The notes beneath the pieces were generated by a model. It saw only the letters and a program-made list of their open reading frames with translations, searched no databases and was not told the DNA's origin. Positions 1 through 64,000 of a stretch of 64,000 nucleotides of DNA are shown piece after piece (position 1 is the stretch's first letter; each line of letters begins with the position of its first letter). The DNA is from a virus, in the IMG/VR virus record IMGVR_UViG_3300047557_002769, positions 32,001-96,000 of that record; one strand, 5' to 3'. A program made the translations under genes and the position numbers.

Positions 1-266
1 CTAGCTGATCTCGGTGTATAGCCTAGATGCTTAGATAAGGAAACTGCTGATGATCTCTTAACAGCGGAATCCAAAAACATCTCATTAACAAGCATGTTAG
101 CGAGATATGCGTTATAGTGAGTATTGTAAGCAAGTAAGTCAATAAGAACAGATAGACCTGATCCTTCAAAATCATAGTCAGAAAATTCACTCTGATTGTT
201 GAGAAATGCTTTTAAGTTTGCCTTGATTTCATCGAAATCAAGTTCTGCTATTCTTAGATTAGCCAT
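1..266 (-). CDS. gp6: Baseplate wedge subunit gp6 (N-terminal part, runs off window)
   Basis: Manual translation MANLRIAELDFDEIKANLKAFLNNQSEFSDYDFEGSGLSVLIDLLAYNTHYNAYLAN is a typical gp6 N-terminus; follows gp25. Confidence 0.9.
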   Translation of the reverse strand, partial: MANLRIAELDFDEIKANLKAFLNNQSEFSDYDFEGSGLSVLIDLLAYNTHYNAYLANMLVNEMFLDSAVKRSSAVSLSKHLGYTPRSA

Positions 267-273
267 CTTATTC

Positions 274-666
274 TTATCTTATTCTGCTTAAAGCAGTTGT
301 TACAGTAATTGGTTTTTCGGAGTTAACAATTCTAAAATATACATCAACTGCAATACTGTTTTGATCTGGGGTTTCTCTAATTACTACATCATCGACAACA
401 ACTCTTGGTTCGAATTTTTCAATTACCTGAAAAATCGTCTTTTTCATTATCTGCGTTGTTACTGGTGTAAAGTTCTCAAATAAAAGAGAGAAAATCTGAC
501 ATCCGATCTCAGGATGAAATGGTCTTTCGTAGTTTCTTGTCGAAATTAAATTACGAACTGATGCCTTGACAGCTTCTTCGTCAAACTTTTTTGTTAGATC
601 TGCTGTAGCAGGATTAATGCTAAACAGTAGATTAATATCTGAAAATTGTCTGGTTGTTCGTGCCAT
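274..666 (-). CDS. gp25: Baseplate wedge subunit gp25
   Basis: AVKASVRNLISTRNYERPFHPEIG and IEKFEPRV motifs; synteny. Confidence 0.92.
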   Translation of the reverse strand: MARTTRQFSDINLLFSINPATADLTKKFDEEAVKASVRNLISTRNYERPFHPEIGCQIFSLLFENFTPVTTQIMKKTIFQVIEKFEPRVVVDDVVIRETPDQNSIAVDVYFRIVNSEKPITVTTALSRIR

Positions 667-681
667 TTAATTATTTATCTG

Positions 682-2889
682 TTAGAGAGGTAGCAGGTAC
701 GCGATAGAGTTACTATATTTCTGATGATTCCAGAACGTCATCGCTTGACCTCTGTTACCGCTTGACTTAAGAGTTATGTGAATCCATGGCGTATTACTGT
801 AGCTGGTATAATGTAGTATAAAAGTATCGTAAGCTACAATGTCTGCTATAATTTTAGCAATGTAGTATACTTCATCAGGACATTTACCTTTAAACTGAAT
901 ATCAATAGCCTGACCAGTGTAGTGTAGAGAATTAGGTGTGCAGTTCTCTCTCTTTCTATATCCGCTTGCAACTTGACATGTTGGAAACGAGTTATAGATA
1001 GGTTCTAATACATTGATCGCAAGTAAATGAAGATTATATACGATAGTACCAAATGAATATTCTGTTGTTGGTGTAATCTCTTCTTTTGTTATGGTAGCTT
1101 TAGTTGATAACTTTTCAATGTTAAAATTAGGGGAAAGATAAAAGTTTTCCGGAAGTGCTGTTGCGCTAAGTAAGCTTGTCTTACCAGTTGATATAGATGT
1201 TTTACCCGAAACACTTGTGCTTTCTACTAATCTAGGAGCGCGCTCAAAATTAGCTAAACTAGAGAGACCGGATTTAGTAATTGTATCTTTATGGTCGCTA
1301 TAGGTTTGAGATGATTCATCCGGCTCACAAAGCTTCATTGCATAGTTGTCTGCAATGTTCAAGAAGTTTGGATCACAAATAGGATCTACAACTACATCCT
1401 TTCTGCCTGACATTACCCCTATGTTAGATGGACTAGCTTGCTGCAGCTCCTGATTAGGTTGAGAAAGACCGGAGTTAAAGTGAATCTCTCCACTATCCCC
1501 AGTTATTAAATCACCACTTAGTAAATGAATGGTTTTTTCTGACTGAATATAGTTATCAACTGTATATGTGTTGATTCTTGTGTTACTTTTTATATCTGTA
1601 TATTCAGAACTATGGAGGTTTAGATTCACACCTGTTTTTACATTACCGCTATAATATGCTTCTATGTTGACGTTACCACTGGTAATGTTTACCTCTTCTA
1701 CCGCAGATAAGTTCATTTTACCACCAGCCATGGCAGTAATATCATTATGACATGTAATGTTAGTATTACCTTCTACTTCAATATTAGCATCTTGACCCAC
1801 AAAAATATTACATGCACCATTTACTGAGATCTCTGCATTACCTGTAATAGCTATTTTACCGTTCTTGTCAATAATCTCATAAGATGACCCTTTAGTTCTC
1901 TTAACCACTGAACCGTTGGCATCTATCTCTATGAAAGTACCTGAACGATGCCATACGTGCAGTCTTTCGGAACCAGAAGTATCATCTATTTCAATTACAT
2001 GGCCAGATTCTGTTTGCGTTACTTTATTATACGGGTATTCTGCTCTGTAAGGAGAAAGAGGCTGGTCCCAGGCTTCTCCTCCAGGTAGCTTGGCACCTAC
2101 CATTCTATCCCGATTCTTCTCCATTACGATAGTACCGGCTACATCACCGGTGGCTAATTTATTCGTCTCTGTTCGGCCTTCGTATTCTTCCGATGGATAT
2201 TTTGCAACCGGGTCAATAAAGCCTTCTGTATTAGTAATAAGCTTTGCTTTATTATCTTCGTTATTGACGTCGAATGATGTTGCTTCTCTAAGATACTTGT
2301 CTGATGTTGTAGATGCAAAAGCTTCGTCGGTTTTTTCTAAAGATTCTTCTGAACTAAAGCCTGTAATTAGATTATTAAAATTATCACTTACCCCGGGTAT
2401 CTTTGCAGTAGAAGGAAACAGGCCAGAAGAAAAATTATTTAAGGCTGTACTAGCAATATTATTAAGGGTGCTGCTTAAACCAGTACTTAGCGAAGCTTCT
2501 AGATTGTTAAAGTTTAATAAGGCTGCAGCTGAAGGGGGAAGAGCTGTTCTAATAGTATTACCGATGCTATTAACAAGATTATTACTAACCTGGGGTACAG
2601 TACCTCCAACCACACTATTGGTAAGTAAGTTGCTAATATCTCGACTGTTAAGATTACTGCCAACAATATCAACAGGATTGACCGGCCCAATGGCGCTAGA
2701 GGGAATATTATTAACTTGGGAATTAGCATCAGTTACTACTTTATTGATAGTAGTAGCCGCTGTATTGTTAATAATAGGAGCTAAGAGATTATTAAACGCC
2801 CCAGGTGGTAAATTAATATTGTTATTTTTAAGCTGAGTATTTACCGCGTCCAGAAGTGCTTGCTGCGCTGCTTGTGTATTAGAATTCAT
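682..2889 (-). CDS. gp5-like spike C-terminal part (beta-helix) fused to a C-terminal M15-type Zn peptidase
   Basis: YPYNKVTQTESGHVIEIDDT..ERLHVWHRSGTFIEI gp5 motif and VxGNxxI repeats; C-terminal SGYR..SLHYTGQAIDI..WIHI M15 motif; Asn-rich low-complexity N-terminus. Confidence 0.75.
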   Translation of the reverse strand: MNSNTQAAQQALLDAVNTQLKNNNINLPPGAFNNLLAPIINNTAATTINKVVTDANSQVNNIPSSAIGPVNPVDIVGSNLNSRDISNLLTNSVVGGTVPQVSNNLVNSIGNTIRTALPPSAAALLNFNNLEASLSTGLSSTLNNIASTALNNFSSGLFPSTAKIPGVSDNFNNLITGFSSEESLEKTDEAFASTTSDKYLREATSFDVNNEDNKAKLITNTEGFIDPVAKYPSEEYEGRTETNKLATGDVAGTIVMEKNRDRMVGAKLPGGEAWDQPLSPYRAEYPYNKVTQTESGHVIEIDDTSGSERLHVWHRSGTFIEIDANGSVVKRTKGSSYEIIDKNGKIAITGNAEISVNGACNIFVGQDANIEVEGNTNITCHNDITAMAGGKMNLSAVEEVNITSGNVNIEAYYSGNVKTGVNLNLHSSEYTDIKSNTRINTYTVDNYIQSEKTIHLLSGDLITGDSGEIHFNSGLSQPNQELQQASPSNIGVMSGRKDVVVDPICDPNFLNIADNYAMKLCEPDESSQTYSDHKDTITKSGLSSLANFERAPRLVESTSVSGKTSISTGKTSLLSATALPENFYLSPNFNIEKLSTKATITKEEITPTTEYSFGTIVYNLHLLAINVLEPIYNSFPTCQVASGYRKRENCTPNSLHYTGQAIDIQFKGKCPDEVYYIAKIIADIVAYDTFILHYTSYSNTPWIHITLKSSGNRGQAMTFWNHQKYSNSIAYLLPL

Positions 2890-2890
2890 G

Positions 2891-4003
2891 TTATGCTCTA
2901 GCTAATTGTAATAAATCGTTTTTCTCAGATTCAAATCTACTCCTCACACCAGCTCTAATTCCTTCTGAACTTGATTTAAAAAATGTATTCACATTGTCAA
3001 TTTTATACTGACTTACCAGTAAGATAATATCTTTATCAGTTAACTCACTCTTACCTAATAGAGGTGTAGTAAATATCGATGTTCTAGCAGGGCCAAACTG
3101 CACGGCAGTCGACCAGATCAAATCTTGCACACCCGGGCCGTATTTAGATAGATCTAAACCAGCACGCTGTAGGTTAGCGATCATTACATCATAGTACTTT
3201 CTTTGTACATAATCATGCTGATCCTTCTTGAATTCAGCTGAATTAGAAGAAGCAATACTTCTCCATTTAGAGTCGAACTCTGAGGTAGCTGGTACAAGAC
3301 CGTCAAACTGATCTCTAAACTTAGAATTAGCAATATATTGCTGTACAGGTGAATTATTGCTGTTAGGTCTTGCCTTATCACCCTTCATAAACTTAGGTAA
3401 GAATGAAGCGAATTGATAAGAACCGTATGAAGCGCCGCCTAAATCACCAGCAGCAGCTCCGTTGTAATCGTTAATAGTACCTGGGCCTTTACCACCTGTC
3501 TCATATTTTTCTGACGTCTTACCCAGCTCCCAACCCGGTACAGGTGGTATACCGGTTTGAATTGGCTGACCTTGACTATCTGTTACCGGTGCACCTTGGC
3601 TGTCTCTCAGAACACTGGTAGCAGCAGGATTCTCAACAATTGGTTTTTCAGGTGGGGTAGTAAACACGGGGGCTTTTTCCCCTGTTGTTGTCTCACCAAT
3701 TTTCGTTGAAATGCAACCGAAGTATGTTGGCTGCTGCATATCTGCGCCATCGAGAAAGAAACCAACAACCCATGTACCTTCGATAGGCCCTAATGGAGAG
3801 GAACCCACACCTGATAGAGCTGCCGAGGTTGATGGATGAATAGGAATAGCCCAAGGTAGATCTTTTGTTGGTAAGAGTACCTTGCTCTCTGAGTGATAGC
3901 CAAAGATACGAACCTTACAACGACCCATCTTTTCAGGGTCGCGACGATCTTCTACTACACCTATCCACCAGATAAAACCGTCTTTGTTAAATATTCTCTG
4001 CAT
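2891..4003 (-). CDS. gp5: gp5-like baseplate hub N-terminal OB-fold plus lysozyme-like domain
   Basis: WWIGVVEDRRDPEKMGRCKVRIFGYH..LPWA..WVVGFFLDG is the gp5 OB-fold; C-terminal SEKYETGG..GGASYGSYQF resembles the VgrG3-type muramidase domain. Confidence 0.8.
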   Translation of the reverse strand: MQRIFNKDGFIWWIGVVEDRRDPEKMGRCKVRIFGYHSESKVLLPTKDLPWAIPIHPSTSAALSGVGSSPLGPIEGTWVVGFFLDGADMQQPTYFGCISTKIGETTTGEKAPVFTTPPEKPIVENPAATSVLRDSQGAPVTDSQGQPIQTGIPPVPGWELGKTSEKYETGGKGPGTINDYNGAAAGDLGGASYGSYQFASFLPKFMKGDKARPNSNNSPVQQYIANSKFRDQFDGLVPATSEFDSKWRSIASSNSAEFKKDQHDYVQRKYYDVMIANLQRAGLDLSKYGPGVQDLIWSTAVQFGPARTSIFTTPLLGKSELTDKDIILLVSQYKIDNVNTFFKSSSEGIRAGVRSRFESEKNDLLQLARA

Positions 4004-4004
4004 A

Positions 4005-5357
4005 TTATTCTTCCAACGTCAATGAATCTTTAACCAGTTCCATAACCATGGTATGTTCATTCTTATTAATTTTATGTCTTATAGCTGTAATTAAATAGTA
4101 ACCTGAATAGAGCAGGTCTTCTTTTCTCTGTGTCTTGTCTTTTTCGCTGGCAGCACCGAGTGTGGGGTATGTAAAGTATAGAATACGACCGACCTGAACA
4201 TCAGTACGACCTGGTACTGTAATAACCATTCGTAGGTTGGTAAGATCTAATAGACTGGATTTTCTATTTCCGTAAATGTCTTTTATTCTCTCGTTGACAT
4301 TATTTTTAAAATTGTCGAAAAGCTTTTCATTAACAGGATAGAAGGAAATATCAGTAGCTGCATTTCTCAGTGTATCTTTTGTAAAGATAGGTATTGATCT
4401 TTTACCTTCACCGGACGAGTGAAATTGTTTCTCGTATTCATTTACATAGTCATAATCTACAACTTCATATACCTTATTATACACATCTAGTGTAATGAGT
4501 CTATTTGCAAGATAGCCGTTAGTGTAATTCTTTACATGATCAGTTGTGTCGATCATCTCTATATCTTTAGCAATAAAGTACTCACGTGAGATATTCGGTG
4601 TGTTCGCACCATCTCTAATATTAGAAGCTGCGATAGAATATGTACCTATTGAAAGATCGTTCTCTTTAGATTCTTTAAAGATATAGTCTACGGAACCGAA
4701 ATAGAAAGCTTTTGTTGATTCAAAGAAAAGATAGTTTTTAGCAGTACCTTCTTTTGGTATAGCTTTTGATGCCAACCATGAAATACACTTAAATGGCGAC
4801 CAGCCCGGAGATACAAATTTGACTTTATTCTCAGTAGGATTTAAAACAACCAGCGGTGTGACTTGTTCTATTTCTTTTACTTTTGTAGCTGCCTGGTCGA
4901 TTTGGAAAGTACGGTTGGTGTTAATAAAATCTTCGTAAATTCGGCCTGCTACTTCGTGAACTGTGCCTTCGAAAGGAAGGAATAAAGGTAACAAAATATC
5001 ATAGAATAACTCGATAGATGCAAAATGCATCACGAACGTCTGAGTATTATTATCTCTTATAATATTTCTATCTGAGATTTTAAAAATACGGAAAGTTTTT
5101 TGAATCTTAGAATCGAAAGAAGGAGTTTTTATTCGTAGTATTAAGAGTTCTTCACCGACAATTTTTGCCTTTTCAATTAAGTTTAAACTATCAGATACAA
5201 CAATATTACCTTGAAGAAATGTAGAGAACATATCTTCAAAAATGTTTACTTCGACTAAGAACTCTGTTAAGTCGAAGACAATATTATCTGTGCTAATTAA
5301 TTTAAGCTCTTCAATGACAACGTCACCAGCGCGCTGTATACCTTCTTTACTGGGCAT
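4005..5357 (-). CDS. Baseplate hub protein (gp27-like)
   Basis: Position between gp53 and gp5; C-terminal ITVPGRT..YSGYYLITAIRH hub motif. Confidence 0.65.
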   Translation of the reverse strand: MPSKEGIQRAGDVVIEELKLISTDNIVFDLTEFLVEVNIFEDMFSTFLQGNIVVSDSLNLIEKAKIVGEELLILRIKTPSFDSKIQKTFRIFKISDRNIIRDNNTQTFVMHFASIELFYDILLPLFLPFEGTVHEVAGRIYEDFINTNRTFQIDQAATKVKEIEQVTPLVVLNPTENKVKFVSPGWSPFKCISWLASKAIPKEGTAKNYLFFESTKAFYFGSVDYIFKESKENDLSIGTYSIAASNIRDGANTPNISREYFIAKDIEMIDTTDHVKNYTNGYLANRLITLDVYNKVYEVVDYDYVNEYEKQFHSSGEGKRSIPIFTKDTLRNAATDISFYPVNEKLFDNFKNNVNERIKDIYGNRKSSLLDLTNLRMVITVPGRTDVQVGRILYFTYPTLGAASEKDKTQRKEDLLYSGYYLITAIRHKINKNEHTMVMELVKDSLTLEE

Positions 5358-6060
5358 TTACTTGCTCTAAAATATTTTTTAATTCGGTAATCACTGCTTG
5401 CACGTACTGTGGTTTAAGTACTTTAATTCTTCTTCTCGATTCATTTTGTTCATCTTCGTAAACCATATTTGTAACTGCAGTAATACCTGGGATGGTTTGG
5501 CTTTGAATAATATTAGCTGTAATGGATGAATTACTTAATAACCGTACTTGATCACCAGTTCCAAATCCGCCAGCTGTTACAACAACATTAACATTAGAAG
5601 AGCTTATCTTGGTCGTTATGTATCCTGTACCAGTATTAGTATTATTCACGATTACATCACCGGCGTTAAAATTAGTAAAGCCAGATGTCGAGTTTAAGTA
5701 CACATTACCATTAACTTCGTTAAGTGTTGTATCGTTTATGTAGTGATGTATTGCATCACGATCAGCATACTTACCGTCAGTATAAAGAGTAAGATCGTTA
5801 GTCGATAAGACCCAATCAAAACGGGGATCGAGTATTTCGTTTAAGTGCAAAATAATCCAATGAAGTTCGGGATTATTATAAAATTTATCGGCCACTATCT
5901 CAGGTGTATCACCATCTCTTACATCATACTCATCGTAAATAGATAAATTGTTTTTAATTTCCTGATCGATAACAATTCTTACTAGAATGTTCTTAACTAG
6001 CTGAGTCGTTTCTCTATCATCTAATGAATAGAGAGTATAAGGAAAGTTGGTGAAGTACAT
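5347..6060 (-). CDS. gp53: Baseplate wedge subunit gp53
   Basis: MYFTNFP start, YDVRDGDTPEIVADKFY LysM-like segment, NESRRRIKVLKP end. Confidence 0.9.
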   Translation of the reverse strand: MYFTNFPYTLYSLDDRETTQLVKNILVRIVIDQEIKNNLSIYDEYDVRDGDTPEIVADKFYNNPELHWIILHLNEILDPRFDWVLSTNDLTLYTDGKYADRDAIHHYINDTTLNEVNGNVYLNSTSGFTNFNAGDVIVNNTNTGTGYITTKISSSNVNVVVTAGGFGTGDQVRLLSNSSITANIIQSQTIPGITAVTNMVYEDEQNESRRRIKVLKPQYVQAVITELKNILEQVNAQ

Positions 6061-7175
6061 TAGTAACCTTCCTTAATCATTTTCTTGGTAAGGATCTCGG
6101 TCTCTCTAAATGTTAGAGATAAATTAATTTCGGTTGGCTCTCCACCTCTAAACGAAGAAAACTGCTCACCACCATACGATACATCCATGCTTTCAAGCAC
6201 ACAGGAAGCCATCTTATGAAAATAAGTATTTTTCTCAGTACCATAATAATAGGTAATTTGAAATTCTGACGGATAGATAAAGAACAGCTTACCTTCAGAA
6301 ATTTCCGGGTGCATGTGAAACTTAAATAACTCGATTATACTCTTTACCTGTCTAACTTCTTCAGGGCTTTTAGGTAGAAATTTATACTTAAAAGCAAAAG
6401 CTCTAAAATCTACTGATTCAAATAATACTTCTTTAAACGGGTTGAGTGCTACTTTTGCGCTTGCGCCGACCAGGGCAGCTGCATCAACAGAACCAAAAGC
6501 TGATGGAATTTTAGCTAGCGCAAGGCCAGTTGCAGTCGCTGCTTCACCTGTAGTCTTTCCCGTGACAATACCTGCGGCGTTTGCTAGAATACCTGCAAAA
6601 GTACCCAGTTCTTTATTGGCATAATTCATACCGTATTTAACGGTAGGCGGACCATCCATGTATAGCGCAATTACATCCGATATACGAAATAATGTATCTG
6701 GTTTGAGTAAGGTGCTTGCATTTACTACAGTAGCTGCTGCAGCTGCACCTGCTGCCGCTCCGATGACGTTCACTGTTGTGCTTTGTTGTCTGTTGCCTGT
6801 GGAAGTAGGCGCACCACCAGTTCTACCAAATAGACCTTGAATTTTCTTTGTAATACCGTATCCGATTGCAGCCCCAGCCAGCCCTGCACCGGTAGTTACT
6901 GCTGTTTGTAGTTCTTTTTCTGTTAAGCTGGCATCTGACTGTCTTTTTACCTCAAACAGTCTTGCATCTTTGTTAAACTCAGACTTACCTCTCACATTGA
7001 TTTGAAACTCAACATAATGCTTAAGGTCTGAGCCGCCAAGGTCGGACGGGTAAACCAAAGTATTAATGTTGAACTTATTGTCTGCTGGACTAGATGACTG
7101 CTTGGCGCTATCGTTTCTAATAGCATCTTTGTATAGCGCAGTTAATCTATCTCTTGCGTCTTCTTGAATAGGCAT
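6060..7175 (-). CDS. gp48: Baseplate tail tube cap gp48
   Basis: NPFKEVLFESVDFRAFAFKYKFLPKS..LSLTFRETEILTK. Confidence 0.85.
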   Translation of the reverse strand: MPIQEDARDRLTALYKDAIRNDSAKQSSSPADNKFNINTLVYPSDLGGSDLKHYVEFQINVRGKSEFNKDARLFEVKRQSDASLTEKELQTAVTTGAGLAGAAIGYGITKKIQGLFGRTGGAPTSTGNRQQSTTVNVIGAAAGAAAAATVVNASTLLKPDTLFRISDVIALYMDGPPTVKYGMNYANKELGTFAGILANAAGIVTGKTTGEAATATGLALAKIPSAFGSVDAAALVGASAKVALNPFKEVLFESVDFRAFAFKYKFLPKSPEEVRQVKSIIELFKFHMHPEISEGKLFFIYPSEFQITYYYGTEKNTYFHKMASCVLESMDVSYGGEQFSSFRGGEPTEINLSLTFRETEILTKKMIKEGY

Positions 7176-7203
7176 CTTCTTAATAAATAGATGAGAGATT
7201 ATT

Positions 7204-7211
7204 TATTTATA
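7204..7211 (-). promoter_or_regulatory. T4-type late promoter TATAAATA
   Basis: Exact consensus upstream of the gp48 operon in a divergent intergenic region. Confidence 0.75.
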
Positions 7212-7212
7212 C

Positions 7213-7659
7213 GTGATGTACAAAGGCTTCTACAAAGGTAAATACAAGGTACAATCCCCTTCAAAATATAAAGGCGACTTACAAAATATCGTCTATAGAT
7301 CCTCATGGGAGCTAAAATTTATGAAGTGGTGTGATACTAATCCTTCTGTTCTCGAATGGGGCTCAGAATCGGTGATTATTCCATATAAAAGCCCAGTCGA
7401 TAGTAGGGTGCATCGATATTTTGTCGATTTTTATGTTAAAGTAAAAGATAAAAATAATAAGATAACGAAGTACCTAATTGAAATCAAACCGGAAAAATTT
7501 ACTAAGCCCCCTGAAATACCGCAGCGAAAGACCAGAAGATTTATTGAGGAGGTATTTCAGTATGGTGTTAATCAAGCAAAATGGAAAGCCGCTAACGAGT
7601 TTTGCGAAGACCGAGGTATGAAGTTTCTCGTTCTAACAGAGTCAGATCTCGGTATTTAA
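7213..7659 (+). CDS. gp4: Head completion nuclease gp4
   Basis: YRSSWELKFMKWCD..HRYFVDF..IEIKP. Confidence 0.92.
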   Translation: MMYKGFYKGKYKVQSPSKYKGDLQNIVYRSSWELKFMKWCDTNPSVLEWGSESVIIPYKSPVDSRVHRYFVDFYVKVKDKNNKITKYLIEIKPEKFTKPPEIPQRKTRRFIEEVFQYGVNQAKWKAANEFCEDRGMKFLVLTESDLGI

Positions 7660-7675
7660 CCGGGATAAATAACTG

Positions 7676-8233
7676 ATGGCAACTAGTCCCTTCGAAAAGA
7701 TAAGAGCAAGCGCCGGAGATACTGAAAGATCAGTTAATTGGTATCAGCAGCAGATAAAAAAGATTTCCGGTCTTACTCCTAACAACCTAATAAGATCAGG
7801 TACGCTTGTAACCAAGGTAACCCCTGGGCATATGTACATGTTTTTTTATGACGCAAAACATAAAGATAAGCTACCTTATTGGGATATGTTTCCATTGGTA
7901 TTTCCGTTTAGAGCTGTAGAGGGTGGTTTTCTCGGTATTAACCTCCACTACATGCCTTATCTAATAAGAGCTAAGTTGCTGGGTAGATTGCATGAATATG
8001 TGAGTGACGATAGGATAGATGAGAATAGAAGGCTTCAAATCAGCTGGAATATGCTCAATAATTTTTCAACAGTAGCTCCTATTAAAAATTCGGTTAAGCA
8101 TTATCTTAACGAACATATTCAATCAAAGTTTGTTCACATACAGCATGAAGATTGGCTTATTGCTTCTCAACTACCCGTAGAACGGTTTGTTGGTGCAAAT
8201 AAGACAGATGTATGGAAGAACAGTCAAAGGTAA
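7676..8233 (+). CDS. gp2: DNA end protector protein gp2
   Basis: YDAKHKDKLPYWDMFPLVF..GINLHY. Confidence 0.9.
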   Translation: MATSPFEKIRASAGDTERSVNWYQQQIKKISGLTPNNLIRSGTLVTKVTPGHMYMFFYDAKHKDKLPYWDMFPLVFPFRAVEGGFLGINLHYMPYLIRAKLLGRLHEYVSDDRIDENRRLQISWNMLNNFSTVAPIKNSVKHYLNEHIQSKFVHIQHEDWLIASQLPVERFVGANKTDVWKNSQR

Positions 8234-8236
8234 CAA

Positions 8237-8947
8237 ATGTCAAGCTCACAGTTCAGTGTAGACAATTTTAGAACTGAGGTTTTAAGAACTTCTAGATTAG
8301 CCCGTACTAATAGATTTGAAGTGTTTATTAACACACAATTTCTAGCAGGCGGAGGAAGAGGTGTTACCGGTGATCAATCAAGTCTTGTAAGTTTGTATGT
8401 TGAACAGGCAAGCATACCGCTACTTAATATTGCTACTAAGGCATTTAAGATCTTCGGTCCAAGTTATCAACGCCCTATTACTTCGGAGTACGGTGGTGAA
8501 GGTATTTCACTAACATTTCATGTCGATGAGGATATGAAAGTTAGAAAGTTTTTTGAGAACTGGATGCATAGAATTATTGATCCAGAGACGTTTACAGTTG
8601 CTTATCAATCGGAGTATACTACTACGATTAACATAAGACAGCTTGACGATAAGAATAATGTAACGCATGAGATTCAACTGTTAGAGGCGTTTCCTAGAAA
8701 TATGAATATTATGGAATTAAATAATGCTTCTTCAAATCAAACTCATAGACTAAATGTTCTGTTCGCTTATAGGTATTGGAGAGATATTAATGCTACTTCT
8801 ACCCAACCTGAAGTAATACCTAGACAGTTTACTAGCCCACAAATACCTAGAAGCGATTTTTCAACAACACCTATTTTCAGACAGTTTAACCCATTAACAG
8901 GGGAATTAGGAGTAGATCAGGGTAGTGATCTGCCGCTTGGTCCTTAA
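8237..8947 (+). CDS. gp54: Tail tube initiator gp54 / gp19-like tube-fold protein
   Basis: LARTNRFEV..RKFFENWM..EAFP..FAYRYW tube-family motifs. Confidence 0.7.
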   Translation: MSSSQFSVDNFRTEVLRTSRLARTNRFEVFINTQFLAGGGRGVTGDQSSLVSLYVEQASIPLLNIATKAFKIFGPSYQRPITSEYGGEGISLTFHVDEDMKVRKFFENWMHRIIDPETFTVAYQSEYTTTINIRQLDDKNNVTHEIQLLEAFPRNMNIMELNNASSNQTHRLNVLFAYRYWRDINATSTQPEVIPRQFTSPQIPRSDFSTTPIFRQFNPLTGELGVDQGSDLPLGP

Positions 8948-8956
8948 GGAGATATT

Positions 8957-9652
8957 ATGGCTTTACCAAAACTAAATACACCAGTTTTTGAATTGAGTTT
9001 ACCTTCTACTAATCAAAAAATAAAGTATAGACCTTTTCTTGTTAAAGAGCATAAGACCTTGCTTGCAATGCAAAACGCAGATGATAATGAAGTTGCAAGA
9101 TTAGTAAGAGAGCTGGTCGATGTGTGTACGTACAATACTTTGGATATTGTTAAGCTACCTCACTTCGATGTAGAGTATATTTTTATGAATCTGCGTTCTA
9201 AGTCGATTGGAGAAAAGGTTGAGGTAATTGTTAACTGCCCATGTGGTAACAAAATTGACGCTTCATTTAATATTGACGAACTTAAAGTTGTAAAAAACTC
9301 AGAACATACTAACAAGATTATGCTGACAGATGATTTAGGCGTAGAGATGAGTTACCCTAATTTCGATACTGCATTAGGTATATTTAACTCCAACGATACC
9401 TCAAAAGCGGTTGATATGGTTGTTGATTGTGTGAAAGGTATCTTTAGTAAGGATGAATACTGGGATGCAAAGGAACAAACTAAAGATGAGCTTGAAGAAT
9501 TTGTTTTTAGTTTAACCAAACAGCAGTTTGAAAAGCTAGAGCAGTTCTTTGTTACGGCTCCTAAAGTTGTACAAGAAGTAAAAGCATACTGCGATCAATG
9601 CGGATTACATAACGAAACGAAGATAGAAGGATTAAGTAATTTTTTCGTATAA
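8957..9652 (+). CDS. gp26: Baseplate hub assembly protein gp26
   Basis: MALPKLNTP..YRPFLVKE..LRSKSIGE, two CxxC/CxC motifs, GLSNFF end. Confidence 0.88.
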   Translation: MALPKLNTPVFELSLPSTNQKIKYRPFLVKEHKTLLAMQNADDNEVARLVRELVDVCTYNTLDIVKLPHFDVEYIFMNLRSKSIGEKVEVIVNCPCGNKIDASFNIDELKVVKNSEHTNKIMLTDDLGVEMSYPNFDTALGIFNSNDTSKAVDMVVDCVKGIFSKDEYWDAKEQTKDELEEFVFSLTKQQFEKLEQFFVTAPKVVQEVKAYCDQCGLHNETKIEGLSNFFV

Positions 9653-9846
9653 CCCTTTCCCAGGATAGTTTATCTAATTATTTTATTTTAAATTTTAATT
9701 TAATGCAGCATCACAGTTATAGATTAACTGAATTAGAAGATATGATGCCTTGGGAGAGGGAGATTTACGTAGGGTTACTAGTTGATTATATCAAGCAAGA
9801 AAATGAAAAACTTAGAATGATTCAACAAAACAAAAAGTTTAGCTAG
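9640..9846 (+). CDS. gp51: gp51-like baseplate hub assembly protein, probably made as a -1 frameshift fusion to gp26 (in-frame ATG at 9703)
   Basis: Manual translation RITLSQDSLSNYFILNFNLMQHHSYRLTELEDMMPWEREIYVGLL; frame entered at T TTT TTC 9640-9646. Confidence 0.8.
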   Translation, partial: FFRITLSQDSLSNYFILNFNLMQHHSYRLTELEDMMPWEREIYVGLLVDYIKQENEKLRMIQQNKKFS

Positions 9847-9851
9847 CCATT

Positions 9852-12548
9852 ATGAAAAAGAACGACAGCTTTGGTAGATTACTAGAAGAATTAAAAAAAC
9901 AGAATGAAAGAAGCTTTCTGCTTCAAGCTATTCAGACTAAAGCTGAACGTGAAATCGCAGGTGAAGACAATGATAAGAGAGAAGAGCAGCTGCAGTCGGT
10001 AGCGGATTCTTTGGAAAAGATTTATAAAGCAGTATCACCTGATAGTGTAGTTTTAGGTATAAACAAGCTCGTTGATCTGAATTCCAACACTAATGAACTT
10101 CTTACCAAATCACTATCAGAGCTTTCCTTAATTAGAAAGATAAATGAAGGTTCGCTTGAATATGATAAGAATAGTGCTCAGTATAGAAACACCAGCGGGC
10201 GAGAATTAACTAGTAAAGTTTCTGGTAAACCTGTAAAGCCTGGTGGGTATGTAGATTTTGAAACAGCCTCTGATCGCTTATCAGGTCAGGCTAAACGGGT
10301 TCAATCAAATCCAGACAACCAGCTCAAGCTTAAAACCATTGAGCGCATTTTTACCCAAGCATCCCCTTCTAATACTAAACAACCAGTTACAGGGGGTGAG
10401 GTACTTAAAACAAAACTTAGTATACCCACATTAAAACAAAGCGATAAGACCTTTACTGAAAAGCTTAAAGAAGAAGTAGCAGCTACTAAGAGTATTTTTA
10501 GTTCTGCAGGTAAGGGTATATCTACTGCATTTAGTGTTGGTAAAGGGTTGCTTACATCTCCAAAAGAAACCTTTGGTAAAGGGGTTGAGAAGGTAAAGGC
10601 AGCAGGTTCCTCTGTTAAAGATATAATCACCACTAAATCTGATTACTCTGCTGAACAAGGTAGGTTTAAGCAACGAGCAGAAGAATTAGGTATAAAAGAC
10701 GGTGATAAACTATTTAATGATATTCTAGCGCGTAAAGAAAAAAGCGCTGCCGTAGAAAAGCAAAAGCCTATAGATGATTTATTAAAAAATAAAACTAAAG
10801 AAAAAGTTACTGAGCCTGCAGTAACACCTGTAAGTGATAAGAACGAAGAAAATGATAATTTTACTTCAGCACAAGAAGTTATAGCTGATAAAGCTAAAGA
10901 AAGCACAGATCTTACAAAAGAGATTCTTGATGTACAAAAAGAACAGTTAAAAGAATTAAAGATTATTAGTGGCTCTTTTGTATCAAAAACACCTTCAGAA
11001 CTTCCAGAGCAAAAAGTATCTACAGTATCGAAAAAAGAAGAACCAAGCGGGGATGAAGGCGGGGGTTTCAGTCCGTTAGATTTACTACCTGGCAAGGGGG
11101 CTTTAAAAGCATTAGGCCGCGGTGCCAGAGCAGTAGGTAGGGGTGCGCTTTCTGCAGGTAAAGGCTTACTTAAGTTTACAGGTTCAAGAGCGGGTATGAT
11201 TGCCGGCGGCGCGTTAGCTATTGGTGCTGGTGCATATACAGCCTATAAAGGTTATACCGGTGCAAGCGAAGAAGAAAAAGCCGGTCTAGAAGAAATAGAT
11301 GCTAAAGTAAAAGCAGGCGAATTAACCCCTGAAGAAGCGGAAGCACAAAAGAAGCAGCTGGGTGAAGCCACTGTTGAGAAAAAAGGCGGTGCTATCGGCG
11401 AAGGCGGCGGCATGGCTGCCGGAGCTATTGGTGGTATGAAAGCTGGTGCTGCAATTGGTACAATGTTAGGAGGACCAATAGGTACTGGCATAGGTGCGCT
11501 GGCAGGTGGAGCGCTAGGAGCATTTGCTGGCTCTAAAGCTGGTAAAGTCGTAGGTGAATATGGTGGTAAAGCTGTAAATGCTACCAAAAATTTCTTCGGA
11601 GGCGTAGGTGATAAGATTAAAGGTGCTTTTGGTGAGGTAGAGGATTCCTATAACCGTGGTACCGCAGGCACTGAAGCATTTCAAAATAAAGAAGAAGAAA
11701 TTGCACGTCGACAGCAAGCTGAAGGTGTTGAGTTTGGTTCTGAACGAGCTAATCAAATACGTAAAGAAGTTACCGCTGAAATATCAGCCGCTGACCCCAC
11801 AGCTAATCGTTTGGCTGATAGAGCCGTATCTGTAAATAAGCAAAGCACCAGTTCTGAAAAATCCCAGGGGGGTATGGTAACTAGCACATCTGCTTTTAAT
11901 AAAGGCATTACAGCAAATAAAACTTTATTTGGGAGTGAATTTCTTGGTAGTTTAGTAAGTAAAAAAGGTCTAGAGACCGGATCATTTTTAGGTATGGGTG
12001 AAAAGAGTAGATCTGTTGACTCTTCAACTGACTCAATGATGTCTTCTGATGACAATAGAACCACGACTTCTTCTAACTTACTTGGTAAAAGAGTATCCGG
12101 TGGGTTGTTTGGTAAAGACAAGTTCACTATTTCTGATAGCTCAGGTGAAGAAACTAGTGTGAGTAAGAGTCAGTATAATAAAATTCAGGCTCTTATTAAA
12201 GATAACAAGATGGAAGAAGCTCAAAAAGAGCTTAATACAATACGTGAAAACTCTAAGAAACTAGCCGGCGCTGAGGCTCTAATATCACCAGAAGAAAGTC
12301 TCACTCCCATAAGCGTAGTTCCGAGCTCTCGTACCAGTAGGGGTACTGATTTGATGCAGGCGTCAATCGAAAATAAGGATCTAAATAGAGAAGCTTCTAC
12401 TCAAAGCGCAAGCGTACAACCTATTGTATCTAATAACGTCAGCAATAACAATAAGACTGTTTATAACGCACCTAAACCATCTCCAAGAAACTCTGAATAT
12501 GATGGCAGTCCATTACGGGATTATCAGAGAAGAGCAATGGTATTCTAA
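9852..12548 (+). CDS. Tape measure / gp29-like protein
   Basis: 898 aa, helical with Gly/Ala-rich hydrophobic segments, directly after gp26/gp51. Confidence 0.7.
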   Translation: MKKNDSFGRLLEELKKQNERSFLLQAIQTKAEREIAGEDNDKREEQLQSVADSLEKIYKAVSPDSVVLGINKLVDLNSNTNELLTKSLSELSLIRKINEGSLEYDKNSAQYRNTSGRELTSKVSGKPVKPGGYVDFETASDRLSGQAKRVQSNPDNQLKLKTIERIFTQASPSNTKQPVTGGEVLKTKLSIPTLKQSDKTFTEKLKEEVAATKSIFSSAGKGISTAFSVGKGLLTSPKETFGKGVEKVKAAGSSVKDIITTKSDYSAEQGRFKQRAEELGIKDGDKLFNDILARKEKSAAVEKQKPIDDLLKNKTKEKVTEPAVTPVSDKNEENDNFTSAQEVIADKAKESTDLTKEILDVQKEQLKELKIISGSFVSKTPSELPEQKVSTVSKKEEPSGDEGGGFSPLDLLPGKGALKALGRGARAVGRGALSAGKGLLKFTGSRAGMIAGGALAIGAGAYTAYKGYTGASEEEKAGLEEIDAKVKAGELTPEEAEAQKKQLGEATVEKKGGAIGEGGGMAAGAIGGMKAGAAIGTMLGGPIGTGIGALAGGALGAFAGSKAGKVVGEYGGKAVNATKNFFGGVGDKIKGAFGEVEDSYNRGTAGTEAFQNKEEEIARRQQAEGVEFGSERANQIRKEVTAEISAADPTANRLADRAVSVNKQSTSSEKSQGGMVTSTSAFNKGITANKTLFGSEFLGSLVSKKGLETGSFLGMGEKSRSVDSSTDSMMSSDDNRTTTSSNLLGKRVSGGLFGKDKFTISDSSGEETSVSKSQYNKIQALIKDNKMEEAQKELNTIRENSKKLAGAEALISPEESLTPISVVPSSRTSRGTDLMQASIENKDLNREASTQSASVQPIVSNNVSNNNKTVYNAPKPSPRNSEYDGSPLRDYQRRAMVF

Positions 12549-12552
12549 AAAG

Positions 12553-12576
12553 AAAAGGGCCCTAGGGCCCTTTTTT
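12553..12576. terminator. Bidirectional intrinsic terminator
   Basis: AAAAGGGCCCTAGGGCCCTTTTTT between convergent genes. Confidence 0.85.
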
Positions 12577-12592
12577 ATTGCTGTGCTAGAAA

Positions 12593-12757
12593 TTACTTCT
12601 TAGCAGGTTCAGCTTTCTTTTCTTCTTTCTTAGCAGCAGGCTTTGCTTCTTCCTTCTTAGCAGGAGCAGCTGCGGGAGCAGGCGCAGGCGCAGGGGTGGT
12701 AGCAGCGAAAGCAGCCGTAGCGAAAAGAGTTGCGAAAATGGTAGTAATAGTTTTCAT
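12593..12757 (-). CDS. Small secreted Ala/Pro/Lys-rich protein (54 aa), not in ORF track
   Basis: MKTITTIFATLFATAAFAATTPAPAPAPAAAPAKKEEAKPAAKKEEKKAEPAKK; AGGAG RBS; signal peptide with AFA site. Confidence 0.8.
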   Translation of the reverse strand: MKTITTIFATLFATAAFAATTPAPAPAPAAAPAKKEEAKPAAKKEEKKAEPAKK

Positions 12758-12858
12758 AAAGTTCTCCTAATTAATTAAAAATACAATTAGTTCGCCATCG
12801 TTCCAGGGCCTAAGTTACTAAGGTAACGAGTACCCTGGATTAGACTAGGACTACCTAA

Positions 12859-13779
12859 TTAGTCATCATTGGCCAACTTAGCAAAGTAGGACAAGGATTC
12901 TTCGTCATCGTCAAGATCAGTTTCTTGACGTTTTGCAGCAGGCTTAGCAGCTGCTGGTTTAGCAGAAGCAGCAAATCGCTTATCTTCATCTTCATCCAGA
13001 CTCACTGCATCAGCACGAGGCGCGGTTGAACCTTTCGCTGAAAGAACCATTTCTAGCTTAGCTTTGAGTTCTTCGTACGACTTAAAGTTCTTAGGATCCA
13101 GAAACTCTTGTAGCGAGTGTTGCTTACCCCAGATCTCTTCCAGCTTATCATCGTCGTTAGACAATGCAGAAGGAGCTTCAAACTCAGACTTATCGTAGTT
13201 ACGATAACCTTCAACATTACGAATCTTCAGCTTGAAGTTAGCACCCTTCCAGAAGTCGAAAGGGTTAACAGGATCTTCGTCCTCAAACTGAGGCTGCATA
13301 ACGTCTTTGATCTTATCGAAGATCTTCTTTCCGAACTTATACAGGAAGACCTGACCTTCATTCTCAGGATGAGCAGGATCTTTAACGACGTAGATATTAG
13401 CCGTGTATGTCAGACGGCGCTTTTGCTTGCGAACGATTTCTTTATTCGCTTCAACCCCGGTATTCCAAAGCTCAGTATTGAGTTCAGAAACAGGATCGGC
13501 TTTCCCTAGAGTGGTAAGAGAATTCTCGATATACCACTTGCCTGTAGGTCCTTGGAATCCATGATCCCAAATACGAACCCAAGGAAGGTCTTCACCTTTA
13601 GGAGGAGGGAGGAATCGGATGACTGCGTAACCGTTACCGGCTTTATCTACTTCTGGCTTCCAGAAGCGATCATCCTTAGAAGATTCTTGTTCTTGCGGCT
13701 TAGAAATCTTTTCGACTTCCTTCATAAGGTTATCGAAAGAACCGCGGCTCTTCTTAAGAGCAGAAAAATCGAATGCCAT
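12859..13779 (-). CDS. gp32: Single-stranded DNA-binding protein gp32
   Basis: DDRFWKPEVDKAGNGYAVIRFLP..FDFWKGANFKLK, acidic tail. Confidence 0.96.
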   Translation of the reverse strand: MAFDFSALKKSRGSFDNLMKEVEKISKPQEQESSKDDRFWKPEVDKAGNGYAVIRFLPPPKGEDLPWVRIWDHGFQGPTGKWYIENSLTTLGKADPVSELNTELWNTGVEANKEIVRKQKRRLTYTANIYVVKDPAHPENEGQVFLYKFGKKIFDKIKDVMQPQFEDEDPVNPFDFWKGANFKLKIRNVEGYRNYDKSEFEAPSALSNDDDKLEEIWGKQHSLQEFLDPKNFKSYEELKAKLEMVLSAKGSTAPRADAVSLDEDEDKRFAASAKPAAAKPAAKRQETDLDDDEESLSYFAKLANDD

Positions 13780-13823
13780 ATTAATTCTCCGTATGTGCGT
13801 TGTATGAAAGTTTAAGCGTTGTA

Positions 13824-14018
13824 TTATCGACGTTTATCATAACTAAAGTTACCAACATAATTATGACTCATGTCGTCCTCATCGCTATCAGAATACTCTT
13901 CTTCGTACTCTGATAACATATTATATAGGCTTTTGCGATGTTTGCCAGACTTATCGGTACCTTTTTCGACTCTTTTTAATTTTTTATCCTGGTCCCATTC
14001 TGTATTGTTACGTTTCAT
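13824..14018 (-). CDS. Hypothetical protein
   Basis: ORF track; packed in operon. Confidence 0.6.
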   Translation of the reverse strand: MKRNNTEWDQDKKLKRVEKGTDKSGKHRKSLYNMLSEYEEEYSDSDEDDMSHNYVGNFSYDKRR

Positions 14019-14026
14019 TTTCTAAG

Positions 14027-14143
14027 TTACTTACCTCTGAAAATATTTTTTACCTTTTCCTTTAGCATTACCGCCCAATTAGGTTGCGGAATATGCCACC
14101 CAATAAATGCACCGACCAAAATCCAGAATAATGTTTCGAGCAT
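14027..14143 (-). CDS. Small membrane protein (38 aa), not in ORF track
   Basis: MLETLFWILVGAFIGWHIPQPNWAVMLKEKVKNIFRGK fills the gap between neighbours. Confidence 0.65.
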   Translation of the reverse strand: MLETLFWILVGAFIGWHIPQPNWAVMLKEKVKNIFRGK

Positions 14144-14144
14144 T

Positions 14145-14366
14145 TTATTCCCCTTCGTCCTTATAAGGCACTGCAATGTACGGCCATTGAGAGACACGTT
14201 TTGTTATTTCAGACTGATTCTTAGCAAGTTTCATGATGAAGTACTGCGTCTGTTTAATTTCTTCAGCTAGCGTAGTAAGATTATCTTGAATAATACTTAT
14301 GTTTTTCTCAATTTCCGTAATTCTATTTTTCGTCAAGTCCAGTTGCTCGTCGTAATATTCTGCCAT
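14145..14366 (-). CDS. Hypothetical coiled-coil protein
   Basis: ORF track. Confidence 0.6.
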   Translation of the reverse strand: MAEYYDEQLDLTKNRITEIEKNISIIQDNLTTLAEEIKQTQYFIMKLAKNQSEITKRVSQWPYIAVPYKDEGE

Positions 14367-14970
14367 ATTTTTCTTTAGAGAAAGTAAGAAAAGGTTCGTA
14401 TTTTTTAATAATACGAGATAAATCAGGCCAGACTAAATCACCAGTAAGAGAGTTATCTAGGTCTGGGACAAAGTTGAGTAACTTATTGAGTATGACCAGA
14501 GTCTCAATAGACACATCACCTCTCAGGTACATCTTGATTATATATGGATGCTGAGAGTTTACGGTATGCAGCGCATCGCTGAAGTCGATATCTTTTTTAA
14601 GGCAGAATGTATTAACTCTACTAACTTCTTTTTCGAACGTATAGCTCATTGACTCAATACGTTTCTTCCAGGATAGATATCTTTCTTTAGCTTCGGTATC
14701 AAAAACACCACCCCATCTATCTCCAGACGTAAAGTTAGCAACCAGAAAGTCAACAATTTCTTTTTCTGAGTAAGACTCAGCTACCTTTTTAATTGCGAAA
14801 AGATCTGTCCGTTTATGAAAGGCCTGCCGCGAGGCTTTAACTCTTCCCTGTTGTTTAATAACGTCGTATTTTTCAGTTGTAAAATGAAGTCTCAAAGCGA
14901 GGTAGTAACGATATACCTCGAACGCATAATCCATATCATTATCCTTTGGTGTTTTGTCCATACAAAACAA
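14323..14970 (-). CDS. gp59: Helicase loader gp59 (true start may be an internal Met)
   Basis: YLALRLHFTTEKYD..WKKRIES..SIETLVIL; next to gp33 and gp32. Confidence 0.88.
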   Translation of the reverse strand: MFCMDKTPKDNDMDYAFEVYRYYLALRLHFTTEKYDVIKQQGRVKASRQAFHKRTDLFAIKKVAESYSEKEIVDFLVANFTSGDRWGGVFDTEAKERYLSWKKRIESMSYTFEKEVSRVNTFCLKKDIDFSDALHTVNSQHPYIIKMYLRGDVSIETLVILNKLLNFVPDLDNSLTGDLVWPDLSRIIKKYEPFLTFSKEKYGRILRRATGLDEK

Positions 14971-15240
14971 TTAAAACGGTAGATGTCCTCTCGGCTTCAT
15001 CAAGTTAGCTTGTTCAGCTTCTACTTGAATTTTCTCTTTAAGTTTACTGTTTACAAGCGAACCGATTGCCTCGATATCAATATCAACCTCGTTACAATAG
15101 TTGATAATAGCCTCCATGTAGCTTATTTTGTACTTTACGACCATTTCGTCAATAAAGATAGAAAATTCATTGGGTGACCGAAAGCGCTTGGTAATAACAA
15201 ACGTATCGGTAAGAGTTCTAACATCAGTTTCGTCAATCAT
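14971..15240 (-). CDS. gp33: Late transcription coactivator gp33
   Basis: SYMEAIINYC..LKEKIQVEA. Confidence 0.85.
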   Translation of the reverse strand: MIDETDVRTLTDTFVITKRFRSPNEFSIFIDEMVVKYKISYMEAIINYCNEVDIDIEAIGSLVNSKLKEKIQVEAEQANLMKPRGHLPF

Positions 15241-15557
15241 AGAAAGAAGATAAGTCCTAGTAGTACTGCCTGAATGGCAAATCCCACACCAATAGTAACT
15301 ACCATCAGCATGTCTTTAAGTATAGTCGATCTAATGAAGTAAAGCAATAGACCGGCCCATAAGAGTAGCGTCATATCTAGGGAAGGTAACTTATCCGACA
15401 AACCAGCTTTAACTGCAAGAAGGCTAGGGATAGTTGCACAGTTCATTACAATAATGGACAGCCAGGCAAATGTATCGGCTGTACCTTGAGATAGACCAGA
15501 AAGAGAGTTACTGGCCGACTGTTTTACAGAATTAAGAACTTCAGTAAATTTAATCAA
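15237..15557 (-). CDS. Hypothetical membrane protein
   Basis: Three hydrophobic segments. Confidence 0.6.
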   Translation of the reverse strand: MIKFTEVLNSVKQSASNSLSGLSQGTADTFAWLSIIVMNCATIPSLLAVKAGLSDKLPSLDMTLLLWAGLLLYFIRSTILKDMLMVVTIGVGFAIQAVLLGLIFFL

Positions 15558-16090
15558 GATTTTTCTCCATAAAAAATATGACGACCAATTTTAGTAATAC
15601 GAGGTAGATTCCAGTTAGGGTTTACATAGTCGGCGTGGTAATACATTGCACCATGTAATGAGGGAAGTCTGAAGTTCTCCAGTAGTACCTTCTTTGCTAC
15701 TTCTTCCGATTCAATAAACTCTTTAGAACGTTTTGCTACCTTAGGACCTGGTTCGCAATACCAGGAAAATTGACAGATGACTCTATCGTAAATTTTTGTC
15801 TTTTGAAATACTACATCACAAATATCATCTGGAAATTTACCTGAGTTAGCACGATTAATAGTAACCTGCGCAACTGCTACTTTACCTTCAAATGGCTCTG
15901 TTGCAGCTTCGTAGTAGATGTTTTTAGAAAGACATCCAAGTTGCTTTTCTCTCTCAGCCATAGTAATATATTTTTGATTGTATTCTACGGTTTTAAGATT
16001 TTCAATCTTAAAATGTGTAATGTAATATACCCCATAGCCAATAGCAATCATGGACAATAGACGTACTATCCAAGTGATTAACTTAGACAT
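15554..16090 (-). CDS. SleB-like cell wall hydrolase (Hydrolase_2) with N-terminal anchor
   Basis: NIYYEA..GKVAVAQVTINR..CQFSW..YHADYVNP..IGRHIFY. Confidence 0.88.
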   Translation of the reverse strand: MSKLITWIVRLLSMIAIGYGVYYITHFKIENLKTVEYNQKYITMAEREKQLGCLSKNIYYEAATEPFEGKVAVAQVTINRANSGKFPDDICDVVFQKTKIYDRVICQFSWYCEPGPKVAKRSKEFIESEEVAKKVLLENFRLPSLHGAMYYHADYVNPNWNLPRITKIGRHIFYGEKS

Positions 16091-16113
16091 TTGATCTCCT
16101 TTAAAAGGCTAAA

Positions 16114-16458
16114 TTAGCCGTTGTAGACTTTGGCTAATCCTTCAGCCACTAAAAGTTCGCTAACAGATGGCTTATCTGGGCTCAGATAGATATCTGCTAG
16201 CCAACGACCGTACTTATCTGTCTTATGAGACTTAAGTAACACAGGCTTGTTTAATACAAGCTCGGTCAAACGCTGCTTTGCAGCCCTTGCGGATTCTCTT
16301 AGTTGAACGTTAGGGTCATTCATCTCTTCCGTATCAATGCCCTTAAGACGGAAACGTACGTTAACAGAAACAGTAAAGCCAAGCTGCACTGTTGCATCAA
16401 CGGTATCACCGTCTACTACGTTTGTGACTGTTGCGTTGTAGATGTATTGTTGTTTCAT
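16114..16458 (-). CDS. Thermonuclease (SNase-like)
   Basis: VVDGDTVD..RLKGIDTEE..DKYGRWLA. Confidence 0.88.
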   Translation of the reverse strand: MKQQYIYNATVTNVVDGDTVDATVQLGFTVSVNVRFRLKGIDTEEMNDPNVQLRESARAAKQRLTELVLNKPVLLKSHKTDKYGRWLADIYLSPDKPSVSELLVAEGLAKVYNG

Positions 16459-16467
16459 AATAGTTAG

Positions 16468-16780
16468 CGCTGGTTGATTCTGTTTCCAAGTTCAACCAGC
16501 AAAACTCAGATGGCTTAAGCAGCCATCAAGAATTGCTCATCGTTTGCAATTACTCTTTTTGCTTCTACGGCCGGGAATTCCCAACCCTAACGGCTTTCGC
16601 ATTGCCGGATCGTCCATCTTACTACTCTTTACCCTGTCGAAACCAGTGCATCCCCATCAAAAGCACATCTAATTCCTCACCTTGTGGCGTCTCATATTTC
16701 GGAGCCGAGCCTGATATGCTTTTGGTGGAGATGGCGGGAGTCGAACCCGCGTCCAGAACACTTTTCGTTTAACTTCATAC
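16468..16780 (-). ncRNA. ssrA: Circularly permuted two-piece tmRNA; tag ANDEQFLMAA*
   Basis: Acceptor piece ending GGACGCGGGTTCGACTCCCGCCATCTCCACCA (3' end 16723) lies upstream of the tRNA-like 5' end GGGGATGCACTGGTTTCGAC (16655); G3-U pair; tag frame 16547-16515; outer ends approximate. Confidence 0.92.
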
Positions 16781-16782
16781 GA

Positions 16783-17364
16783 TCATACAGTCAGAAGTAA
16801 GTAACCTTCTTGATTATAGAACTTACTGACCTGGTAATTATATTTATCTAAGAAGGATAAATCAAGCCCAAAACGGTTACGTTCCGCCCAATTACCACCT
16901 TCAAATGGACCATCTTCGTAAATTCTCAAATCGTCACAAATAATGACGTCCTTTTTACCTGATCGATGTTTACTAATGATCTCGATCTCTTCCTCGAGTG
17001 GAAAATTAAGATCTGAATCCATGATTACGTTTCCGTTATTCTTATCATGTTCCGGTAGATGTGCATCTAGATAGAACACGATTGATTCTTCATCGCTAAG
17101 AATAGGTAGTAATACGTTAAGATAATCTATAGAATTATTATGATAGATAGTAACTTTTGACGAATCAAACTTACTTCTACAAAGATTAACCATCTCAATA
17201 TCAACATCACAGCTGAATAAATGATTGAAATCGAATTCAGCTAAAGCATAGCTCAACGAATTACCTCTAAAGCAACCGGTTTCTACAAACATCGTTGAAC
17301 CATTAAGCTTTTTAAGGTACTTTATCTTTTCACAACGTTCATTAAAGTTAATCAATGATCCCAT
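16783..17364 (-). CDS. Class I SAM-dependent methyltransferase-like protein
   Basis: FVETGCFRGNS motif I, FYLDAH, ICDD. Confidence 0.65.
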   Translation of the reverse strand: MGSLINFNERCEKIKYLKKLNGSTMFVETGCFRGNSLSYALAEFDFNHLFSCDVDIEMVNLCRSKFDSSKVTIYHNNSIDYLNVLLPILSDEESIVFYLDAHLPEHDKNNGNVIMDSDLNFPLEEEIEIISKHRSGKKDVIICDDLRIYEDGPFEGGNWAERNRFGLDLSFLDKYNYQVSKFYNQEGYLLLTV

Positions 17365-17375
17365 TTCTCATCCCT

Positions 17376-17416
17376 CCACATATGCATTTTACAGTCAAGG
17401 CAATATAAAATCAATG
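17376..17416 (-). promoter_or_regulatory. sigma70-type promoter TTGATT-N17-TAAAAT (copy 1 of 41-bp repeat)
   Basis: Directly upstream of the methyltransferase-tmRNA-SNase genes. Confidence 0.6.
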
Positions 17417-17417
17417 G

Positions 17418-17747
17418 TTAAACTGGCTTACCTAAGTTTAATTTACCGAAACCCGTTGATATGATGCAAGCAACACCTGTATCCTTGAGTAGCATTACAG
17501 TCGTATAGTCACCGGTCTTTTCATTCAATAATAATATTGTGACCAGATTGTTTGGTTTTTCGTTAGTATGAAAATTGTCTGAGCCAACGAATACTGGTAC
17601 CTCCCCTCCATCCTTAAGATTCTTAAGCAGCTCGGCTGCTGGCATGCACAGGACAGGGAGTGGTACTTGCTTCGGTGAACTAAGTTGAGCTGACGAGGTT
17701 AAACTTAGACTCGTAAAGATCGCGATAGCGAATAAGCTCTTTAACAT
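17418..17747 (-). CDS. Hypothetical exported protein
   Basis: Signal-peptide-like N-terminus. Confidence 0.6.
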   Translation of the reverse strand: MLKSLFAIAIFTSLSLTSSAQLSSPKQVPLPVLCMPAAELLKNLKDGGEVPVFVGSDNFHTNEKPNNLVTILLLNEKTGDYTTVMLLKDTGVACIISTGFGKLNLGKPV

Positions 17748-18351
17748 GGTTGTCTCTCTTTTCTACAAATATTTGAGGGTCGTCATCTTCTACTGCAATT
17801 GCAACAACAATTTGACTTACCGGTATCTCGAATCTCTCCTCAAACATAATAGCGTAAGCAGAGCATTGCATAAAGTAATTACCTATGCTATCTTTGTCTT
17901 TTTGCTTAGATGCTGTCTTAAAGTCAATAATGGATAGTCTTCCATTAAAAAAAGCTACACAGTCGACTGTACCTGCCATCCTTAAATGGTCAGAGTACAT
18001 GCGTATTTCCTGTGCATGTATATTATCGATTTGATGTAAGACGGGTTTAAATTTTGTAAATAGTTCGACTTCTAACGGTGTTTGTAGTTTAGGTGGTGTA
18101 TTGTTAAGGTAATCCTCACATGCTTTATGTAACTTTGTACCTCGAGTAGATGCTCTTCTTGAGATAGCATTAGCCTGCTCATCTCCAACTCTTTTTCTCC
18201 ATTCGAAAATATACTTGCTATTATAAGCGGACAATACAGTAGTCACCGAAGGGTACTTATTGCCCTCCGGTGTAACATAATATCTAGTACCATCCTCATT
18301 TAGCTGCGTAAGCTTTGGTACAGATTTTTCTAATTTTACATGTGTAAACAT
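17680..18351 (-). CDS. PD-(D/E)XK exonuclease
   Basis: YPSVTTVL..RGTKLH..AGTVDCV..IIDFKT..QCSAYA. Confidence 0.88.
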   Translation of the reverse strand: MFTHVKLEKSVPKLTQLNEDGTRYYVTPEGNKYPSVTTVLSAYNSKYIFEWRKRVGDEQANAISRRASTRGTKLHKACEDYLNNTPPKLQTPLEVELFTKFKPVLHQIDNIHAQEIRMYSDHLRMAGTVDCVAFFNGRLSIIDFKTASKQKDKDSIGNYFMQCSAYAIMFEERFEIPVSQIVVAIAVEDDDPQIFVEKRDNHVKELIRYRDLYESKFNLVSST

Positions 18352-19122
18352 TTACTCGGTTGAGTCCTCATATTTTAGCTTAGCAAGAATATAATCTCTA
18401 ACTAAAGAGCTTCTTACAATATCATCTACTTCAAATTCAATTCTAGTAAAAGCATTCATATGATGTGCAATGTCAAAGAACTTTAACAGGCCGGATTTAT
18501 CATTACTCTTTTTAAGATCAGTCTGTCTATAATCACCGCACCAAATAATTTTCGATCGATAACCGACACGAGTCATTACGGTATCAATCTCTTCAAAGTT
18601 CATATTCTGCATCTCATCCACAATAATAATTGCATCGTCAAAACTCATACCCCGAATGAACGATGTAGAAATGAATTCTATATGACCTTGTTCAGAAAGT
18701 CTATCGTATGCGTCTTTCCTGTCGAATAATGTATGACAAATTTGTCTATATGGTTGTTGATAAATTTCTAGCTTCTCGTCTACGTCACCAGGTAGGTGAC
18801 CCATCTCGCGGGACTGTACAGCTGATCTTACTACAATGATTTTATTAAAGGGATTAGTTTTTTCGAGGACTTCCTCTAGTGCTTTATAAAGTGCAATGAA
18901 AGTTTTTCCTGTCCCAGCTACCCCGTGTAATGCGATAAAATAGTCTCCACGTTTATAAGCTTCAAAAAATCTTTTTTGATTTTCCGTTAATGGGTTAAAT
19001 GTTCTTAAATTGTCTAACTTTAATTTTAGTGTGTTGTTTGTGCTTGGTTGTTTTGTATGTGGGCGTTCTTCAGTATTTGTTTCGTTTGTGACAGTGTGTT
19101 TTGCAATTCTTTTGTTAGACAT
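18352..19122 (-). CDS. phoH: PhoH-like ATPase (start reassigned to MSNKRIAK)
   Basis: GVAGTGKT Walker A, GHLPG, RGMSFDD, DEMQN, GDYRQTD; GAGG RBS before 19122. Confidence 0.93.
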   Translation of the reverse strand: MSNKRIAKHTVTNETNTEERPHTKQPSTNNTLKLKLDNLRTFNPLTENQKRFFEAYKRGDYFIALHGVAGTGKTFIALYKALEEVLEKTNPFNKIIVVRSAVQSREMGHLPGDVDEKLEIYQQPYRQICHTLFDRKDAYDRLSEQGHIEFISTSFIRGMSFDDAIIIVDEMQNMNFEEIDTVMTRVGYRSKIIWCGDYRQTDLKKSNDKSGLLKFFDIAHHMNAFTRIEFEVDDIVRSSLVRDYILAKLKYEDSTE

Positions 19123-19133
19123 AATACCTCTAC

Positions 19134-19164
19134 AAAAAAAAGACCACAGGGGGCCCTGTGGTCT
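19134..19164 (-). terminator. Intrinsic terminator upstream of phoH
   Basis: AGACCACAGG-GCCC-CCTGTGGTCT followed by a T-run. Confidence 0.7.
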
Positions 19165-19197
19165 AGGTGGAGTTAAAAGAAAAGAATAGTTCAATAA

Positions 19198-19443
19198 TCA
19201 TTTTCTAGACAATTTATCGGAAAGATTACTCTTGTAATTAGCAGCACCAATTCTCGATAAAACCTCTCGGAAACCGTCATCCGTTCTACGGATACCTAGA
19301 CGTACCGAATCACCCATTGCAGGCGCACCCATTACAATCTCCAAATTTGGATTCTGTTCAAGGTATTCCTGCCGCGAGGAATAGGACATCAGCTTATCAA
19401 AAACTTCACCGGTTTCTTTATTTAAGAAAGTGTACGTAGGCAT
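19198..19443 (-). CDS. Conserved hypothetical protein (FmdB-like N-terminus)
   Basis: MPTYTF start; TATAAATA at 19449-19456. Confidence 0.65.
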   Translation of the reverse strand: MPTYTFLNKETGEVFDKLMSYSSRQEYLEQNPNLEIVMGAPAMGDSVRLGIRRTDDGFREVLSRIGAANYKSNLSDKLSRK

Positions 19444-19448
19444 ATTTT

Positions 19449-19456
19449 TATTTATA
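19449..19456 (-). promoter_or_regulatory. T4-type late promoter TATAAATA
   Basis: Exact consensus. Confidence 0.7.
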
Positions 19457-19985
19457 CAAACCAACTAGGAACTTCTCTTTTTTTCCAGCTTGCAAAAGAT
19501 TTTTTCGCACCTGTGTAATAATTACGGTAGCTATGGATCGCATTAGGTACTTTATATTCGTCGGGCATTGCCGGGGTAGGATCTGATAACCAGCCTTTAA
19601 TAGGAATATTATTAGGAGGAGTCTCAAACCATACCTTCATTCGCTCGGCCGAATGAACTTTATCGTACCTGTACGTATATTCTTTAAGCAACTCTACCCA
19701 GAGGGAGAATAGCCAACGGTAGTGAGTAATAGAAGCTCTTACCCAGATACCAGATGGATGCTTTACATGAGATGCTTTCCAGATATGTTGCTCCCTCTCA
19801 TCCTCAAGTAACCACCTCTGAATATTACGGTTATTAACCGTCTTACCGGTATACGGAACACCATCAAGAACACGATGCGCAGTTGACATAAGTTGCCCGT
19901 ATTCTAGTACCATCTTAACAACATGCTTATCTACATGCTGCGTAGCACAATCAGTAGGCTCATTACTTAAGAAAAAGATATTCAA
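19452..19985 (-). CDS. Pyrimidine dimer DNA glycosylase / DenV-like
   Basis: MNIFFL..DKHVVKMVLEYGQLMSTAH..HPSGIWVR..AMPDEYK. Confidence 0.7.
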   Translation of the reverse strand: MNIFFLSNEPTDCATQHVDKHVVKMVLEYGQLMSTAHRVLDGVPYTGKTVNNRNIQRWLLEDEREQHIWKASHVKHPSGIWVRASITHYRWLFSLWVELLKEYTYRYDKVHSAERMKVWFETPPNNIPIKGWLSDPTPAMPDEYKVPNAIHSYRNYYTGAKKSFASWKKREVPSWFV

Positions 19986-20176
19986 AGGGACCTCGTAAAT
20001 ACATCTTCAATCACGTAAACATTAAAAGAGACCTCTTCTTTTGTTTCACGCATAATTTTAGCTTTAGCTTCTTCAACTGCTGGTACACTTGCAAACACAC
20101 CTACATGCGTACTTTTTTTAGCGCGCCCAATTTTATCGAGAACGCTATACTCTAGATTATATACACAGCTTCTCAT
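19982..20176 (-). CDS. Hypothetical protein
   Basis: ORF track, overlapping start/stop coupling. Confidence 0.55.
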   Translation of the reverse strand: MRSCVYNLEYSVLDKIGRAKKSTHVGVFASVPAVEEAKAKIMRETKEEVSFNVYVIEDVFTRSL

Positions 20177-20451
20177 GCTGCATTAATCCCTAGAGAAGTT
20201 TCACCAGTAAGTTGCTGGTACATTTGCTCGAACTCTTCATGATCAGCAACTTCGTTAGAGAAGTTTTGCTTATGATAAGTCTTTACCAGTTTACGGAACG
20301 TTTTCTTATTAAGCTGATATTCTTCGCTGATGTTTTTAATAGCTTCACGAATAAAATCTCGCTCACCTTCAATACGAGTCAACGAACTAGAAATTTCGAC
20401 CATACAGTCTTTAATAGCCTTTCGGGCTGCGGGATCTTGCGGCAAACTCAT
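20173..20451 (-). CDS. DsbA-like dsDNA-binding protein (T4 type)
   Basis: EISSSLTRIEGERDFI..FRKLVKTYHKQNF. Confidence 0.7.
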   Translation of the reverse strand: MSLPQDPAARKAIKDCMVEISSSLTRIEGERDFIREAIKNISEEYQLNKKTFRKLVKTYHKQNFSNEVADHEEFEQMYQQLTGETSLGINAA

Positions 20452-20481
20452 TCACACCTCCAATAGTTAAACAATTATAAA

Positions 20482-20835
20482 TTAACGCCTCATCGATGCA
20501 ACATCTTTCGCTGCATCGTCGTTAAAGATAGGAACCAGATTAGACTTATGCATAGCAGCAATACCGACAATTTTATCACCGGTATATACCTTACGCTCTC
20601 CACAAGTCACCGCACCCTTAACATGCAAGTTAAGGCTAGGAACCGTAGCACTTTCTCTAACAGGGGATTTAGCATAGATAGTAGGCGCGCTAGACGTTTT
20701 AAGTTTCTTGCTTCGCGTCTTACCAGTAGGATCAATTCCGTACTTCGCACACCAAGCAGCATATTCGTCTCGCTCACGCTTAGACTTCTGCTTAGGCTTT
20801 ACCTTAGAAGAATAGTTAGTATAGATCAGACTCAT
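20482..20835 (-). CDS. Conserved hypothetical protein
   Basis: YTGDKIVGIAAMHKSNLVPIF; AAGGAG RBS. Confidence 0.7.
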   Translation of the reverse strand: MSLIYTNYSSKVKPKQKSKRERDEYAAWCAKYGIDPTGKTRSKKLKTSSAPTIYAKSPVRESATVPSLNLHVKGAVTCGERKVYTGDKIVGIAAMHKSNLVPIFNDDAAKDVASMRR

Positions 20836-20860
20836 ATCAACTCCTTAACAAAGTTAAGAC

Positions 20861-20889
20861 ATTATATAATAAAACAATTATAATTTCAA
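20861..20889 (-). promoter_or_regulatory. sigma70-type promoter TTGAAA-N17-TATAAT
   Basis: Consensus spacing upstream of ORF 20835. Confidence 0.7.
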
Positions 20890-20918
20890 GTTACGTTTGA
20901 TATTCTTTACATTATATG

Positions 20919-21003
20919 ATCTCTCTGCAGAAGAATAGCTGGTATTAACAACCCAGCTTTCTTTTTTCTTAAACCACTTGCAGAGAGATTTTAAGCTAAA
21001 GGG
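20919..21003 (-). promoter_or_regulatory. Candidate -1 frameshift signal: C CCT TTA, 7-nt spacer, 11-bp stem-loop
   Basis: Heptamer 21003-20997; stem ATCTCTCTGCA/TGCAGAGAGAT; -1 frame open to TAA at 20878-20880. Confidence 0.65.
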
Positions 21004-21455
21004 GACTCTGCCTCTTTTGAAGCTTCTTTAGGAGGTAAAGCATTAGGGTAAGCCTCCCGTACAATATCTTCTTTTAGAGACTTATACTTCTTAGAAAGAT
21101 TTCTATCCTTAGCTAGACAAATAAGTTCAGCTTCTGATACGTGAAGCCCTTCAAGCATTTCGATAAAAAGACGTTCTTTTCTAATCGGAGTAATTTTCTG
21201 GTTAGGATCTAACCAAATGTAAAAACGTCGGTACTCTAGATGCAGGGTACTTTCATGATAGCCGATAGGCTTACCTGTTTCTTTACGGAAAGGTGGCTCG
21301 CCTTCCGGTAGACTCATTTTTACGTTTTTATCAAAGTTAATCCGCATTAGAGCTCGTAAAACAGGTGACTCATACTTTTTAAGCACGGCAACTTTTTCTT
21401 GTTTTGTCTTTGCCTTTTCAAACAAATCAAGAATCTCAGATTGTAGTAATGACAT
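20991..21455 (-). CDS. Conserved T4-like hypothetical protein
   Basis: LPEGEPPF..RKERLFIEMLEGLHVSEAEL. Confidence 0.75.
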   Translation of the reverse strand: MSLLQSEILDLFEKAKTKQEKVAVLKKYESPVLRALMRINFDKNVKMSLPEGEPPFRKETGKPIGYHESTLHLEYRRFYIWLDPNQKITPIRKERLFIEMLEGLHVSEAELICLAKDRNLSKKYKSLKEDIVREAYPNALPPKEASKEAESPLA

Positions 21456-22339
21456 TAAAACTCCTCTAGATGCTCCATTAGCATCTTCATTCTGTTAGCG
21501 ATAAAATAATCCAGAATCTTACTCTTGTCATTCTTTTGGTAAGATACGAAAGTATTTATGATACTGTCTTTAATATTGGAAGGAATGCAAGTAAAGTCTA
21601 CTAGCATCTTATTACGATCAAAGTTACGCTGAAAGATCACATCGGTAGGCCTACTAGAAGGGTTATTGAACCATTCAGTAAGTTTCTTTGAAGAAACTGG
21701 TCTCTGTCTTTCACCTTTAATAAAGGCATCATCCGGTGTAAGTACATTAGGAATACCATCCCCTGTATCACCCTTAATAATATGTTCAAAGACGTAAGCG
21801 TCAGGGGTTGAATCAGGTTTAATAAACTTCTTATGAACCGGGGAGAACTGCTTTACATGCTTATATTTTTGCAGTTGAATAAAGTCATGATCACCGGAGA
21901 TAATAAGTAGAGGATTGGGTTCTGAAATTAACGTACCTTCCTTTACATCATTATCCACACTCCACTCTGCTAAAGCTGCAATTACGTCATCAGCTTCAGC
22001 GCCTTCTATCTCAATAACTTTATACGGGAATACAGCTTTAATTTCTTCCTTAATTGTATTGATACTGTCAAAGATAAGAGCCCAATTTAGACCGGATTCT
22101 TCTCTGTTCTTTTTACGATTAGCCTTATAGTATGGGAAATGCTGTTTACGCCAATACTTCTTACTGTCACAAGCAAGAACTATGTCACCGTATTCCCGTT
22201 GAAATTTTACCTTATGACTCCTAATAGTATTAAGAACCATATGGCGGAGCAAATCTACCTCAATTTCAACGTCACGTCTATTACCAAGCTCAGCCATTAG
22301 ATTAGAAATAATGGTCTGGCTATAATCAATAATAATCAC
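21455..22339 (-). CDS. rnh: T4-type RNase H (5'-3' exonuclease)
   Basis: YWRKQHFPYYKANRK..EADDVI..SGDHDFIQL..GDTGDGIPN. Confidence 0.93.
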   Translation of the reverse strand: MIIIDYSQTIISNLMAELGNRRDVEIEVDLLRHMVLNTIRSHKVKFQREYGDIVLACDSKKYWRKQHFPYYKANRKKNREESGLNWALIFDSINTIKEEIKAVFPYKVIEIEGAEADDVIAALAEWSVDNDVKEGTLISEPNPLLIISGDHDFIQLQKYKHVKQFSPVHKKFIKPDSTPDAYVFEHIIKGDTGDGIPNVLTPDDAFIKGERQRPVSSKKLTEWFNNPSSRPTDVIFQRNFDRNKMLVDFTCIPSNIKDSIINTFVSYQKNDKSKILDYFIANRMKMLMEHLEEF

Positions 22340-23409
22340 TTTATTACTCTCACAATCAAACAGTCTTCGTTAATACGACCGGTAACAGGCGACTCTTTAG
22401 TAGTCAGCTCGCTAAGAATTCTACGTAGTTGGGTTTTACCCGCATTAAGCAATTTAGTAAGAACTTCTTGTGGCTTGCGAAGCGTCTTTTGTTCACATTT
22501 CTCAGGATCGTAATTCTGCAGGCTTGTACCTTTAACCTGAATACCATCAGAAGAGTCCGAACGATACGCTGCAAGCTTTTTATACTTAGTATTATACACC
22601 CATACCTGCTCTGCCCCTACAATAGTTGTAGGATGAACAGATTTAATTTTAAGTTCAGGATCCTCGACTTTATACTTCAGCTTAGCGATCTGCACACCGG
22701 CAGGCTTTTTCTTTTTAACTCTAGGCTTACGATTTGCTTTCTTAAACTGGTCGTAAACTGTAACCGCGTCAAGCCAGGCTTTGAGAAGCTTAATAATCTT
22801 AGGAGTTTTCTTCTTTACAGCTTTAGAATAGCCTTCTGAAAAAGCGGGATCTTTATCCTCATAAAGAGTAATAAACTCTCCAGCCTTTCTCTTAATCCAT
22901 GCTTCAATAAAAGTATTATACGCTCCAGGAATAGAACGAGCTTTCATATCAGACTGCAGGTCAAGCTCTTTACCTTCTGTAATAAAAAGATCAAGAGCAT
23001 GCTCGAGCTCGCCAATATACTCCTTGGCTCTTTGCTCCGTATAATCCCTTACGGTAGGCTTATTATTAAGTACCGCAGGTGTAATTTCTCTTAACGGGGT
23101 GTTATTAAGCAAGACATCGACATACTCACCAAGCTTATTTTGATGAATAGGTTTTAGCTGGTTGCCGTTGACAACTAGCCTAGCCAACCATCCCATTACT
23201 ACTTGAATATGGGCTTCGGGTATACGGTCGAAAATTTTTAGAGGTTCGCGACCGAACTTAGCAATAACGTAATTTCGAATATAACCACGAGCTTCCTTTC
23301 TATCAACGTTCGTATGATACCAAGTAAAAGCTCTGGTAAGCGCAGAATTATAATCCACCATGGTTGGCGTAATGCCAGCCGGTTCTAGAATCTTATGCCG
23401 CAAGTTCAA
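22336..23409 (-). CDS. Conserved hypothetical protein
   Basis: 357 aa ORF; C-terminal KTLRKP..GRINEDCLI. Confidence 0.7.
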   Translation of the reverse strand: MNLRHKILEPAGITPTMVDYNSALTRAFTWYHTNVDRKEARGYIRNYVIAKFGREPLKIFDRIPEAHIQVVMGWLARLVVNGNQLKPIHQNKLGEYVDVLLNNTPLREITPAVLNNKPTVRDYTEQRAKEYIGELEHALDLFITEGKELDLQSDMKARSIPGAYNTFIEAWIKRKAGEFITLYEDKDPAFSEGYSKAVKKKTPKIIKLLKAWLDAVTVYDQFKKANRKPRVKKKKPAGVQIAKLKYKVEDPELKIKSVHPTTIVGAEQVWVYNTKYKKLAAYRSDSSDGIQVKGTSLQNYDPEKCEQKTLRKPQEVLTKLLNAGKTQLRRILSELTTKESPVTGRINEDCLIVRVIK

Positions 23410-23686
23410 ACCTCACACGAGTAATTGCATCGTAACGAAATGAACGCCATTCTTGTTTGTCAAGATCGAATACTGCACATACATCTTCATTTACTGCTTT
23501 GGTTCGATCAGTCTTTTTTTCATATGACTTTACTCTCGACTCGCTAAGAGTGCAGTGCATTTCACGAGTTGTCCCGTCTTTCTTAAGAAAGGTAACGTAA
23601 ATCGGGCCATGCTTTAGATGTTCATTAAGCCATTCCCTAAAGGAAGCTTTATCTTTATCGTCAAATTTACTGTAACTATTTTCCAT
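23393..23686 (-). CDS. WYL_2/SH3-like protein
   Basis: VTFLKKDGTTREMHCTL..VFDLDKQEWRSFR; GAGGTG RBS before 23686. Confidence 0.75.
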   Translation of the reverse strand: MENSYSKFDDKDKASFREWLNEHLKHGPIYVTFLKKDGTTREMHCTLSESRVKSYEKKTDRTKAVNEDVCAVFDLDKQEWRSFRYDAITRVRFELAA

Positions 23687-23704
23687 AATTTCACCTCTTG
23701 TCAT

Positions 23705-23732
23705 ATTATAAAAGCTTTCAAAATGAGTTCAA
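23705..23732 (-). promoter_or_regulatory. sigma70-type promoter TTGAAC-N16-TATAAT
   Basis: Intergenic; near-consensus. Confidence 0.55.
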
Positions 23733-24677
23733 CTATTTACGGAATACCTTATCCATAATCTCTTTTGGTATCTCATGAATTTTTGATCTTTGGATTCTTA
23801 CTTCGCTCGGATCCCTCTTTATACGATTATAGAATACTTTGTTCCATGTTCGTTTTTGAATAGGTTCTTCCGATTCTGGTTTAGATTCTGGTTCAAGAAA
23901 ATTTATTTCTTCTTCCGGTGCTTCAGGTGGTTTGTTACGTAGAGAAATATTAGCTGCAATCAATAGCAAAATAGCTAAAGGATCAAAGACAAATATCAAT
24001 GTAATGATGACCCATCGTACAGCTTTTTCTAATGTATTTACTTCTGGGTCGTCACCATAAATTAGTGCAGCAATATATTTTATAGGTCCGACCTCTGCTT
24101 CGACTTTTCGAAGTTCTGCTGCTTTCGGTGCTCTTTCTTCGTTAAGTCTTGCAATTGCGGATTGACTTGTTTCGATTTGCTTTGCAAGAGCTGCTCTTTC
24201 TCGTGCCTGTTGTTTTCGGATATTGACAGACTTATCGACACCGGATTCGGAGTTACCTCTGGTGAGGGCTTGGTTGACTTGTTGATCAAGTTGAATAAGC
24301 GCGGCACGAGCATCATTTATGTTGTCCCTTTCAACTTTGATTTTTTCGTCAATTATAGATAGTTTAGCTGATACTTCTCCGGTTGGCATCGCCTGGTCTA
24401 AATGGGCTTTAGAAAGATAGCCAAAAATACCCATTGAGGTAATAAGAGAAAGTATTACAACTGAACCCGTTAGATAATACTTAATGGATCTAGGTGAGAT
24501 ATCCCAATTACGGTACAGCCAAGATGCAGTGACAAGTTTGGCTAGCTCTAATACACCACCCATAACTGCAATAGAGATAGGTGCAGCTGCAAAAATAGCA
24601 ATTAAACCTACTACTGAAAAGTAAGCCGCGACCCCTGAAAGAGCCACTGCAGTAGCTAGCGTTAGAATTGAAAGCAT
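23733..24677 (-). CDS. Membrane protein with coiled-coil
   Basis: N-terminal TM helices, long coiled coil, IFVFDPLAILLLIA. Confidence 0.7.
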   Translation of the reverse strand: MLSILTLATAVALSGVAAYFSVVGLIAIFAAAPISIAVMGGVLELAKLVTASWLYRNWDISPRSIKYYLTGSVVILSLITSMGIFGYLSKAHLDQAMPTGEVSAKLSIIDEKIKVERDNINDARAALIQLDQQVNQALTRGNSESGVDKSVNIRKQQARERAALAKQIETSQSAIARLNEERAPKAAELRKVEAEVGPIKYIAALIYGDDPEVNTLEKAVRWVIITLIFVFDPLAILLLIAANISLRNKPPEAPEEEINFLEPESKPESEEPIQKRTWNKVFYNRIKRDPSEVRIQRSKIHEIPKEIMDKVFRK

Positions 24678-25078
24678 TATAGTTTAACGTGACTTTTGTG
24701 AATCTTACACTGTATCCACGAGTTATACCACTTATCTCTATCTTCTAATACACAGCGTACGAATTGCTCTTTAGCTTCTAAGTAATTAGTTGTGCCTTTA
24801 TTAGGACACAAATGGATGATTTCTCTCTTAAAGTTTTCTTTGCCTAGTTGCTCGATATCTGCTTTGAGCTCATCAGAAGACGACCAATACTCTTTCCAGT
24901 CGGATTCTGCTTTGTATCTTTTTCGGACTTTGTTGACCTGTTTCCGTTTTGTTGACCAGAAGAATTTTTTCCCAATGTATTGTCTACCAGATAGCAGATT
25001 CGTGATGATGTATACAAAACCATAATATTCTCCAGGTGTCAAGAAAGGTTCATTATTATAAAGCCATTCACTATTCAT
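24677..25078 (-). CDS. GIY-YIG family endonuclease
   Basis: GFVYIITNLLSGRQYIGKK. Confidence 0.82.
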   Translation of the reverse strand: MNSEWLYNNEPFLTPGEYYGFVYIITNLLSGRQYIGKKFFWSTKRKQVNKVRKRYKAESDWKEYWSSSDELKADIEQLGKENFKREIIHLCPNKGTTNYLEAKEQFVRCVLEDRDKWYNSWIQCKIHKSHVKL

Positions 25079-25224
25079 TCAAAGTCTTCCGTTTCATTGT
25101 CGTCATCTTCTTCTATTTGACCACCACAAAACGGACAGAAGTTTACTTCGTAGTAGGTTTCATCTAAGGAATGTTTAACTTTAAATTCAGCATCGCAACT
25201 ATCACAGTTATAGTTTCTTTGCAT
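25075..25224 (-). CDS. Small zinc-ribbon protein (49 aa), not in ORF track
   Basis: MQRNYNCDSCDAEF..FCPFCGGQIEEDDD: two CxxC plus acidic tail. Confidence 0.75.
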   Translation of the reverse strand: MQRNYNCDSCDAEFKVKHSLDETYYEVNFCPFCGGQIEEDDDNETEDFE

Positions 25225-25657
25225 CGTCGGTTTCCTTTTCTTTCTTTAACTGAGCTTCTGCAACCCTATTGCGTAGCTCCGTTGTTGAAAAGCTATGCTG
25301 TCTACTGTTAAAGTAAACTTCCATGGGAAGATTAAACCCGGTAAATTGTTTATCCTTATACTCTTCTCCGATAATTCGAACATCAATAGGATAAGAAAGC
25401 AGAATATCCATTAGTTCTTTTTCGGTAGTATAGGGTACTACTTCATTAACATATTTACACGATTGCACCTGAATAAAACGCTCAAACAAAGTCTGAACAG
25501 GTTTATTTTTCCAGGTACGATCAACAGTTGGATCAGACTGTAGACCAACAATTAGATAATCACATTGTTCTTTTGCTTCTTTAAGCATCATATTATGGCC
25601 GGCATGAAAAAGATCAAAAGTACTAGCTGTAAATCCAATACGCATATTATTCTTCAT
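25208..25657 (-). CDS. TagD-like cytidylyltransferase
   Basis: FTASTFDLFHAGH HxGH motif, RQHSFSTTELR. Confidence 0.85.
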   Translation of the reverse strand: MKNNMRIGFTASTFDLFHAGHNMMLKEAKEQCDYLIVGLQSDPTVDRTWKNKPVQTLFERFIQVQSCKYVNEVVPYTTEKELMDILLSYPIDVRIIGEEYKDKQFTGFNLPMEVYFNSRQHSFSTTELRNRVAEAQLKKEKETDDAKKL

Positions 25658-26087
25658 GTATCACCTCTACATTGCACTTTCTTAAAAATTCTACACCGTC
25701 ATTATTTCTGTAATGATTGCGATAGTATACTTTACTTATACCAGCACCGTAAATAAGCTTTGCGCACTCCATACACGGCGCATGTGTAATAAACATATCT
25801 GAATTAAGACCTGATTCAGATGACCGCGCTAGCTTTGCAATTGCATTTGCTTCAGCATGAATAACTTCAGGCTTGGTTTTTGTTGAGTATCTTGTGACTG
25901 ATCCGGTATTTTCTAAGATCATATCTTCACAATTGTTGTCCCAACCAGAAGGTGTACCGTTATAGCCAATACTTATAACTCTATTTTCTTTTACGACAAT
26001 AGCACCAACTTTAAGGCGTTTAGCTTTTGAAAGGGCAGCGTACGTTTCTGCTACTTTCATATGAGCTTTGATCATTTCAGTCTTCAT
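25647..26087 (-). CDS. cd: dCMP deaminase
   Basis: GYNGTP, HAEANAI, PCMEC. Confidence 0.92.
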   Translation of the reverse strand: MKTEMIKAHMKVAETYAALSKAKRLKVGAIVVKENRVISIGYNGTPSGWDNNCEDMILENTGSVTRYSTKTKPEVIHAEANAIAKLARSSESGLNSDMFITHAPCMECAKLIYGAGISKVYYRNHYRNNDGVEFLRKCNVEVIHEE

Positions 26088-26607
26088 TAATCAGCATGTC
26101 CCCTGATCCGGGTTTAAGCGTACCTTCTTTTTCAGCGCGTTTAAACATTCGATCTTTATCTTTTTCGGAAGCTGTAAATGCCATGCGCCCGGTCTTCTTA
26201 CCAACAATCCTAGAAATTTCACCCCAGCCATGAAACTTATGATCTGGATCATGCTTTTTATCTTCTGGAGCTTCAGGTACGATAATATCACCGCTAGCGT
26301 CTCTTACTGCATGAATACAACAAACGACAGTATCTGGAGTAAGAGCTGTGATTTCGTGCTCTCTAAATGAACGAGTTACAAAGGTTGAAACAGCTTCGTA
26401 CTCTTTTGTTTCTTCTTGAATACCGACCTCAGGAACAGCGGAAAACTTGACTCTTACCCTACCAGCTGCGACCATTGTTACATGATCATAATCATGATGA
26501 TGCCCACAGTAAGTCTGATTTGCCTCGGTAAATCGCATCTCCTTAACATAGATGTTATGCTGGAAGATATGATTAACTTCCATTTTTAAGTTTTCATTCT
26601 TATTCAT
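26077..26607 (-). CDS. Cupin-fold protein
   Basis: GHHHDYDHVT..HEITAL..CIHA. Confidence 0.65.
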   Translation of the reverse strand: MNKNENLKMEVNHIFQHNIYVKEMRFTEANQTYCGHHHDYDHVTMVAAGRVRVKFSAVPEVGIQEETKEYEAVSTFVTRSFREHEITALTPDTVVCCIHAVRDASGDIIVPEAPEDKKHDPDHKFHGWGEISRIVGKKTGRMAFTASEKDKDRMFKRAEKEGTLKPGSGDMLINED

Positions 26608-27605
26608 GCTTTACCCCAGACATCATCCCAGCTACCAGACAAGGCACCCTTAGCATAGTCCGTTGCGCGGTTCTCAAAGAAGTTGGTATGCGTTGGTGCA
26701 TTGATCATTTCTTCAACCCAGGGGAGCGGATTTTTCTTAACCTTCATAATTCCCTTAAGGCCCATGCTGAGAAGGCGACGATCAGCAATATAGCGGATAT
26801 ACTGTTTAACGTCACCACTGTCCAGATTAGCCATAGGACCCATAGCAAATGCCAGGTCAATAAACCGATCTTCGAGTTCCACCATTTTTTCAGCAATTGT
26901 ATACAGCTTTGCTTTAAGCTCATCGTTCCAGATCTCCGGATTTTCTTTTATATATTCCTTAAAGAGCTTAATCATATTTTCTGTATGCTGAGTCTCATCA
27001 ACGATAGACCAGGTAATGATCTGCCCCATACCTTTCATTTTACCATGACGAGGAAAGTTAAGCAGCATGATAAAGGAGCTAAACAACTGCATACCTTCGG
27101 TAAAGGCAGAAAACACAGCGATATGAGTAGCAGTAGACTCAATAGTTCCATTCTTACTAGAAACTTCTAGTACATAGTCATGCTTGTCTTTCATCTCCTG
27201 ATATTCTAGAAACTCGCTATAGGTAGTCTCGGGCATACCTAGCGTTTCAATAAGATGAGAGTAGGCGGCAATATGAAGCGCTTCACGAGCAGCAAAGCCC
27301 AGTAGCATCATACGTACTTCTGGCTGAGGAAAATAAGGTAGATAGTTCTTTACATATCCCCCGGCTACGTCAATATCACCCTGAGTAAAGAAACGGAAGA
27401 TATGGGTTAGGAACTTCTTTTCATTTTCAGCTAGCTTCTTCCAATCTTTTACATCTTCTACCATTGGAACTTCGGTATGAAGCCAATGACTTTGTTCGTG
27501 CTTTAACCAGGCGTCGTATGCCCAGGGGTATTGAAACGGTTTAAAGTAGCTACGCTCGTCCATAAGCGTAAGAGAATTAGCTTTTTTGATCATTGGCTTA
27601 CCCAT
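26604..27605 (-). CDS. nrdB: Ribonucleotide reductase class Ia beta subunit
   Basis: FFTQGD, EALH, EGMQLFSSF, DETQH, NFFENR. Confidence 0.96.
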   Translation of the reverse strand: MGKPMIKKANSLTLMDERSYFKPFQYPWAYDAWLKHEQSHWLHTEVPMVEDVKDWKKLAENEKKFLTHIFRFFTQGDIDVAGGYVKNYLPYFPQPEVRMMLLGFAAREALHIAAYSHLIETLGMPETTYSEFLEYQEMKDKHDYVLEVSSKNGTIESTATHIAVFSAFTEGMQLFSSFIMLLNFPRHGKMKGMGQIITWSIVDETQHTENMIKLFKEYIKENPEIWNDELKAKLYTIAEKMVELEDRFIDLAFAMGPMANLDSGDVKQYIRYIADRRLLSMGLKGIMKVKKNPLPWVEEMINAPTHTNFFENRATDYAKGALSGSWDDVWGKA

Positions 27606-27832
27606 TGTTGAAGAACGGTTGATGTTACAGCTCCAGAAATACGTTTAATTTCAGTATTACCTTCTAACAAAACCATAGTAGGAACTGAACGAATACCGAA
27701 GTCCTGAGCAATTTCAGGGTTTACATCAATATCAACAATCTCAATAGGAATGTTTAAGTTTGTATTTTCAATAGTTTTAGCAAGTGCTTTACAAGGCTGG
27801 CACCAGTCAGCAGTGAATCTAATAATTCTCAT
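27590..27832 (-). CDS. Thioredoxin
   Basis: WCQPC, IRSVPT. Confidence 0.88.
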   Translation of the reverse strand: MRIIRFTADWCQPCKALAKTIENTNLNIPIEIVDIDVNPEIAQDFGIRSVPTMVLLEGNTEIKRISGAVTSTVLQQWVSQ

Positions 27833-27834
27833 TT

Positions 27835-29661
27835 TTAACCTTCGCATGCGAGACACGTATCGCCTTCGATGATGGCTTTCATGTCGAGTTCTTTGATAGC
27901 TGCTCTTTCTACTTTCCTAGCAACCTTGTCTGCTTTTCCAATCTTCTCTGAACGGCAATAGTAAAGTGTCTTAAGGCCTTGTTTCCAAGCCATAAAATGT
28001 ACTGCGTGCAAGTACTTCACATTGACATCAGGTCTAAAGAACAAATTCAGCGATTGCGCTTGATCGATATACGGTTGACGATCAGCAGCGTGCTCGACAA
28101 CCCAGCGCTGATCGATTTCCATAGAGGTCTTAAAGACGTCTTTGTTCCAATCGTCCATCCAGTCCAGATGTTGAACTGATCCATCGTTAGCAATAATAGA
28201 ACGCCATACGTCATCTGCCCACCCCTCAGGGTGTGATTCGGCTTCTTTCTGAATGATAGCGTCTAAGTAGCGATTTTTATTTAGGTGAGCCCCGGAAAGA
28301 GTGTCTTGACGATAGGCATTAGCGCGATAAGGCTCAATACTAGGGCTAGTATTACCCATAATAATTGAACTACTAGCATTAGGAGCAACAGCCATAACGT
28401 GACTGAATCGTCTACCGGTCCCTGCAGCGTCGGGAGCCTCACCTCTAATCTTTCCAAGAGCGAGGTTAGCATGATCTAACTCAGTCTTTATGTGTTTAAA
28501 GATTTGTAAATTTCTTGACTTCGCGAGGGCAGACTCAAAAGGAACATTATTCCGTTGGAGATAGGCATGATAACCAAGAGCACCCACGCCAATAGAACGC
28601 TCGCGCCCAGCGGAAAACTTAGCCCTTGAGATAGTGTCAGGAGCATTATCAATAAAGTACTGAAGTACGTTATCAAGCATCTCTGCAACGTCCCGCAAAA
28701 ATAATTTATTAGATTTCCAATCATCAAAGTACTCCAGGTTAACAGAAGACAAACAACATACAGCCGTTCTATCTTTATCAGTAGGCAGAATAATCTCACT
28801 GCAAAGATTAGATTGCTTGATTGACAGACCTAGCTTCTTTTGAAACTCAGGCATGCTACGATTACTAGTATCAATAAAGTGAAGATAAGGCTCACCTGTC
28901 TGCATTCTCAGATCGAGTACTCGCTGCCAAAGATCTCTAGCTGATACCACCTCACGTACCTCTCCGTTATGCGGGTCGATAAGAGGCCAGGAATCGTCTG
29001 CATGAGCATCAATCATACATCTCTCAATAATCTCCATAAAGCTATCAGGAATATTAATTCCATGATGTAGATTAAGAGCACGCATATTAGGGTCACCCGT
29101 CGGCTTTCTCATTTCAAGAAAGATGAGAATGTCAGGATGAGAAATATCAAGATATGCAGCGTAACTACCGCGACGAGTCCTGCCTTGTCGATAAGCGAGC
29201 GATGACGCGTCATACGTACGAAGATGCGGCATGACTCCAACCGATTTGTCATCCGATGCACGAATACCAATACCAAGTCCAACACCACCACCTAGCATTG
29301 ATAGCCAGTTAACTTCAGAAAGTGTATCTACCAGACCTTCAGCCGAGTCGTCAAGATAAGGTAGGAAGCAGCTAATAGGCAACCCACGCGACGAACGACC
29401 AAATGACAAAATAGGTGTGGAATATGATAACCAATGTTTACTGGCATATTCATATAGTCGCTGGGCGTGCTCCTCATCTGTACTGAATGCAGCTGAAACG
29501 TATGCCAGTCTTTCTTGAGGCGACGTTTCATCTTCCCTCATATAACTTTCTTTTAAGCGCTTGATACCCAGCTCATCGAATAAAGAATCGCGAGACGGGT
29601 CGATAAAAATAGTTCTATTTTTTTCAGCGAAATTTATAGCAATACCATGTCTAGTGGTCAT
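27835..29661 (-). CDS. nrdA: Ribonucleotide reductase class Ia alpha subunit
   Basis: SNLCSEI, APNASSS, KTLYY, CLACEG. Confidence 0.96.
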   Translation of the reverse strand: MTTRHGIAINFAEKNRTIFIDPSRDSLFDELGIKRLKESYMREDETSPQERLAYVSAAFSTDEEHAQRLYEYASKHWLSYSTPILSFGRSSRGLPISCFLPYLDDSAEGLVDTLSEVNWLSMLGGGVGLGIGIRASDDKSVGVMPHLRTYDASSLAYRQGRTRRGSYAAYLDISHPDILIFLEMRKPTGDPNMRALNLHHGINIPDSFMEIIERCMIDAHADDSWPLIDPHNGEVREVVSARDLWQRVLDLRMQTGEPYLHFIDTSNRSMPEFQKKLGLSIKQSNLCSEIILPTDKDRTAVCCLSSVNLEYFDDWKSNKLFLRDVAEMLDNVLQYFIDNAPDTISRAKFSAGRERSIGVGALGYHAYLQRNNVPFESALAKSRNLQIFKHIKTELDHANLALGKIRGEAPDAAGTGRRFSHVMAVAPNASSSIIMGNTSPSIEPYRANAYRQDTLSGAHLNKNRYLDAIIQKEAESHPEGWADDVWRSIIANDGSVQHLDWMDDWNKDVFKTSMEIDQRWVVEHAADRQPYIDQAQSLNLFFRPDVNVKYLHAVHFMAWKQGLKTLYYCRSEKIGKADKVARKVERAAIKELDMKAIIEGDTCLACEG

Positions 29662-29680
29662 AATTGTACTCTCGATTTTT

Positions 29681-29950
29681 TTATTTTACTTGATTGAATA
29701 TACTTCTTTGTTCATTATACCACTCAATCCAAAGCTGCACTTTAGCTCTGCATTGATGGTATTGACCATAATTTTGCGTGACTATGCTGATGACGTCGCT
29801 AAGCTTGGTCGTGTCAGCAGGGGTTGATTTTAATTCTGGGCAACTTTCCATGAGCTCTTTTACAGGCTCAGGAAACGTACGCTGAACCGGGACGCTTTGG
29901 CATCCAGCCAGCAATACTAATATTATAGAGGAAAAAAGGATCTTTTTCAC
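29681..29950 (-). CDS. o-spanin (Rz1-like lipoprotein)
   Basis: LLAGC lipobox, Pro-rich, follows i-spanin. Confidence 0.8.
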   Translation of the reverse strand: MKKILFSSIILVLLAGCQSVPVQRTFPEPVKELMESCPELKSTPADTTKLSDVISIVTQNYGQYHQCRAKVQLWIEWYNEQRSIFNQVK

Positions 29951-30390
29951 TTCTTTTCGGTAACAGCGTTAACTGCTGCAGCATTTAGTAGTTCAATAGC
30001 TTCTGAAGAGACTGTGCATTGTTTATCAATTACTGTTGCTACTTCTTTAATTCTATCTTGAACAACTGTCTGTACTTCTGTTACTACTTTCACCCGATCA
30101 ACATACTTATACTTTACTACTTCATTAACCGTCTTAGCTTTTTGTTCAGCTAATTCAACTTTATGTTCTAAATCCTTTACCTTAGCTTCCCATACTTTTT
30201 GATTGTTATCAGCACCAGCGAAATACGAACCAGCTATTATCGTAACTACACTTAGAACGGCAATCAACTCTTTAAACTGGTTAAATGGTGTAATGTACGG
30301 TATTAAAAGCGTTGAGACGATCAACCCCAAAACACCTGCAACCATTAAAAAATAAAAAACCCAGACGGGTAAAAGATCTAGAACAAACAT
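29947..30390 (-). CDS. i-spanin (Rz-like)
   Basis: N-terminal TM helices plus coiled coil. Confidence 0.75.
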   Translation of the reverse strand: MFVLDLLPVWVFYFLMVAGVLGLIVSTLLIPYITPFNQFKELIAVLSVVTIIAGSYFAGADNNQKVWEAKVKDLEHKVELAEQKAKTVNEVVKYKYVDRVKVVTEVQTVVQDRIKEVATVIDKQCTVSSEAIELLNAAAVNAVTEKK

Positions 30391-30396
30391 AGTAAG

Positions 30397-31140
30397 TTAT
30401 TTATTATCTTGCTCTACGAATTCACTAGCCATTGGGAAAATTTTTGCAATTACTTTAGCGCATTCTTTAGCAATCATAATATGTTCTAACTGTGTGCCGT
30501 TTGCTGCGCGCAATTGTATATAGTGAATCCAGGACCTCAAGGTACCGTTCATATACAGTCTAGAAACCGTATTGCCTTCTGGTAGAACGGCGCGAGCTTG
30601 TTCTTTTGCAATACCATGTTCTACTGCCCATGCATATGCGTCCTTGGCTTTAAGAATAATACTGCGTTGTAGATTCTCCCACTGATATGCAATCTGTCTT
30701 TGCCTATCGTCATTAATATCTAGCGCAATACTATTCTGTCTATTTTTGGTATCCTGAAGTCTTGCCTCACGAATAAGAAAATCTAGATCTTGAGTAGGAT
30801 CGGCATATCGCTGACTAAACTCCTGAAAAGAGAATGACCGGTGGCGAAGGATCTGACGAGCAATATCACGGGTAGTGGTGATCTCTAAACACACTGAGAC
30901 CATTTCAAGAGGTGACCAATGTTGATGTTTGATCAGATATCGAATAAGTTTTTCAGATGTTTCTTTATTCATCTGATTAGATGGGTTTGAGACACGAGCA
31001 CAAAATGCAACCAGCTCCTGCATGTTATCCATGTCAGGTGCTACGGGCTGAGAATAAGAAATAAGCTTTACATGTCTAACTTCATCAATCATACGTGATG
31101 CCCACATTTCCTCATTTTCTAAAACTTCAATTTTTTCCAT
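30397..31140 (-). CDS. thyX: FAD-dependent thymidylate synthase
   Basis: RHRSFSFQEFSQRY motif. Confidence 0.95.
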   Translation of the reverse strand: MEKIEVLENEEMWASRMIDEVRHVKLISYSQPVAPDMDNMQELVAFCARVSNPSNQMNKETSEKLIRYLIKHQHWSPLEMVSVCLEITTTRDIARQILRHRSFSFQEFSQRYADPTQDLDFLIREARLQDTKNRQNSIALDINDDRQRQIAYQWENLQRSIILKAKDAYAWAVEHGIAKEQARAVLPEGNTVSRLYMNGTLRSWIHYIQLRAANGTQLEHIMIAKECAKVIAKIFPMASEFVEQDNK

Positions 31141-31141
31141 A

Positions 31142-31396
31142 TTATTCCTGCCAGATTTTATCTTGATAAAATTTCTTTTCTTGAATGGTTAGTTCCTTAA
31201 AAAGTTTTCTCGGATTGCCACACATAGGGCATTTAGGAATACCGCAGTTCATTGCAGCATGGTCCTGTAACCTATGCTTGTCACTCTGTTTGATTTCTAC
31301 ACCATGAGCTTTAGCGATTTTAGTTTGCTTTTTGATGTAGTTTTCTTTCTGCAGCATGCGCTTAGAGTGCTGAATTTTTTCATGTTCACTGCTCAT
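31142..31396 (-). CDS. Hypothetical protein with Cys motif
   Basis: CGIPKCPMCGNPR. Confidence 0.65.
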   Translation of the reverse strand: MSSEHEKIQHSKRMLQKENYIKKQTKIAKAHGVEIKQSDKHRLQDHAAMNCGIPKCPMCGNPRKLFKELTIQEKKFYQDKIWQE

Positions 31397-32410
31397 TTAA
31401 CACCTCTTCCATGCGATAAACCTAGCTTTAGCAGCCAGATCTTTATAGGTATTTTTTAATATGATATTATTAACGTCAATACCTGCTTGCACCATCTCAT
31501 TAATATCTTTTTGCGAGATATTCTGAGGCCATATAACAACATTGAATCCTTGATCAATACATCTTTCAAGAATACCGCATACCTCTTTGTTACGCGGCTG
31601 GTTATCAATTATTAGTACAAGCTTTGCTTTATCTAAACCTAAGGTATCAATTTTCGCAAATGTTGTACCAGCAACTGCTATACCATTATTTAAAAACAGA
31701 CTATCAATAGGACCTTCTACAACATAAATCGGTTTCTTCTTATCTACATCACCAAGACCAAAAATCAGCGGTGTGTTAGATTTAACTTTAACCGTGATGT
31801 ACCTTAATGCTTCACCTCTTAAGGCACGGCACGTAACACCAGCCAGTTGATCTTTGTCATCATAAAACGGAATAACTAATCTAGGTTCCTCACCCTTAAT
31901 TGACTCTTTACAGTCTTCGTTAAGCTGTACAATATCTTTTATATTCTGTATATAGTACAGCCGATTAAATTTTTCACGTGGAATCTGCCGAGAAAGACAA
32001 AATTTTACCGCTTCATTATCTTCAGGAAGCGTATCGAGGCGTTCAAGTATTTGATCTAGTAGCCGTTCTTCACTACTTTTAAAAACTGGTTGTTCGAATA
32101 CCATCGGCATTGTATTACTTTGTACAAGCGGGGCATTCTCGGTAAACTTTTCAAGACTATACTGAGAGTATAGTAGCGTATCAACCTTTTTAAGAAAGGT
32201 TCCAAACGCCATAGAAGCGTCACAGTTATGACACTTATAACGTAGGTCGTTCTTATACTTGAAGAAATAGCCTCTAGCCTTGTGACGGTTCTTAGCCGAA
32301 TCGCCACAGATAATACATCTGCAGTTATAGAGAGTATCGTCTTTCTTTTTAAAAAGCGGAAGACGACTACTTACAAGAGAAAGATACTTCTGATCGAGAA
32401 ATAGAGACAT
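31397..32410 (-). CDS. gp61: DNA primase gp61
   Basis: CIICGDS..CHNC Zn finger, VEGPIDSLF TOPRIM, KDINEM. Confidence 0.94.
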   Translation of the reverse strand: MSLFLDQKYLSLVSSRLPLFKKKDDTLYNCRCIICGDSAKNRHKARGYFFKYKNDLRYKCHNCDASMAFGTFLKKVDTLLYSQYSLEKFTENAPLVQSNTMPMVFEQPVFKSSEERLLDQILERLDTLPEDNEAVKFCLSRQIPREKFNRLYYIQNIKDIVQLNEDCKESIKGEEPRLVIPFYDDKDQLAGVTCRALRGEALRYITVKVKSNTPLIFGLGDVDKKKPIYVVEGPIDSLFLNNGIAVAGTTFAKIDTLGLDKAKLVLIIDNQPRNKEVCGILERCIDQGFNVVIWPQNISQKDINEMVQAGIDVNNIILKNTYKDLAAKARFIAWKRC

Positions 32411-32464
32411 AAAAAAAGGCCCTTAACAGGCCTTAATTATAATATAGAACACTGCTGTGTACAA
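32411..32464 (-). promoter_or_regulatory. sigma70 promoter TTGTAC-N17-TATAAT overlapping a terminator-like hairpin before primase
   Basis: -35 at 32464-32459, -10 at 32441-32436; AGGCCT-GTTAA-GGGCCT plus T-run abutting the ATG. Confidence 0.6.
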
Positions 32465-32466
32465 TG

Positions 32467-32865
32467 TTAAAATAGTTTTTCGAACCGAATATGTGCAAGA
32501 ATGTAACCAAGAACTGCTGCACCACCCATTAACATCCAACGCCATTTTTCTAGGTGTTGAACCTTTTCAGCGAGCGCTTTGTACTGTACGGTGCTCGCAT
32601 CGGATATAGCCTTATGCTGTTCTGCGCTTGATTTAGCTTGCTGATCAAGTTTCTCAATAATTTTTTCGTGCTTATGTTCGATACTAGAGTGAATATCATC
32701 TCTAAGATCGCTGATTCTACTATGTAAAGTAGCGTAGTTTTGATCAATCTTCTCTTCTAGCTTCTCTACGCTTGTATTTAACGTATCGACCCTAGATTCT
32801 AAGACCAAGATGCGTGAAGAGCTATCAGAAGACGGGATATTACCGTTCAGTCTACCGTTTTCCAT
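32467..32865 (-). CDS. Coiled-coil protein with C-terminal TM helix
   Basis: LEKWRWMLMGGAAVLGYILAH. Confidence 0.65.
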   Translation of the reverse strand: MENGRLNGNIPSSDSSSRILVLESRVDTLNTSVEKLEEKIDQNYATLHSRISDLRDDIHSSIEHKHEKIIEKLDQQAKSSAEQHKAISDASTVQYKALAEKVQHLEKWRWMLMGGAAVLGYILAHIRFEKLF

Positions 32866-32872
32866 AACAACC

Positions 32873-33079
32873 TCACTTCTTCTTTTTTACATTAACCGGT
32901 GATCCTTTTGAAGGTCTACCGGGTTTATTTTTAGGTTGTGTCTTGGTTGTTTTGGTAGCCCGAATCGCAGCAGGTTTTGCTGTGACAGGTTTCGGTGCTG
33001 GCTCTACAACCGGTTTAGTTACTTCTACCGGTTGTTCATTTTTATTTTTTCTGAAAAAATTTAATAGGGCCCGTAGCAT
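32873..33079 (-). CDS. Hypothetical basic protein
   Basis: ORF track. Confidence 0.5.
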   Translation of the reverse strand: MLRALLNFFRKNKNEQPVEVTKPVVEPAPKPVTAKPAAIRATKTTKTQPKNKPGRPSKGSPVNVKKKK

Positions 33080-33605
33080 TCTTTTCCTCGCTTCGTCTCA
33101 GCAACTTTGGCTTTTTCTTTTTCACACCAATAGTTTCTGGGGTAAAGCCTGCTATACCGGGCGTTGCTACGGCATTATTAGCAGGAGCTTCCTCCATGAA
33201 AGTTTTAAATGATAATATATATTCTTGGTTTAGAAATTGTTGTACTAATGGTGTATCAACCGTATGTGAATTCTTTTCTAATTCACAAAGGTATTTATAC
33301 TCAAGATTTAATGGTTCGGTTTTATCGTCGTAGTGTTCTTTTATTAGCGCTAACGCTGCGGTGTATGTAAGTAGTTTTTTATTTTCTGACGGCACCTTTT
33401 CAATAATTTTCTTTAAACGAAAAACCATTCTATGAAGAATAGTATATGCACGTCGTTCTTTATCTGTGTTTAACTGGCTTAGTTTTTTTAATTCACGACC
33501 TTTAGCATCGATGATGCCAAGCTTAAACGCGTCTGTTTCTTCAAACGGAGTTACAAGCATCTTTAAAATTCTATAAGCTACAACTGAATCTAAAAATTTT
33601 GTCAT
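33042..33605 (-). CDS. Conserved T4-like hypothetical (probable virion) protein
   Basis: LVTPFEETDAFKLGIIDAKG. Confidence 0.7.
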   Translation of the reverse strand: MTKFLDSVVAYRILKMLVTPFEETDAFKLGIIDAKGRELKKLSQLNTDKERRAYTILHRMVFRLKKIIEKVPSENKKLLTYTAALALIKEHYDDKTEPLNLEYKYLCELEKNSHTVDTPLVQQFLNQEYILSFKTFMEEAPANNAVATPGIAGFTPETIGVKKKKPKLLRRSEEKNATGPIKFFQKK

Positions 33606-33997
33606 TATAGGTTTTTTAAAGCTCTTGCTACTTTCTCGTCAAGTGGGATTTCATACCCCTGCATTATTACACCCTGCGACTTTATTACCGCACCAACAGG
33701 CATGTAACTAAGATATACTAGAAATGTTTTAAGCTGTGACCAGTATTTCTTTTCTATCTTAAAGAAGAGCATATTGGTTGCTGCTTCTGCTCCAAATAAA
33801 TTATAAATTATAACTAAGTGGTTTACTATCAGTTTCTCTTTGAGTCCTTTACCAGCAGTATATTTTCTAAACAGTCTTTTAAGATATCTAAACTTTTTTA
33901 GATCATCCTCAAATTCGGTTATACCTTTACACCCTGGATTATCATAATGTCTAATAGCATACATTATGAAGTTATCTTCTGTCAACTCAAAGTCCAT
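33605..33997 (-). CDS. Conserved T4-like hypothetical protein
   Basis: YAIRHYDNP..EFEDDLKKFRYLKRL..NHLVIIYNLFG. Confidence 0.75.
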   Translation of the reverse strand: MDFELTEDNFIMYAIRHYDNPGCKGITEFEDDLKKFRYLKRLFRKYTAGKGLKEKLIVNHLVIIYNLFGAEAATNMLFFKIEKKYWSQLKTFLVYLSYMPVGAVIKSQGVIMQGYEIPLDEKVARALKNL

Positions 33998-33998
33998 T

Positions 33999-34442
33999 TT
34001 ACGTTACAATATCAGCAGTGCCTCCGATCATATACCATTGATTATTAGTATACAATAATGTTGCTGTATCACCTTTGCTATTAAAAACTATTGAACCGGT
34101 TATTGAAAGGTTACTAGAAATAGTATAGCTACCACCTGTGGTAGCGGTCATAACAATAATTTTTACCTGGTTTGTGGTGCCTGTAGGTATTGTTAAAGTA
34201 CCACCAGAAGCATCACTACTAAGATGCGTTACAGGTTTAGTTAGATCAATAATACCAGGTGCAGCTAAGAGCTGGACTGATGAGTCTAGATTTACATTAC
34301 CTTTTAACGTCACATTTGCAGCATTAGCAAATAGTGTCGCAGCGGTAACTTTTTTACTAGTATTAGACTGCACCAGGTAAAGCATATCGCTACCCCCAAC
34401 GGAGGTAGCGGAAGTCAGTTCACTTACTTTCGAATCAGCCAT
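33999..34442 (-). CDS. Probable virion structural protein
   Basis: MADSKVSELT start, beta-rich, GDTATLLY..WY. Confidence 0.6.
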   Translation of the reverse strand: MADSKVSELTSATSVGGSDMLYLVQSNTSKKVTAATLFANAANVTLKGNVNLDSSVQLLAAPGIIDLTKPVTHLSSDASGGTLTIPTGTTNQVKIIVMTATTGGSYTISSNLSITGSIVFNSKGDTATLLYTNNQWYMIGGTADIVT

Positions 34443-34445
34443 TTA

Positions 34446-35273
34446 TTAGACTACTTCTAACTCAGCAGCAGTAGATGTGACAGAATCAGCACCACCGACA
34501 CCGCTTACAACAACACGATACTGATAGTTATCCTTACCAGTTACATCAGAGATGGTTAGTGTGTTGGTTGTAGTGCCTGAGTATACACCGGCGTTGGTAA
34601 GTGTAGCCCATGCCACGGTGTTGTTCTCTTGCCACTGATATGTGAGAGTCTGGCCAGTAGGATCGGTAGAAGCAACAGCAAAGAATACTGCTGCATTACC
34701 AGCAGCATTGCTGACGTTTGCAGGTTGTGTATTGATAAGAATTTGATAGTCAGCGGCTACTGTATCGTCATCAGCGTCAACACCAGCACCAGTTCCGAAT
34801 AGAGAACCAGCAGCGTTAGAAGCAAAGTTCTTCGATAGAGCAACTAGAACCTCAGATTTATTACGTGTCTGGCCAAGCGCGTCAGTATAGGTCTTATACG
34901 TAACCCAACCAGTATGTGATGCAACACCACGAGCTTTGTTTTCTGCAACAACGATTTCAACCCGGTCAATACCATAAACGTCTTGAATGGTAGGCTCGTT
35001 TAGATTACCACTAGAAACGTTAGCAACAAACTTAGGACCCTGCTGAACGTAAGCTGTAGCACCGGAAACTGCCTTACCATTAGCCGTCAATTCCAGTGCA
35101 GTATTAGATGCAATCGTTGCGATCTGAAATTTAGAGCCGGTAATTGTAAGATAATCACCTTCTTTTAGATCAGTAGTAAAAGCAGTACCAGAGCCATTAA
35201 CTCTAGTATTACCAGCATAAGCGGTAACGGTGCCTGTTGCCGCTACATTATCTAGATTACCCCATGAGGACAT
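34446..35273 (-). CDS. Virion protein with C-terminal Ig-like domain
   Basis: INTQPAN..LTYQWQ..TLTIS..YQYRVVVS; AAGGAG RBS. Confidence 0.75.
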   Translation of the reverse strand: MSSWGNLDNVAATGTVTAYAGNTRVNGSGTAFTTDLKEGDYLTITGSKFQIATIASNTALELTANGKAVSGATAYVQQGPKFVANVSSGNLNEPTIQDVYGIDRVEIVVAENKARGVASHTGWVTYKTYTDALGQTRNKSEVLVALSKNFASNAAGSLFGTGAGVDADDDTVAADYQILINTQPANVSNAAGNAAVFFAVASTDPTGQTLTYQWQENNTVAWATLTNAGVYSGTTTNTLTISDVTGKDNYQYRVVVSGVGGADSVTSTAAELEVV

Positions 35274-35330
35274 CGAAGTCTCCTTTTTTTATTATAGGGC
35301 TACCGTTACGGGGTAGCCATCCTGGATTAT

Positions 35331-36041
35331 TTAGGCTTCGTTATCGTTAGAGAAAATAGAAGTGTCTTTAGCGTTAAAAGCGTCGTTAGCAATCTTAACA
35401 GCTTCTTCTTCGCCATACTTCTGCTTTGCAGCTTGAAGATATTCACCAAAGGTATGGTTAGTTTCTTCGTTGGTTTTAGCTCTACGCTTCATTGAACCAG
35501 CCATACGCGCTCCAGACTTCATTCTGGCAGCTTTTGGCTCTTCTACTTCATCTTCAGTATCTACTTGCTTGCTGCCACCGTATCTGGTACCGTGCTTAAC
35601 ACCTGAACCACCAGAAGGTTGAGGGCCTGAGCGTGCATTGACAGACTTCATCATATCATCCCAGCCTTCTTCAATAGCTGTTTCAATAAGCTGAATTTCT
35701 TCTTCTGTATATTCTTCTTTTGCTAGTACTTTCTTAAGTACTGCGCCTGCAACGCGTTGACCAGCTTCTTTTGAGCCATATTTCTTACCAGCTGACTTAG
35801 CAATCTTAGCAAAGTTCATACCAGGCTTGCCTACATCTTCACCCTTTTTAAAACGAGCCTCATCAACCTGCTCTTCTTCTTTCATAGGCTTGGCTTTTTT
35901 ACCAGCGCGCAGCATTTCGAAATCTTTTGCAGTCAGCTCGTCCTTTTCAGGTTCATGAACGTCGATTTGTTGTTGTTTGGCAGTGAGAACTTTTTTCTCA
36001 CCTAACATAACGCTAATAACAGCTTTTTCTAGATCTTTCAT
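35331..36041 (-). CDS. Probable internal head protein
   Basis: Lys/Glu-rich with repeated xEE/DE motifs. Confidence 0.55.
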   Translation of the reverse strand: MKDLEKAVISVMLGEKKVLTAKQQQIDVHEPEKDELTAKDFEMLRAGKKAKPMKEEEQVDEARFKKGEDVGKPGMNFAKIAKSAGKKYGSKEAGQRVAGAVLKKVLAKEEYTEEEIQLIETAIEEGWDDMMKSVNARSGPQPSGGSGVKHGTRYGGSKQVDTEDEVEEPKAARMKSGARMAGSMKRRAKTNEETNHTFGEYLQAAKQKYGEEEAVKIANDAFNAKDTSIFSNDNEA

Positions 36042-36052
36042 TTTAATTTTCC

Positions 36053-36448
36053 TTATAGTTTCGAAACGGGGGTGTTTGACCAGAACTTACAGCTCCAATA
36101 ACGAGCTTTCCATTTAGGACCGGGATTATCGCAGTTGTGTCTTGCTCTAAAGCTTTTCTTTCTCTCTGGATTGTCACGTTTGATAGAAAGATTAGGATCG
36201 CCAAAATTTACTTTAACGACGTTACCCTTATCGTTCTTAACGTATACTGCTCTTTTTTTAGGGCCACCAGGTGTTAAAAAGGGCTTGTTAAGTTTACGAC
36301 CGCTAGAATCCTCTTCGTGGAGTTCACCCCAGTCTTCATAATCTTCCATGCCATCAGAAGCAAATGTTTCTTCTGTAATTCCAAAATCTTCGCTATGCTC
36401 TTCACAAAAAGCACAGCATTGTTCTCTTACCTGCTTAAATGTTTTCAT
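36053..36448 (-). CDS. Probable internal head protein
   Basis: MKTFKQVRE start; KVNFGDP..SFRARHNC..ARYWSC. Confidence 0.65.
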   Translation of the reverse strand: MKTFKQVREQCCAFCEEHSEDFGITEETFASDGMEDYEDWGELHEEDSSGRKLNKPFLTPGGPKKRAVYVKNDKGNVVKVNFGDPNLSIKRDNPERKKSFRARHNCDNPGPKWKARYWSCKFWSNTPVSKL

Positions 36449-37539
36449 CTTGAAGCCTTAAAAGTTTTTAGTTTAGGTGCCTTCGATGGCTTCATTTTTT
36501 TAGCAGCTTTAGCTCTGTAGCCAGCTAATCTTTTCTGTTCAATATCTCTCATCTTAGAAACCATACGAGTTGCAAGCGAGGTTTGAATATATTTCATTCT
36601 AGACACTTGCTGTTCAATTCTATCTTTTTCAGCAGCAGATAATGTTGACTTATCTCTACCTCTTAAAAAGCGTTTGTAGATAGCTCTACGTGCAGCTAGT
36701 GTGGCTCTCTTTTTAAGAACGTTAACGTTTGAAGGTCTGCGTAACTTTAGACTTCTTGCAACGTTACGCTTACCTCTCATGCGAGCAAACGCCTGACGTT
36801 TCTTAAGCCTAGACTGTACGCTTAGTTTTTCGTCAAGGACTTCTTCTTTGACTTCTTCCTTCTCATCGTTTTCATCTTCATCTTCGTCCTCCTCTACTAG
36901 CTCTACGTCATCATAAAGATCAACAATATCTTCCCAGGTCAGTTCATCAACCATTTTGTTGAGTTCTTCTTCAGAAAGCTCTTCTTCTACAGAGGTTTGC
37001 TCAGATAAGAATGCACTAAAGGTTAGAACAACACCTTCTTGTTGTCTTGCAGCCCAGATATTATCAACCATGTTAGGATAAGGTCTACCGGCTGCTTTAG
37101 CTCTTGCTTTTGCTTTAGCTTTGCTTGCAGATGATAATTTTTCTTTGGGAAGTTTGGCTCTTTCTTTTGCTTGGTCCCATACCGCTTCATTAGCTATATC
37201 ATAAGACTCTTCTACCTCACCAGTGTCTGATTTAGGTACATGTGCGTAGGGTAGATCAGCAATAGTAGCGTCTTTATGACCATGTAGTTTTAGCATAGTA
37301 TCAACATGAGTCTGCATGTACTTCTCATGTTGATCAAGCACACCTAGTGACTGTAATGCATCGTGAGCTCTAGCCATATGATAACTAAAGTCATGAATCA
37401 TAACATTAGTTGCCATGCCAGCAGCTAGTGCTTTTTTTTCAACATCTAAGTAGTTATCTGTGGCTTCTAGCGCAGTTTTAAGAAGCTCGTGCTGTAGGTA
37501 TCTATCTGTAATCATTTTAGAAACGACCTTAACATCCAA
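36445..37539 (-). CDS. Probable internal head protein (acidic then very basic)
   Basis: AGRPYPNMVDNIWAAR, acidic linker, Arg/Lys-rich C-terminus. Confidence 0.6.
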   Translation of the reverse strand: MDVKVVSKMITDRYLQHELLKTALEATDNYLDVEKKALAAGMATNVMIHDFSYHMARAHDALQSLGVLDQHEKYMQTHVDTMLKLHGHKDATIADLPYAHVPKSDTGEVEESYDIANEAVWDQAKERAKLPKEKLSSASKAKAKARAKAAGRPYPNMVDNIWAARQQEGVVLTFSAFLSEQTSVEEELSEEELNKMVDELTWEDIVDLYDDVELVEEDEDEDENDEKEEVKEEVLDEKLSVQSRLKKRQAFARMRGKRNVARSLKLRRPSNVNVLKKRATLAARRAIYKRFLRGRDKSTLSAAEKDRIEQQVSRMKYIQTSLATRMVSKMRDIEQKRLAGYRAKAAKKMKPSKAPKLKTFKASR

Positions 37540-37940
37540 CCGTGTTTTTCATGTGCTTGTATTCTATCTTGAAGGTAGTTAGATATTCCAACTTCACCTT
37601 CTTTTTCTGCTTCTTGATAAGCGATTAATAGTGAGGCTCTTAATTTAGTATTTTCTTTTTCTAAATTCGAAAGCATCGCAAGCGCACTTGGTATAGTATC
37701 TGTCTCTTCAATACTAGTTAGTTCTTTAAATCTGGCTAAAGTACCAGGCGCATAAGAATCTAAAGTTCTGATTAATTCAGCAATTGCATCAACCGAACTG
37801 TGTACGTCCTCATAAAGTTCACCCATAAATTCATGATACTGAGCGAAGTTAGGACCTTCAACGTTCCAGTGGTAGTACTGAGCCTTTAAGTAAAACGTAA
37901 AGGCATCTGCTAAAGTAGTCTTTAATGTATCAACTAGCAT
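37512..37940 (-). CDS. dps: Dps / ferritin-like DNA-protection protein
   Basis: HWNVEGPNFAQYH..DAIAELIR..HEKHGWML. Confidence 0.92.
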   Translation of the reverse strand: MLVDTLKTTLADAFTFYLKAQYYHWNVEGPNFAQYHEFMGELYEDVHSSVDAIAELIRTLDSYAPGTLARFKELTSIEETDTIPSALAMLSNLEKENTKLRASLLIAYQEAEKEGEVGISNYLQDRIQAHEKHGWMLRSFLK

Positions 37941-37941
37941 G

Positions 37942-38988
37942 TTATAGCCCTAGGTATTGTTTAAACTGCATTTTACGTAGTGTTGGTGGCTTCATTGCCA
38001 CCCCAGCACGTACTTTAGAAAGTGTGTCTTGCGTAGTCTGCTGCACGGGCACATCTGTTTTAGGAGCGGCTTTTTCCCGATCCATAGCATCCTCATGACC
38101 TGCTGGCTCACCTAAGTAGCCACCGCTTCTAACGGTCTCAATCATCTTTTTAAACTCTTTGTATGCAGAAGGACACTGATCTAAATTTCTAGTTTGAATT
38201 CCATCAAACTCGAGTTGTAGATGTTCTTCGTTTAAGCGTCTAATTTCTGTAAAAGGCATAAAGAGAGCTGGGATTTTCTTCTCTTTAATATTGCTAGGTT
38301 TTTCCCCGGGTGTAATTTTTTTCATATGGTCGGTGCCTTTTTTCTCTCCCCATTGGTATTTGGATATTTTAAGATGTGGGTCATATATCTCTTTTATTCC
38401 CATGGAGCTTCTTACAGTATGATAAACTTTTTCTTTATGTTCGTCAGAGAGCTTAGAAAGAAGACCAGATTTAAATTTTTCTTTCTCACCAGCTAAGGCA
38501 TGGCTACGTAGCTTAGTGCCCGACATACCAGCTGCGCCTTCAGCATCAGGGTCTCGTTGACCAGCAGAAACTACTTTAATAGATTTAAAGTTGTATAGAG
38601 CCCCTTCATGTGTACCGTTATAGTGCTCTAGTTTTTTCTTATATTCATCTACTCTGTCTGAACCTGCAACCATTACTAAATGTTTATGGCCTTGTTCGTG
38701 TAGGTGCTTTGCGATATGGAGCATTGAGGGCATTTCTTTGCTTGAAGAGCCTACATGCGCCTCAGGGTAGGCATGTTTAATTAATTCGACTTTATGTTCA
38801 GCTGTCAAAGGATTTTTCTTTGCATCATGAGAGTGAGAGGTATAGATGTGTGCTGTTGCGCCATGCTGTTTAGCAACTGCGATAGTTTTGTCAAAAAGCT
38901 TTTCATGCCCTATTGTAGGTGGGTTATTACGACCGTAGGTAAAAACCGCGGTTTTTTCGTCTTTTTCTTGAAGGAAGGTTTTAAACAT
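37942..38988 (-). CDS. HIGH-family nucleotidyltransferase (cytidyltransferase-like), probable virion cargo
   Basis: GRNNPPTIGHEKL, KNPL, VAGSDRV, MSGTKLR. Confidence 0.8.
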   Translation of the reverse strand: MFKTFLQEKDEKTAVFTYGRNNPPTIGHEKLFDKTIAVAKQHGATAHIYTSHSHDAKKNPLTAEHKVELIKHAYPEAHVGSSSKEMPSMLHIAKHLHEQGHKHLVMVAGSDRVDEYKKKLEHYNGTHEGALYNFKSIKVVSAGQRDPDAEGAAGMSGTKLRSHALAGEKEKFKSGLLSKLSDEHKEKVYHTVRSSMGIKEIYDPHLKISKYQWGEKKGTDHMKKITPGEKPSNIKEKKIPALFMPFTEIRRLNEEHLQLEFDGIQTRNLDQCPSAYKEFKKMIETVRSGGYLGEPAGHEDAMDREKAAPKTDVPVQQTTQDTLSKVRAGVAMKPPTLRKMQFKQYLGL

Positions 38989-39011
38989 GTCGACAACTGT
39001 AAATTATTATT

Positions 39012-39019
39012 TATTTATA
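39012..39019 (-). promoter_or_regulatory. T4-type late promoter TATAAATA
   Basis: Exact consensus upstream of 38988. Confidence 0.72.
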
Positions 39020-39030
39020 ACTTTTTATAA

Positions 39031-39657
39031 TTAGTATATCCAGAACCCTAACCTATCCCCGCTAGGGCAATCATACCAGATAGATCCTTCGGGTTGCTCA
39101 CTTTGTTCATCTCTCCATACCGGAATTGCATTTCTGTAAGAATGATGCGCAAAATCATCGTTATATCTAAGATGTATTTCTATTACTTTATCTCCGATAA
39201 GCTCAAAATTTACCCACTTATACTTGAGGTAGAATCCACCTAATGATTTAGGTATCGTAAAATCTTCATCTAGTCGCACCCATCGACTAAATCTATCTAA
39301 TCTTTCCGAGTCTCTAAAACCCTCTGCTGCAACAGTCTGAACACCTCTTAAATAGTCAACTGTAATATGTCTACCCTCTAACCACTCACACCAAAAATAT
39401 CCATCTGGTACTTGGTCTGTATCATTAGGTGTAAGCCATATCTTCCTTGCACCGCGCGACATCATTCTCAAATTTGTAATAGGTCTTATAATATACCAGT
39501 TATCTTTAGGCACTGGTATACCAGCAGGGGCAGCCTGTAATCCTTGTTTTTTCGCTACAATTAACTTATCGTAAATCCATAAATCATCAGTATTAACTTT
39601 ATGCCAAACGTCTTTATCGTCTATAAACATTACTTGCTGTGCATATTGATATACCAA
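39031..39657 (-). CDS. Hypothetical protein, ATP-grasp-like
   Basis: YDKL..IIRPITNL..G..WCEWLEGRHITVD..NFELIGDKVIEIHLR resembles ATP-grasp motifs. Confidence 0.5.
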   Translation of the reverse strand: MVYQYAQQVMFIDDKDVWHKVNTDDLWIYDKLIVAKKQGLQAAPAGIPVPKDNWYIIRPITNLRMMSRGARKIWLTPNDTDQVPDGYFWCEWLEGRHITVDYLRGVQTVAAEGFRDSERLDRFSRWVRLDEDFTIPKSLGGFYLKYKWVNFELIGDKVIEIHLRYNDDFAHHSYRNAIPVWRDEQSEQPEGSIWYDCPSGDRLGFWIY

Positions 39658-39818
39658 TGTGCTAGTTGTTTTTTACGTGGAGATGCTGATTTGGAAGAGC
39701 GGATTTTCTTAAGCTGAGTTATTGTCTTACCCTTAAGACCATGTCTAGCCATGTCACCTTTGTCTTGAGGGTTACGGCCATCCATAAAGTTTTCTCTAAG
39801 TTCTTTAAACGTTTTCAT
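39630..39818 (-). CDS. Small probable internal head protein
   Basis: MKTFKELRE start. Confidence 0.6.
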   Translation of the reverse strand: MKTFKELRENFMDGRNPQDKGDMARHGLKGKTITQLKKIRSSKSASPRKKQLAHWYINMHSK

Positions 39819-41083
39819 TTTATTTCTATCCATCTTAGAGTAGCTTTGCAGTCCGAGTTGTTTGCAATTTTAGTACAAATAACAGCCAAAATCTGACTAT
39901 TATTACTAAAGTAATTTTGATAGATTGAATCCGATAAAGTAAACGAGCCTGTTAGCTGGTTTGCACCAGACCCTGCACCGGTAGCACCAGCGGCAAAGCC
40001 ATCCGCAATAGCAACATAGTTAACATTAGCTGCCCAGCCGGTCTGTAGAGAAGGGTTCTTTACATATTGGCATACACTGTAGCCGGGTACATTAGCCCAC
40101 GCAGGCGTTCCGTTAAAAATAGAACTAGCATTTGGTGCGATGACGATTCGGTAATTTACATCGTTAGTCGCTAATATAGCCCATTCCTTAATTCTTGCAA
40201 ACATTTGATTAGGTTTGCCAGTTATAGTATCTTTTAGTTTAATAGCTAGTAAGCATTGACCATCAGTAGTATTAGAAATAGTTGTTGTATTACCATCTGT
40301 ACTGATCGAGTGTGTAAAACCAACCTCAACATCTGAGCCTTCACAGTATACCGCCCCACAAATAACTTGTAGTGTGGATGCAGAAGCTGCAGTACCTGAA
40401 TTTTTAATCTCCCACCTTAGTGGAAGACTGGGTTGCATTATGTAAGGTTCAGTGGTATTGTTAGCATGTCTAAACTGATGTACGTAGTGAATAGCACCAT
40501 CAATAACGAAGCCGACTCGCACTCTACCTACCCCTAGCCATTGATAATCACAGGTAAAGATATGACATTTTGTAAAGTCAGCTGTAATACCGCTTGGATT
40601 GTATTCATTCATAGAACCATCCAAACGATCTAAATTCCAACTTGTTCGTGGTACTACCTCATTGTCAACCCCTTTTTTTCTTATTACCATTTCCGGGGTC
40701 AAACCATTCATCCTGAAGTATATACCATTCCTATCATCAAACAAACCAACGGCTTGTATTACATTAGCTTTATGTGTACCCATTCTAAAAGTCATGATAG
40801 CTTTATTAGAGGTACCTGAGATATAAGGATGATATTGTTTAGTTTGATATACTACTCTATCACCGGATGCAGTTGTAACTGTTGCAAGGAATTGGCAGTT
40901 AGAAGTATCTGAAGTCAGGACCCCAGTACCTTCCAGATGATCATTCATAACCGACTGTGTTTCATTGTCGTACTGAAATCTATACTCACCTAAGACTCGT
41001 GCGCTAGTAGAACGCAAACCACCAAAAGCATCGATATTTGGACTATCGTCGTATCTAATTTTATCGTCAAACAAATAGGTCAT
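39815..41083 (-). CDS. Probable virion structural protein (beta-rich)
   Basis: DAFGGLR..DYQWLGVGRVRVGF. Confidence 0.6.
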   Translation of the reverse strand: MTYLFDDKIRYDDSPNIDAFGGLRSTSARVLGEYRFQYDNETQSVMNDHLEGTGVLTSDTSNCQFLATVTTASGDRVVYQTKQYHPYISGTSNKAIMTFRMGTHKANVIQAVGLFDDRNGIYFRMNGLTPEMVIRKKGVDNEVVPRTSWNLDRLDGSMNEYNPSGITADFTKCHIFTCDYQWLGVGRVRVGFVIDGAIHYVHQFRHANNTTEPYIMQPSLPLRWEIKNSGTAASASTLQVICGAVYCEGSDVEVGFTHSISTDGNTTTISNTTDGQCLLAIKLKDTITGKPNQMFARIKEWAILATNDVNYRIVIAPNASSIFNGTPAWANVPGYSVCQYVKNPSLQTGWAANVNYVAIADGFAAGATGAGSGANQLTGSFTLSDSIYQNYFSNNSQILAVICTKIANNSDCKATLRWIEIK

Positions 41084-41862
41084 ACTATTCTCCATCCGTC
41101 CCTGTATATTAGGGTAACTGAGCCGTTGTTAATTCTTATTTCAAAACCATTGGGATCGTTGTCCACTACACCAATAACTTTTATAGGTGTGAGTTGAGCA
41201 TGCCCCGATTCGTCTTTTATGATGACTTCTCTACCATTTACTATAGTTGAAGGATCAGGCAGTGTAATATAACACTTAACATCGCAGTTTACCCCTACGT
41301 AATAGTCCCTTCTTGTTATCGTATAATCACCTGTAACCAACTTGGTAGGCATGTCCAAGTTAATTACATCACCTGCACCGCCACCTGGACCGGTAAGAGA
41401 AATCTTACTTACCCAATCCTCTAAGAATTTAATTTTTTTTCTAATGTCGTTTAATGTACGACCGGGAAGATCAACATCGGGTTGTTGATATGTTTTTTCT
41501 TCTAGCTTAACTTCTTTAGTAATATGCTCGGCGGCGAGATCGGCGAGGGTTTTGGGCTCGGGGCCGGTGGGTGTTTTTTCGGCTTGTGCTTGAACCAACT
41601 CATCACTTTCCTCCTTCAACACGGTTAACACTTCATCGAGTGTAGGTGGCTTAGGGTAGGTAATATTGATCTTTTCCACAAACTGCTCAGCTACCACTGC
41701 CGCTTCTGCGAGATCTTTAATGGTGTTTGATCTGACTGATTCAACAATTTCTTTTTGAATCTGCTCGTATCGCTCCACCTCTTCTACCAAAGCAGGATCA
41801 ATCTCAGTGCCCATTGCACGAGACCACTTTACCAAAAGCTGCTTTTCTTTAATACTTTTCAT
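41080..41862 (-). CDS. Hypothetical protein with fibre-like C-terminal domain
   Basis: GPGGGAG linker; DYYVGVN..ITLP..IIKDESG. Confidence 0.6.
   Translation of the reverse strand: MKSIKEKQLLVKWSRAMGTEIDPALVEEVERYEQIQKEIVESVRSNTIKDLAEAAVVAEQFVEKINITYPKPPTLDEVLTVLKEESDELVQAQAEKTPTGPEPKTLADLAAEHITKEVKLEEKTYQQPDVDLPGRTLNDIRKKIKFLEDWVSKISLTGPGGGAGDVINLDMPTKLVTGDYTITRRDYYVGVNCDVKCYITLPDPSTIVNGREVIIKDESGHAQLTPIKVIGVVDNDPNGFEIRINNGSVTLIYRDGWRIV
41502..41603 (-). CDS. Candidate nested gene: 33-aa Pro/Lys-rich peptide
   Basis: AAGGAGG-N6-ATG; MSWFKHKPKKHPPAPSPKPSPISPPSILLKKLS; coincides with a local GC-rich patch. Confidence 0.55.
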   Translation of the reverse strand: MSWFKHKPKKHPPAPSPKPSPISPPSILLKKLS

Positions 41863-41900
41863 TGATCTTCTATTGCCTAGCCTGTAAAATCCATATGTGG
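41860..41900 (+). promoter_or_regulatory. sigma70-type promoter TTGATC-N17-TAAAAT, antisense (copy 2 of 41-bp repeat)
   Basis: 36/41 identity to 17376-17416 in the opposite orientation. Confidence 0.55.
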
Positions 41901-41912
41901 GCCGGTGAGAAA

Positions 41913-43106
41913 TTAACGCGGTCTAGCTAAAAAATTAGCTCTACTAAATTCTTGTCTATCTACTAACTTAGTAGGTCTGTTATTACGTACAACGACGTAG
42001 CCTTCTGGCTTTACTTTAGTTCCGTTGATCGTATGTTCAAATTTAGGCTTAGATGAAAGAGCGTGAACAAGTTGATCTTTAGCAGCCTGTAAGTGATGAT
42101 GCATTTTGAGAATCGCATCTATGTGCTTGCTGTTCTTCTGTACATGATCTAAATCGTCGTTCATTTTTTCAGTTCTAGTCGCGACAGCTTTAGCTGTTTT
42201 GACTTTAGCGATACCTTGCAGATGTTTATCTTTTAAGTGTTCATGATAACCTTCAGTGGACGGGATAGTACCATCTCTCACGGTCTTATTAATATACGTC
42301 TTTAGATGCTCGCCATGTCTATCCAATACCCTGTAAGCTTTTTTATCGGTATTTTTAAATAATTCTGTAGCTTGATTAAGGTGTTGTTGATATGTATGAT
42401 GTTGATCTTTCGTCATCTCTGCATGCTGAGCATCATCTGAAACGTTAATCATATGAACGTCCGGGTGCTGCTTGAAATGAGAAATGTCAGCGCCGTATTC
42501 AGCTTTTAATCCTTGAAATGTATTACCAGTATACGCTGTATGAACAGCTACTCCAAATTTGGACTTAGCTAGTTTTTTACCTTCGGGTGAATTATGAGGT
42601 GTGGAATAAGTTATGGTGTTAGGTTTAAAGTGGTACTTCTTACCATCATCCATTATATCACCGTGAGGATTTTCTTCACTTTTTATACCACCTGAATGCA
42701 TGATATCACCTTGATATACACCTGTCTTAGGCGCAACCTTAGGTAAGTGCTCTAATGCAGCCTTTAACTTAGATACAAGTCCTGGTGCATGGCCGTGGTT
42801 TTGTTCTATATCTTCAAACGTATAATTTAATTTTGGATTCACGTTAAACGCAGACTTAGATGCAACAAAAAACTGGCCATTATCGGGGTTATGACCAAAA
42901 ACAATAGAAGGAGATCCATCGTACTTGGTCGTAATTTTTGTATTATTCTTTTTACCTTGTATCTGATCCTTGACGTCTTCCAGGTTGTGAAAAGCATGAG
43001 CGAACCCTTCCATACCTGCGTTGATGACGTGGTCTTCGGCATGCTCTAAATGCGTCAGCTTTTCTTCGGAAGCTGCTTCAGTAATAAAAGCTTTTAAATT
43101 ATACAT
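41913..43106 (-). CDS. Ligase-fold nucleotidyltransferase-like protein, probable virion cargo
   Basis: TTKYDGSP (KxDG), QGD, EGYVV, KLV motifs; MYNLKAFITE start. Confidence 0.6.
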   Translation of the reverse strand: MYNLKAFITEAASEEKLTHLEHAEDHVINAGMEGFAHAFHNLEDVKDQIQGKKNNTKITTKYDGSPSIVFGHNPDNGQFFVASKSAFNVNPKLNYTFEDIEQNHGHAPGLVSKLKAALEHLPKVAPKTGVYQGDIMHSGGIKSEENPHGDIMDDGKKYHFKPNTITYSTPHNSPEGKKLAKSKFGVAVHTAYTGNTFQGLKAEYGADISHFKQHPDVHMINVSDDAQHAEMTKDQHHTYQQHLNQATELFKNTDKKAYRVLDRHGEHLKTYINKTVRDGTIPSTEGYHEHLKDKHLQGIAKVKTAKAVATRTEKMNDDLDHVQKNSKHIDAILKMHHHLQAAKDQLVHALSSKPKFEHTINGTKVKPEGYVVVRNNRPTKLVDRQEFSRANFLARPR

Positions 43107-43825
43107 TACTTAAATGGATTCTTTTTTGTGGTACCGGGTTTAACAGAAAAAGTACTGTAAGGCATCTGCTTAATTTTTATTTCAGCCTGCACTTCATAAA
43201 ATTCTGATCGAGTACCTATTCTTACTTTAAAATCACCTACACCTTTAAGTAAAGGTACTGATGCACCTAGCTTAAAGGGATCTGCATTACCAATTCTATA
43301 AAAATCATCACCAGCTTGCATGTAGTTAGCAGGCTCGGTTTTACCTTTAGTATAATGATCGGTAACTACCTTACCTAAATCAACATTCTCTTTATTTGCA
43401 ATATATCTGTTTACACCTGGTTGATCAAAAAACATCTTCATAATTTTGAGAGGCACAGCACCAGGCTCTTTTAGCCCTGACTTGGTGGTTGGAATTTTAA
43501 GCTCATTAAGAGGTATACCTGTAAATTTTGATAGCTTAATAAGAAATTCTTTTGTCTGCGAGGATGAATTAAGCACATCTACTGCATGTTTAGCAGCAGG
43601 TGTGTCATATGTTGTCTGCCATTTACCGTCAGAGTAAAACATTCTCGGATTAGAAAGATTATCCGTGTGATTCATTTTAACTTCGACCCAGGAGTCCACA
43701 CCCTTATAACTCACTTTTACATCAGGATAATCCGTACCTACTCTAGGTCTTTCCGCGGTTACACCTGGTAGTTTATTGATGTAATCAGCGACATCTTTTT
43801 CGTACTTATCTGACGCAGCAGACAT
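43106..43825 (-). CDS. PD-(D/E)XK endonuclease-like protein
   Basis: YE..YPDVKV..WVEVK. Confidence 0.6.
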   Translation of the reverse strand: MSAASDKYEKDVADYINKLPGVTAERPRVGTDYPDVKVSYKGVDSWVEVKMNHTDNLSNPRMFYSDGKWQTTYDTPAAKHAVDVLNSSSQTKEFLIKLSKFTGIPLNELKIPTTKSGLKEPGAVPLKIMKMFFDQPGVNRYIANKENVDLGKVVTDHYTKGKTEPANYMQAGDDFYRIGNADPFKLGASVPLLKGVGDFKVRIGTRSEFYEVQAEIKIKQMPYSTFSVKPGTTKKNPFK

Positions 43826-43860
43826 ATTGCCCCCTTATAACTATATGTTATTTATCTAAT

Positions 43861-43887
43861 AAAAAACCCCGGGGGCTCCGGGGTTTT
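43861..43887. terminator. Intrinsic terminator
   Basis: AAAAAACCCCGG-GGGCT-CCGGGGTTTT. Confidence 0.8.
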
Positions 43888-44104
43888 AGATGTTTTTGCA
43901 GTAAAAATCTAGCAACCTATCTTTAAGCATCGATGGTATATCGAGATAAGGCCATTCTACTACATATGGGCAAGCACCATTCTCTGACAAATTTTTCCAG
44001 CTATTAGTTTTAAGAAACTTATACGCTAACTTCCTATCATTTTTTGATTCAGGGTTAAATTTACGCTTTTTGACAATCTGTGCAGATAAAATTTTACTTT
44101 CCAT
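43886..44104 (-). CDS. Hypothetical protein
   Basis: ORF track. Confidence 0.55.
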   Translation of the reverse strand: MESKILSAQIVKKRKFNPESKNDRKLAYKFLKTNSWKNLSENGACPYVVEWPYLDIPSMLKDRLLDFYCKNI

Positions 44105-44136
44105 ATTAGACAGGGCACCGAAGTGCCCGGTTCTGC

Positions 44137-44385
44137 TTAGTTAAACAGAGAGGTGCCAGCGCTAGCGAAAGCAGCAGCAACCATAGCACGCGAAGGACGG
44201 CCAAGGCGATAAGCGGTCTTACCATTCTTGGTAGTATTGCTATAGATAGCATACCCTTGCGAACGCAGCTCAGAAATACGAGCCATAACGCTGTTCTCGG
44301 TAGTCCCGAAAAGACCAGCAATCTGACCGGCGGTAAACTGCTTACCAGACTTCAGAACGTTCAAAACTTTCGATTGTACAGTCAT
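44137..44385 (-). CDS. Winged helix-turn-helix protein
   Basis: FTAGQIAGLFG..ARISELRSQGYAIY; AGGAG RBS. Confidence 0.8.
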   Translation of the reverse strand: MTVQSKVLNVLKSGKQFTAGQIAGLFGTTENSVMARISELRSQGYAIYSNTTKNGKTAYRLGRPSRAMVAAAFASAGTSLFN

Positions 44386-44457
44386 AATATCTCCTAATGA
44401 CAAATTCCCCGCAAATAAAAGCTCGGTAAGCTGCGGTCGGTCTTACCGAGCAACGAA

Positions 44458-44787
44458 TTAAGCTTCAGCGAGCTCCTTAATTCGTAGAATCTCATCATCA
44501 ACTTCAGCAACCGGAGGAGTAGTTACTGTAGCCTTAACAGTCGCCTTCTCTTCCTTCTTACCACGCGTAGCTTCAATATCACTACGATACGTTTCAAACT
44601 GGCCAGACGCAAGAAGATAGTCGCAAGCCTCGACCTTAGTCATAGGGTTAGGCAGATCAACAAGAAGAATATCGGTGTCACCCTGCTTTACTAGATTCTT
44701 AAAGCGTAGAACCATATCAGAGCAGAAACGAACTTTGGTCTTGCCCTTGTTAACAGAAACACCAGCTACAGTAAATGTACTCATCAC
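44458..44787 (-). CDS. Hypothetical protein
   Basis: AAGGAG RBS; FTVAGVS..KVRF. Confidence 0.65.
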   Translation of the reverse strand: MMSTFTVAGVSVNKGKTKVRFCSDMVLRFKNLVKQGDTDILLVDLPNPMTKVEACDYLLASGQFETYRSDIEATRGKKEEKATVKATVTTPPVAEVDDEILRIKELAEA

Positions 44788-44805
44788 AAGCTCCTTCAAT
44801 CAAAC

Positions 44806-44834
44806 ATTATATAAGAGTTAATAAAAAAGATCAA
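44806..44834 (-). promoter_or_regulatory. sigma70 promoter TTGATC-N17-TATAAT
   Basis: Consensus spacing, intergenic. Confidence 0.7.
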
Positions 44835-44848
44835 GCAAATTTGGTATT

Positions 44849-45109
44849 TCAAACACCTAGGCCTTGACCTGCCAAAAAGTAATTCGTAACTTTGGTAAGC
44901 ATCACCTGTTTAGAGGTAGCCTTCTCAATCTCACGAATGAACTTTTCCTTGGTATCACGCTTGCCGCTAGATTGTTCAATCATGCTTGTGCAAAGCACTT
45001 TGAATCCTACAAGCGTTTGTTTTTCGAATTCCGAAAAAAGCAGTTTCAAACCGTCATCTCCAACAGTATCATTTTTAATACGGGGTTTAGAACTTTTTTG
45101 CGTTTGCAT
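44849..45109 (-). CDS. Hypothetical protein
   Basis: AAGGAG RBS before MQTQK. Confidence 0.6.
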   Translation of the reverse strand: MQTQKSSKPRIKNDTVGDDGLKLLFSEFEKQTLVGFKVLCTSMIEQSSGKRDTKEKFIREIEKATSKQVMLTKVTNYFLAGQGLGV

Positions 45110-45129
45110 AATTACTCCTTTGTACATGT

Positions 45130-45158
45130 ATTATATACCAAGAAGCAAATAAAGGCAA
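45130..45158 (-). promoter_or_regulatory. sigma70 promoter TTGCCT-N17-TATAAT
   Basis: Consensus spacing, intergenic. Confidence 0.7.
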
Positions 45159-45164
45159 CTGTTA

Positions 45165-45323
45165 CTAGTCGTTTAGTTTCTCTAGATCGGTCTCGGTGAT
45201 GATACGTTTCTCTAGTAACAAACTAACAGCTGCATCAATTCCGTTAAATTTTCCCCATAGAAAACAAGCGTAACAAGCGGCAAGTAACAGTACGATTTGT
45301 GTAATATCTAACCAGTTAAGCAT
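45165..45323 (-). CDS. Small membrane protein (52 aa), not in ORF track
   Basis: MLNWLDITQIVLLLAACYACFLWGKFNGIDAAVSLLLEKRIITETDLEKLND. Confidence 0.65.
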   Translation of the reverse strand: MLNWLDITQIVLLLAACYACFLWGKFNGIDAAVSLLLEKRIITETDLEKLND

Positions 45324-45331
45324 TTATACCC

Positions 45332-45976
45332 TTAAACAGTAACATATGGTAACCACATGTAGGTTTTTTTAAGTAAGCGTTTTCTAATATCACACCAATC
45401 ACCGCCTTTAAACGTATCCTTATAGTACCTATAAGACCAAACTTTTCTATGTCGACTTAAGGATCTCAGAACACTGTAAGGGTTTTTGTTAGGATAAAAG
45501 TAACGAATCTCCATCGCAATATCGTGCCCGTAGGCGTCAATTTCATCTACATCGGAAAGATATTCTCTTTCTTCTTCTTTCGATGAATCTTTATTTCTAA
45601 ACTCTAATGGTTCAGATTCAAAGTCATCATCCATCGGCCTGCGGTTCCATTGAAGCTGATGAATAAGCTCATGCTGACAGACCTGAGAAGTGGCGAACTT
45701 AAAGTCTTTCCAGTTTTTCTCAGTAATTTTAAAAGCCTTGTATTTCTTAGCGAAATTTAAGATCACATATTTGCGATCAGACTCCATATCGTAAAGCCCG
45801 GCTACTGAGAAGTCTTCTCGGTCATAATCAGCATAAGTTTCAAATCTAAAACTAAAAGGTTCAACACGTTTAAACCCTCTATTTAGAACATCGCAAATAT
45901 AGTAGTAACTAGAATTACCCATGAGTCTTTGCTTTTTGGATTCTAAAACCTCGTCGATTTTATTGGCCAGATACAT
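45332..45976 (-). CDS. Hypothetical protein with HExxH metallopeptidase motif
   Basis: QHELIHQ..EIDAY. Confidence 0.55.
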   Translation of the reverse strand: MYLANKIDEVLESKKQRLMGNSSYYYICDVLNRGFKRVEPFSFRFETYADYDREDFSVAGLYDMESDRKYVILNFAKKYKAFKITEKNWKDFKFATSQVCQHELIHQLQWNRRPMDDDFESEPLEFRNKDSSKEEEREYLSDVDEIDAYGHDIAMEIRYFYPNKNPYSVLRSLSRHRKVWSYRYYKDTFKGGDWCDIRKRLLKKTYMWLPYVTV

Positions 45977-45994
45977 GGGTGTCTCCTTTGTGAA

Positions 45995-46002
45995 TATTTA
46001 TA
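45995..46002 (-). promoter_or_regulatory. T4-type late promoter TATAAATA
   Basis: Exact consensus overlapping the gp41 stop. Confidence 0.65.
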
Positions 46003-47395
46003 TTACGATACCGCTAAAGTCCTTTTTACCTTTAAATTTACGATTAAAGCTGAAAGAATCCATTTCATCTTCATCTAAGTCAATACCAGAGTCAATAACA
46101 TCTTTCTGCGCAGATGGTTCTAGATCATAGAGCTTCATTTTAGCCCTATCGATACCAATCATGAAACGCTTATGCAACGTTGGATCATTATATCGATTCT
46201 TCAGCTGCTTTACCATAATCTGATTAAGCTGCTCGAGCTCCTCAGTGCTAATTAGCGCGAACATAAAGTCAGCAGTAGCAGGTAGACCAAAAGATTCAGA
46301 AGTATCGGTAAGCTCAACATCGGTATTCGAATAACCGGAACGAGTAGTCTGCGTAGCAGATACGACCGGTAGATTGAATTCAACCGCTAATCCTCTAAGC
46401 TCTTCAGCAATAGCTTTTACATACGTATAGGAGTTTACATTACCACCAGGTTTAAATCTTGACGATGCACAGATATTAAGATAATCAACAAAGATGATAT
46501 CCGGTTTAAACGTGCGTTTCAGCGAGAGTTCACTCAATAGTGCTTTAAAGTGACCTACATGAGCAGATGCGGTAGGGTATTCTTTAATAATAAGCTTACC
46601 GTGAGAACGCTTAGAAATTTTACGAACTCTACTTTCAAACGTTTCTTTAGGAATATCTTTCAGTTGATCAATCTCAATATTCAATAAGTTAGAATCAATA
46701 CGCTCAGCAATACGTTCCTCTGCCATTTCCATAGTAATATACAGAACGTTTTTACCTTGAGCGAGAGCACCTGCTGCTACATGACACATAAACAAAGATT
46801 TACCAACACCAGTACCAGCAAGTGCAATATTGAGAGTCTTATTAGGCAACCCCCCGTTAGTAATCTTATTAAAGAGATCTAGATCAAAAGGAATACGAGA
46901 CTCAACCCGATGATAGAAATCATAACGAGAACTAGAATCCTCAAAGTAATCATGGCCAACAGATGCATCAAAACATACACCCAGGGCTTCTTGAAGAAGC
47001 GAAGGAATCCCGTCTTTAGAAAATTGCTTATCATTTCCGTCTAGAATACTAATTGACTTAAGAATGGCGTTATATACAGCTTTATCTTTACAGAACTTTT
47101 CCGTCTCTTCAATAAGCCATTCATTATTAGGTGCTTCGCTATTAACTAAGGTTTTAATAAGAGCACTCGTCTCCTTATACTGAGCTTCTAGTAGATTAGA
47201 ATTTTGAAGCGAAATTTCAATCGCTTCAACAGTAGGAGTCCTATTATATTTTTCAATAAATCGGCTGATCTGCTCATACACTAAGCGATCAGCCGAATCA
47301 ACAAAGTACTCGCTCTTCAAGAAAGGGAGTACCTTTCGCATGTACTCCTCATTATGGACTAGGTTGCGTAGAATTGTCTCTTCAAGCCTGATCAT
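45998..47395 (-). CDS. gp41: Replicative helicase gp41
   Basis: AGTGVGKS, EMAEERIAERID, SESFGLPATAD, QLKNRY. Confidence 0.96.
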   Translation of the reverse strand: MIRLEETILRNLVHNEEYMRKVLPFLKSEYFVDSADRLVYEQISRFIEKYNRTPTVEAIEISLQNSNLLEAQYKETSALIKTLVNSEAPNNEWLIEETEKFCKDKAVYNAILKSISILDGNDKQFSKDGIPSLLQEALGVCFDASVGHDYFEDSSSRYDFYHRVESRIPFDLDLFNKITNGGLPNKTLNIALAGTGVGKSLFMCHVAAGALAQGKNVLYITMEMAEERIAERIDSNLLNIEIDQLKDIPKETFESRVRKISKRSHGKLIIKEYPTASAHVGHFKALLSELSLKRTFKPDIIFVDYLNICASSRFKPGGNVNSYTYVKAIAEELRGLAVEFNLPVVSATQTTRSGYSNTDVELTDTSESFGLPATADFMFALISTEELEQLNQIMVKQLKNRYNDPTLHKRFMIGIDRAKMKLYDLEPSAQKDVIDSGIDLDEDEMDSFSFNRKFKGKKDFSGIVI

Positions 47396-47666
47396 TCTTT
47401 ACCTCGTTCAATGCTTCTCTTAGGATATCGTTAACAATTAGCTCAAGCGTCTGAGCAAATACTTCACTCTTTTCTGGATCGCCCATATCTTCAGGTTTAT
47501 TGATTATATGATAATCTAGATCAACGCTGCTATCGTCTTTTTCCGAGAATGTAAATTTCTCAAATTGAATAGTAACACCGGAAAATTCTCCATCGATAAT
47601 TTCTACACCCCACTGGTCGCTACCTACAAACCAGGGTCTGAATAATTCATTCCGTAGCACTTGCAT
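47382..47666 (-). CDS. Hypothetical protein (at the gp40 position)
   Basis: Between uvsX and gp41. Confidence 0.6.
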   Translation of the reverse strand: MQVLRNELFRPWFVGSDQWGVEIIDGEFSGVTIQFEKFTFSEKDDSSVDLDYHIINKPEDMGDPEKSEVFAQTLELIVNDILREALNEVKNDQA

Positions 47667-48705
47667 ATTCACTCTCCAGATCATCTTCTGTTAATTCTTT
47701 GCTAAGCATATCTGCACCAGAGATTTGATATGTCTTAGTAATATATTCCTGGAATTCTTTCGATGCTAGAATAGGCATCCAGAAGTCTTTTGTATACGTA
47801 TCTTTAGCTCGATACTTCGTTTCTTCACCCTTACGACTATACCAGCCATTAGACGGCTTAACAACAAACCCACCGTTCATAGCTACATCAAGAAGACCAG
47901 ACCATTTACTGATACCACCTTCGAAAGAAACCTCGATCGGAATCTTAGATTTTTCTCTAACATGACGTGACTTTTCAACGTTAATAATAAAGTTATAACC
48001 CGTTAATTCCGTACCATCTTTTTCTTGCTGACGACCAATAATATAGATGTTATCAGCAGAGTAATAAACACCAGTACCACCAGAAACGATATCTTTCGGA
48101 AACATACCGATTTCTTTATACGTATGATTAACAACAATCATCGGAATATCTTTTAGAGTCAGATGAGGTGTAACCATACGGAATAGAGACTTAAGCTGCT
48201 TAGCGCGAGACATATCAGCGACCGATTTTCCATCAATCGCATCTTCTACTTCTTTACGCGAAGCTAGGTTACCAACCGAATCAACAATGACAATAAGATG
48301 GTCGCCCCGTTCGATATTGTTTAGCTGACCCATAGAGTCATGCTTTAGCTGCTCGATATCGGTAATAGGAGTATGAACTACACGATTAGGGTCAATACCG
48401 AATGATTCAAAGTATGATTGAGGAGAACCGAATTCCGAATCATAAAACAGAACGACCGCATCGTCGTACTTATCAAGATACGACTTAGCCAATAGAAGAG
48501 CAAATGCAGTTTTAAAATGCTTAGACGGTCCAGCAAAGACCGTAAGACCGGGCGTTAAACCGCCGTTCAGTTTACCCGAAAGCGCAACGTTCACCATTGG
48601 CACCGGGGTCTGAATCATATCCTTAGCATTGAAGAATTTCGATTTAGCGAGTACTTCAGTATCTTTAATCGTAGTATTTTTCTTAAGTTTTTCTAGTAGC
48701 GACAT
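47647..48705 (-). CDS. uvsX: RecA-like recombinase UvsX
   Basis: AGPSKHFKT, YDSEFG, DSVGNLAS, SGGTG. Confidence 0.95.
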   Translation of the reverse strand: MSLLEKLKKNTTIKDTEVLAKSKFFNAKDMIQTPVPMVNVALSGKLNGGLTPGLTVFAGPSKHFKTAFALLLAKSYLDKYDDAVVLFYDSEFGSPQSYFESFGIDPNRVVHTPITDIEQLKHDSMGQLNNIERGDHLIVIVDSVGNLASRKEVEDAIDGKSVADMSRAKQLKSLFRMVTPHLTLKDIPMIVVNHTYKEIGMFPKDIVSGGTGVYYSADNIYIIGRQQEKDGTELTGYNFIINVEKSRHVREKSKIPIEVSFEGGISKWSGLLDVAMNGGFVVKPSNGWYSRKGEETKYRAKDTYTKDFWMPILASKEFQEYITKTYQISGADMLSKELTEDDLESEYASATE

Positions 48706-48728
48706 ATTTTTCTCCTTGTAGTGTATCC

Positions 48729-48757
48729 ATTATATACTCAACCAAACAAACCTTCAA
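48729..48757 (-). promoter_or_regulatory. sigma70 promoter TTGAAG-N17-TATAAT for uvsX
   Basis: Overlaps the end of gp43. Confidence 0.65.
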
Positions 48758-51254
48758 GTGATGCTTGCTCTTTTATTTCCCAACCAATACAGCTTAGTAA
48801 CGACATCAGCGGATCCAGAAAAGATTTTTCAAACATCTTATCATAATCAACATACTCATGAGCACGAAACTCAGTAGGTAAATCACCGTTAAATGCAATA
48901 ACGTGAGTACCTAGAATATTCGGTTCCCGTAAGTAGAGATATTTAATCTTATCACCTTCCTGAATAAACTGATATTTCTTATCAAGAGATTTCGTCTTAA
49001 TCAGATGGTTATAGATCAGCGCACCCTTAACATGCATCGGTGTACCTTTTCTAGCAATGCTGTTAGGGTCACTGTAATCCTTCAAACCGTTTACACCTCG
49101 CGGGAACGCAATTTCTTCAGGCTTTAGCTTATGCCATTTCGTTTCCAGTTCGGTAACATATTCACGAATAGTTTTTTCGTCCTTTGTAAGAGCGATAGAC
49201 ACTGCTTCTTTTAGTGCTTTTCTAACCGGTGCAGGTGTAGAAGAGCGTACGATTTCCATACCTAGAACTTTAAGCTTAGGAGGATCGTACGCCACACCTT
49301 CCGCGTTATGTACGTTTAACGCATACCTTTTCTTCGCAATCCAGATACCGCGATCAGCGATGACTTCTCTTTTGAACTTAATTTTCGGGACGTAGACGTT
49401 GAGGTACTTGCTGAAGTCTTCGCAGGCTTGGTTGATGGTGGGCTCGATGTCCTTGGCACAAAGATCGTCAAGGAATCCCACAATTTCGGATTTCGATTTA
49501 TTCTTTGACTCATTGTTAACAAGCCGGCCAAGAGTAATATAGGTACTATCAGTATCAGAGTAAAAACTATAATCGGTTCCATTTGTCTTACACCTTTCGT
49601 TAAGGTAAGTGTTTAGTTTCTTAGCAACCGATCGAATAATGAACTGACCGGTCATAGTAATGCCTTCAGCAATACGGATATCGTAGTATCTAAAGTAGAC
49701 GTTACCCATTGCACCGTAAAGTGAGTTCATCAAAATCTTAGCAGCCATCTGCTTTGAATTAAGACTTGAAATTTCATTTAGATACTTCGGATCTTTTGTC
49801 TCTTCGTATTTTGTCTGAGCGGCAAGCATCGCCTTCTTCGCTGTCTGACGAGACGCAAAGTAAAACTCAATCAGCTGCGGGAAGATGCCTTTTACTTCTC
49901 TACCAAAGCACTGACCGTTAGCAGTCATAGTATAGTTCTTTGCTACAATAGGCGTAGTATCAAATTCCCTATCTAAGAGCTTTTGAATAGACCGTTCTTC
50001 ATCTGTAAGATACTTCTGTCCATCTACTAGCGTCTCCGGAGACATATTCCAGGTCATAATAATAGAAGGATACAGAGAGGTAGCGTCAAAAGAAACAACC
50101 CAGTCATACTGACCTGGTGTAGGTTCTTTTACGAAAGCACCCATAATCTGCCTATCAGCAGACTCGTCAATGGGTGGTGGATTATGTACAATAATATCCT
50201 CCTTTAGAAGCTTATTGTACAGAATACAATCCCAGGTTCTAACCGAAGAGTAAATATCGGTATAGTTACACTTGGCATCATAAGCCATGGTTAAGATAAG
50301 CGTAATCAAACGCATCTTATCTTCTAACTTATCGACCAGAACAACGTCGTGAATATTATAGTCTACGAATAGTTCCCAGTCTTTAGTATAGAATTCTTTG
50401 AAAGAGCTAAATTCGTGTTTAATTTTTTCATCGTCTAGCTCTTCCTTAGCAATATGGTCCAGACGATACGATTCTTGAACCTTAAAAGAAAACTTCTTAT
50501 AAAGATCCATGTAGTCGAGAATAGAAATACCAGTCCAGTCAAAAGCCAGCTGCGTTCTACCTCTCGCAAACGGAACTTCTCGATTAGTAACTGTTCCATG
50601 CGGAGAGCATTCCTCAAGAGCCTTATCGCCAAGCACACGTTGAATACGAGAAGACAAATACGCAATATCGAACAACTGAACGTTCCATCCAGTAATAACG
50701 TCAGGGTAATCTTTCTTTAGCGCATTAATGAATTTGCGCAAGAGATCCATTTCATCTTGACACTGCACGTAAGTAACATTGTCCTTCTTAGCAAGATACG
50801 GCTTACAGCCAAACGAAGTAATTTCTTTAGTATTAAAATCCTGCATTGTAATAAGCAATACTTCTTCTTGAGCTTGCCTTGGATCAGGGAAACCATATTC
50901 CGTAGACGTCTCAATATCGATAGTTACGATCTTCATAATCGTAGTATCAAATTGAATATCGTCAGGAAAAATCTTGCTAATGAACTGATAAGTAAAGTTA
51001 TAGTTACCGTAGATAGGGAAGTTACTTACTTCCTGATAGCGCTTAATAAACTCACGAGCTTCGTGAATAGTTGGAAACTTAATCTTCTCTAGATTATCGC
51101 CCCAGAGCGACTTATACTTAGATTCCTTGCCTGCTCGAACATAGAGAGTAGGCTGAAAGGGAATCTTTTGGTTGACCCTCTTACCGTCTTTGTATCCCCG
51201 AAAATAGACGTTGTTACCTCTAATAAAAATATTAGTATAAAAAAGTTCACTCAT
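48738..51254 (-). CDS. gp43: Family B DNA polymerase gp43
   Basis: DIET exonuclease motif, SFDATSLYPS, KILMNSLYG, YSDTDS, KKRY. Confidence 0.97.
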   Translation of the reverse strand: MSELFYTNIFIRGNNVYFRGYKDGKRVNQKIPFQPTLYVRAGKESKYKSLWGDNLEKIKFPTIHEAREFIKRYQEVSNFPIYGNYNFTYQFISKIFPDDIQFDTTIMKIVTIDIETSTEYGFPDPRQAQEEVLLITMQDFNTKEITSFGCKPYLAKKDNVTYVQCQDEMDLLRKFINALKKDYPDVITGWNVQLFDIAYLSSRIQRVLGDKALEECSPHGTVTNREVPFARGRTQLAFDWTGISILDYMDLYKKFSFKVQESYRLDHIAKEELDDEKIKHEFSSFKEFYTKDWELFVDYNIHDVVLVDKLEDKMRLITLILTMAYDAKCNYTDIYSSVRTWDCILYNKLLKEDIIVHNPPPIDESADRQIMGAFVKEPTPGQYDWVVSFDATSLYPSIIMTWNMSPETLVDGQKYLTDEERSIQKLLDREFDTTPIVAKNYTMTANGQCFGREVKGIFPQLIEFYFASRQTAKKAMLAAQTKYEETKDPKYLNEISSLNSKQMAAKILMNSLYGAMGNVYFRYYDIRIAEGITMTGQFIIRSVAKKLNTYLNERCKTNGTDYSFYSDTDSTYITLGRLVNNESKNKSKSEIVGFLDDLCAKDIEPTINQACEDFSKYLNVYVPKIKFKREVIADRGIWIAKKRYALNVHNAEGVAYDPPKLKVLGMEIVRSSTPAPVRKALKEAVSIALTKDEKTIREYVTELETKWHKLKPEEIAFPRGVNGLKDYSDPNSIARKGTPMHVKGALIYNHLIKTKSLDKKYQFIQEGDKIKYLYLREPNILGTHVIAFNGDLPTEFRAHEYVDYDKMFEKSFLDPLMSLLSCIGWEIKEQASLEGLFG

Positions 51255-51612
51255 AGTTTGTTTGACTATCACCAGGTTCTACTCTGTAATTATCCTCAAC
51301 AGAGTCGGGAGTTGAAACTTCAATTATAGTACCTGACTCAATACAAATCAACTGATGAGGTAGAAGAGGTGGATTATGCCAAACATGGCCTTCGGTCAAA
51401 GTCTTTTCGTTTCGTTCTGCGGTTTTGGTATCAATCCATCGCACTATGAACTTACCCGATTTTACATACCAGGTCTCGTCCTTCTCGCTATGAAAGTGCA
51501 TTGAAAATTTAGCACCATCATGAAAGTTTAAAAACTTACCACAGTACTTGTCATTGGTAGCAAAGATGTATTCTGAACCCCAACCTTTCACAACTAGACC
51601 TTTATGTCTCAT
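51247..51612 (-). CDS. Cupin sugar isomerase-like protein
   Basis: KGWGSE..SMHFH..KDET..PHQL..EVST. Confidence 0.75.
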   Translation of the reverse strand: MRHKGLVVKGWGSEYIFATNDKYCGKFLNFHDGAKFSMHFHSEKDETWYVKSGKFIVRWIDTKTAERNEKTLTEGHVWHNPPLLPHQLICIESGTIIEVSTPDSVEDNYRVEPGDSQTNYE

Positions 51613-51613
51613 T

Positions 51614-52372
51614 TTATTCTCCTATGATCTCAACCAAAGTCGGTGCGTAAGTACCTAGATGCTGAACAGTAATGCTAGATGCTTTATTGGCTAATTTAAT
51701 ACTTAACCCTATGCTATCTGTTACAAGATAGAAATAAACTAACGAGGCTAAGAACGTATCACCCGCCCCGCACACATCAACGACCTCTACTTTTACACCA
51801 TCATAAAGATGCACATAATCGTGTATAGCACCGTGAGCACCTAAGGTAACAATTAGACCAGTATCAGGGTATGTTATAGCACTTCTATATTCTTGCTCAT
51901 TAACCTTAATGATACAACCTGAAAACTTATTTAATTCAGGGTTCTTAGTATCAACAAATACAGGTACTTTATACTTAGCACGAAGCTCCTGAGCAAATTC
52001 TGGTGTGATAGTCCCCTTACCATAATCAGAAACAACAACACAGTCAAAAGATTCGTCAGGCATTCCATTCATTAACAACGGAGGGCTAATCTTATCGTCA
52101 TCGATTCTTAAAATGTGTTGTTTTGTCTTTTCATCAATAAGGCGAGTCTTTGTAGAATTGTAGCCTGTGCGAAGCACAACCACAGCGCCAAGCCGCTCAA
52201 AATTATTCTTAACGTTTAAGACCATCCCGTCTCTGGTTTCAACTCTTGTTTCTTTAAAAATAGGGACAGGGGCTTCCGGGCTAAGTCTATTTACTTCCCC
52301 GTACTTATAAACATCAATACAGCTATCACCTACCAGCAATACTTTGAATTTTTTTGGTGGTTGAATAATCAT
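51614..52372 (-). CDS. HldE/RfaE domain I-like heptose-7-phosphate kinase (PfkB family)
   Basis: RLSPEAPVP, SDYGKG, DVCGAGDTF. Confidence 0.85.
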   Translation of the reverse strand: MIIQPPKKFKVLLVGDSCIDVYKYGEVNRLSPEAPVPIFKETRVETRDGMVLNVKNNFERLGAVVVLRTGYNSTKTRLIDEKTKQHILRIDDDKISPPLLMNGMPDESFDCVVVSDYGKGTITPEFAQELRAKYKVPVFVDTKNPELNKFSGCIIKVNEQEYRSAITYPDTGLIVTLGAHGAIHDYVHLYDGVKVEVVDVCGAGDTFLASLVYFYLVTDSIGLSIKLANKASSITVQHLGTYAPTLVEIIGE

Positions 52373-52727
52373 CTAACTTCCTAAAAAATAATAAACTGTT
52401 AGCAAACTCCGAGCCAATAACAGGTTTATCTCTATAGTCATCACCTACAACCATAACCCAGGGGTTGTAGAATCTTACCAATTCACGTAACTCATCATCG
52501 CTGTCAAAAATGGCAACTTTACTAACAGCCTTTATATTTTCAAGCATGAACTTACGTTCATGCTGGTTATTAACAGGTCTACTTGAGCCCTTTTTTTCTT
52601 TTACTCTACGATCGCTGTCGATAGCTACTATTAGTTGATCACCCAGGCTGCTAGCAAAATTAAGTAACTTAAGATGACCAGTATGCAGAATATCAAACGT
52701 TCCATTTACAAAGATTGTTTTCTCCAC
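52326..52727 (-). CDS. HldE/RfaE domain II-like heptose-1-phosphate nucleotidyltransferase
   Basis: NGTFDILHTGH, DSDRRVKEKKGSSRP, YSTT. Confidence 0.85.
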   Translation of the reverse strand: MEKTIFVNGTFDILHTGHLKLLNFASSLGDQLIVAIDSDRRVKEKKGSSRPVNNQHERKFMLENIKAVSKVAIFDSDDELRELVRFYNPWVMVVGDDYRDKPVIGSEFANSLLFFRKLDDYSTTKKIQSIAGR

Positions 52728-53434
52728 GGGTAACCTTCTTTTGTATTATAACGCGATCTCATAACATTATTACCCTGTTCGAAAAATTCTTTCTTTACCG
52801 AGCCTTCGTTACCACCCAAGCGGTATCTAAGTGTATGCAGACCGGTACAATCAAAAGAATCAGGCCTGAAATTCTTAGCAATCATAAAGAATCTACGATC
52901 AGCACCCCAACCGTAGTCCCAGATATGACCTATTTGTCTAATAAATTCAACTTTAAAGCAATAGCAACTTGAATCTACTAAATGGACATCTTGACCGACC
53001 CAGGCAGGCCATTTACCCAGCGATTCGCAGTTATCGTTACAGATAAAAGTTCCGTTTTTATCTACAATGGATCTAAGGCTATAAGACCAGTCAAGATTTT
53101 TACTTTTAATAAGTGATACGAGACTCTCAACATGGTTATTTTCGTACATGTTGTCTTGATCAAGAAAGAGTACATACTCGTGATTAATCAAATGACTGAA
53201 GCCAGCCATAATTCGGTGTCCATAGAAGCCGTTACTCCCGGTATTAAACGGTAGGTATACGGCTCGAAGACGTTCCTGTTTGTTTAACTTTACAACGCTT
53301 TCAACCTCGCTTGTAAAGTTATCACCGTCACAGACCAGTAAGTGATCAACAGGAACGGTTTGCTCTTTTACTGATTTTATCGCGTCAGCAACTTCAGGCG
53401 CACCGGTTGTGGGTGTAATAACTAAGATACTCAT
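52706..53434 (-). CDS. GT-A (GT2-like) glycosyltransferase
   Basis: VITPT..VCDG..FLDQDN. Confidence 0.75.
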   Translation of the reverse strand: MSILVITPTTGAPEVADAIKSVKEQTVPVDHLLVCDGDNFTSEVESVVKLNKQERLRAVYLPFNTGSNGFYGHRIMAGFSHLINHEYVLFLDQDNMYENNHVESLVSLIKSKNLDWSYSLRSIVDKNGTFICNDNCESLGKWPAWVGQDVHLVDSSCYCFKVEFIRQIGHIWDYGWGADRRFFMIAKNFRPDSFDCTGLHTLRYRLGGNEGSVKKEFFEQGNNVMRSRYNTKEGYPWRKQSL

Positions 53435-54045
53435 AAAAATAAAAAATCAATTTTAAATTGTTCAGTATAGCCTACTTCTCGTTTATTGGAAAAATAGTTT
53501 GTGTGAAAGCTTTCAATACAATCATCACTAAAATAGTTTCTACTTTGCTGAGTCTCAAATAATTTTAGTAGTTGTACTTTTTTTTCATAGTGTTCAGTCA
53601 CATCAACAAAAACATTAGCGGACCAAGTATGAGATGTTGATGGGGTATTATACTCTAAATGAGATATTTTCTTTTTTCTAGTCAGCGCCCTACCTACACT
53701 ACTTATTATTTTGTGTTCAAAGTGAAAGTCATCTGCAGGCGGAGTAAGTATAGAATCATAAACTAACTTATGCGTTTCAACCCAGTTTACGAGTTGATCT
53801 TCAGTTGTCGATTTTATAAAAACGTCTCTTGAATCAACAACCAAAGCGTTATTAATATCGCTCCAAAACGATTTTGTCTCTTCTATTCTCTGTAAACTTG
53901 CTTTATCAAAATCACCACCAGCTGACATATTTAAAATATAGAATGTTGTTCCGGGATATTTTAATACTGTGCCAGCAATAGAATATTCAGCATCATCTGG
54001 GTGAGGTGATAGTACTAAAGCATTACTTATTCCAAGAAACTTTAT
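53431..54045 (-). CDS. PIG-L/LmbE family deacetylase (extended to a non-AUG ATA start)
   Basis: In-frame upstream LSPHPDDAE motif; DFHFEH; FETQ. Confidence 0.75.
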   Translation of the reverse strand: MKFLGISNALVLSPHPDDAEYSIAGTVLKYPGTTFYILNMSAGGDFDKASLQRIEETKSFWSDINNALVVDSRDVFIKSTTEDQLVNWVETHKLVYDSILTPPADDFHFEHKIISSVGRALTRKKKISHLEYNTPSTSHTWSANVFVDVTEHYEKKVQLLKLFETQQSRNYFSDDCIESFHTNYFSNKREVGYTEQFKIDFLFL

Positions 54046-54877
54046 AATGTGCCTCTATTGATTTAAATGGCTTACCAGTATATATCTTAATTCCATTCCT
54101 TCGAAGAAAGTCACGAAGATCTTCAACAACTTCGTTTTCGAATCCAGTGAGTCGTTTATTAAGCGGGTTGATTAAAGTTGTTCCGTCCACCTGTTGAAGC
54201 AATATACAACCATTGAACTGAACTTCAATCTTAAGTACTGAAGAGATGTTCTTGTGATTCAATTGCTTTTCCCATTCCTTAACGACCTTACTGATAATTT
54301 CTTTTTTATCTTCAAGAGAAAGTTGCTTCGGGTAGTAGTTTTCTTTTATTATCTTACACGGATTGCCTGCGGCTAGACTACCATTAGGTATACTTCGATT
54401 AATAATGGAGTTAGTCCCAATGACACAGTCACTGCCTATATCCACATTTGGTAGAACAATACTTCTTGCCGGGAGCCATACTCGATTGCCGATGCTTACT
54501 GGGCCGAAGCTAGCTGGAAACCCTGAAAGTATATCTAACCAAGCACCGTGTGTCCAGATTAAACATTCCGTACCAATACCAACATCATCCCCTATAGTAA
54601 CTTCTTCTGAAGGATTAATTACTGTGCGCTCAAACACACCAACATGATTACCGATTCTTACATTTGAGTTAGGGCCTGTGCAACCCCCTCTACCAACTTC
54701 TACCTCGCTAGAAAAATATAGATAGTCCCCGGCAATAAAGCTTTTACAGGTTATTTTCGAACCGGGTCCTATATAACAGTTTTCACCCAGAATAAATTCA
54801 TCACATTCAACGACAACGGATGGGTGAACAGTAGATGAACCGGGTACTTGTATTTTATTAGCTCTGATCATCACCAA
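54023..54877 (-). CDS. Hexapeptide-repeat (LbH) acyltransferase
   Basis: IG repeats, WTH, AGNPCKII. Confidence 0.85.
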   Translation of the reverse strand: MVMIRANKIQVPGSSTVHPSVVVECDEFILGENCYIGPGSKITCKSFIAGDYLYFSSEVEVGRGGCTGPNSNVRIGNHVGVFERTVINPSEEVTIGDDVGIGTECLIWTHGAWLDILSGFPASFGPVSIGNRVWLPARSIVLPNVDIGSDCVIGTNSIINRSIPNGSLAAGNPCKIIKENYYPKQLSLEDKKEIISKVVKEWEKQLNHKNISSVLKIEVQFNGCILLQQVDGTTLINPLNKRLTGFENEVVEDLRDFLRRNGIKIYTGKPFKSIEAHYKVSWNK

Positions 54878-55556
54878 AATGCACGTTAGGGTTGTTCTGC
54901 TTATTAATAGGTTTGTTGTTCCTTTGAATGGTCACACCGAGATTTAAATTAACGTATTGCGTCACTGGTGCATCATTCATTTTACCTTTACCAGCAGATG
55001 CTTTACTTACATTATCAGCAAAAACTAACTTACCGGTCTCACCATACAACGGCCAGACTACCCGTGTTTTCTCTCTTGCGCAAACATAGTTACCGGCTTG
55101 ATGTAGTAACGTCATAGGCCCGCTTAACAAATGATCAGTATCATTTTCAACTAATTCACAGTAACGTTTAGCAACTGACTGACTAACTGTATAACATTCA
55201 ACCGCAATTCCTGCCATCCATACTGCAGTAGTAGGAATTTTGCTTAGCATGATTTTAAACATATCTACCCTATTTGGCCAAAGATATGCATCATGCTCCA
55301 TGATAACGAATTTTTCACCATCGGCAAGTTTTTTCATTAAGTTATAATGACTCACCATTGCAGCAATCTGTGTTGGTGTTCTTTTTTTGTTTTTGCTTAG
55401 GTTAAGATGAGAAGGGATAGTATCAGGCACCGTGCATTGCACACGCTCGATAGTTAAAAATTCACTAACCGGTACAAAAGACTTAATACTGTAATCGCTG
55501 TACTGTACAGATACAGGATTATTTAAGTCTACGATTTGAAACGCTTTTAGTCCCAT
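54858..55556 (-). CDS. GT25-like glycosyltransferase (tentative)
   Basis: SHYNLM..IMEHDA motif. Confidence 0.5.
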   Translation of the reverse strand: MGLKAFQIVDLNNPVSVQYSDYSIKSFVPVSEFLTIERVQCTVPDTIPSHLNLSKNKKRTPTQIAAMVSHYNLMKKLADGEKFVIMEHDAYLWPNRVDMFKIMLSKIPTTAVWMAGIAVECYTVSQSVAKRYCELVENDTDHLLSGPMTLLHQAGNYVCAREKTRVVWPLYGETGKLVFADNVSKASAGKGKMNDAPVTQYVNLNLGVTIQRNNKPINKQNNPNVHFGDDQS

Positions 55557-56152
55557 AGGCTTCGGAAGTATTTGCCAAATAAACGTAAACCATTATCAAT
55601 CCGATCATTAAAAGTAGCCAGTCCTTCAGTGTCGACTTTAATTCTTGAAATTGCATCTTGGAGTGGTTCTTTTTTATTTGTTTGGGGATGAGTGAAGAAT
55701 TGTGCCTCTGCGTCTTCTTTACACAGCTGTTCAAACGCCCAGATCATTTCATCCATGACCCAATCCCAACGCTTGAAATGATTGCTATCGATATCCCAAT
55801 CATTCACCTTAGGTTCGGTGTTTGTAGATCTAAGCTCTTCTGGCACATCTTCATCGTCAACCAGCGGCGCGCCGTGCTTAGTAGCTTGAAGCTGCTTAAG
55901 CATAGGGAGAATAATAGGGGAGAGGGTATGGTCCATTGACCACGTATCCCAGTAATCAATTTTTACATACTTAATCTCGGGATGAATGAAGTTAAGAAAC
56001 TTCTGAATAGCCTTACAAATAGGCTCAAGCCTATCAGCCCACTTTTCGATCACAGGCTCATCGAAATCAATCTCGCGCCAAAAGAAAACCTTCTCAAGGA
56101 TAGTATACGGGCTGATCCAATGATTACGGTATTTACTTAGATAAATTTTCAC
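55547..56152 (-). CDS. Conserved hypothetical protein
   Basis: DTWSMDHTL..RWDWVMDEMIWAF..GLRLFGKYF. Confidence 0.7.
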   Translation of the reverse strand: MKIYLSKYRNHWISPYTILEKVFFWREIDFDEPVIEKWADRLEPICKAIQKFLNFIHPEIKYVKIDYWDTWSMDHTLSPIILPMLKQLQATKHGAPLVDDEDVPEELRSTNTEPKVNDWDIDSNHFKRWDWVMDEMIWAFEQLCKEDAEAQFFTHPQTNKKEPLQDAISRIKVDTEGLATFNDRIDNGLRLFGKYFRSLWD

Positions 56153-56321
56153 GCTCTTCCTTTGACAAATTACGAAGTATCAGAGAGCCGTTCTCCTGTC
56201 TAATATGTATCTGATCGCCTTCACGCCAATCTTCCTCCTGACACATCTCAGGTGGAAATTGCAAGATACCGTCCCCAGATCCATCCTCGGAATCTAAAAT
56301 TTCGGTAATATACTTTTTCAT
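56133..56321 (-). CDS. AbrB/MazE-like small protein
   Basis: LQFPPE..WREGDQI..GSLIL. Confidence 0.55.
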   Translation of the reverse strand: MKKYITEILDSEDGSGDGILQFPPEMCQEEDWREGDQIHIRQENGSLILRNLSKEERENLSK

Positions 56322-56327
56322 AATGTA

Positions 56328-56403
56328 TGGTAGGCCCGACGTGATTCGAACACGTGACTGGTGAATTATGAGTTCACTGTTATAACCGCTTAACTACAGG
56401 CCC
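56328..56403 (-). tRNA. tRNA with CAU anticodon, probably Ile2 (lysidine)
   Basis: 76-nt cloverleaf with encoded CCA; anticodon arm GTGAA-CTCATAA-TTCAC; C4-G69 and C5-G68; lacks initiator features. Confidence 0.85.
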
Positions 56404-56421
56404 TTAACTTGCAATGAAATC

Positions 56422-56682
56422 TTAAATCTTTTTTAGTGCGTCTTTACGCATTAAAAAGGAACGAGCGTTATCGAACTTATGTACCCGAACGTACTCTACA
56501 CCATCGATAAACTCAGATGCGTGATAATTTTCACACAGCCATTCCTCTTGATTAAGCGGATTAACTAGTTTTACAGTCTTAGGTTTTGACTTACCGAATG
56601 TACGATTCCAGTTGTTATCGAACTCGTTCCTCGAAACACCAAAAGGGCGAGGAGAAGAGCCTTTACCTGCTTCTCTGTTCAT
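56422..56682 (-). CDS. Hypothetical protein
   Basis: AGKGSSPRP start. Confidence 0.6.
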   Translation of the reverse strand: MNREAGKGSSPRPFGVSRNEFDNNWNRTFGKSKPKTVKLVNPLNQEEWLCENYHASEFIDGVEYVRVHKFDNARSFLMRKDALKKI

Positions 56683-56972
56683 GATAGTACAATCCCATTT
56701 CCAAAAATATTATTATACTGATTATAAAGTTCTTTAACAGGCTTTGCAGTCCAAATTACGCTTTTCTTAGGGATTGTAAGGATGTAATCCTCAACATATA
56801 CGGCGTAGGGAGCAAGAGCCAACATGGGCTGCTCAGGATTGGATCTAGACGGTACAAACTGAATATAAGCAGGGCGCTTAAGCTTGTAAGTATCCTCGTC
56901 CTCACTCTCAATTTGAGCTACTACTTCTTCCCCGGTAACAATTTTCAATACTAGAACCATTTTTAACGACAC
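56679..56972 (-). CDS. Sm-like fold hypothetical protein
   Basis: LKIVTGEEVVA..YNNIFGNGIV. Confidence 0.6.
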   Translation of the reverse strand: MSLKMVLVLKIVTGEEVVAQIESEDEDTYKLKRPAYIQFVPSRSNPEQPMLALAPYAVYVEDYILTIPKKSVIWTAKPVKELYNQYNNIFGNGIVLS

Positions 56973-57138
56973 TTTCTAAAAAATTATGTGCTTCATCTTC
57001 ATCATCAAAGACTCTCACTATCGTACACATTATATACTCATTGTGAAAAATAATCAATATCTGTTCGTCAAAGACACTAGCCTTTACGATCCAATTGTTA
57101 ATATTTACAGCAGAAAGAGTAGTGAGATAAGGTACCAT
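56908..57138 (-). CDS. Hypothetical protein
   Basis: ORF track. Confidence 0.45.
   Translation of the reverse strand: MVPYLTTLSAVNINNWIVKASVFDEQILIIFHNEYIMCTIVRVFDDEDEAHNFLESVVKNGSSIENCYRGRSSSSN
57029..57057 (-). promoter_or_regulatory. sigma70 promoter TTGATT-N17-TATAAT
   Basis: Consensus spacing. Confidence 0.6.
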
Positions 57139-57163
57139 ATGAATAGCCGTTTAAGGCTATTTA

Positions 57164-57259
57164 TTAGTACATGTTTTTCAGTTGTCTTTTACGTTTCGCT
57201 TCGTAGATCTCTTGAGCCCATTCTACAAAGAATTTATAGGCTGATTTTAGATATTTCAT
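57164..57259 (-). CDS. Small hypothetical protein (31 aa)
   Basis: AAGGA RBS; MKYLKSAYKFFVEWAQEIYEAKRKRQLKNMY. Confidence 0.5.
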   Translation of the reverse strand: MKYLKSAYKFFVEWAQEIYEAKRKRQLKNMY

Positions 57260-57277
57260 ACTATCCTTAAAATAAGT

Positions 57278-57298
57278 AAGGCCGGCGAACCGGCCTTT
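57278..57298. terminator. Hairpin/terminator after hsp20
   Basis: AAGGCCGG-CGAA-CCGGCCTT. Confidence 0.65.
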
Positions 57299-57301
57299 GT
57301 T

Positions 57302-57817
57302 TTACAGGTCTCGACCCTGTGGGTCTTCAGTAAGAAGTTCAGGTTTACCTTTTTTAGTTTTGGTTTCAGATGGATCTTTAACCTCTACTTTTTTAGGCTT
57401 CTTATGCTCAGGGATAATACGCTCAAGGAACACCTTCAGCATACCGTTCAATAGCTCAGCGTCTTTTACTTCAATGTAATCGTCTAGCGCGAAAGTACGC
57501 GTAAATGCTCGAGCAGCAATACCCTTGAACAGGAAGTTTTCCTCTGCTTCTTGGGAATGGACGTTACCCTTAACAATCATCTTACCATCTGCGAGCTCGA
57601 TTTCGATATCTTGCTTAGCAAAACCAGCAACAGCGATTTCGATAACGTATGTGTTATCGCCTGTTTTCTTAATATTGTAGGGAGGATAGTTGGGAATATT
57701 CTTGGTAAGATCATCATGGATCTTAGCAAGTTTGTTGAACTGATCGTCAAAGCCGACATAAAGTTTGTCAAAGTCCTTGAACACATCACGACCAAATACG
57801 TCTTTAATAAACGTCAT
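57302..57817 (-). CDS. Small heat shock protein Hsp20 (IbpA-like)
   Basis: NYPPYNI..IAVAGF..GIAARAFTRTF..NGML. Confidence 0.94.
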   Translation of the reverse strand: MTFIKDVFGRDVFKDFDKLYVGFDDQFNKLAKIHDDLTKNIPNYPPYNIKKTGDNTYVIEIAVAGFAKQDIEIELADGKMIVKGNVHSQEAEENFLFKGIAARAFTRTFALDDYIEVKDAELLNGMLKVFLERIIPEHKKPKKVEVKDPSETKTKKGKPELLTEDPQGRDL

Positions 57818-57839
57818 AAGTTTCTCCTTATTAAGCGAG

Positions 57840-57958
57840 TTAAAAAAAGTTACCCTAAAAGGCGCAACGGAGCCGCTTACGATTACGGCGTCAGTCTAAC
57901 GTCCTGACCGAACTAGCTTCGGACTAGCAGTACGTCCCATCCCGCGGGAGTATTACAT
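57840..57958 (-). ncRNA. Structured RNA upstream of hsp20 (candidate ncRNA or leader)
   Basis: GC-rich run of about five hairpins between TATAAATA (57962-57969) and a T7 tract. Confidence 0.5.
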
Positions 57959-57961
57959 AAT

Positions 57962-57969
57962 TATTTATA
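57962..57969 (-). promoter_or_regulatory. T4-type late promoter TATAAATA
   Basis: Exact consensus directly after the regA stop. Confidence 0.7.
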
Positions 57970-58395
57970 TTATTTCTCAACTTTTTTCTTACCAATATTG
58001 TACTTAGCTTGTAAATCCCACTCGTTTTTTTCTCTATACGAAATAATCTTTATTTGTGAAAGCGGTGCCCGGTCTTCCGCAGCATCCTTGTTCACAATTT
58101 TAATTAATCCCCAATCAGAAAGTAAGGCAGCAATAGTATTTCTTCTTTGTAGATCATTATCTGTAATATCAGCTTGCTTACCGTCTAAGGCGAATAGTTC
58201 TTTAAAATGGACGATAAAATACTTACCTTGTTTATGGAGGATATGGCAAGACTGATATAAGATCTTTTCTTTCTTAGACGCTACACCAATACGCGTAAGC
58301 GTTTCTTTGACTTTAAGGAAATCATCCGGTTGCGATAGTACAACTTCTAGAGGTAAATAACCGGGAAAATCAATATTGAAAAACTCATGTGACAT
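57970..58395 (-). CDS. regA: Translational repressor RegA
   Basis: DDFLKVKETLTRIGVAS..LYQSCHILHKQG..HFKELF. Confidence 0.96.
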   Translation of the reverse strand: MSHEFFNIDFPGYLPLEVVLSQPDDFLKVKETLTRIGVASKKEKILYQSCHILHKQGKYFIVHFKELFALDGKQADITDNDLQRRNTIAALLSDWGLIKIVNKDAAEDRAPLSQIKIISYREKNEWDLQAKYNIGKKKVEK

Positions 58396-58838
58396 TATTC
58401 TCCACCTTTATCTAACTTTCTTTTTATTGTTTGTAATTGTTCGTCGGTGAGGATGGAGATCGCCTGTCTAGCTTTTTCAGTATTATAGCCATAGTACAGT
58501 TTTACCAACTCCATCGCTTCAATTTTTTCAGCCTTAATCCACTTATTAAATCGCTTTTTCGGCCGAATAATATTTATAAGAAATTGGTACTGTAACTTTT
58601 TATCGAGATGTGCTCTAGAGTTCATCTCATTTGCTGCAATAACTGTATCTGCTCCATAAGAGAGCCCTTTGTTAACGATATAAGGAGCATACTGCTTTTC
58701 GGACCAATCATCAACAATTAAATCTTCTTTTGTGTGATTAATCGAGTTAATAAAATCAAACGGGCTAATAGACGGTGCTTTATACACCTCATCCAGCTTC
58801 ACATCAACCGGTTGCCCGAAAACATCATTTATATTCAT
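58395..58838 (-). CDS. gp62: Clamp loader small subunit gp62
   Basis: ANEMN..RPKKRFNKW..YYGYN. Confidence 0.9.
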   Translation of the reverse strand: MNINDVFGQPVDVKLDEVYKAPSISPFDFINSINHTKEDLIVDDWSEKQYAPYIVNKGLSYGADTVIAANEMNSRAHLDKKLQYQFLINIIRPKKRFNKWIKAEKIEAMELVKLYYGYNTEKARQAISILTDEQLQTIKRKLDKGGE

Positions 58839-59122
58839 ACAATCATTCTCAATAGACCAAACGTATCAATAGTTACCAGAAGTAGATAATTGGCCAACAT
58901 ACCAAAGCTACGACGACTGTAAGCAGCCCAAGCATAAAGGCTGCAGCCAATAATCCAAGCTGGATAAAGAATAAGAAGAGGAGGATCAGGTACGGTAAAA
59001 GCCATGGCGAGAGAGCAACCAATACTAATAGCCCAAGCAACCACTTCGATAGTGAACCTAACACGATGGCTTTCCCAGTCTTCCTTAATCCATTTGAATA
59101 TGTCACAAAAAATATCTATCAC
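58835..59122 (-). CDS. Hypothetical membrane protein
   Basis: Three hydrophobic segments. Confidence 0.65.
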   Translation of the reverse strand: MIDIFCDIFKWIKEDWESHRVRFTIEVVAWAISIGCSLAMAFTVPDPPLLILYPAWIIGCSLYAWAAYSRRSFGMLANYLLLVTIDTFGLLRMIV

Positions 59123-59307
59123 AATACCCAGTCTTCCGCGTAATCTTCTGCTTGCCCCAGATTATTAAAAGGCATAGTTTTTTCTGATCCAAAATAGCTA
59201 TCCATAACTACTACTTCGTATAGCGATAGACTTTCGTCGTCGTTTTTATATACTAGAGCAGTTCTCATTTCGTTGTCGGAATAATATGTGCTAATTAGAG
59301 TCTTCAT
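59119..59307 (-). CDS. Hypothetical protein
   Basis: AEDYAEDWVL end. Confidence 0.6.
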   Translation of the reverse strand: MKTLISTYYSDNEMRTALVYKNDDESLSLYEVVVMDSYFGSEKTMPFNNLGQAEDYAEDWVL

Positions 59308-60257
59308 TTTATCTCCACCGATGCCATAATTTCAGTCAGGCATGCAACTAGGTTTATTTCTTGATCAGACACGAATGCAGACTTATACTGATAATCAGCA
59401 ATCGTTAAGACCAACTGAGGTACCTGATTAGTAATAGGTACGAATGTATCATAGATTTTCCGGAACAGTGTAGCAGGGTCATTATCTAGGTTATTAACAA
59501 CCCAAGCACGCATCTTCTTCCAGTCTTTTTCCTTTACCGCTGTTACCAGCTCATTCATATTCGCTTCACCGATATTGGTAAGGATACCTTCATCGATTGA
59601 GCCAGACTGAGCGTACCGCTGCAGTTCGTTCAGAGTGCGTCGAAAATCTGGAAAATGCTTTTCAACTACCTTTGCAAGTACCTTACTATCAAAGGTAAGG
59701 TCTTCTTTTGCAAGAATATCGACAACACGTTTATAGAACTGTGCAGCCAGTTTCGGCTTTTCAGCTTTAGGAATTTTAAAATCAATAACAGCACATCTCG
59801 AATGCAGAGGCTGAATAATTCGATTCTTAAAGTTGCAAGTAAAAATAAAGCGGCAGTTATTTGCAAACTCTTCAATGAATCCACGAAGAGCTGGCTGTGT
59901 AGAATTAGGGTTCAGATAGTCAGCCTCGTCAAGAATAACAACCTTAGTGTTACCTGTAAACGAGACTGTAGATGCAAAAGATTTAATCTTAGTGCGAAGA
60001 ACGTCAATACCAGACTCTTCAGAGCCGTTAATAACGATATAGTCTGAATTTAATTCTTCACACAAAGCACGGGCAACGGTGGTCTTACCCGTTCCTGCAC
60101 TCCCTGAGAAGAGCATATTTTGAATATCGCCTGATTTAATAACACCAGCGAAATACTCTTTAAGATCCTTTGGTAGGATACAATCATCAATCTTTCTCGG
60201 ACGATATTTCTCCGTCCAAATAAAATGCATAGCGGTATCATCAATCATTAATTTCAC
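59304..60257 (-). CDS. gp44: Clamp loader large subunit gp44
   Basis: WTEKYRP, GSAGTGKT, DEAD, SRC. Confidence 0.95.
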   Translation of the reverse strand: MKLMIDDTAMHFIWTEKYRPRKIDDCILPKDLKEYFAGVIKSGDIQNMLFSGSAGTGKTTVARALCEELNSDYIVINGSEESGIDVLRTKIKSFASTVSFTGNTKVVILDEADYLNPNSTQPALRGFIEEFANNCRFIFTCNFKNRIIQPLHSRCAVIDFKIPKAEKPKLAAQFYKRVVDILAKEDLTFDSKVLAKVVEKHFPDFRRTLNELQRYAQSGSIDEGILTNIGEANMNELVTAVKEKDWKKMRAWVVNNLDNDPATLFRKIYDTFVPITNQVPQLVLTIADYQYKSAFVSDQEINLVACLTEIMASVEIK

Positions 60258-60786
60258 TCCAAGTAATACCTTTTTTCTTTAAAGAAAAATAGGATTTAAC
60301 ATTATAAAAATTAAACATCTCAGCAAAGCCTCTAAAGACGTTACCATTTGAACATCTAAGAGTTTTTTTCTTAGCTTCGCTGATTTTAGGGGTTTTACCA
60401 TATTTTTTACCCCAGTTTGGACTCAGCAACCCTCTCTTTCCATAATTAGGATTGCCTTCCCCGATGTAGCTTCTTCGTGCCTTCATACCTTTTTTATAGT
60501 TAGGGCTGTCAGCTGTTCTACCCCCGTCGCCACCGCTTGTCATATTATACTTAGGCTTAAGCTCTTCAATCCAGTACTTTTCCCGTTCTTCGTTGAGAGT
60601 GTTATCGCAATCGTCTATAGTCTCAATAGTAAAATTTTCTATTCCGTATTTACGCATGGATCTGTAAAGATATGTCTCTACCCCAACCCTCGCGTTGCGT
60701 TTATGAAAGTACCACCGTTTTGTAACATTCGACGAGTAGCCAATATAGAAGTCTTGTGTTATTAAATTAACTATTTTATAAATCAT
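60241..60786 (-). mobile_element. Free-standing GIY-YIG homing endonuclease (Seg-like, NUMOD3-type repeats)
   Basis: MIYKIVNLITQDFYIG..MRKYGIENF..YNMTSGG..GEGNPNYGK; inserted between gp45 and gp44. Confidence 0.85.
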
Positions 60787-60790
60787 TTTC

Positions 60791-60831
60791 TGCTCCGGGC
60801 TATATACTTCAATATATAGGCAACCGGAACA
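60791..60831 (-). promoter_or_regulatory. RBS-sequestering hairpin of the homing endonuclease gene
   Basis: TGTTCCGG..CTATATA/TATATAG..CCGGAGCA pairs over GGAG. Confidence 0.6.
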
Positions 60832-60842
60832 TTTAACGTCAA

Positions 60843-61514
60843 TTAAACTACAGAACCGGGCTCGCAAGCAATCCAATATTGTAGTTGTTTCGACTCATGC
60901 TTAAAGTGTAGGAACTTAGCTTTGCCGTTTGGTGTCTTAGCTACTGTTACCTCATATGCGTCAGGAATTACCTTAAGGTTCTCAACAGCAATATAAACAT
61001 CAAAGTCATCAAACGCCGTACCTAGTGGCTTTCTAAAGTTACTTGCTGTATCGTTCTTACGATCACAAACAGACAAAGTCACGTTTTGATTTTTATTAGT
61101 AACTGAGATAGTCGGCACACCGGTAATTGCAGCTGCTTTCATAATCATCTGAACGTCTTCTGCCATAAGCTTAAACTTATAGACTCCTACGTGTTCAATC
61201 TCACCAGACGGTGCACCTGTAACAATCTCTGGATTAGAGTAAAAGTATTCAAACTTACCCTTATCGCTAGATACCGTCAGGCTCTTATCACCAAAAGTAA
61301 TATCTTGATTCTCCATCAAAGTAAGCATCGCAAGCAACGAGTTAAGATCATACACTGCGAACTCGTTAGGAATACTTTCTTTGATAGTAGCCTTTGCAAA
61401 GATATTCTTTGCATTAGAGATAGTACTAACTGTATCACCGGGCTTGAAGATAATGTTCGTATTAATCGAAGCAAAGTTCTTCAAGATAGCTAAAGTTTCA
61501 TTACTGAACTTCAT
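60843..61514 (-). CDS. gp45: Sliding clamp gp45
   Basis: MKFSNETLAILKNFASIN..FAVYDLN..YWIACE. Confidence 0.93.
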   Translation of the reverse strand: MKFSNETLAILKNFASINTNIIFKPGDTVSTISNAKNIFAKATIKESIPNEFAVYDLNSLLAMLTLMENQDITFGDKSLTVSSDKGKFEYFYSNPEIVTGAPSGEIEHVGVYKFKLMAEDVQMIMKAAAITGVPTISVTNKNQNVTLSVCDRKNDTASNFRKPLGTAFDDFDVYIAVENLKVIPDAYEVTVAKTPNGKAKFLHFKHESKQLQYWIACEPGSVV

Positions 61515-62244
61515 AATTTTCCTCATAATGTGAAATATCAAAATCTCCTAGATACGCAAGTCTACAGTTTCTATTTCTGTAGAAGTGCTTATTGAAGGAG
61601 TACTCAATAGGTTTATTATCCCAGTTCTTCAGATCGTCACCCCATAACACAACGGTCTCTTTCTTAAGTAAATCAGCAATAACAGAAATACCTGTAAAAG
61701 TAGAGAAGATAGGTTTAGACGATGCTTTAATAAGAGCAGCATTATCTACCATTGATTGATTATAGTCTAAAAACATGCATCTGTCAAGCGGGAACTTACC
61801 TGAATTTTGCAGGACGTTAAACTGTCTGCGTTGATCCATTTCTGGGTGACTCATGCGATCACCGACTATAAATTTATTAATTGGTTCAATAACTGGGGTA
61901 TTTAATTCAAAAGAATCATCGACCATAAAGTCGATGTTATATCTTCGTCTAAAGTCTTCTTCAAGTCTTACTGTTTCCCAGGGTCTTATTGTATGCTTAT
62001 CAAACGACTCAACTAAAGAAAGAATATTGTAGGTTGAATCGATGGTGACGTCTGATTCGTATTTTACCGAACAAACACATTCCTGCATCAACAACAGCTC
62101 TCTAAAGCCGTTAAAGATTTTCATCTTGTCTCTTACTACAAGACTAATAGCATGCCCGGTAGATTTAAAAATGCCCGATAAGACGGGCATTACATTTAAA
62201 GTATCACCTACATTACCCGACATGGGCATGAATATTCTAATCAT
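61501..62244 (-). CDS. GT-B (GT9/heptosyltransferase-like) protein, tentative
   Basis: GNVGDTLNVMPVL and FTGISVIA resemble GT9 motifs. Confidence 0.45.
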   Translation of the reverse strand: MIRIFMPMSGNVGDTLNVMPVLSGIFKSTGHAISLVVRDKMKIFNGFRELLLMQECVCSVKYESDVTIDSTYNILSLVESFDKHTIRPWETVRLEEDFRRRYNIDFMVDDSFELNTPVIEPINKFIVGDRMSHPEMDQRRQFNVLQNSGKFPLDRCMFLDYNQSMVDNAALIKASSKPIFSTFTGISVIADLLKKETVVLWGDDLKNWDNKPIEYSFNKHFYRNRNCRLAYLGDFDISHYEENYEVQ

Positions 62245-63034
62245 GGTTAAAGTTTTTAAAAATTACAAACCAATCAGAAGGATCAACGTTGTTAAGTTTG
62301 AACAGCTCAGGTAATGATCTATATGCCATCAGTAATAGAGTTTGATCGTCATCAATTAGACCGACGTTGAATAATGTTGAAAGATTTTGAGATACTAATC
62401 CCTTTAAAGTAGACCATTGGTTTCTAGGAGCAACAATATGGCACCCCTGAATATAGACTTCACCTGTTCGGATAATTTCAAAAATAGGCTTACTATGTGT
62501 AAATGGATTAATGCAGAAAATATTGATCTTACCGTCGGTGCTGAACTTCCACTCTAATCCAGGTGGGCAAAATGTATCATCTCTTACATAGCCAAAATCA
62601 ATCCACGCCCAGTTAGCCGTGTCACTAAGCTTCTGCTCAATAGCATAAGTTACAAAGAAGCTTTTCATTAAGTTAATTGCCACATATTCTGGAGACCAGT
62701 ACTCTGGGGCCGAAGGGTTTGTGACAAATTTAATGAAGTTGGGATCCTGCTGTACTTGGTTAATCTTATTAAGCAGGTGTGCGTGATCTTCAAATACGGT
62801 ATCAATAGCAACTAGAGAAATATCTTGTCTAATGTTTTTAAGTCGTTCAAAATCTTCGGACTTTGCAAACACCACCATAGGATTTTTAACTTTGGCTAGT
62901 CTTTCAAACCTCTCAAAGTACGTACTTTTATCTCTTTTAATGTAGGAAGGGATAAGCTGATTGTTTTTTAAGCCTTCCCATTTATCACGGCCAATATCCA
63001 CAAAAGCGGTTACAATTGTTACTAATTCACTCAT
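62237..63034 (-). CDS. HtrL/YibB (WlaTC) family glycosyltransferase-like protein
   Basis: TIVTAFVDIGR..AWIDFG..DDDQTLL. Confidence 0.8.
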   Translation of the reverse strand: MSELVTIVTAFVDIGRDKWEGLKNNQLIPSYIKRDKSTYFERFERLAKVKNPMVVFAKSEDFERLKNIRQDISLVAIDTVFEDHAHLLNKINQVQQDPNFIKFVTNPSAPEYWSPEYVAINLMKSFFVTYAIEQKLSDTANWAWIDFGYVRDDTFCPPGLEWKFSTDGKINIFCINPFTHSKPIFEIIRTGEVYIQGCHIVAPRNQWSTLKGLVSQNLSTLFNVGLIDDDQTLLLMAYRSLPELFKLNNVDPSDWFVIFKNFNHD

Positions 63035-63528
63035 ACGGTTCCCATTATCATAAATGAGTTATTAAGATCAACACCTGATACAAAAATCCTACTCATATTT
63101 AATGACGTGAATGCGTCTTTCATAATTTGCGGAGTGAAGATGTGATTATGTTTGGAATTATTCCATGGTCTCCAGTAACGCTGGCTATAGTCTGGCAGGT
63201 AGAGGAATAGAACTCCCCCGTTTCTAATTCTACCCTTCCAGCCTTTGAGCGTATTGTACCAATTACCCGGTACGTGCTCGAGACAATGACTACTAAAAAT
63301 GTAATCAACATAATTCGGTTCAGGCGGTAGTTTATCAGCATCATATTCATTAATAGCAGGATCAACAGGAATTGAACCAGGGTAGCTCCACTCTAGCCTA
63401 CCACATCCAATATCAAAGCCGGTTCCAGCACAAACATGCTTGGCAAATGGAATTGCGAATTGTGCTGCGTTACCTAGAGTTTGGAAATGAGGATAGTACT
63501 CGCCTTCCCATTGTACTGTCTTAATCAT
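63031..63528 (-). CDS. SAM-dependent methyltransferase
   Basis: DIGCG, DYIFSSHCLEH, GGVLFLYLP. Confidence 0.85.
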   Translation of the reverse strand: MIKTVQWEGEYYPHFQTLGNAAQFAIPFAKHVCAGTGFDIGCGRLEWSYPGSIPVDPAINEYDADKLPPEPNYVDYIFSSHCLEHVPGNWYNTLKGWKGRIRNGGVLFLYLPDYSQRYWRPWNNSKHNHIFTPQIMKDAFTSLNMSRIFVSGVDLNNSFMIMGTV

Positions 63529-64000
63529 AAAAAACCTGTTTAAATTTATTCATTACGATATTAGGAGTAAAGCTTTGAGTTATTTCTGACCAGCCTTCTT
63601 TCTGCTTAAGTTCTGGAACAATACTTAGCAGGTAACTAAGCTCCTCTACGTTTGTATACAATGTATTGCATTCTCTGAGCATTTCCACATGATTTAAATC
63701 ATGACCGCCTGCCCATGCAAGAACAGGTTTGTTAAGATGTAAAAACTCAGCTATAGACAACCCAAAGCTCTCACCTCTTACTCTGGCATGTAACATTGCG
63801 TCACAGGTATTAATAAAGTTGGCTTTCTTTTGCGGGCTATGTATTTCGTTGATAAATTTAACGTTAGGATGATCAATAAAAGGTTCGGTACCTACAAATA
63901 GAAAAATATATTTGTCGGTTGTTGTAACGAATTTTGAAATGTAATCCTTGACTGGTTGCAGGTCAAAAGTAAAGTAACCGCCAATACGACCAATAACAAT
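63521..64000 (-). CDS. GT4-like glycosyltransferase (5' end outside window)
   Basis: Frame open to window edge; GRIGG..CDAMLHARVRGESFGLSIAE. Confidence 0.75.
   Translation of the reverse strand: MVIGRIGGYFTFDLQPVKDYISKFVTTTDKYIFLFVGTEPFIDHPNVKFINEIHSPQKKANFINTCDAMLHARVRGESFGLSIAEFLHLNKPVLAWAGGHDLNHVEMLRECNTLYTNVEELSYLLSIVPELKQKEGWSEITQSFTPNIVMNKFKQVFYD

Follow-up and report, generated by a model that had tools for sequence, protein, structure and literature searches.

We know of few well-supported −1 frameshifts in bacteria and phages beyond those of tail chaperones, capsid genes, dnaX and insertion sequences. In Escherichia coli dnaX (tau/gamma), the shifted ribosome runs into an early stop and makes a shortened protein. 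In the phage lambda G/GT pair, ribosomes that slip into the −1 frame within a few codons of the stop make a less abundant isoform with a C-terminal extension, and the proportion of short to long product matters (PMC5009743). In the orfAB arrangement of IS911 and IS3, the heptamer is A_AAA_AAG or A_AAA_AAA, with an SD on its 5' side and a stem-loop or pseudoknot on its 3' side (PMC4066793). Among heptamers, A_AAA_AAG works most efficiently in E. coli, where C_CC.U_UU.A gives more than 0.1% frameshifting even without a stimulator and is under-represented in genes (Sharma et al. 2014, PMC4066793).

A comparison of homologous sequences leads us to propose that programmed −1 ribosomal frameshifting at C_CCU_UUA probably occurs in the DUF6433 gene of an uncultured T4-like myovirus. 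The candidate three-part bacterial signal is like that of dnaX, and an identical A_AAA_AAG is found in relatives of what we call group B, where it is followed within a few nt by a hairpin and often preceded, at ~10 nt, by an SD-like string (AGGGAG in L015 and L018); like dnaX, the DUF6433 gene is also part of the replication apparatus. The two cases differ in that the protein described here would become ~40 residues longer, that the phage under study uses C_CCU_UUA and that the protein families are unrelated. As in lambda G/GT, the slip would come shortly before the stop of a phage gene and add a C-terminal extension, but the lambda cassette is located 5' of the tape-measure gene and serves tail assembly, whereas the DUF6433 gene follows rnh and its product is predicted to fold like a ligase DNA-binding domain. 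IS911 and IS3 differ in joining two substantial ORFs into a transposase, while in our case the −1 frame encodes a short tail with no independent domain, none of the extension peptides matching a Pfam family. The mechanism is canonical; as far as the literature that we searched goes, the gene family, the turnover of the shift site and a variant in which the tail has its own ATG are new.

The DUF6433 gene and its candidate shift signal

The phage is represented by a complete IMG/VR virus record of 163,234 bp with direct terminal repeats, and the window that we analysed is the 64,000-nt stretch formed by its bases 32001-96000. At the DNA level the nearest isolate phages are marine cyanophages, with 68% identity within rnh, and none is closely similar. 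The order of genes on the minus strand, which carries all features of the locus described below, is a phrog_11903 gene, rnh, the DUF6433 gene, phrog_27048, dsbA and, further on, phoH; the record further contains the genes of the gp45 clamp and the gp43 polymerase. The stop of rnh (T4 RNase H, 5'-3' exonuclease; 21455..22339) overlaps the start of the DUF6433 gene, which belongs to the replication/early module, immediately after rnh. The gene downstream, phrog_27048 (20482..20835), is the same neighbour found in relatives. It is preceded by a sigma-70-like promoter, TTGAAA-17 nt-TATAAT (20861..20889, 11/12 matches), that starts within the final codons of the extension described below, and in relatives TTGACA-17-TATAAT likewise overlaps the end of the extension. 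ARAGORN also detected, elsewhere in the phage genome, a permuted tmRNA gene (window 16424-16815, minus strand, tag ANDEQFLMAA) and a tRNA-Met gene (window 56328-56403, minus strand).

The zero-frame coding sequence (Pfam DUF6433, phrog_461; 20991..21455) encodes 154 aa and ends TCC CCT TTA GCT TAA, with the TAA at 20991-20993. This end contains the heptamer C_CCT_TTA (20997..21003) in X_XXY_YYZ phase, in which the P-site codon would be CCU and the A-site codon UUA. A spacer of 7 nt that holds the zero-frame stop codon (20990..20996) separates it from an 11-bp outer stem, whose 5' arm (20979..20989) lies within K-S-L-C codons of the −1 frame and whose 3' arm (20919..20929) lies within A-E-R-S codons. 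Enclosed between them is a 6-bp hairpin (20937..20958, arms 20953-20958 and 20937-20942), which is longer in the minimum-energy fold. The signal folds with −30.4 kcal/mol (z = −4.3), and none of 200 dinucleotide shuffles was as stable; the 95 nt 3' of the heptamer fold alone with −28.3 kcal/mol (z ~ −5). An SD-like AAGAGGC 6 nt 5' of the heptamer (21010..21016) is a possible, uncertain upstream stimulator. In E. coli C_CCU_UUA is rated only moderate and the U_UUA tetramer weak.

The −1 frame continues for 39 codons (20881..20997) to a stop at 20878-20880, and the predicted trans-frame isoform has 153 + 39 = 192 aa. No ATG, GTG or TTG in the −1 ORF of the window gives an ORF of at least 30 aa. 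The first-pass annotation had reported the in-phase heptamer, the 7-nt spacer, the perfect 11-bp stem with its enclosed second hairpin and the 39 open codons, and all of these were found again, the structure with z = −4.3 to −5. It had also allowed that the hairpin might act only as a terminator; we rejected an intrinsic terminator, as the stem is followed by CAUAUAAUG, with no U-run, and the element is absent from the terminator scan. On the other hand, a −1 frame that stays open this long after the stop is found for 36% of the ORFs in the window, mostly because the next gene lies in the −1 frame. Since open −1 frames are this common, the significance of the extension rests on the relatives of the gene and not on the window alone.

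Conservation of the extension and of its candidate shift sites

Homologous loci were gathered from IMG/VR and JGI metagenomes with four queries (the window protein, the extension peptide, a DNA pattern of heptamer plus 5' arm, and an alignment of the closest proteins), and 66 distinct 3' ends could be read once duplicates were removed. With a profile E ≤ 1e-3 as the threshold for homology, 51 of these 66 carry a homologous −1-frame extension that reaches 35–51 codons past the stop. The remaining 15 belong to more distant homologs and to two closer lineages (L003–L005 and L155); in these the next gene abuts or overlaps the stop. The extensions share a Trp that never varies and a basic, amphipathic segment with F-K at its end; they also have either an aromatic pair or Pro-Phe, as well as a second motif, which in most reads G-x-h-P-x-D-P ... 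D-x-R. The tail, noted earlier as basic and amphipathic in the window, carries a helix of this kind with the consensus F-x-L-K-S-L-x-x-F-K-K. In its middle part the window's extension diverges more than any other, and it has lost the G-x-L-P-x-D motif. Its closest relatives (L149, L150, L176 and L151, 71–73% identical) have a window-like extension of 39–40 codons and the same C_CCT_TTA three codons before the stop.

A profile search of longer proteins found no in-frame fusion of the extension, and none was seen among the tails of the best 150 DUF6433 representatives. When 50,697 genomes of isolate phages were searched by tblastn, none matched the extension, which is known from uncultured phages only. 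We also considered the −1-frame overlapping gene of cyanophages (T4-GC 314) as a possible homolog and rejected it, as it is unrelated and has its own start.

The region after the stop was then compared in its three frames. In group B the median dN/dS is 0.32 in the −1 frame versus 1.13 and 1.64 in the other two, and in group A, which includes the window, 0.40 versus 1.07 and 1.19. Because the sequences were aligned by their −1 peptide, there is some bias toward that frame, but the third-position excess is still clear. Between the window and its group-A relatives the extension gives dN/dS of 0.4–0.6, with dN below dS against every one of them. Stops in the −1 frame are absent from 51/51 sequences, and the other frames contain 1–11 (15 ends counted). 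As judged from these substitution patterns, the extension is under purifying selection in the −1 frame only, with dN/dS of 0.3–0.4. It has no conserved start codon, the occasional TTG being TGG, CTG or TTA in other sequences, and among 5.8 billion predicted proteins one such small ORF has ever been called (42 aa).

An in-frame slippery heptamer is present within the overlap of the two frames (from the upstream stop of the −1 frame to the zero-frame stop) in 50 of the 51 extension-bearing sequences. In 33 it is A_AAA_AAR only, in 13 C_CCU_UUR only, and 4 have both. Seventeen distinct relatives have the heptamer of the window or C_CCT_TTG, 13 of them at codons −3/−2 as in the window. The one sequence with no heptamer (L160, IMG/VR 3300010354_013192, L160:1-1256) has a 46-codon ORF homologous to the tail that begins with its own ATG, in a TAATG overlapping the DUF6433 stop, and is the sole case of this kind among the 51. 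Of all the arguments for recoding, we give most weight to this complementary pattern, in which a sequence has either a heptamer or, in L160, its own ATG. That the heptamer does not vary cannot be counted as independent evidence, because both overlapping frames constrain those bases. The first-pass annotation had proposed that 3' ends of homologs be compared for a conserved heptamer, hairpin and open −1 frame, and the outcome of that comparison is positive (51/66 with the extension, 50/51 of these with a heptamer).

The overlap of the two frames is as short as 3 codons, and in several sequences it leaves little room for the shift. In L215 and L216 a −1-frame TGA stands immediately 5' of the CCC of C_CCT_TTG, in L149 (73% identical to the window) a −1-frame TGA is found two codons 5' of the heptamer, and in L013 and L020 a TAA stands immediately 5' of the A7 run; in these five the heptamer is therefore the only possible site for a change of frame. 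Four sequences, L156 (= L064), L209, L222 and L228, contain both types of heptamer in phase in the overlap, and look like intermediates in a switch of the shift site.

The downstream structure was also compared across relatives. The distance from the heptamer to the start of a stem is 6–7 nt in the window, L001, L044, L064, L065, L151, L157 and L222. Among the C_CCU_UUR sites, 9 of 17 have a stem at 5–7 nt and it is weaker or displaced in the rest; the fold z-score of this group has a median of −1.7 and is unremarkable in about half. The position of the 5' arm, in conserved K-S-L-W/C codons, is common to the window, L001, L044, L064, L065, L157 and L216, and the window, L157, L215 and L216 agree in having a 3' arm of the CAGAGAGA type, in E-R codons, at a matching place in the peptide. 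In the L001-like group the 5' arm pairs instead with an arm in G-G-Y codons (RNAalifold, group A), and L149 has a complementary CAAAGAGAT arm further downstream, in a pairing that is absent from its minimum-energy fold. In group B, a conserved 9–11-bp hairpin follows A_AAA_AAR by 4–5 nt. RNAalifold recovers this hairpin as conserved with double changes in 2/10 pairs, a covariation that is uninformative because the region is dual coding. SD-like strings lie 8–14 nt 5' of the site in most relatives and only 6 nt 5' of it in the window; this part of the protein is rich in Lys/Glu, so the strings could be a by-product of coding. Altogether, the downstream structure appears to be conserved in position and architecture, not pair for pair. 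The earlier description of a structure-stimulated frameshift holds as regards a stem at the matching position in relatives, but the sequence of the stem is not kept and in some relatives it is weak.

Slippery heptamers near gene ends were also seen at three other places. In L023 and L050, an in-phase A_AAA_AAG lies ~3 codons before the DUF6433 stop, in an AT-hook tail, and the −1 frame enters the phrog_27048 homolog; slippage here would yield a fusion of the two proteins, but the heptamer is missing in L051 and this arrangement is probably due to chance. In the window, A_AAA_AAG is in phase six codons ahead of the stop of a 239-aa ORF (43106-43825, minus strand), and the −1 frame continues from there into the DUF6267 gene; this may be an ordinary overlapping gene start only. 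Another candidate frameshift is in a 231-aa ORF (8957-9652, plus strand), where T_TTT_TTC occurs in phase three codons short of the stop and the −1 frame can be read for 65 codons.

Proposed mechanism and alternative explanations

The first-pass annotation had put forward two isoforms made by −1 frameshifting, and the homologous extension, its coding constraint, the co-occurrence with the heptamer and the pinned shift site lend this proposal strong comparative support. From these data we infer that slippage takes place, how often it does and what the tail is for, in the following course of events. Most ribosomes would terminate at the TAA (20991-20993) and produce the 154-aa protein. A fraction would be made to pause by the stem-loop 7 nt downstream, which would sit at the mRNA entrance while CCU occupies the P site and UUA the A site. 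Both tRNAs would slip back one base, to CCC and UUU, and translation in the −1 frame for 39 codons would give the 192-aa isoform. The tail would act as a short interaction module, and the frameshift would fix the ratio of tail-less to tailed protein.

One alternative is that the 39-codon ORF is a separate small gene, translated by re-initiation or from a non-canonical start with no fusion protein being made. The ATG-started ORF of L160, which lacks a heptamer, indicates that the module apparently can be made alone, and there are cyanophage homologs followed by an unrelated −1-overlapping gene with its own start. However, the other 50 sequences have no conserved ATG, GTG or TTG, and the conserved peptide begins 3–9 codons 5' of the zero-frame stop. 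In L215 and L216 such an ORF would have to start with CCC right after a stop. As the near-perfect co-occurrence with a heptamer would also be left unexplained, we regard a separate gene as unlikely. A change of frame by slippage of RNA polymerase and not of the ribosome would suit group-B relatives, whose shift sites are runs of six or seven A and prone to polymerase slippage, but the window and 12 others have C_CCU_UUR only (C4 T3), with no slippage-prone homopolymer, and the conserved downstream hairpins and SD-like strings fit ribosomal frameshifting; we hold transcriptional slippage to be highly improbable.

It could also be that the extension is untranslated in this phage, the stem-loop serving instead in RNA stability or processing, or as a weak terminator, and the open frame being a relic or the result of chance. 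The promoter of the next gene comes immediately after, the window's extension is the most divergent one and lacks the G-x-L-P-x-D motif, and the C-terminal conservation in relatives coincides in part with the −35 box, all of which speak for this explanation. Against it, dN is lower than dS between the window and every group-A relative, the frame is open in all 51 sequences, and L149, L150 and L176 keep the heptamer and a similar 40-codon extension at 71–73% identity. Nor does the stem, with no U-run after it and missing from the terminator scan, look like a terminator. We therefore think it quite improbable that the extension is silent here, and retain programmed ribosomal frameshifting as the preferred reading.

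A predicted ligase-type fold for DUF6433 and possible roles of the tail

DUF6433 was not mentioned in the literature that we searched, and the family carried no assigned function. The window protein matches the Pfam family (PF20025) with 117.1 bits against a cut-off of 38.9, over model positions 1-115 of 115 (E 5e-34). With a profile of 98 homologs, two collinear matches to T4 DNA ligase were obtained, one at each end of the DNA-binding domain (E 0.015). The AlphaFold model of the 154-aa protein has a pLDDT of 93.9, and VIA-align superimposed it on T4 DNA ligase (5wfy_A) with Z 14.0 and rmsd 3.4, with 130/132 residues aligned. Further matches were 6dt1 (Z 13.9), Pmar-Lig (Z 13.3) and a Rhizobium phage ligase (Z 11.1), followed by human Lig3, Lig4 and Lig1 (Z 7.5-9.2). 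The top twelve structural matches are all ligase DNA-binding domains, after which Z falls to 3.7, and Foldseek agrees with probability 1.0. On the basis of these models, DUF6433 is predicted to be a stand-alone version of the N-terminal DNA-binding-domain fold of ATP-dependent DNA ligases, with a putative role in DNA binding. Its fold resembles that of T4 DNA ligase (PDB 5wfy, 6dt1) across the whole domain, but the sequence similarity is marginal (E 0.015) and DNA binding is predicted; the nucleotidyltransferase and OB domains are absent, and the protein is therefore not a ligase. No match to PF01068 (ligase) was found anywhere in the 163-kb genome. The first-pass annotation had described a gene with no evident role in the tail, which the neighbours rnh, phrog_27048 and dsbA, and not a tape-measure gene, bear out; the gene is no longer without a functional clue, however, now that the ligase DNA-binding-domain fold has been recognized. 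A 185-aa DUF6433 homolog of Synechococcus phage S-SCSM2R (PQ898602.1 238757-239314) holds the DNA-binding-domain-like part only, despite its GenBank label 'DNA ligase'.

The C-terminal tails of DUF6433 homologs are highly variable, and many end in AT-hook-like RGRP motifs, which fits a DNA-associated protein with short interaction motifs in its tail. Given a module that resembles a ligase DNA-binding domain and has variable tails of this kind, the frameshift would be a switch between two alternative tails on a DNA-binding module encoded beside rnh.

About 21 kb from the DUF6433 gene, the window encodes a DUF6267 protein of 397 aa (41913-43106, minus strand) with a K-Y-D-G motif. It is highly conserved, with 57–86% identity among the best 120 of more than 2,700 matching metagenome proteins. 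Its model matches the nick-sealing RNA ligases of Naegleria (Z 8.5) and T4 (Rnl2, Z 7.2) and adenylation domains of DNA ligases (Z ~6). The presence of DUF6267 and of the DNA-binding-domain-like DUF6433 protein, with no PF01068 ligase, suggests a ligase split into separate genes. The gp43 polymerase of L063 (G000:C1:79289-83725) ends in a clamp-binding-type tail, A-S-L-E-G-L-F-G. The L-K-S-L-W / I-L-T-L-F stretch of the frameshift tails loosely resembles it, as does the K-K-A-S-L-D-A-S with which the zero-frame tails of group B end, both resemblances being suggestive only. A complex prediction for the window tail with the phage's own gp45 clamp trimer scored 0.00, which speaks neither for nor against binding.

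One tentative proposal, which we hold to be doubtful, is that the tail is a docking or targeting module through which a free-standing DNA-binding domain of the ligase type would be linked to some partner at the replication fork (DUF6267, the sliding clamp or the membrane). In phages that have no conventional DNA ligase, recoding would then determine in what proportions the components of a split nick-sealing machine are made. If this proposal were true, the ATG-initiated peptide of L160 and the AT-hook-tailed homologs would be alternative solutions to the same need.

The new case sits in a replication-module gene of abundant aquatic T4-like phages. With two heptamers, differing stimulatory structures, sequences that contain both heptamers and one ATG-split lineage, all serving the same conserved tail, these genes amount to a natural experiment and a good system for studying the turnover of frameshift cassettes. 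As for annotation, gene callers miss the predicted long isoform in all these genomes. Finally, for DUF6433 itself, which is found as T4-like gene cluster 313 in hundreds of cyanophage genomes, the predicted ligase DNA-binding-domain fold may provide a starting point for establishing its function.
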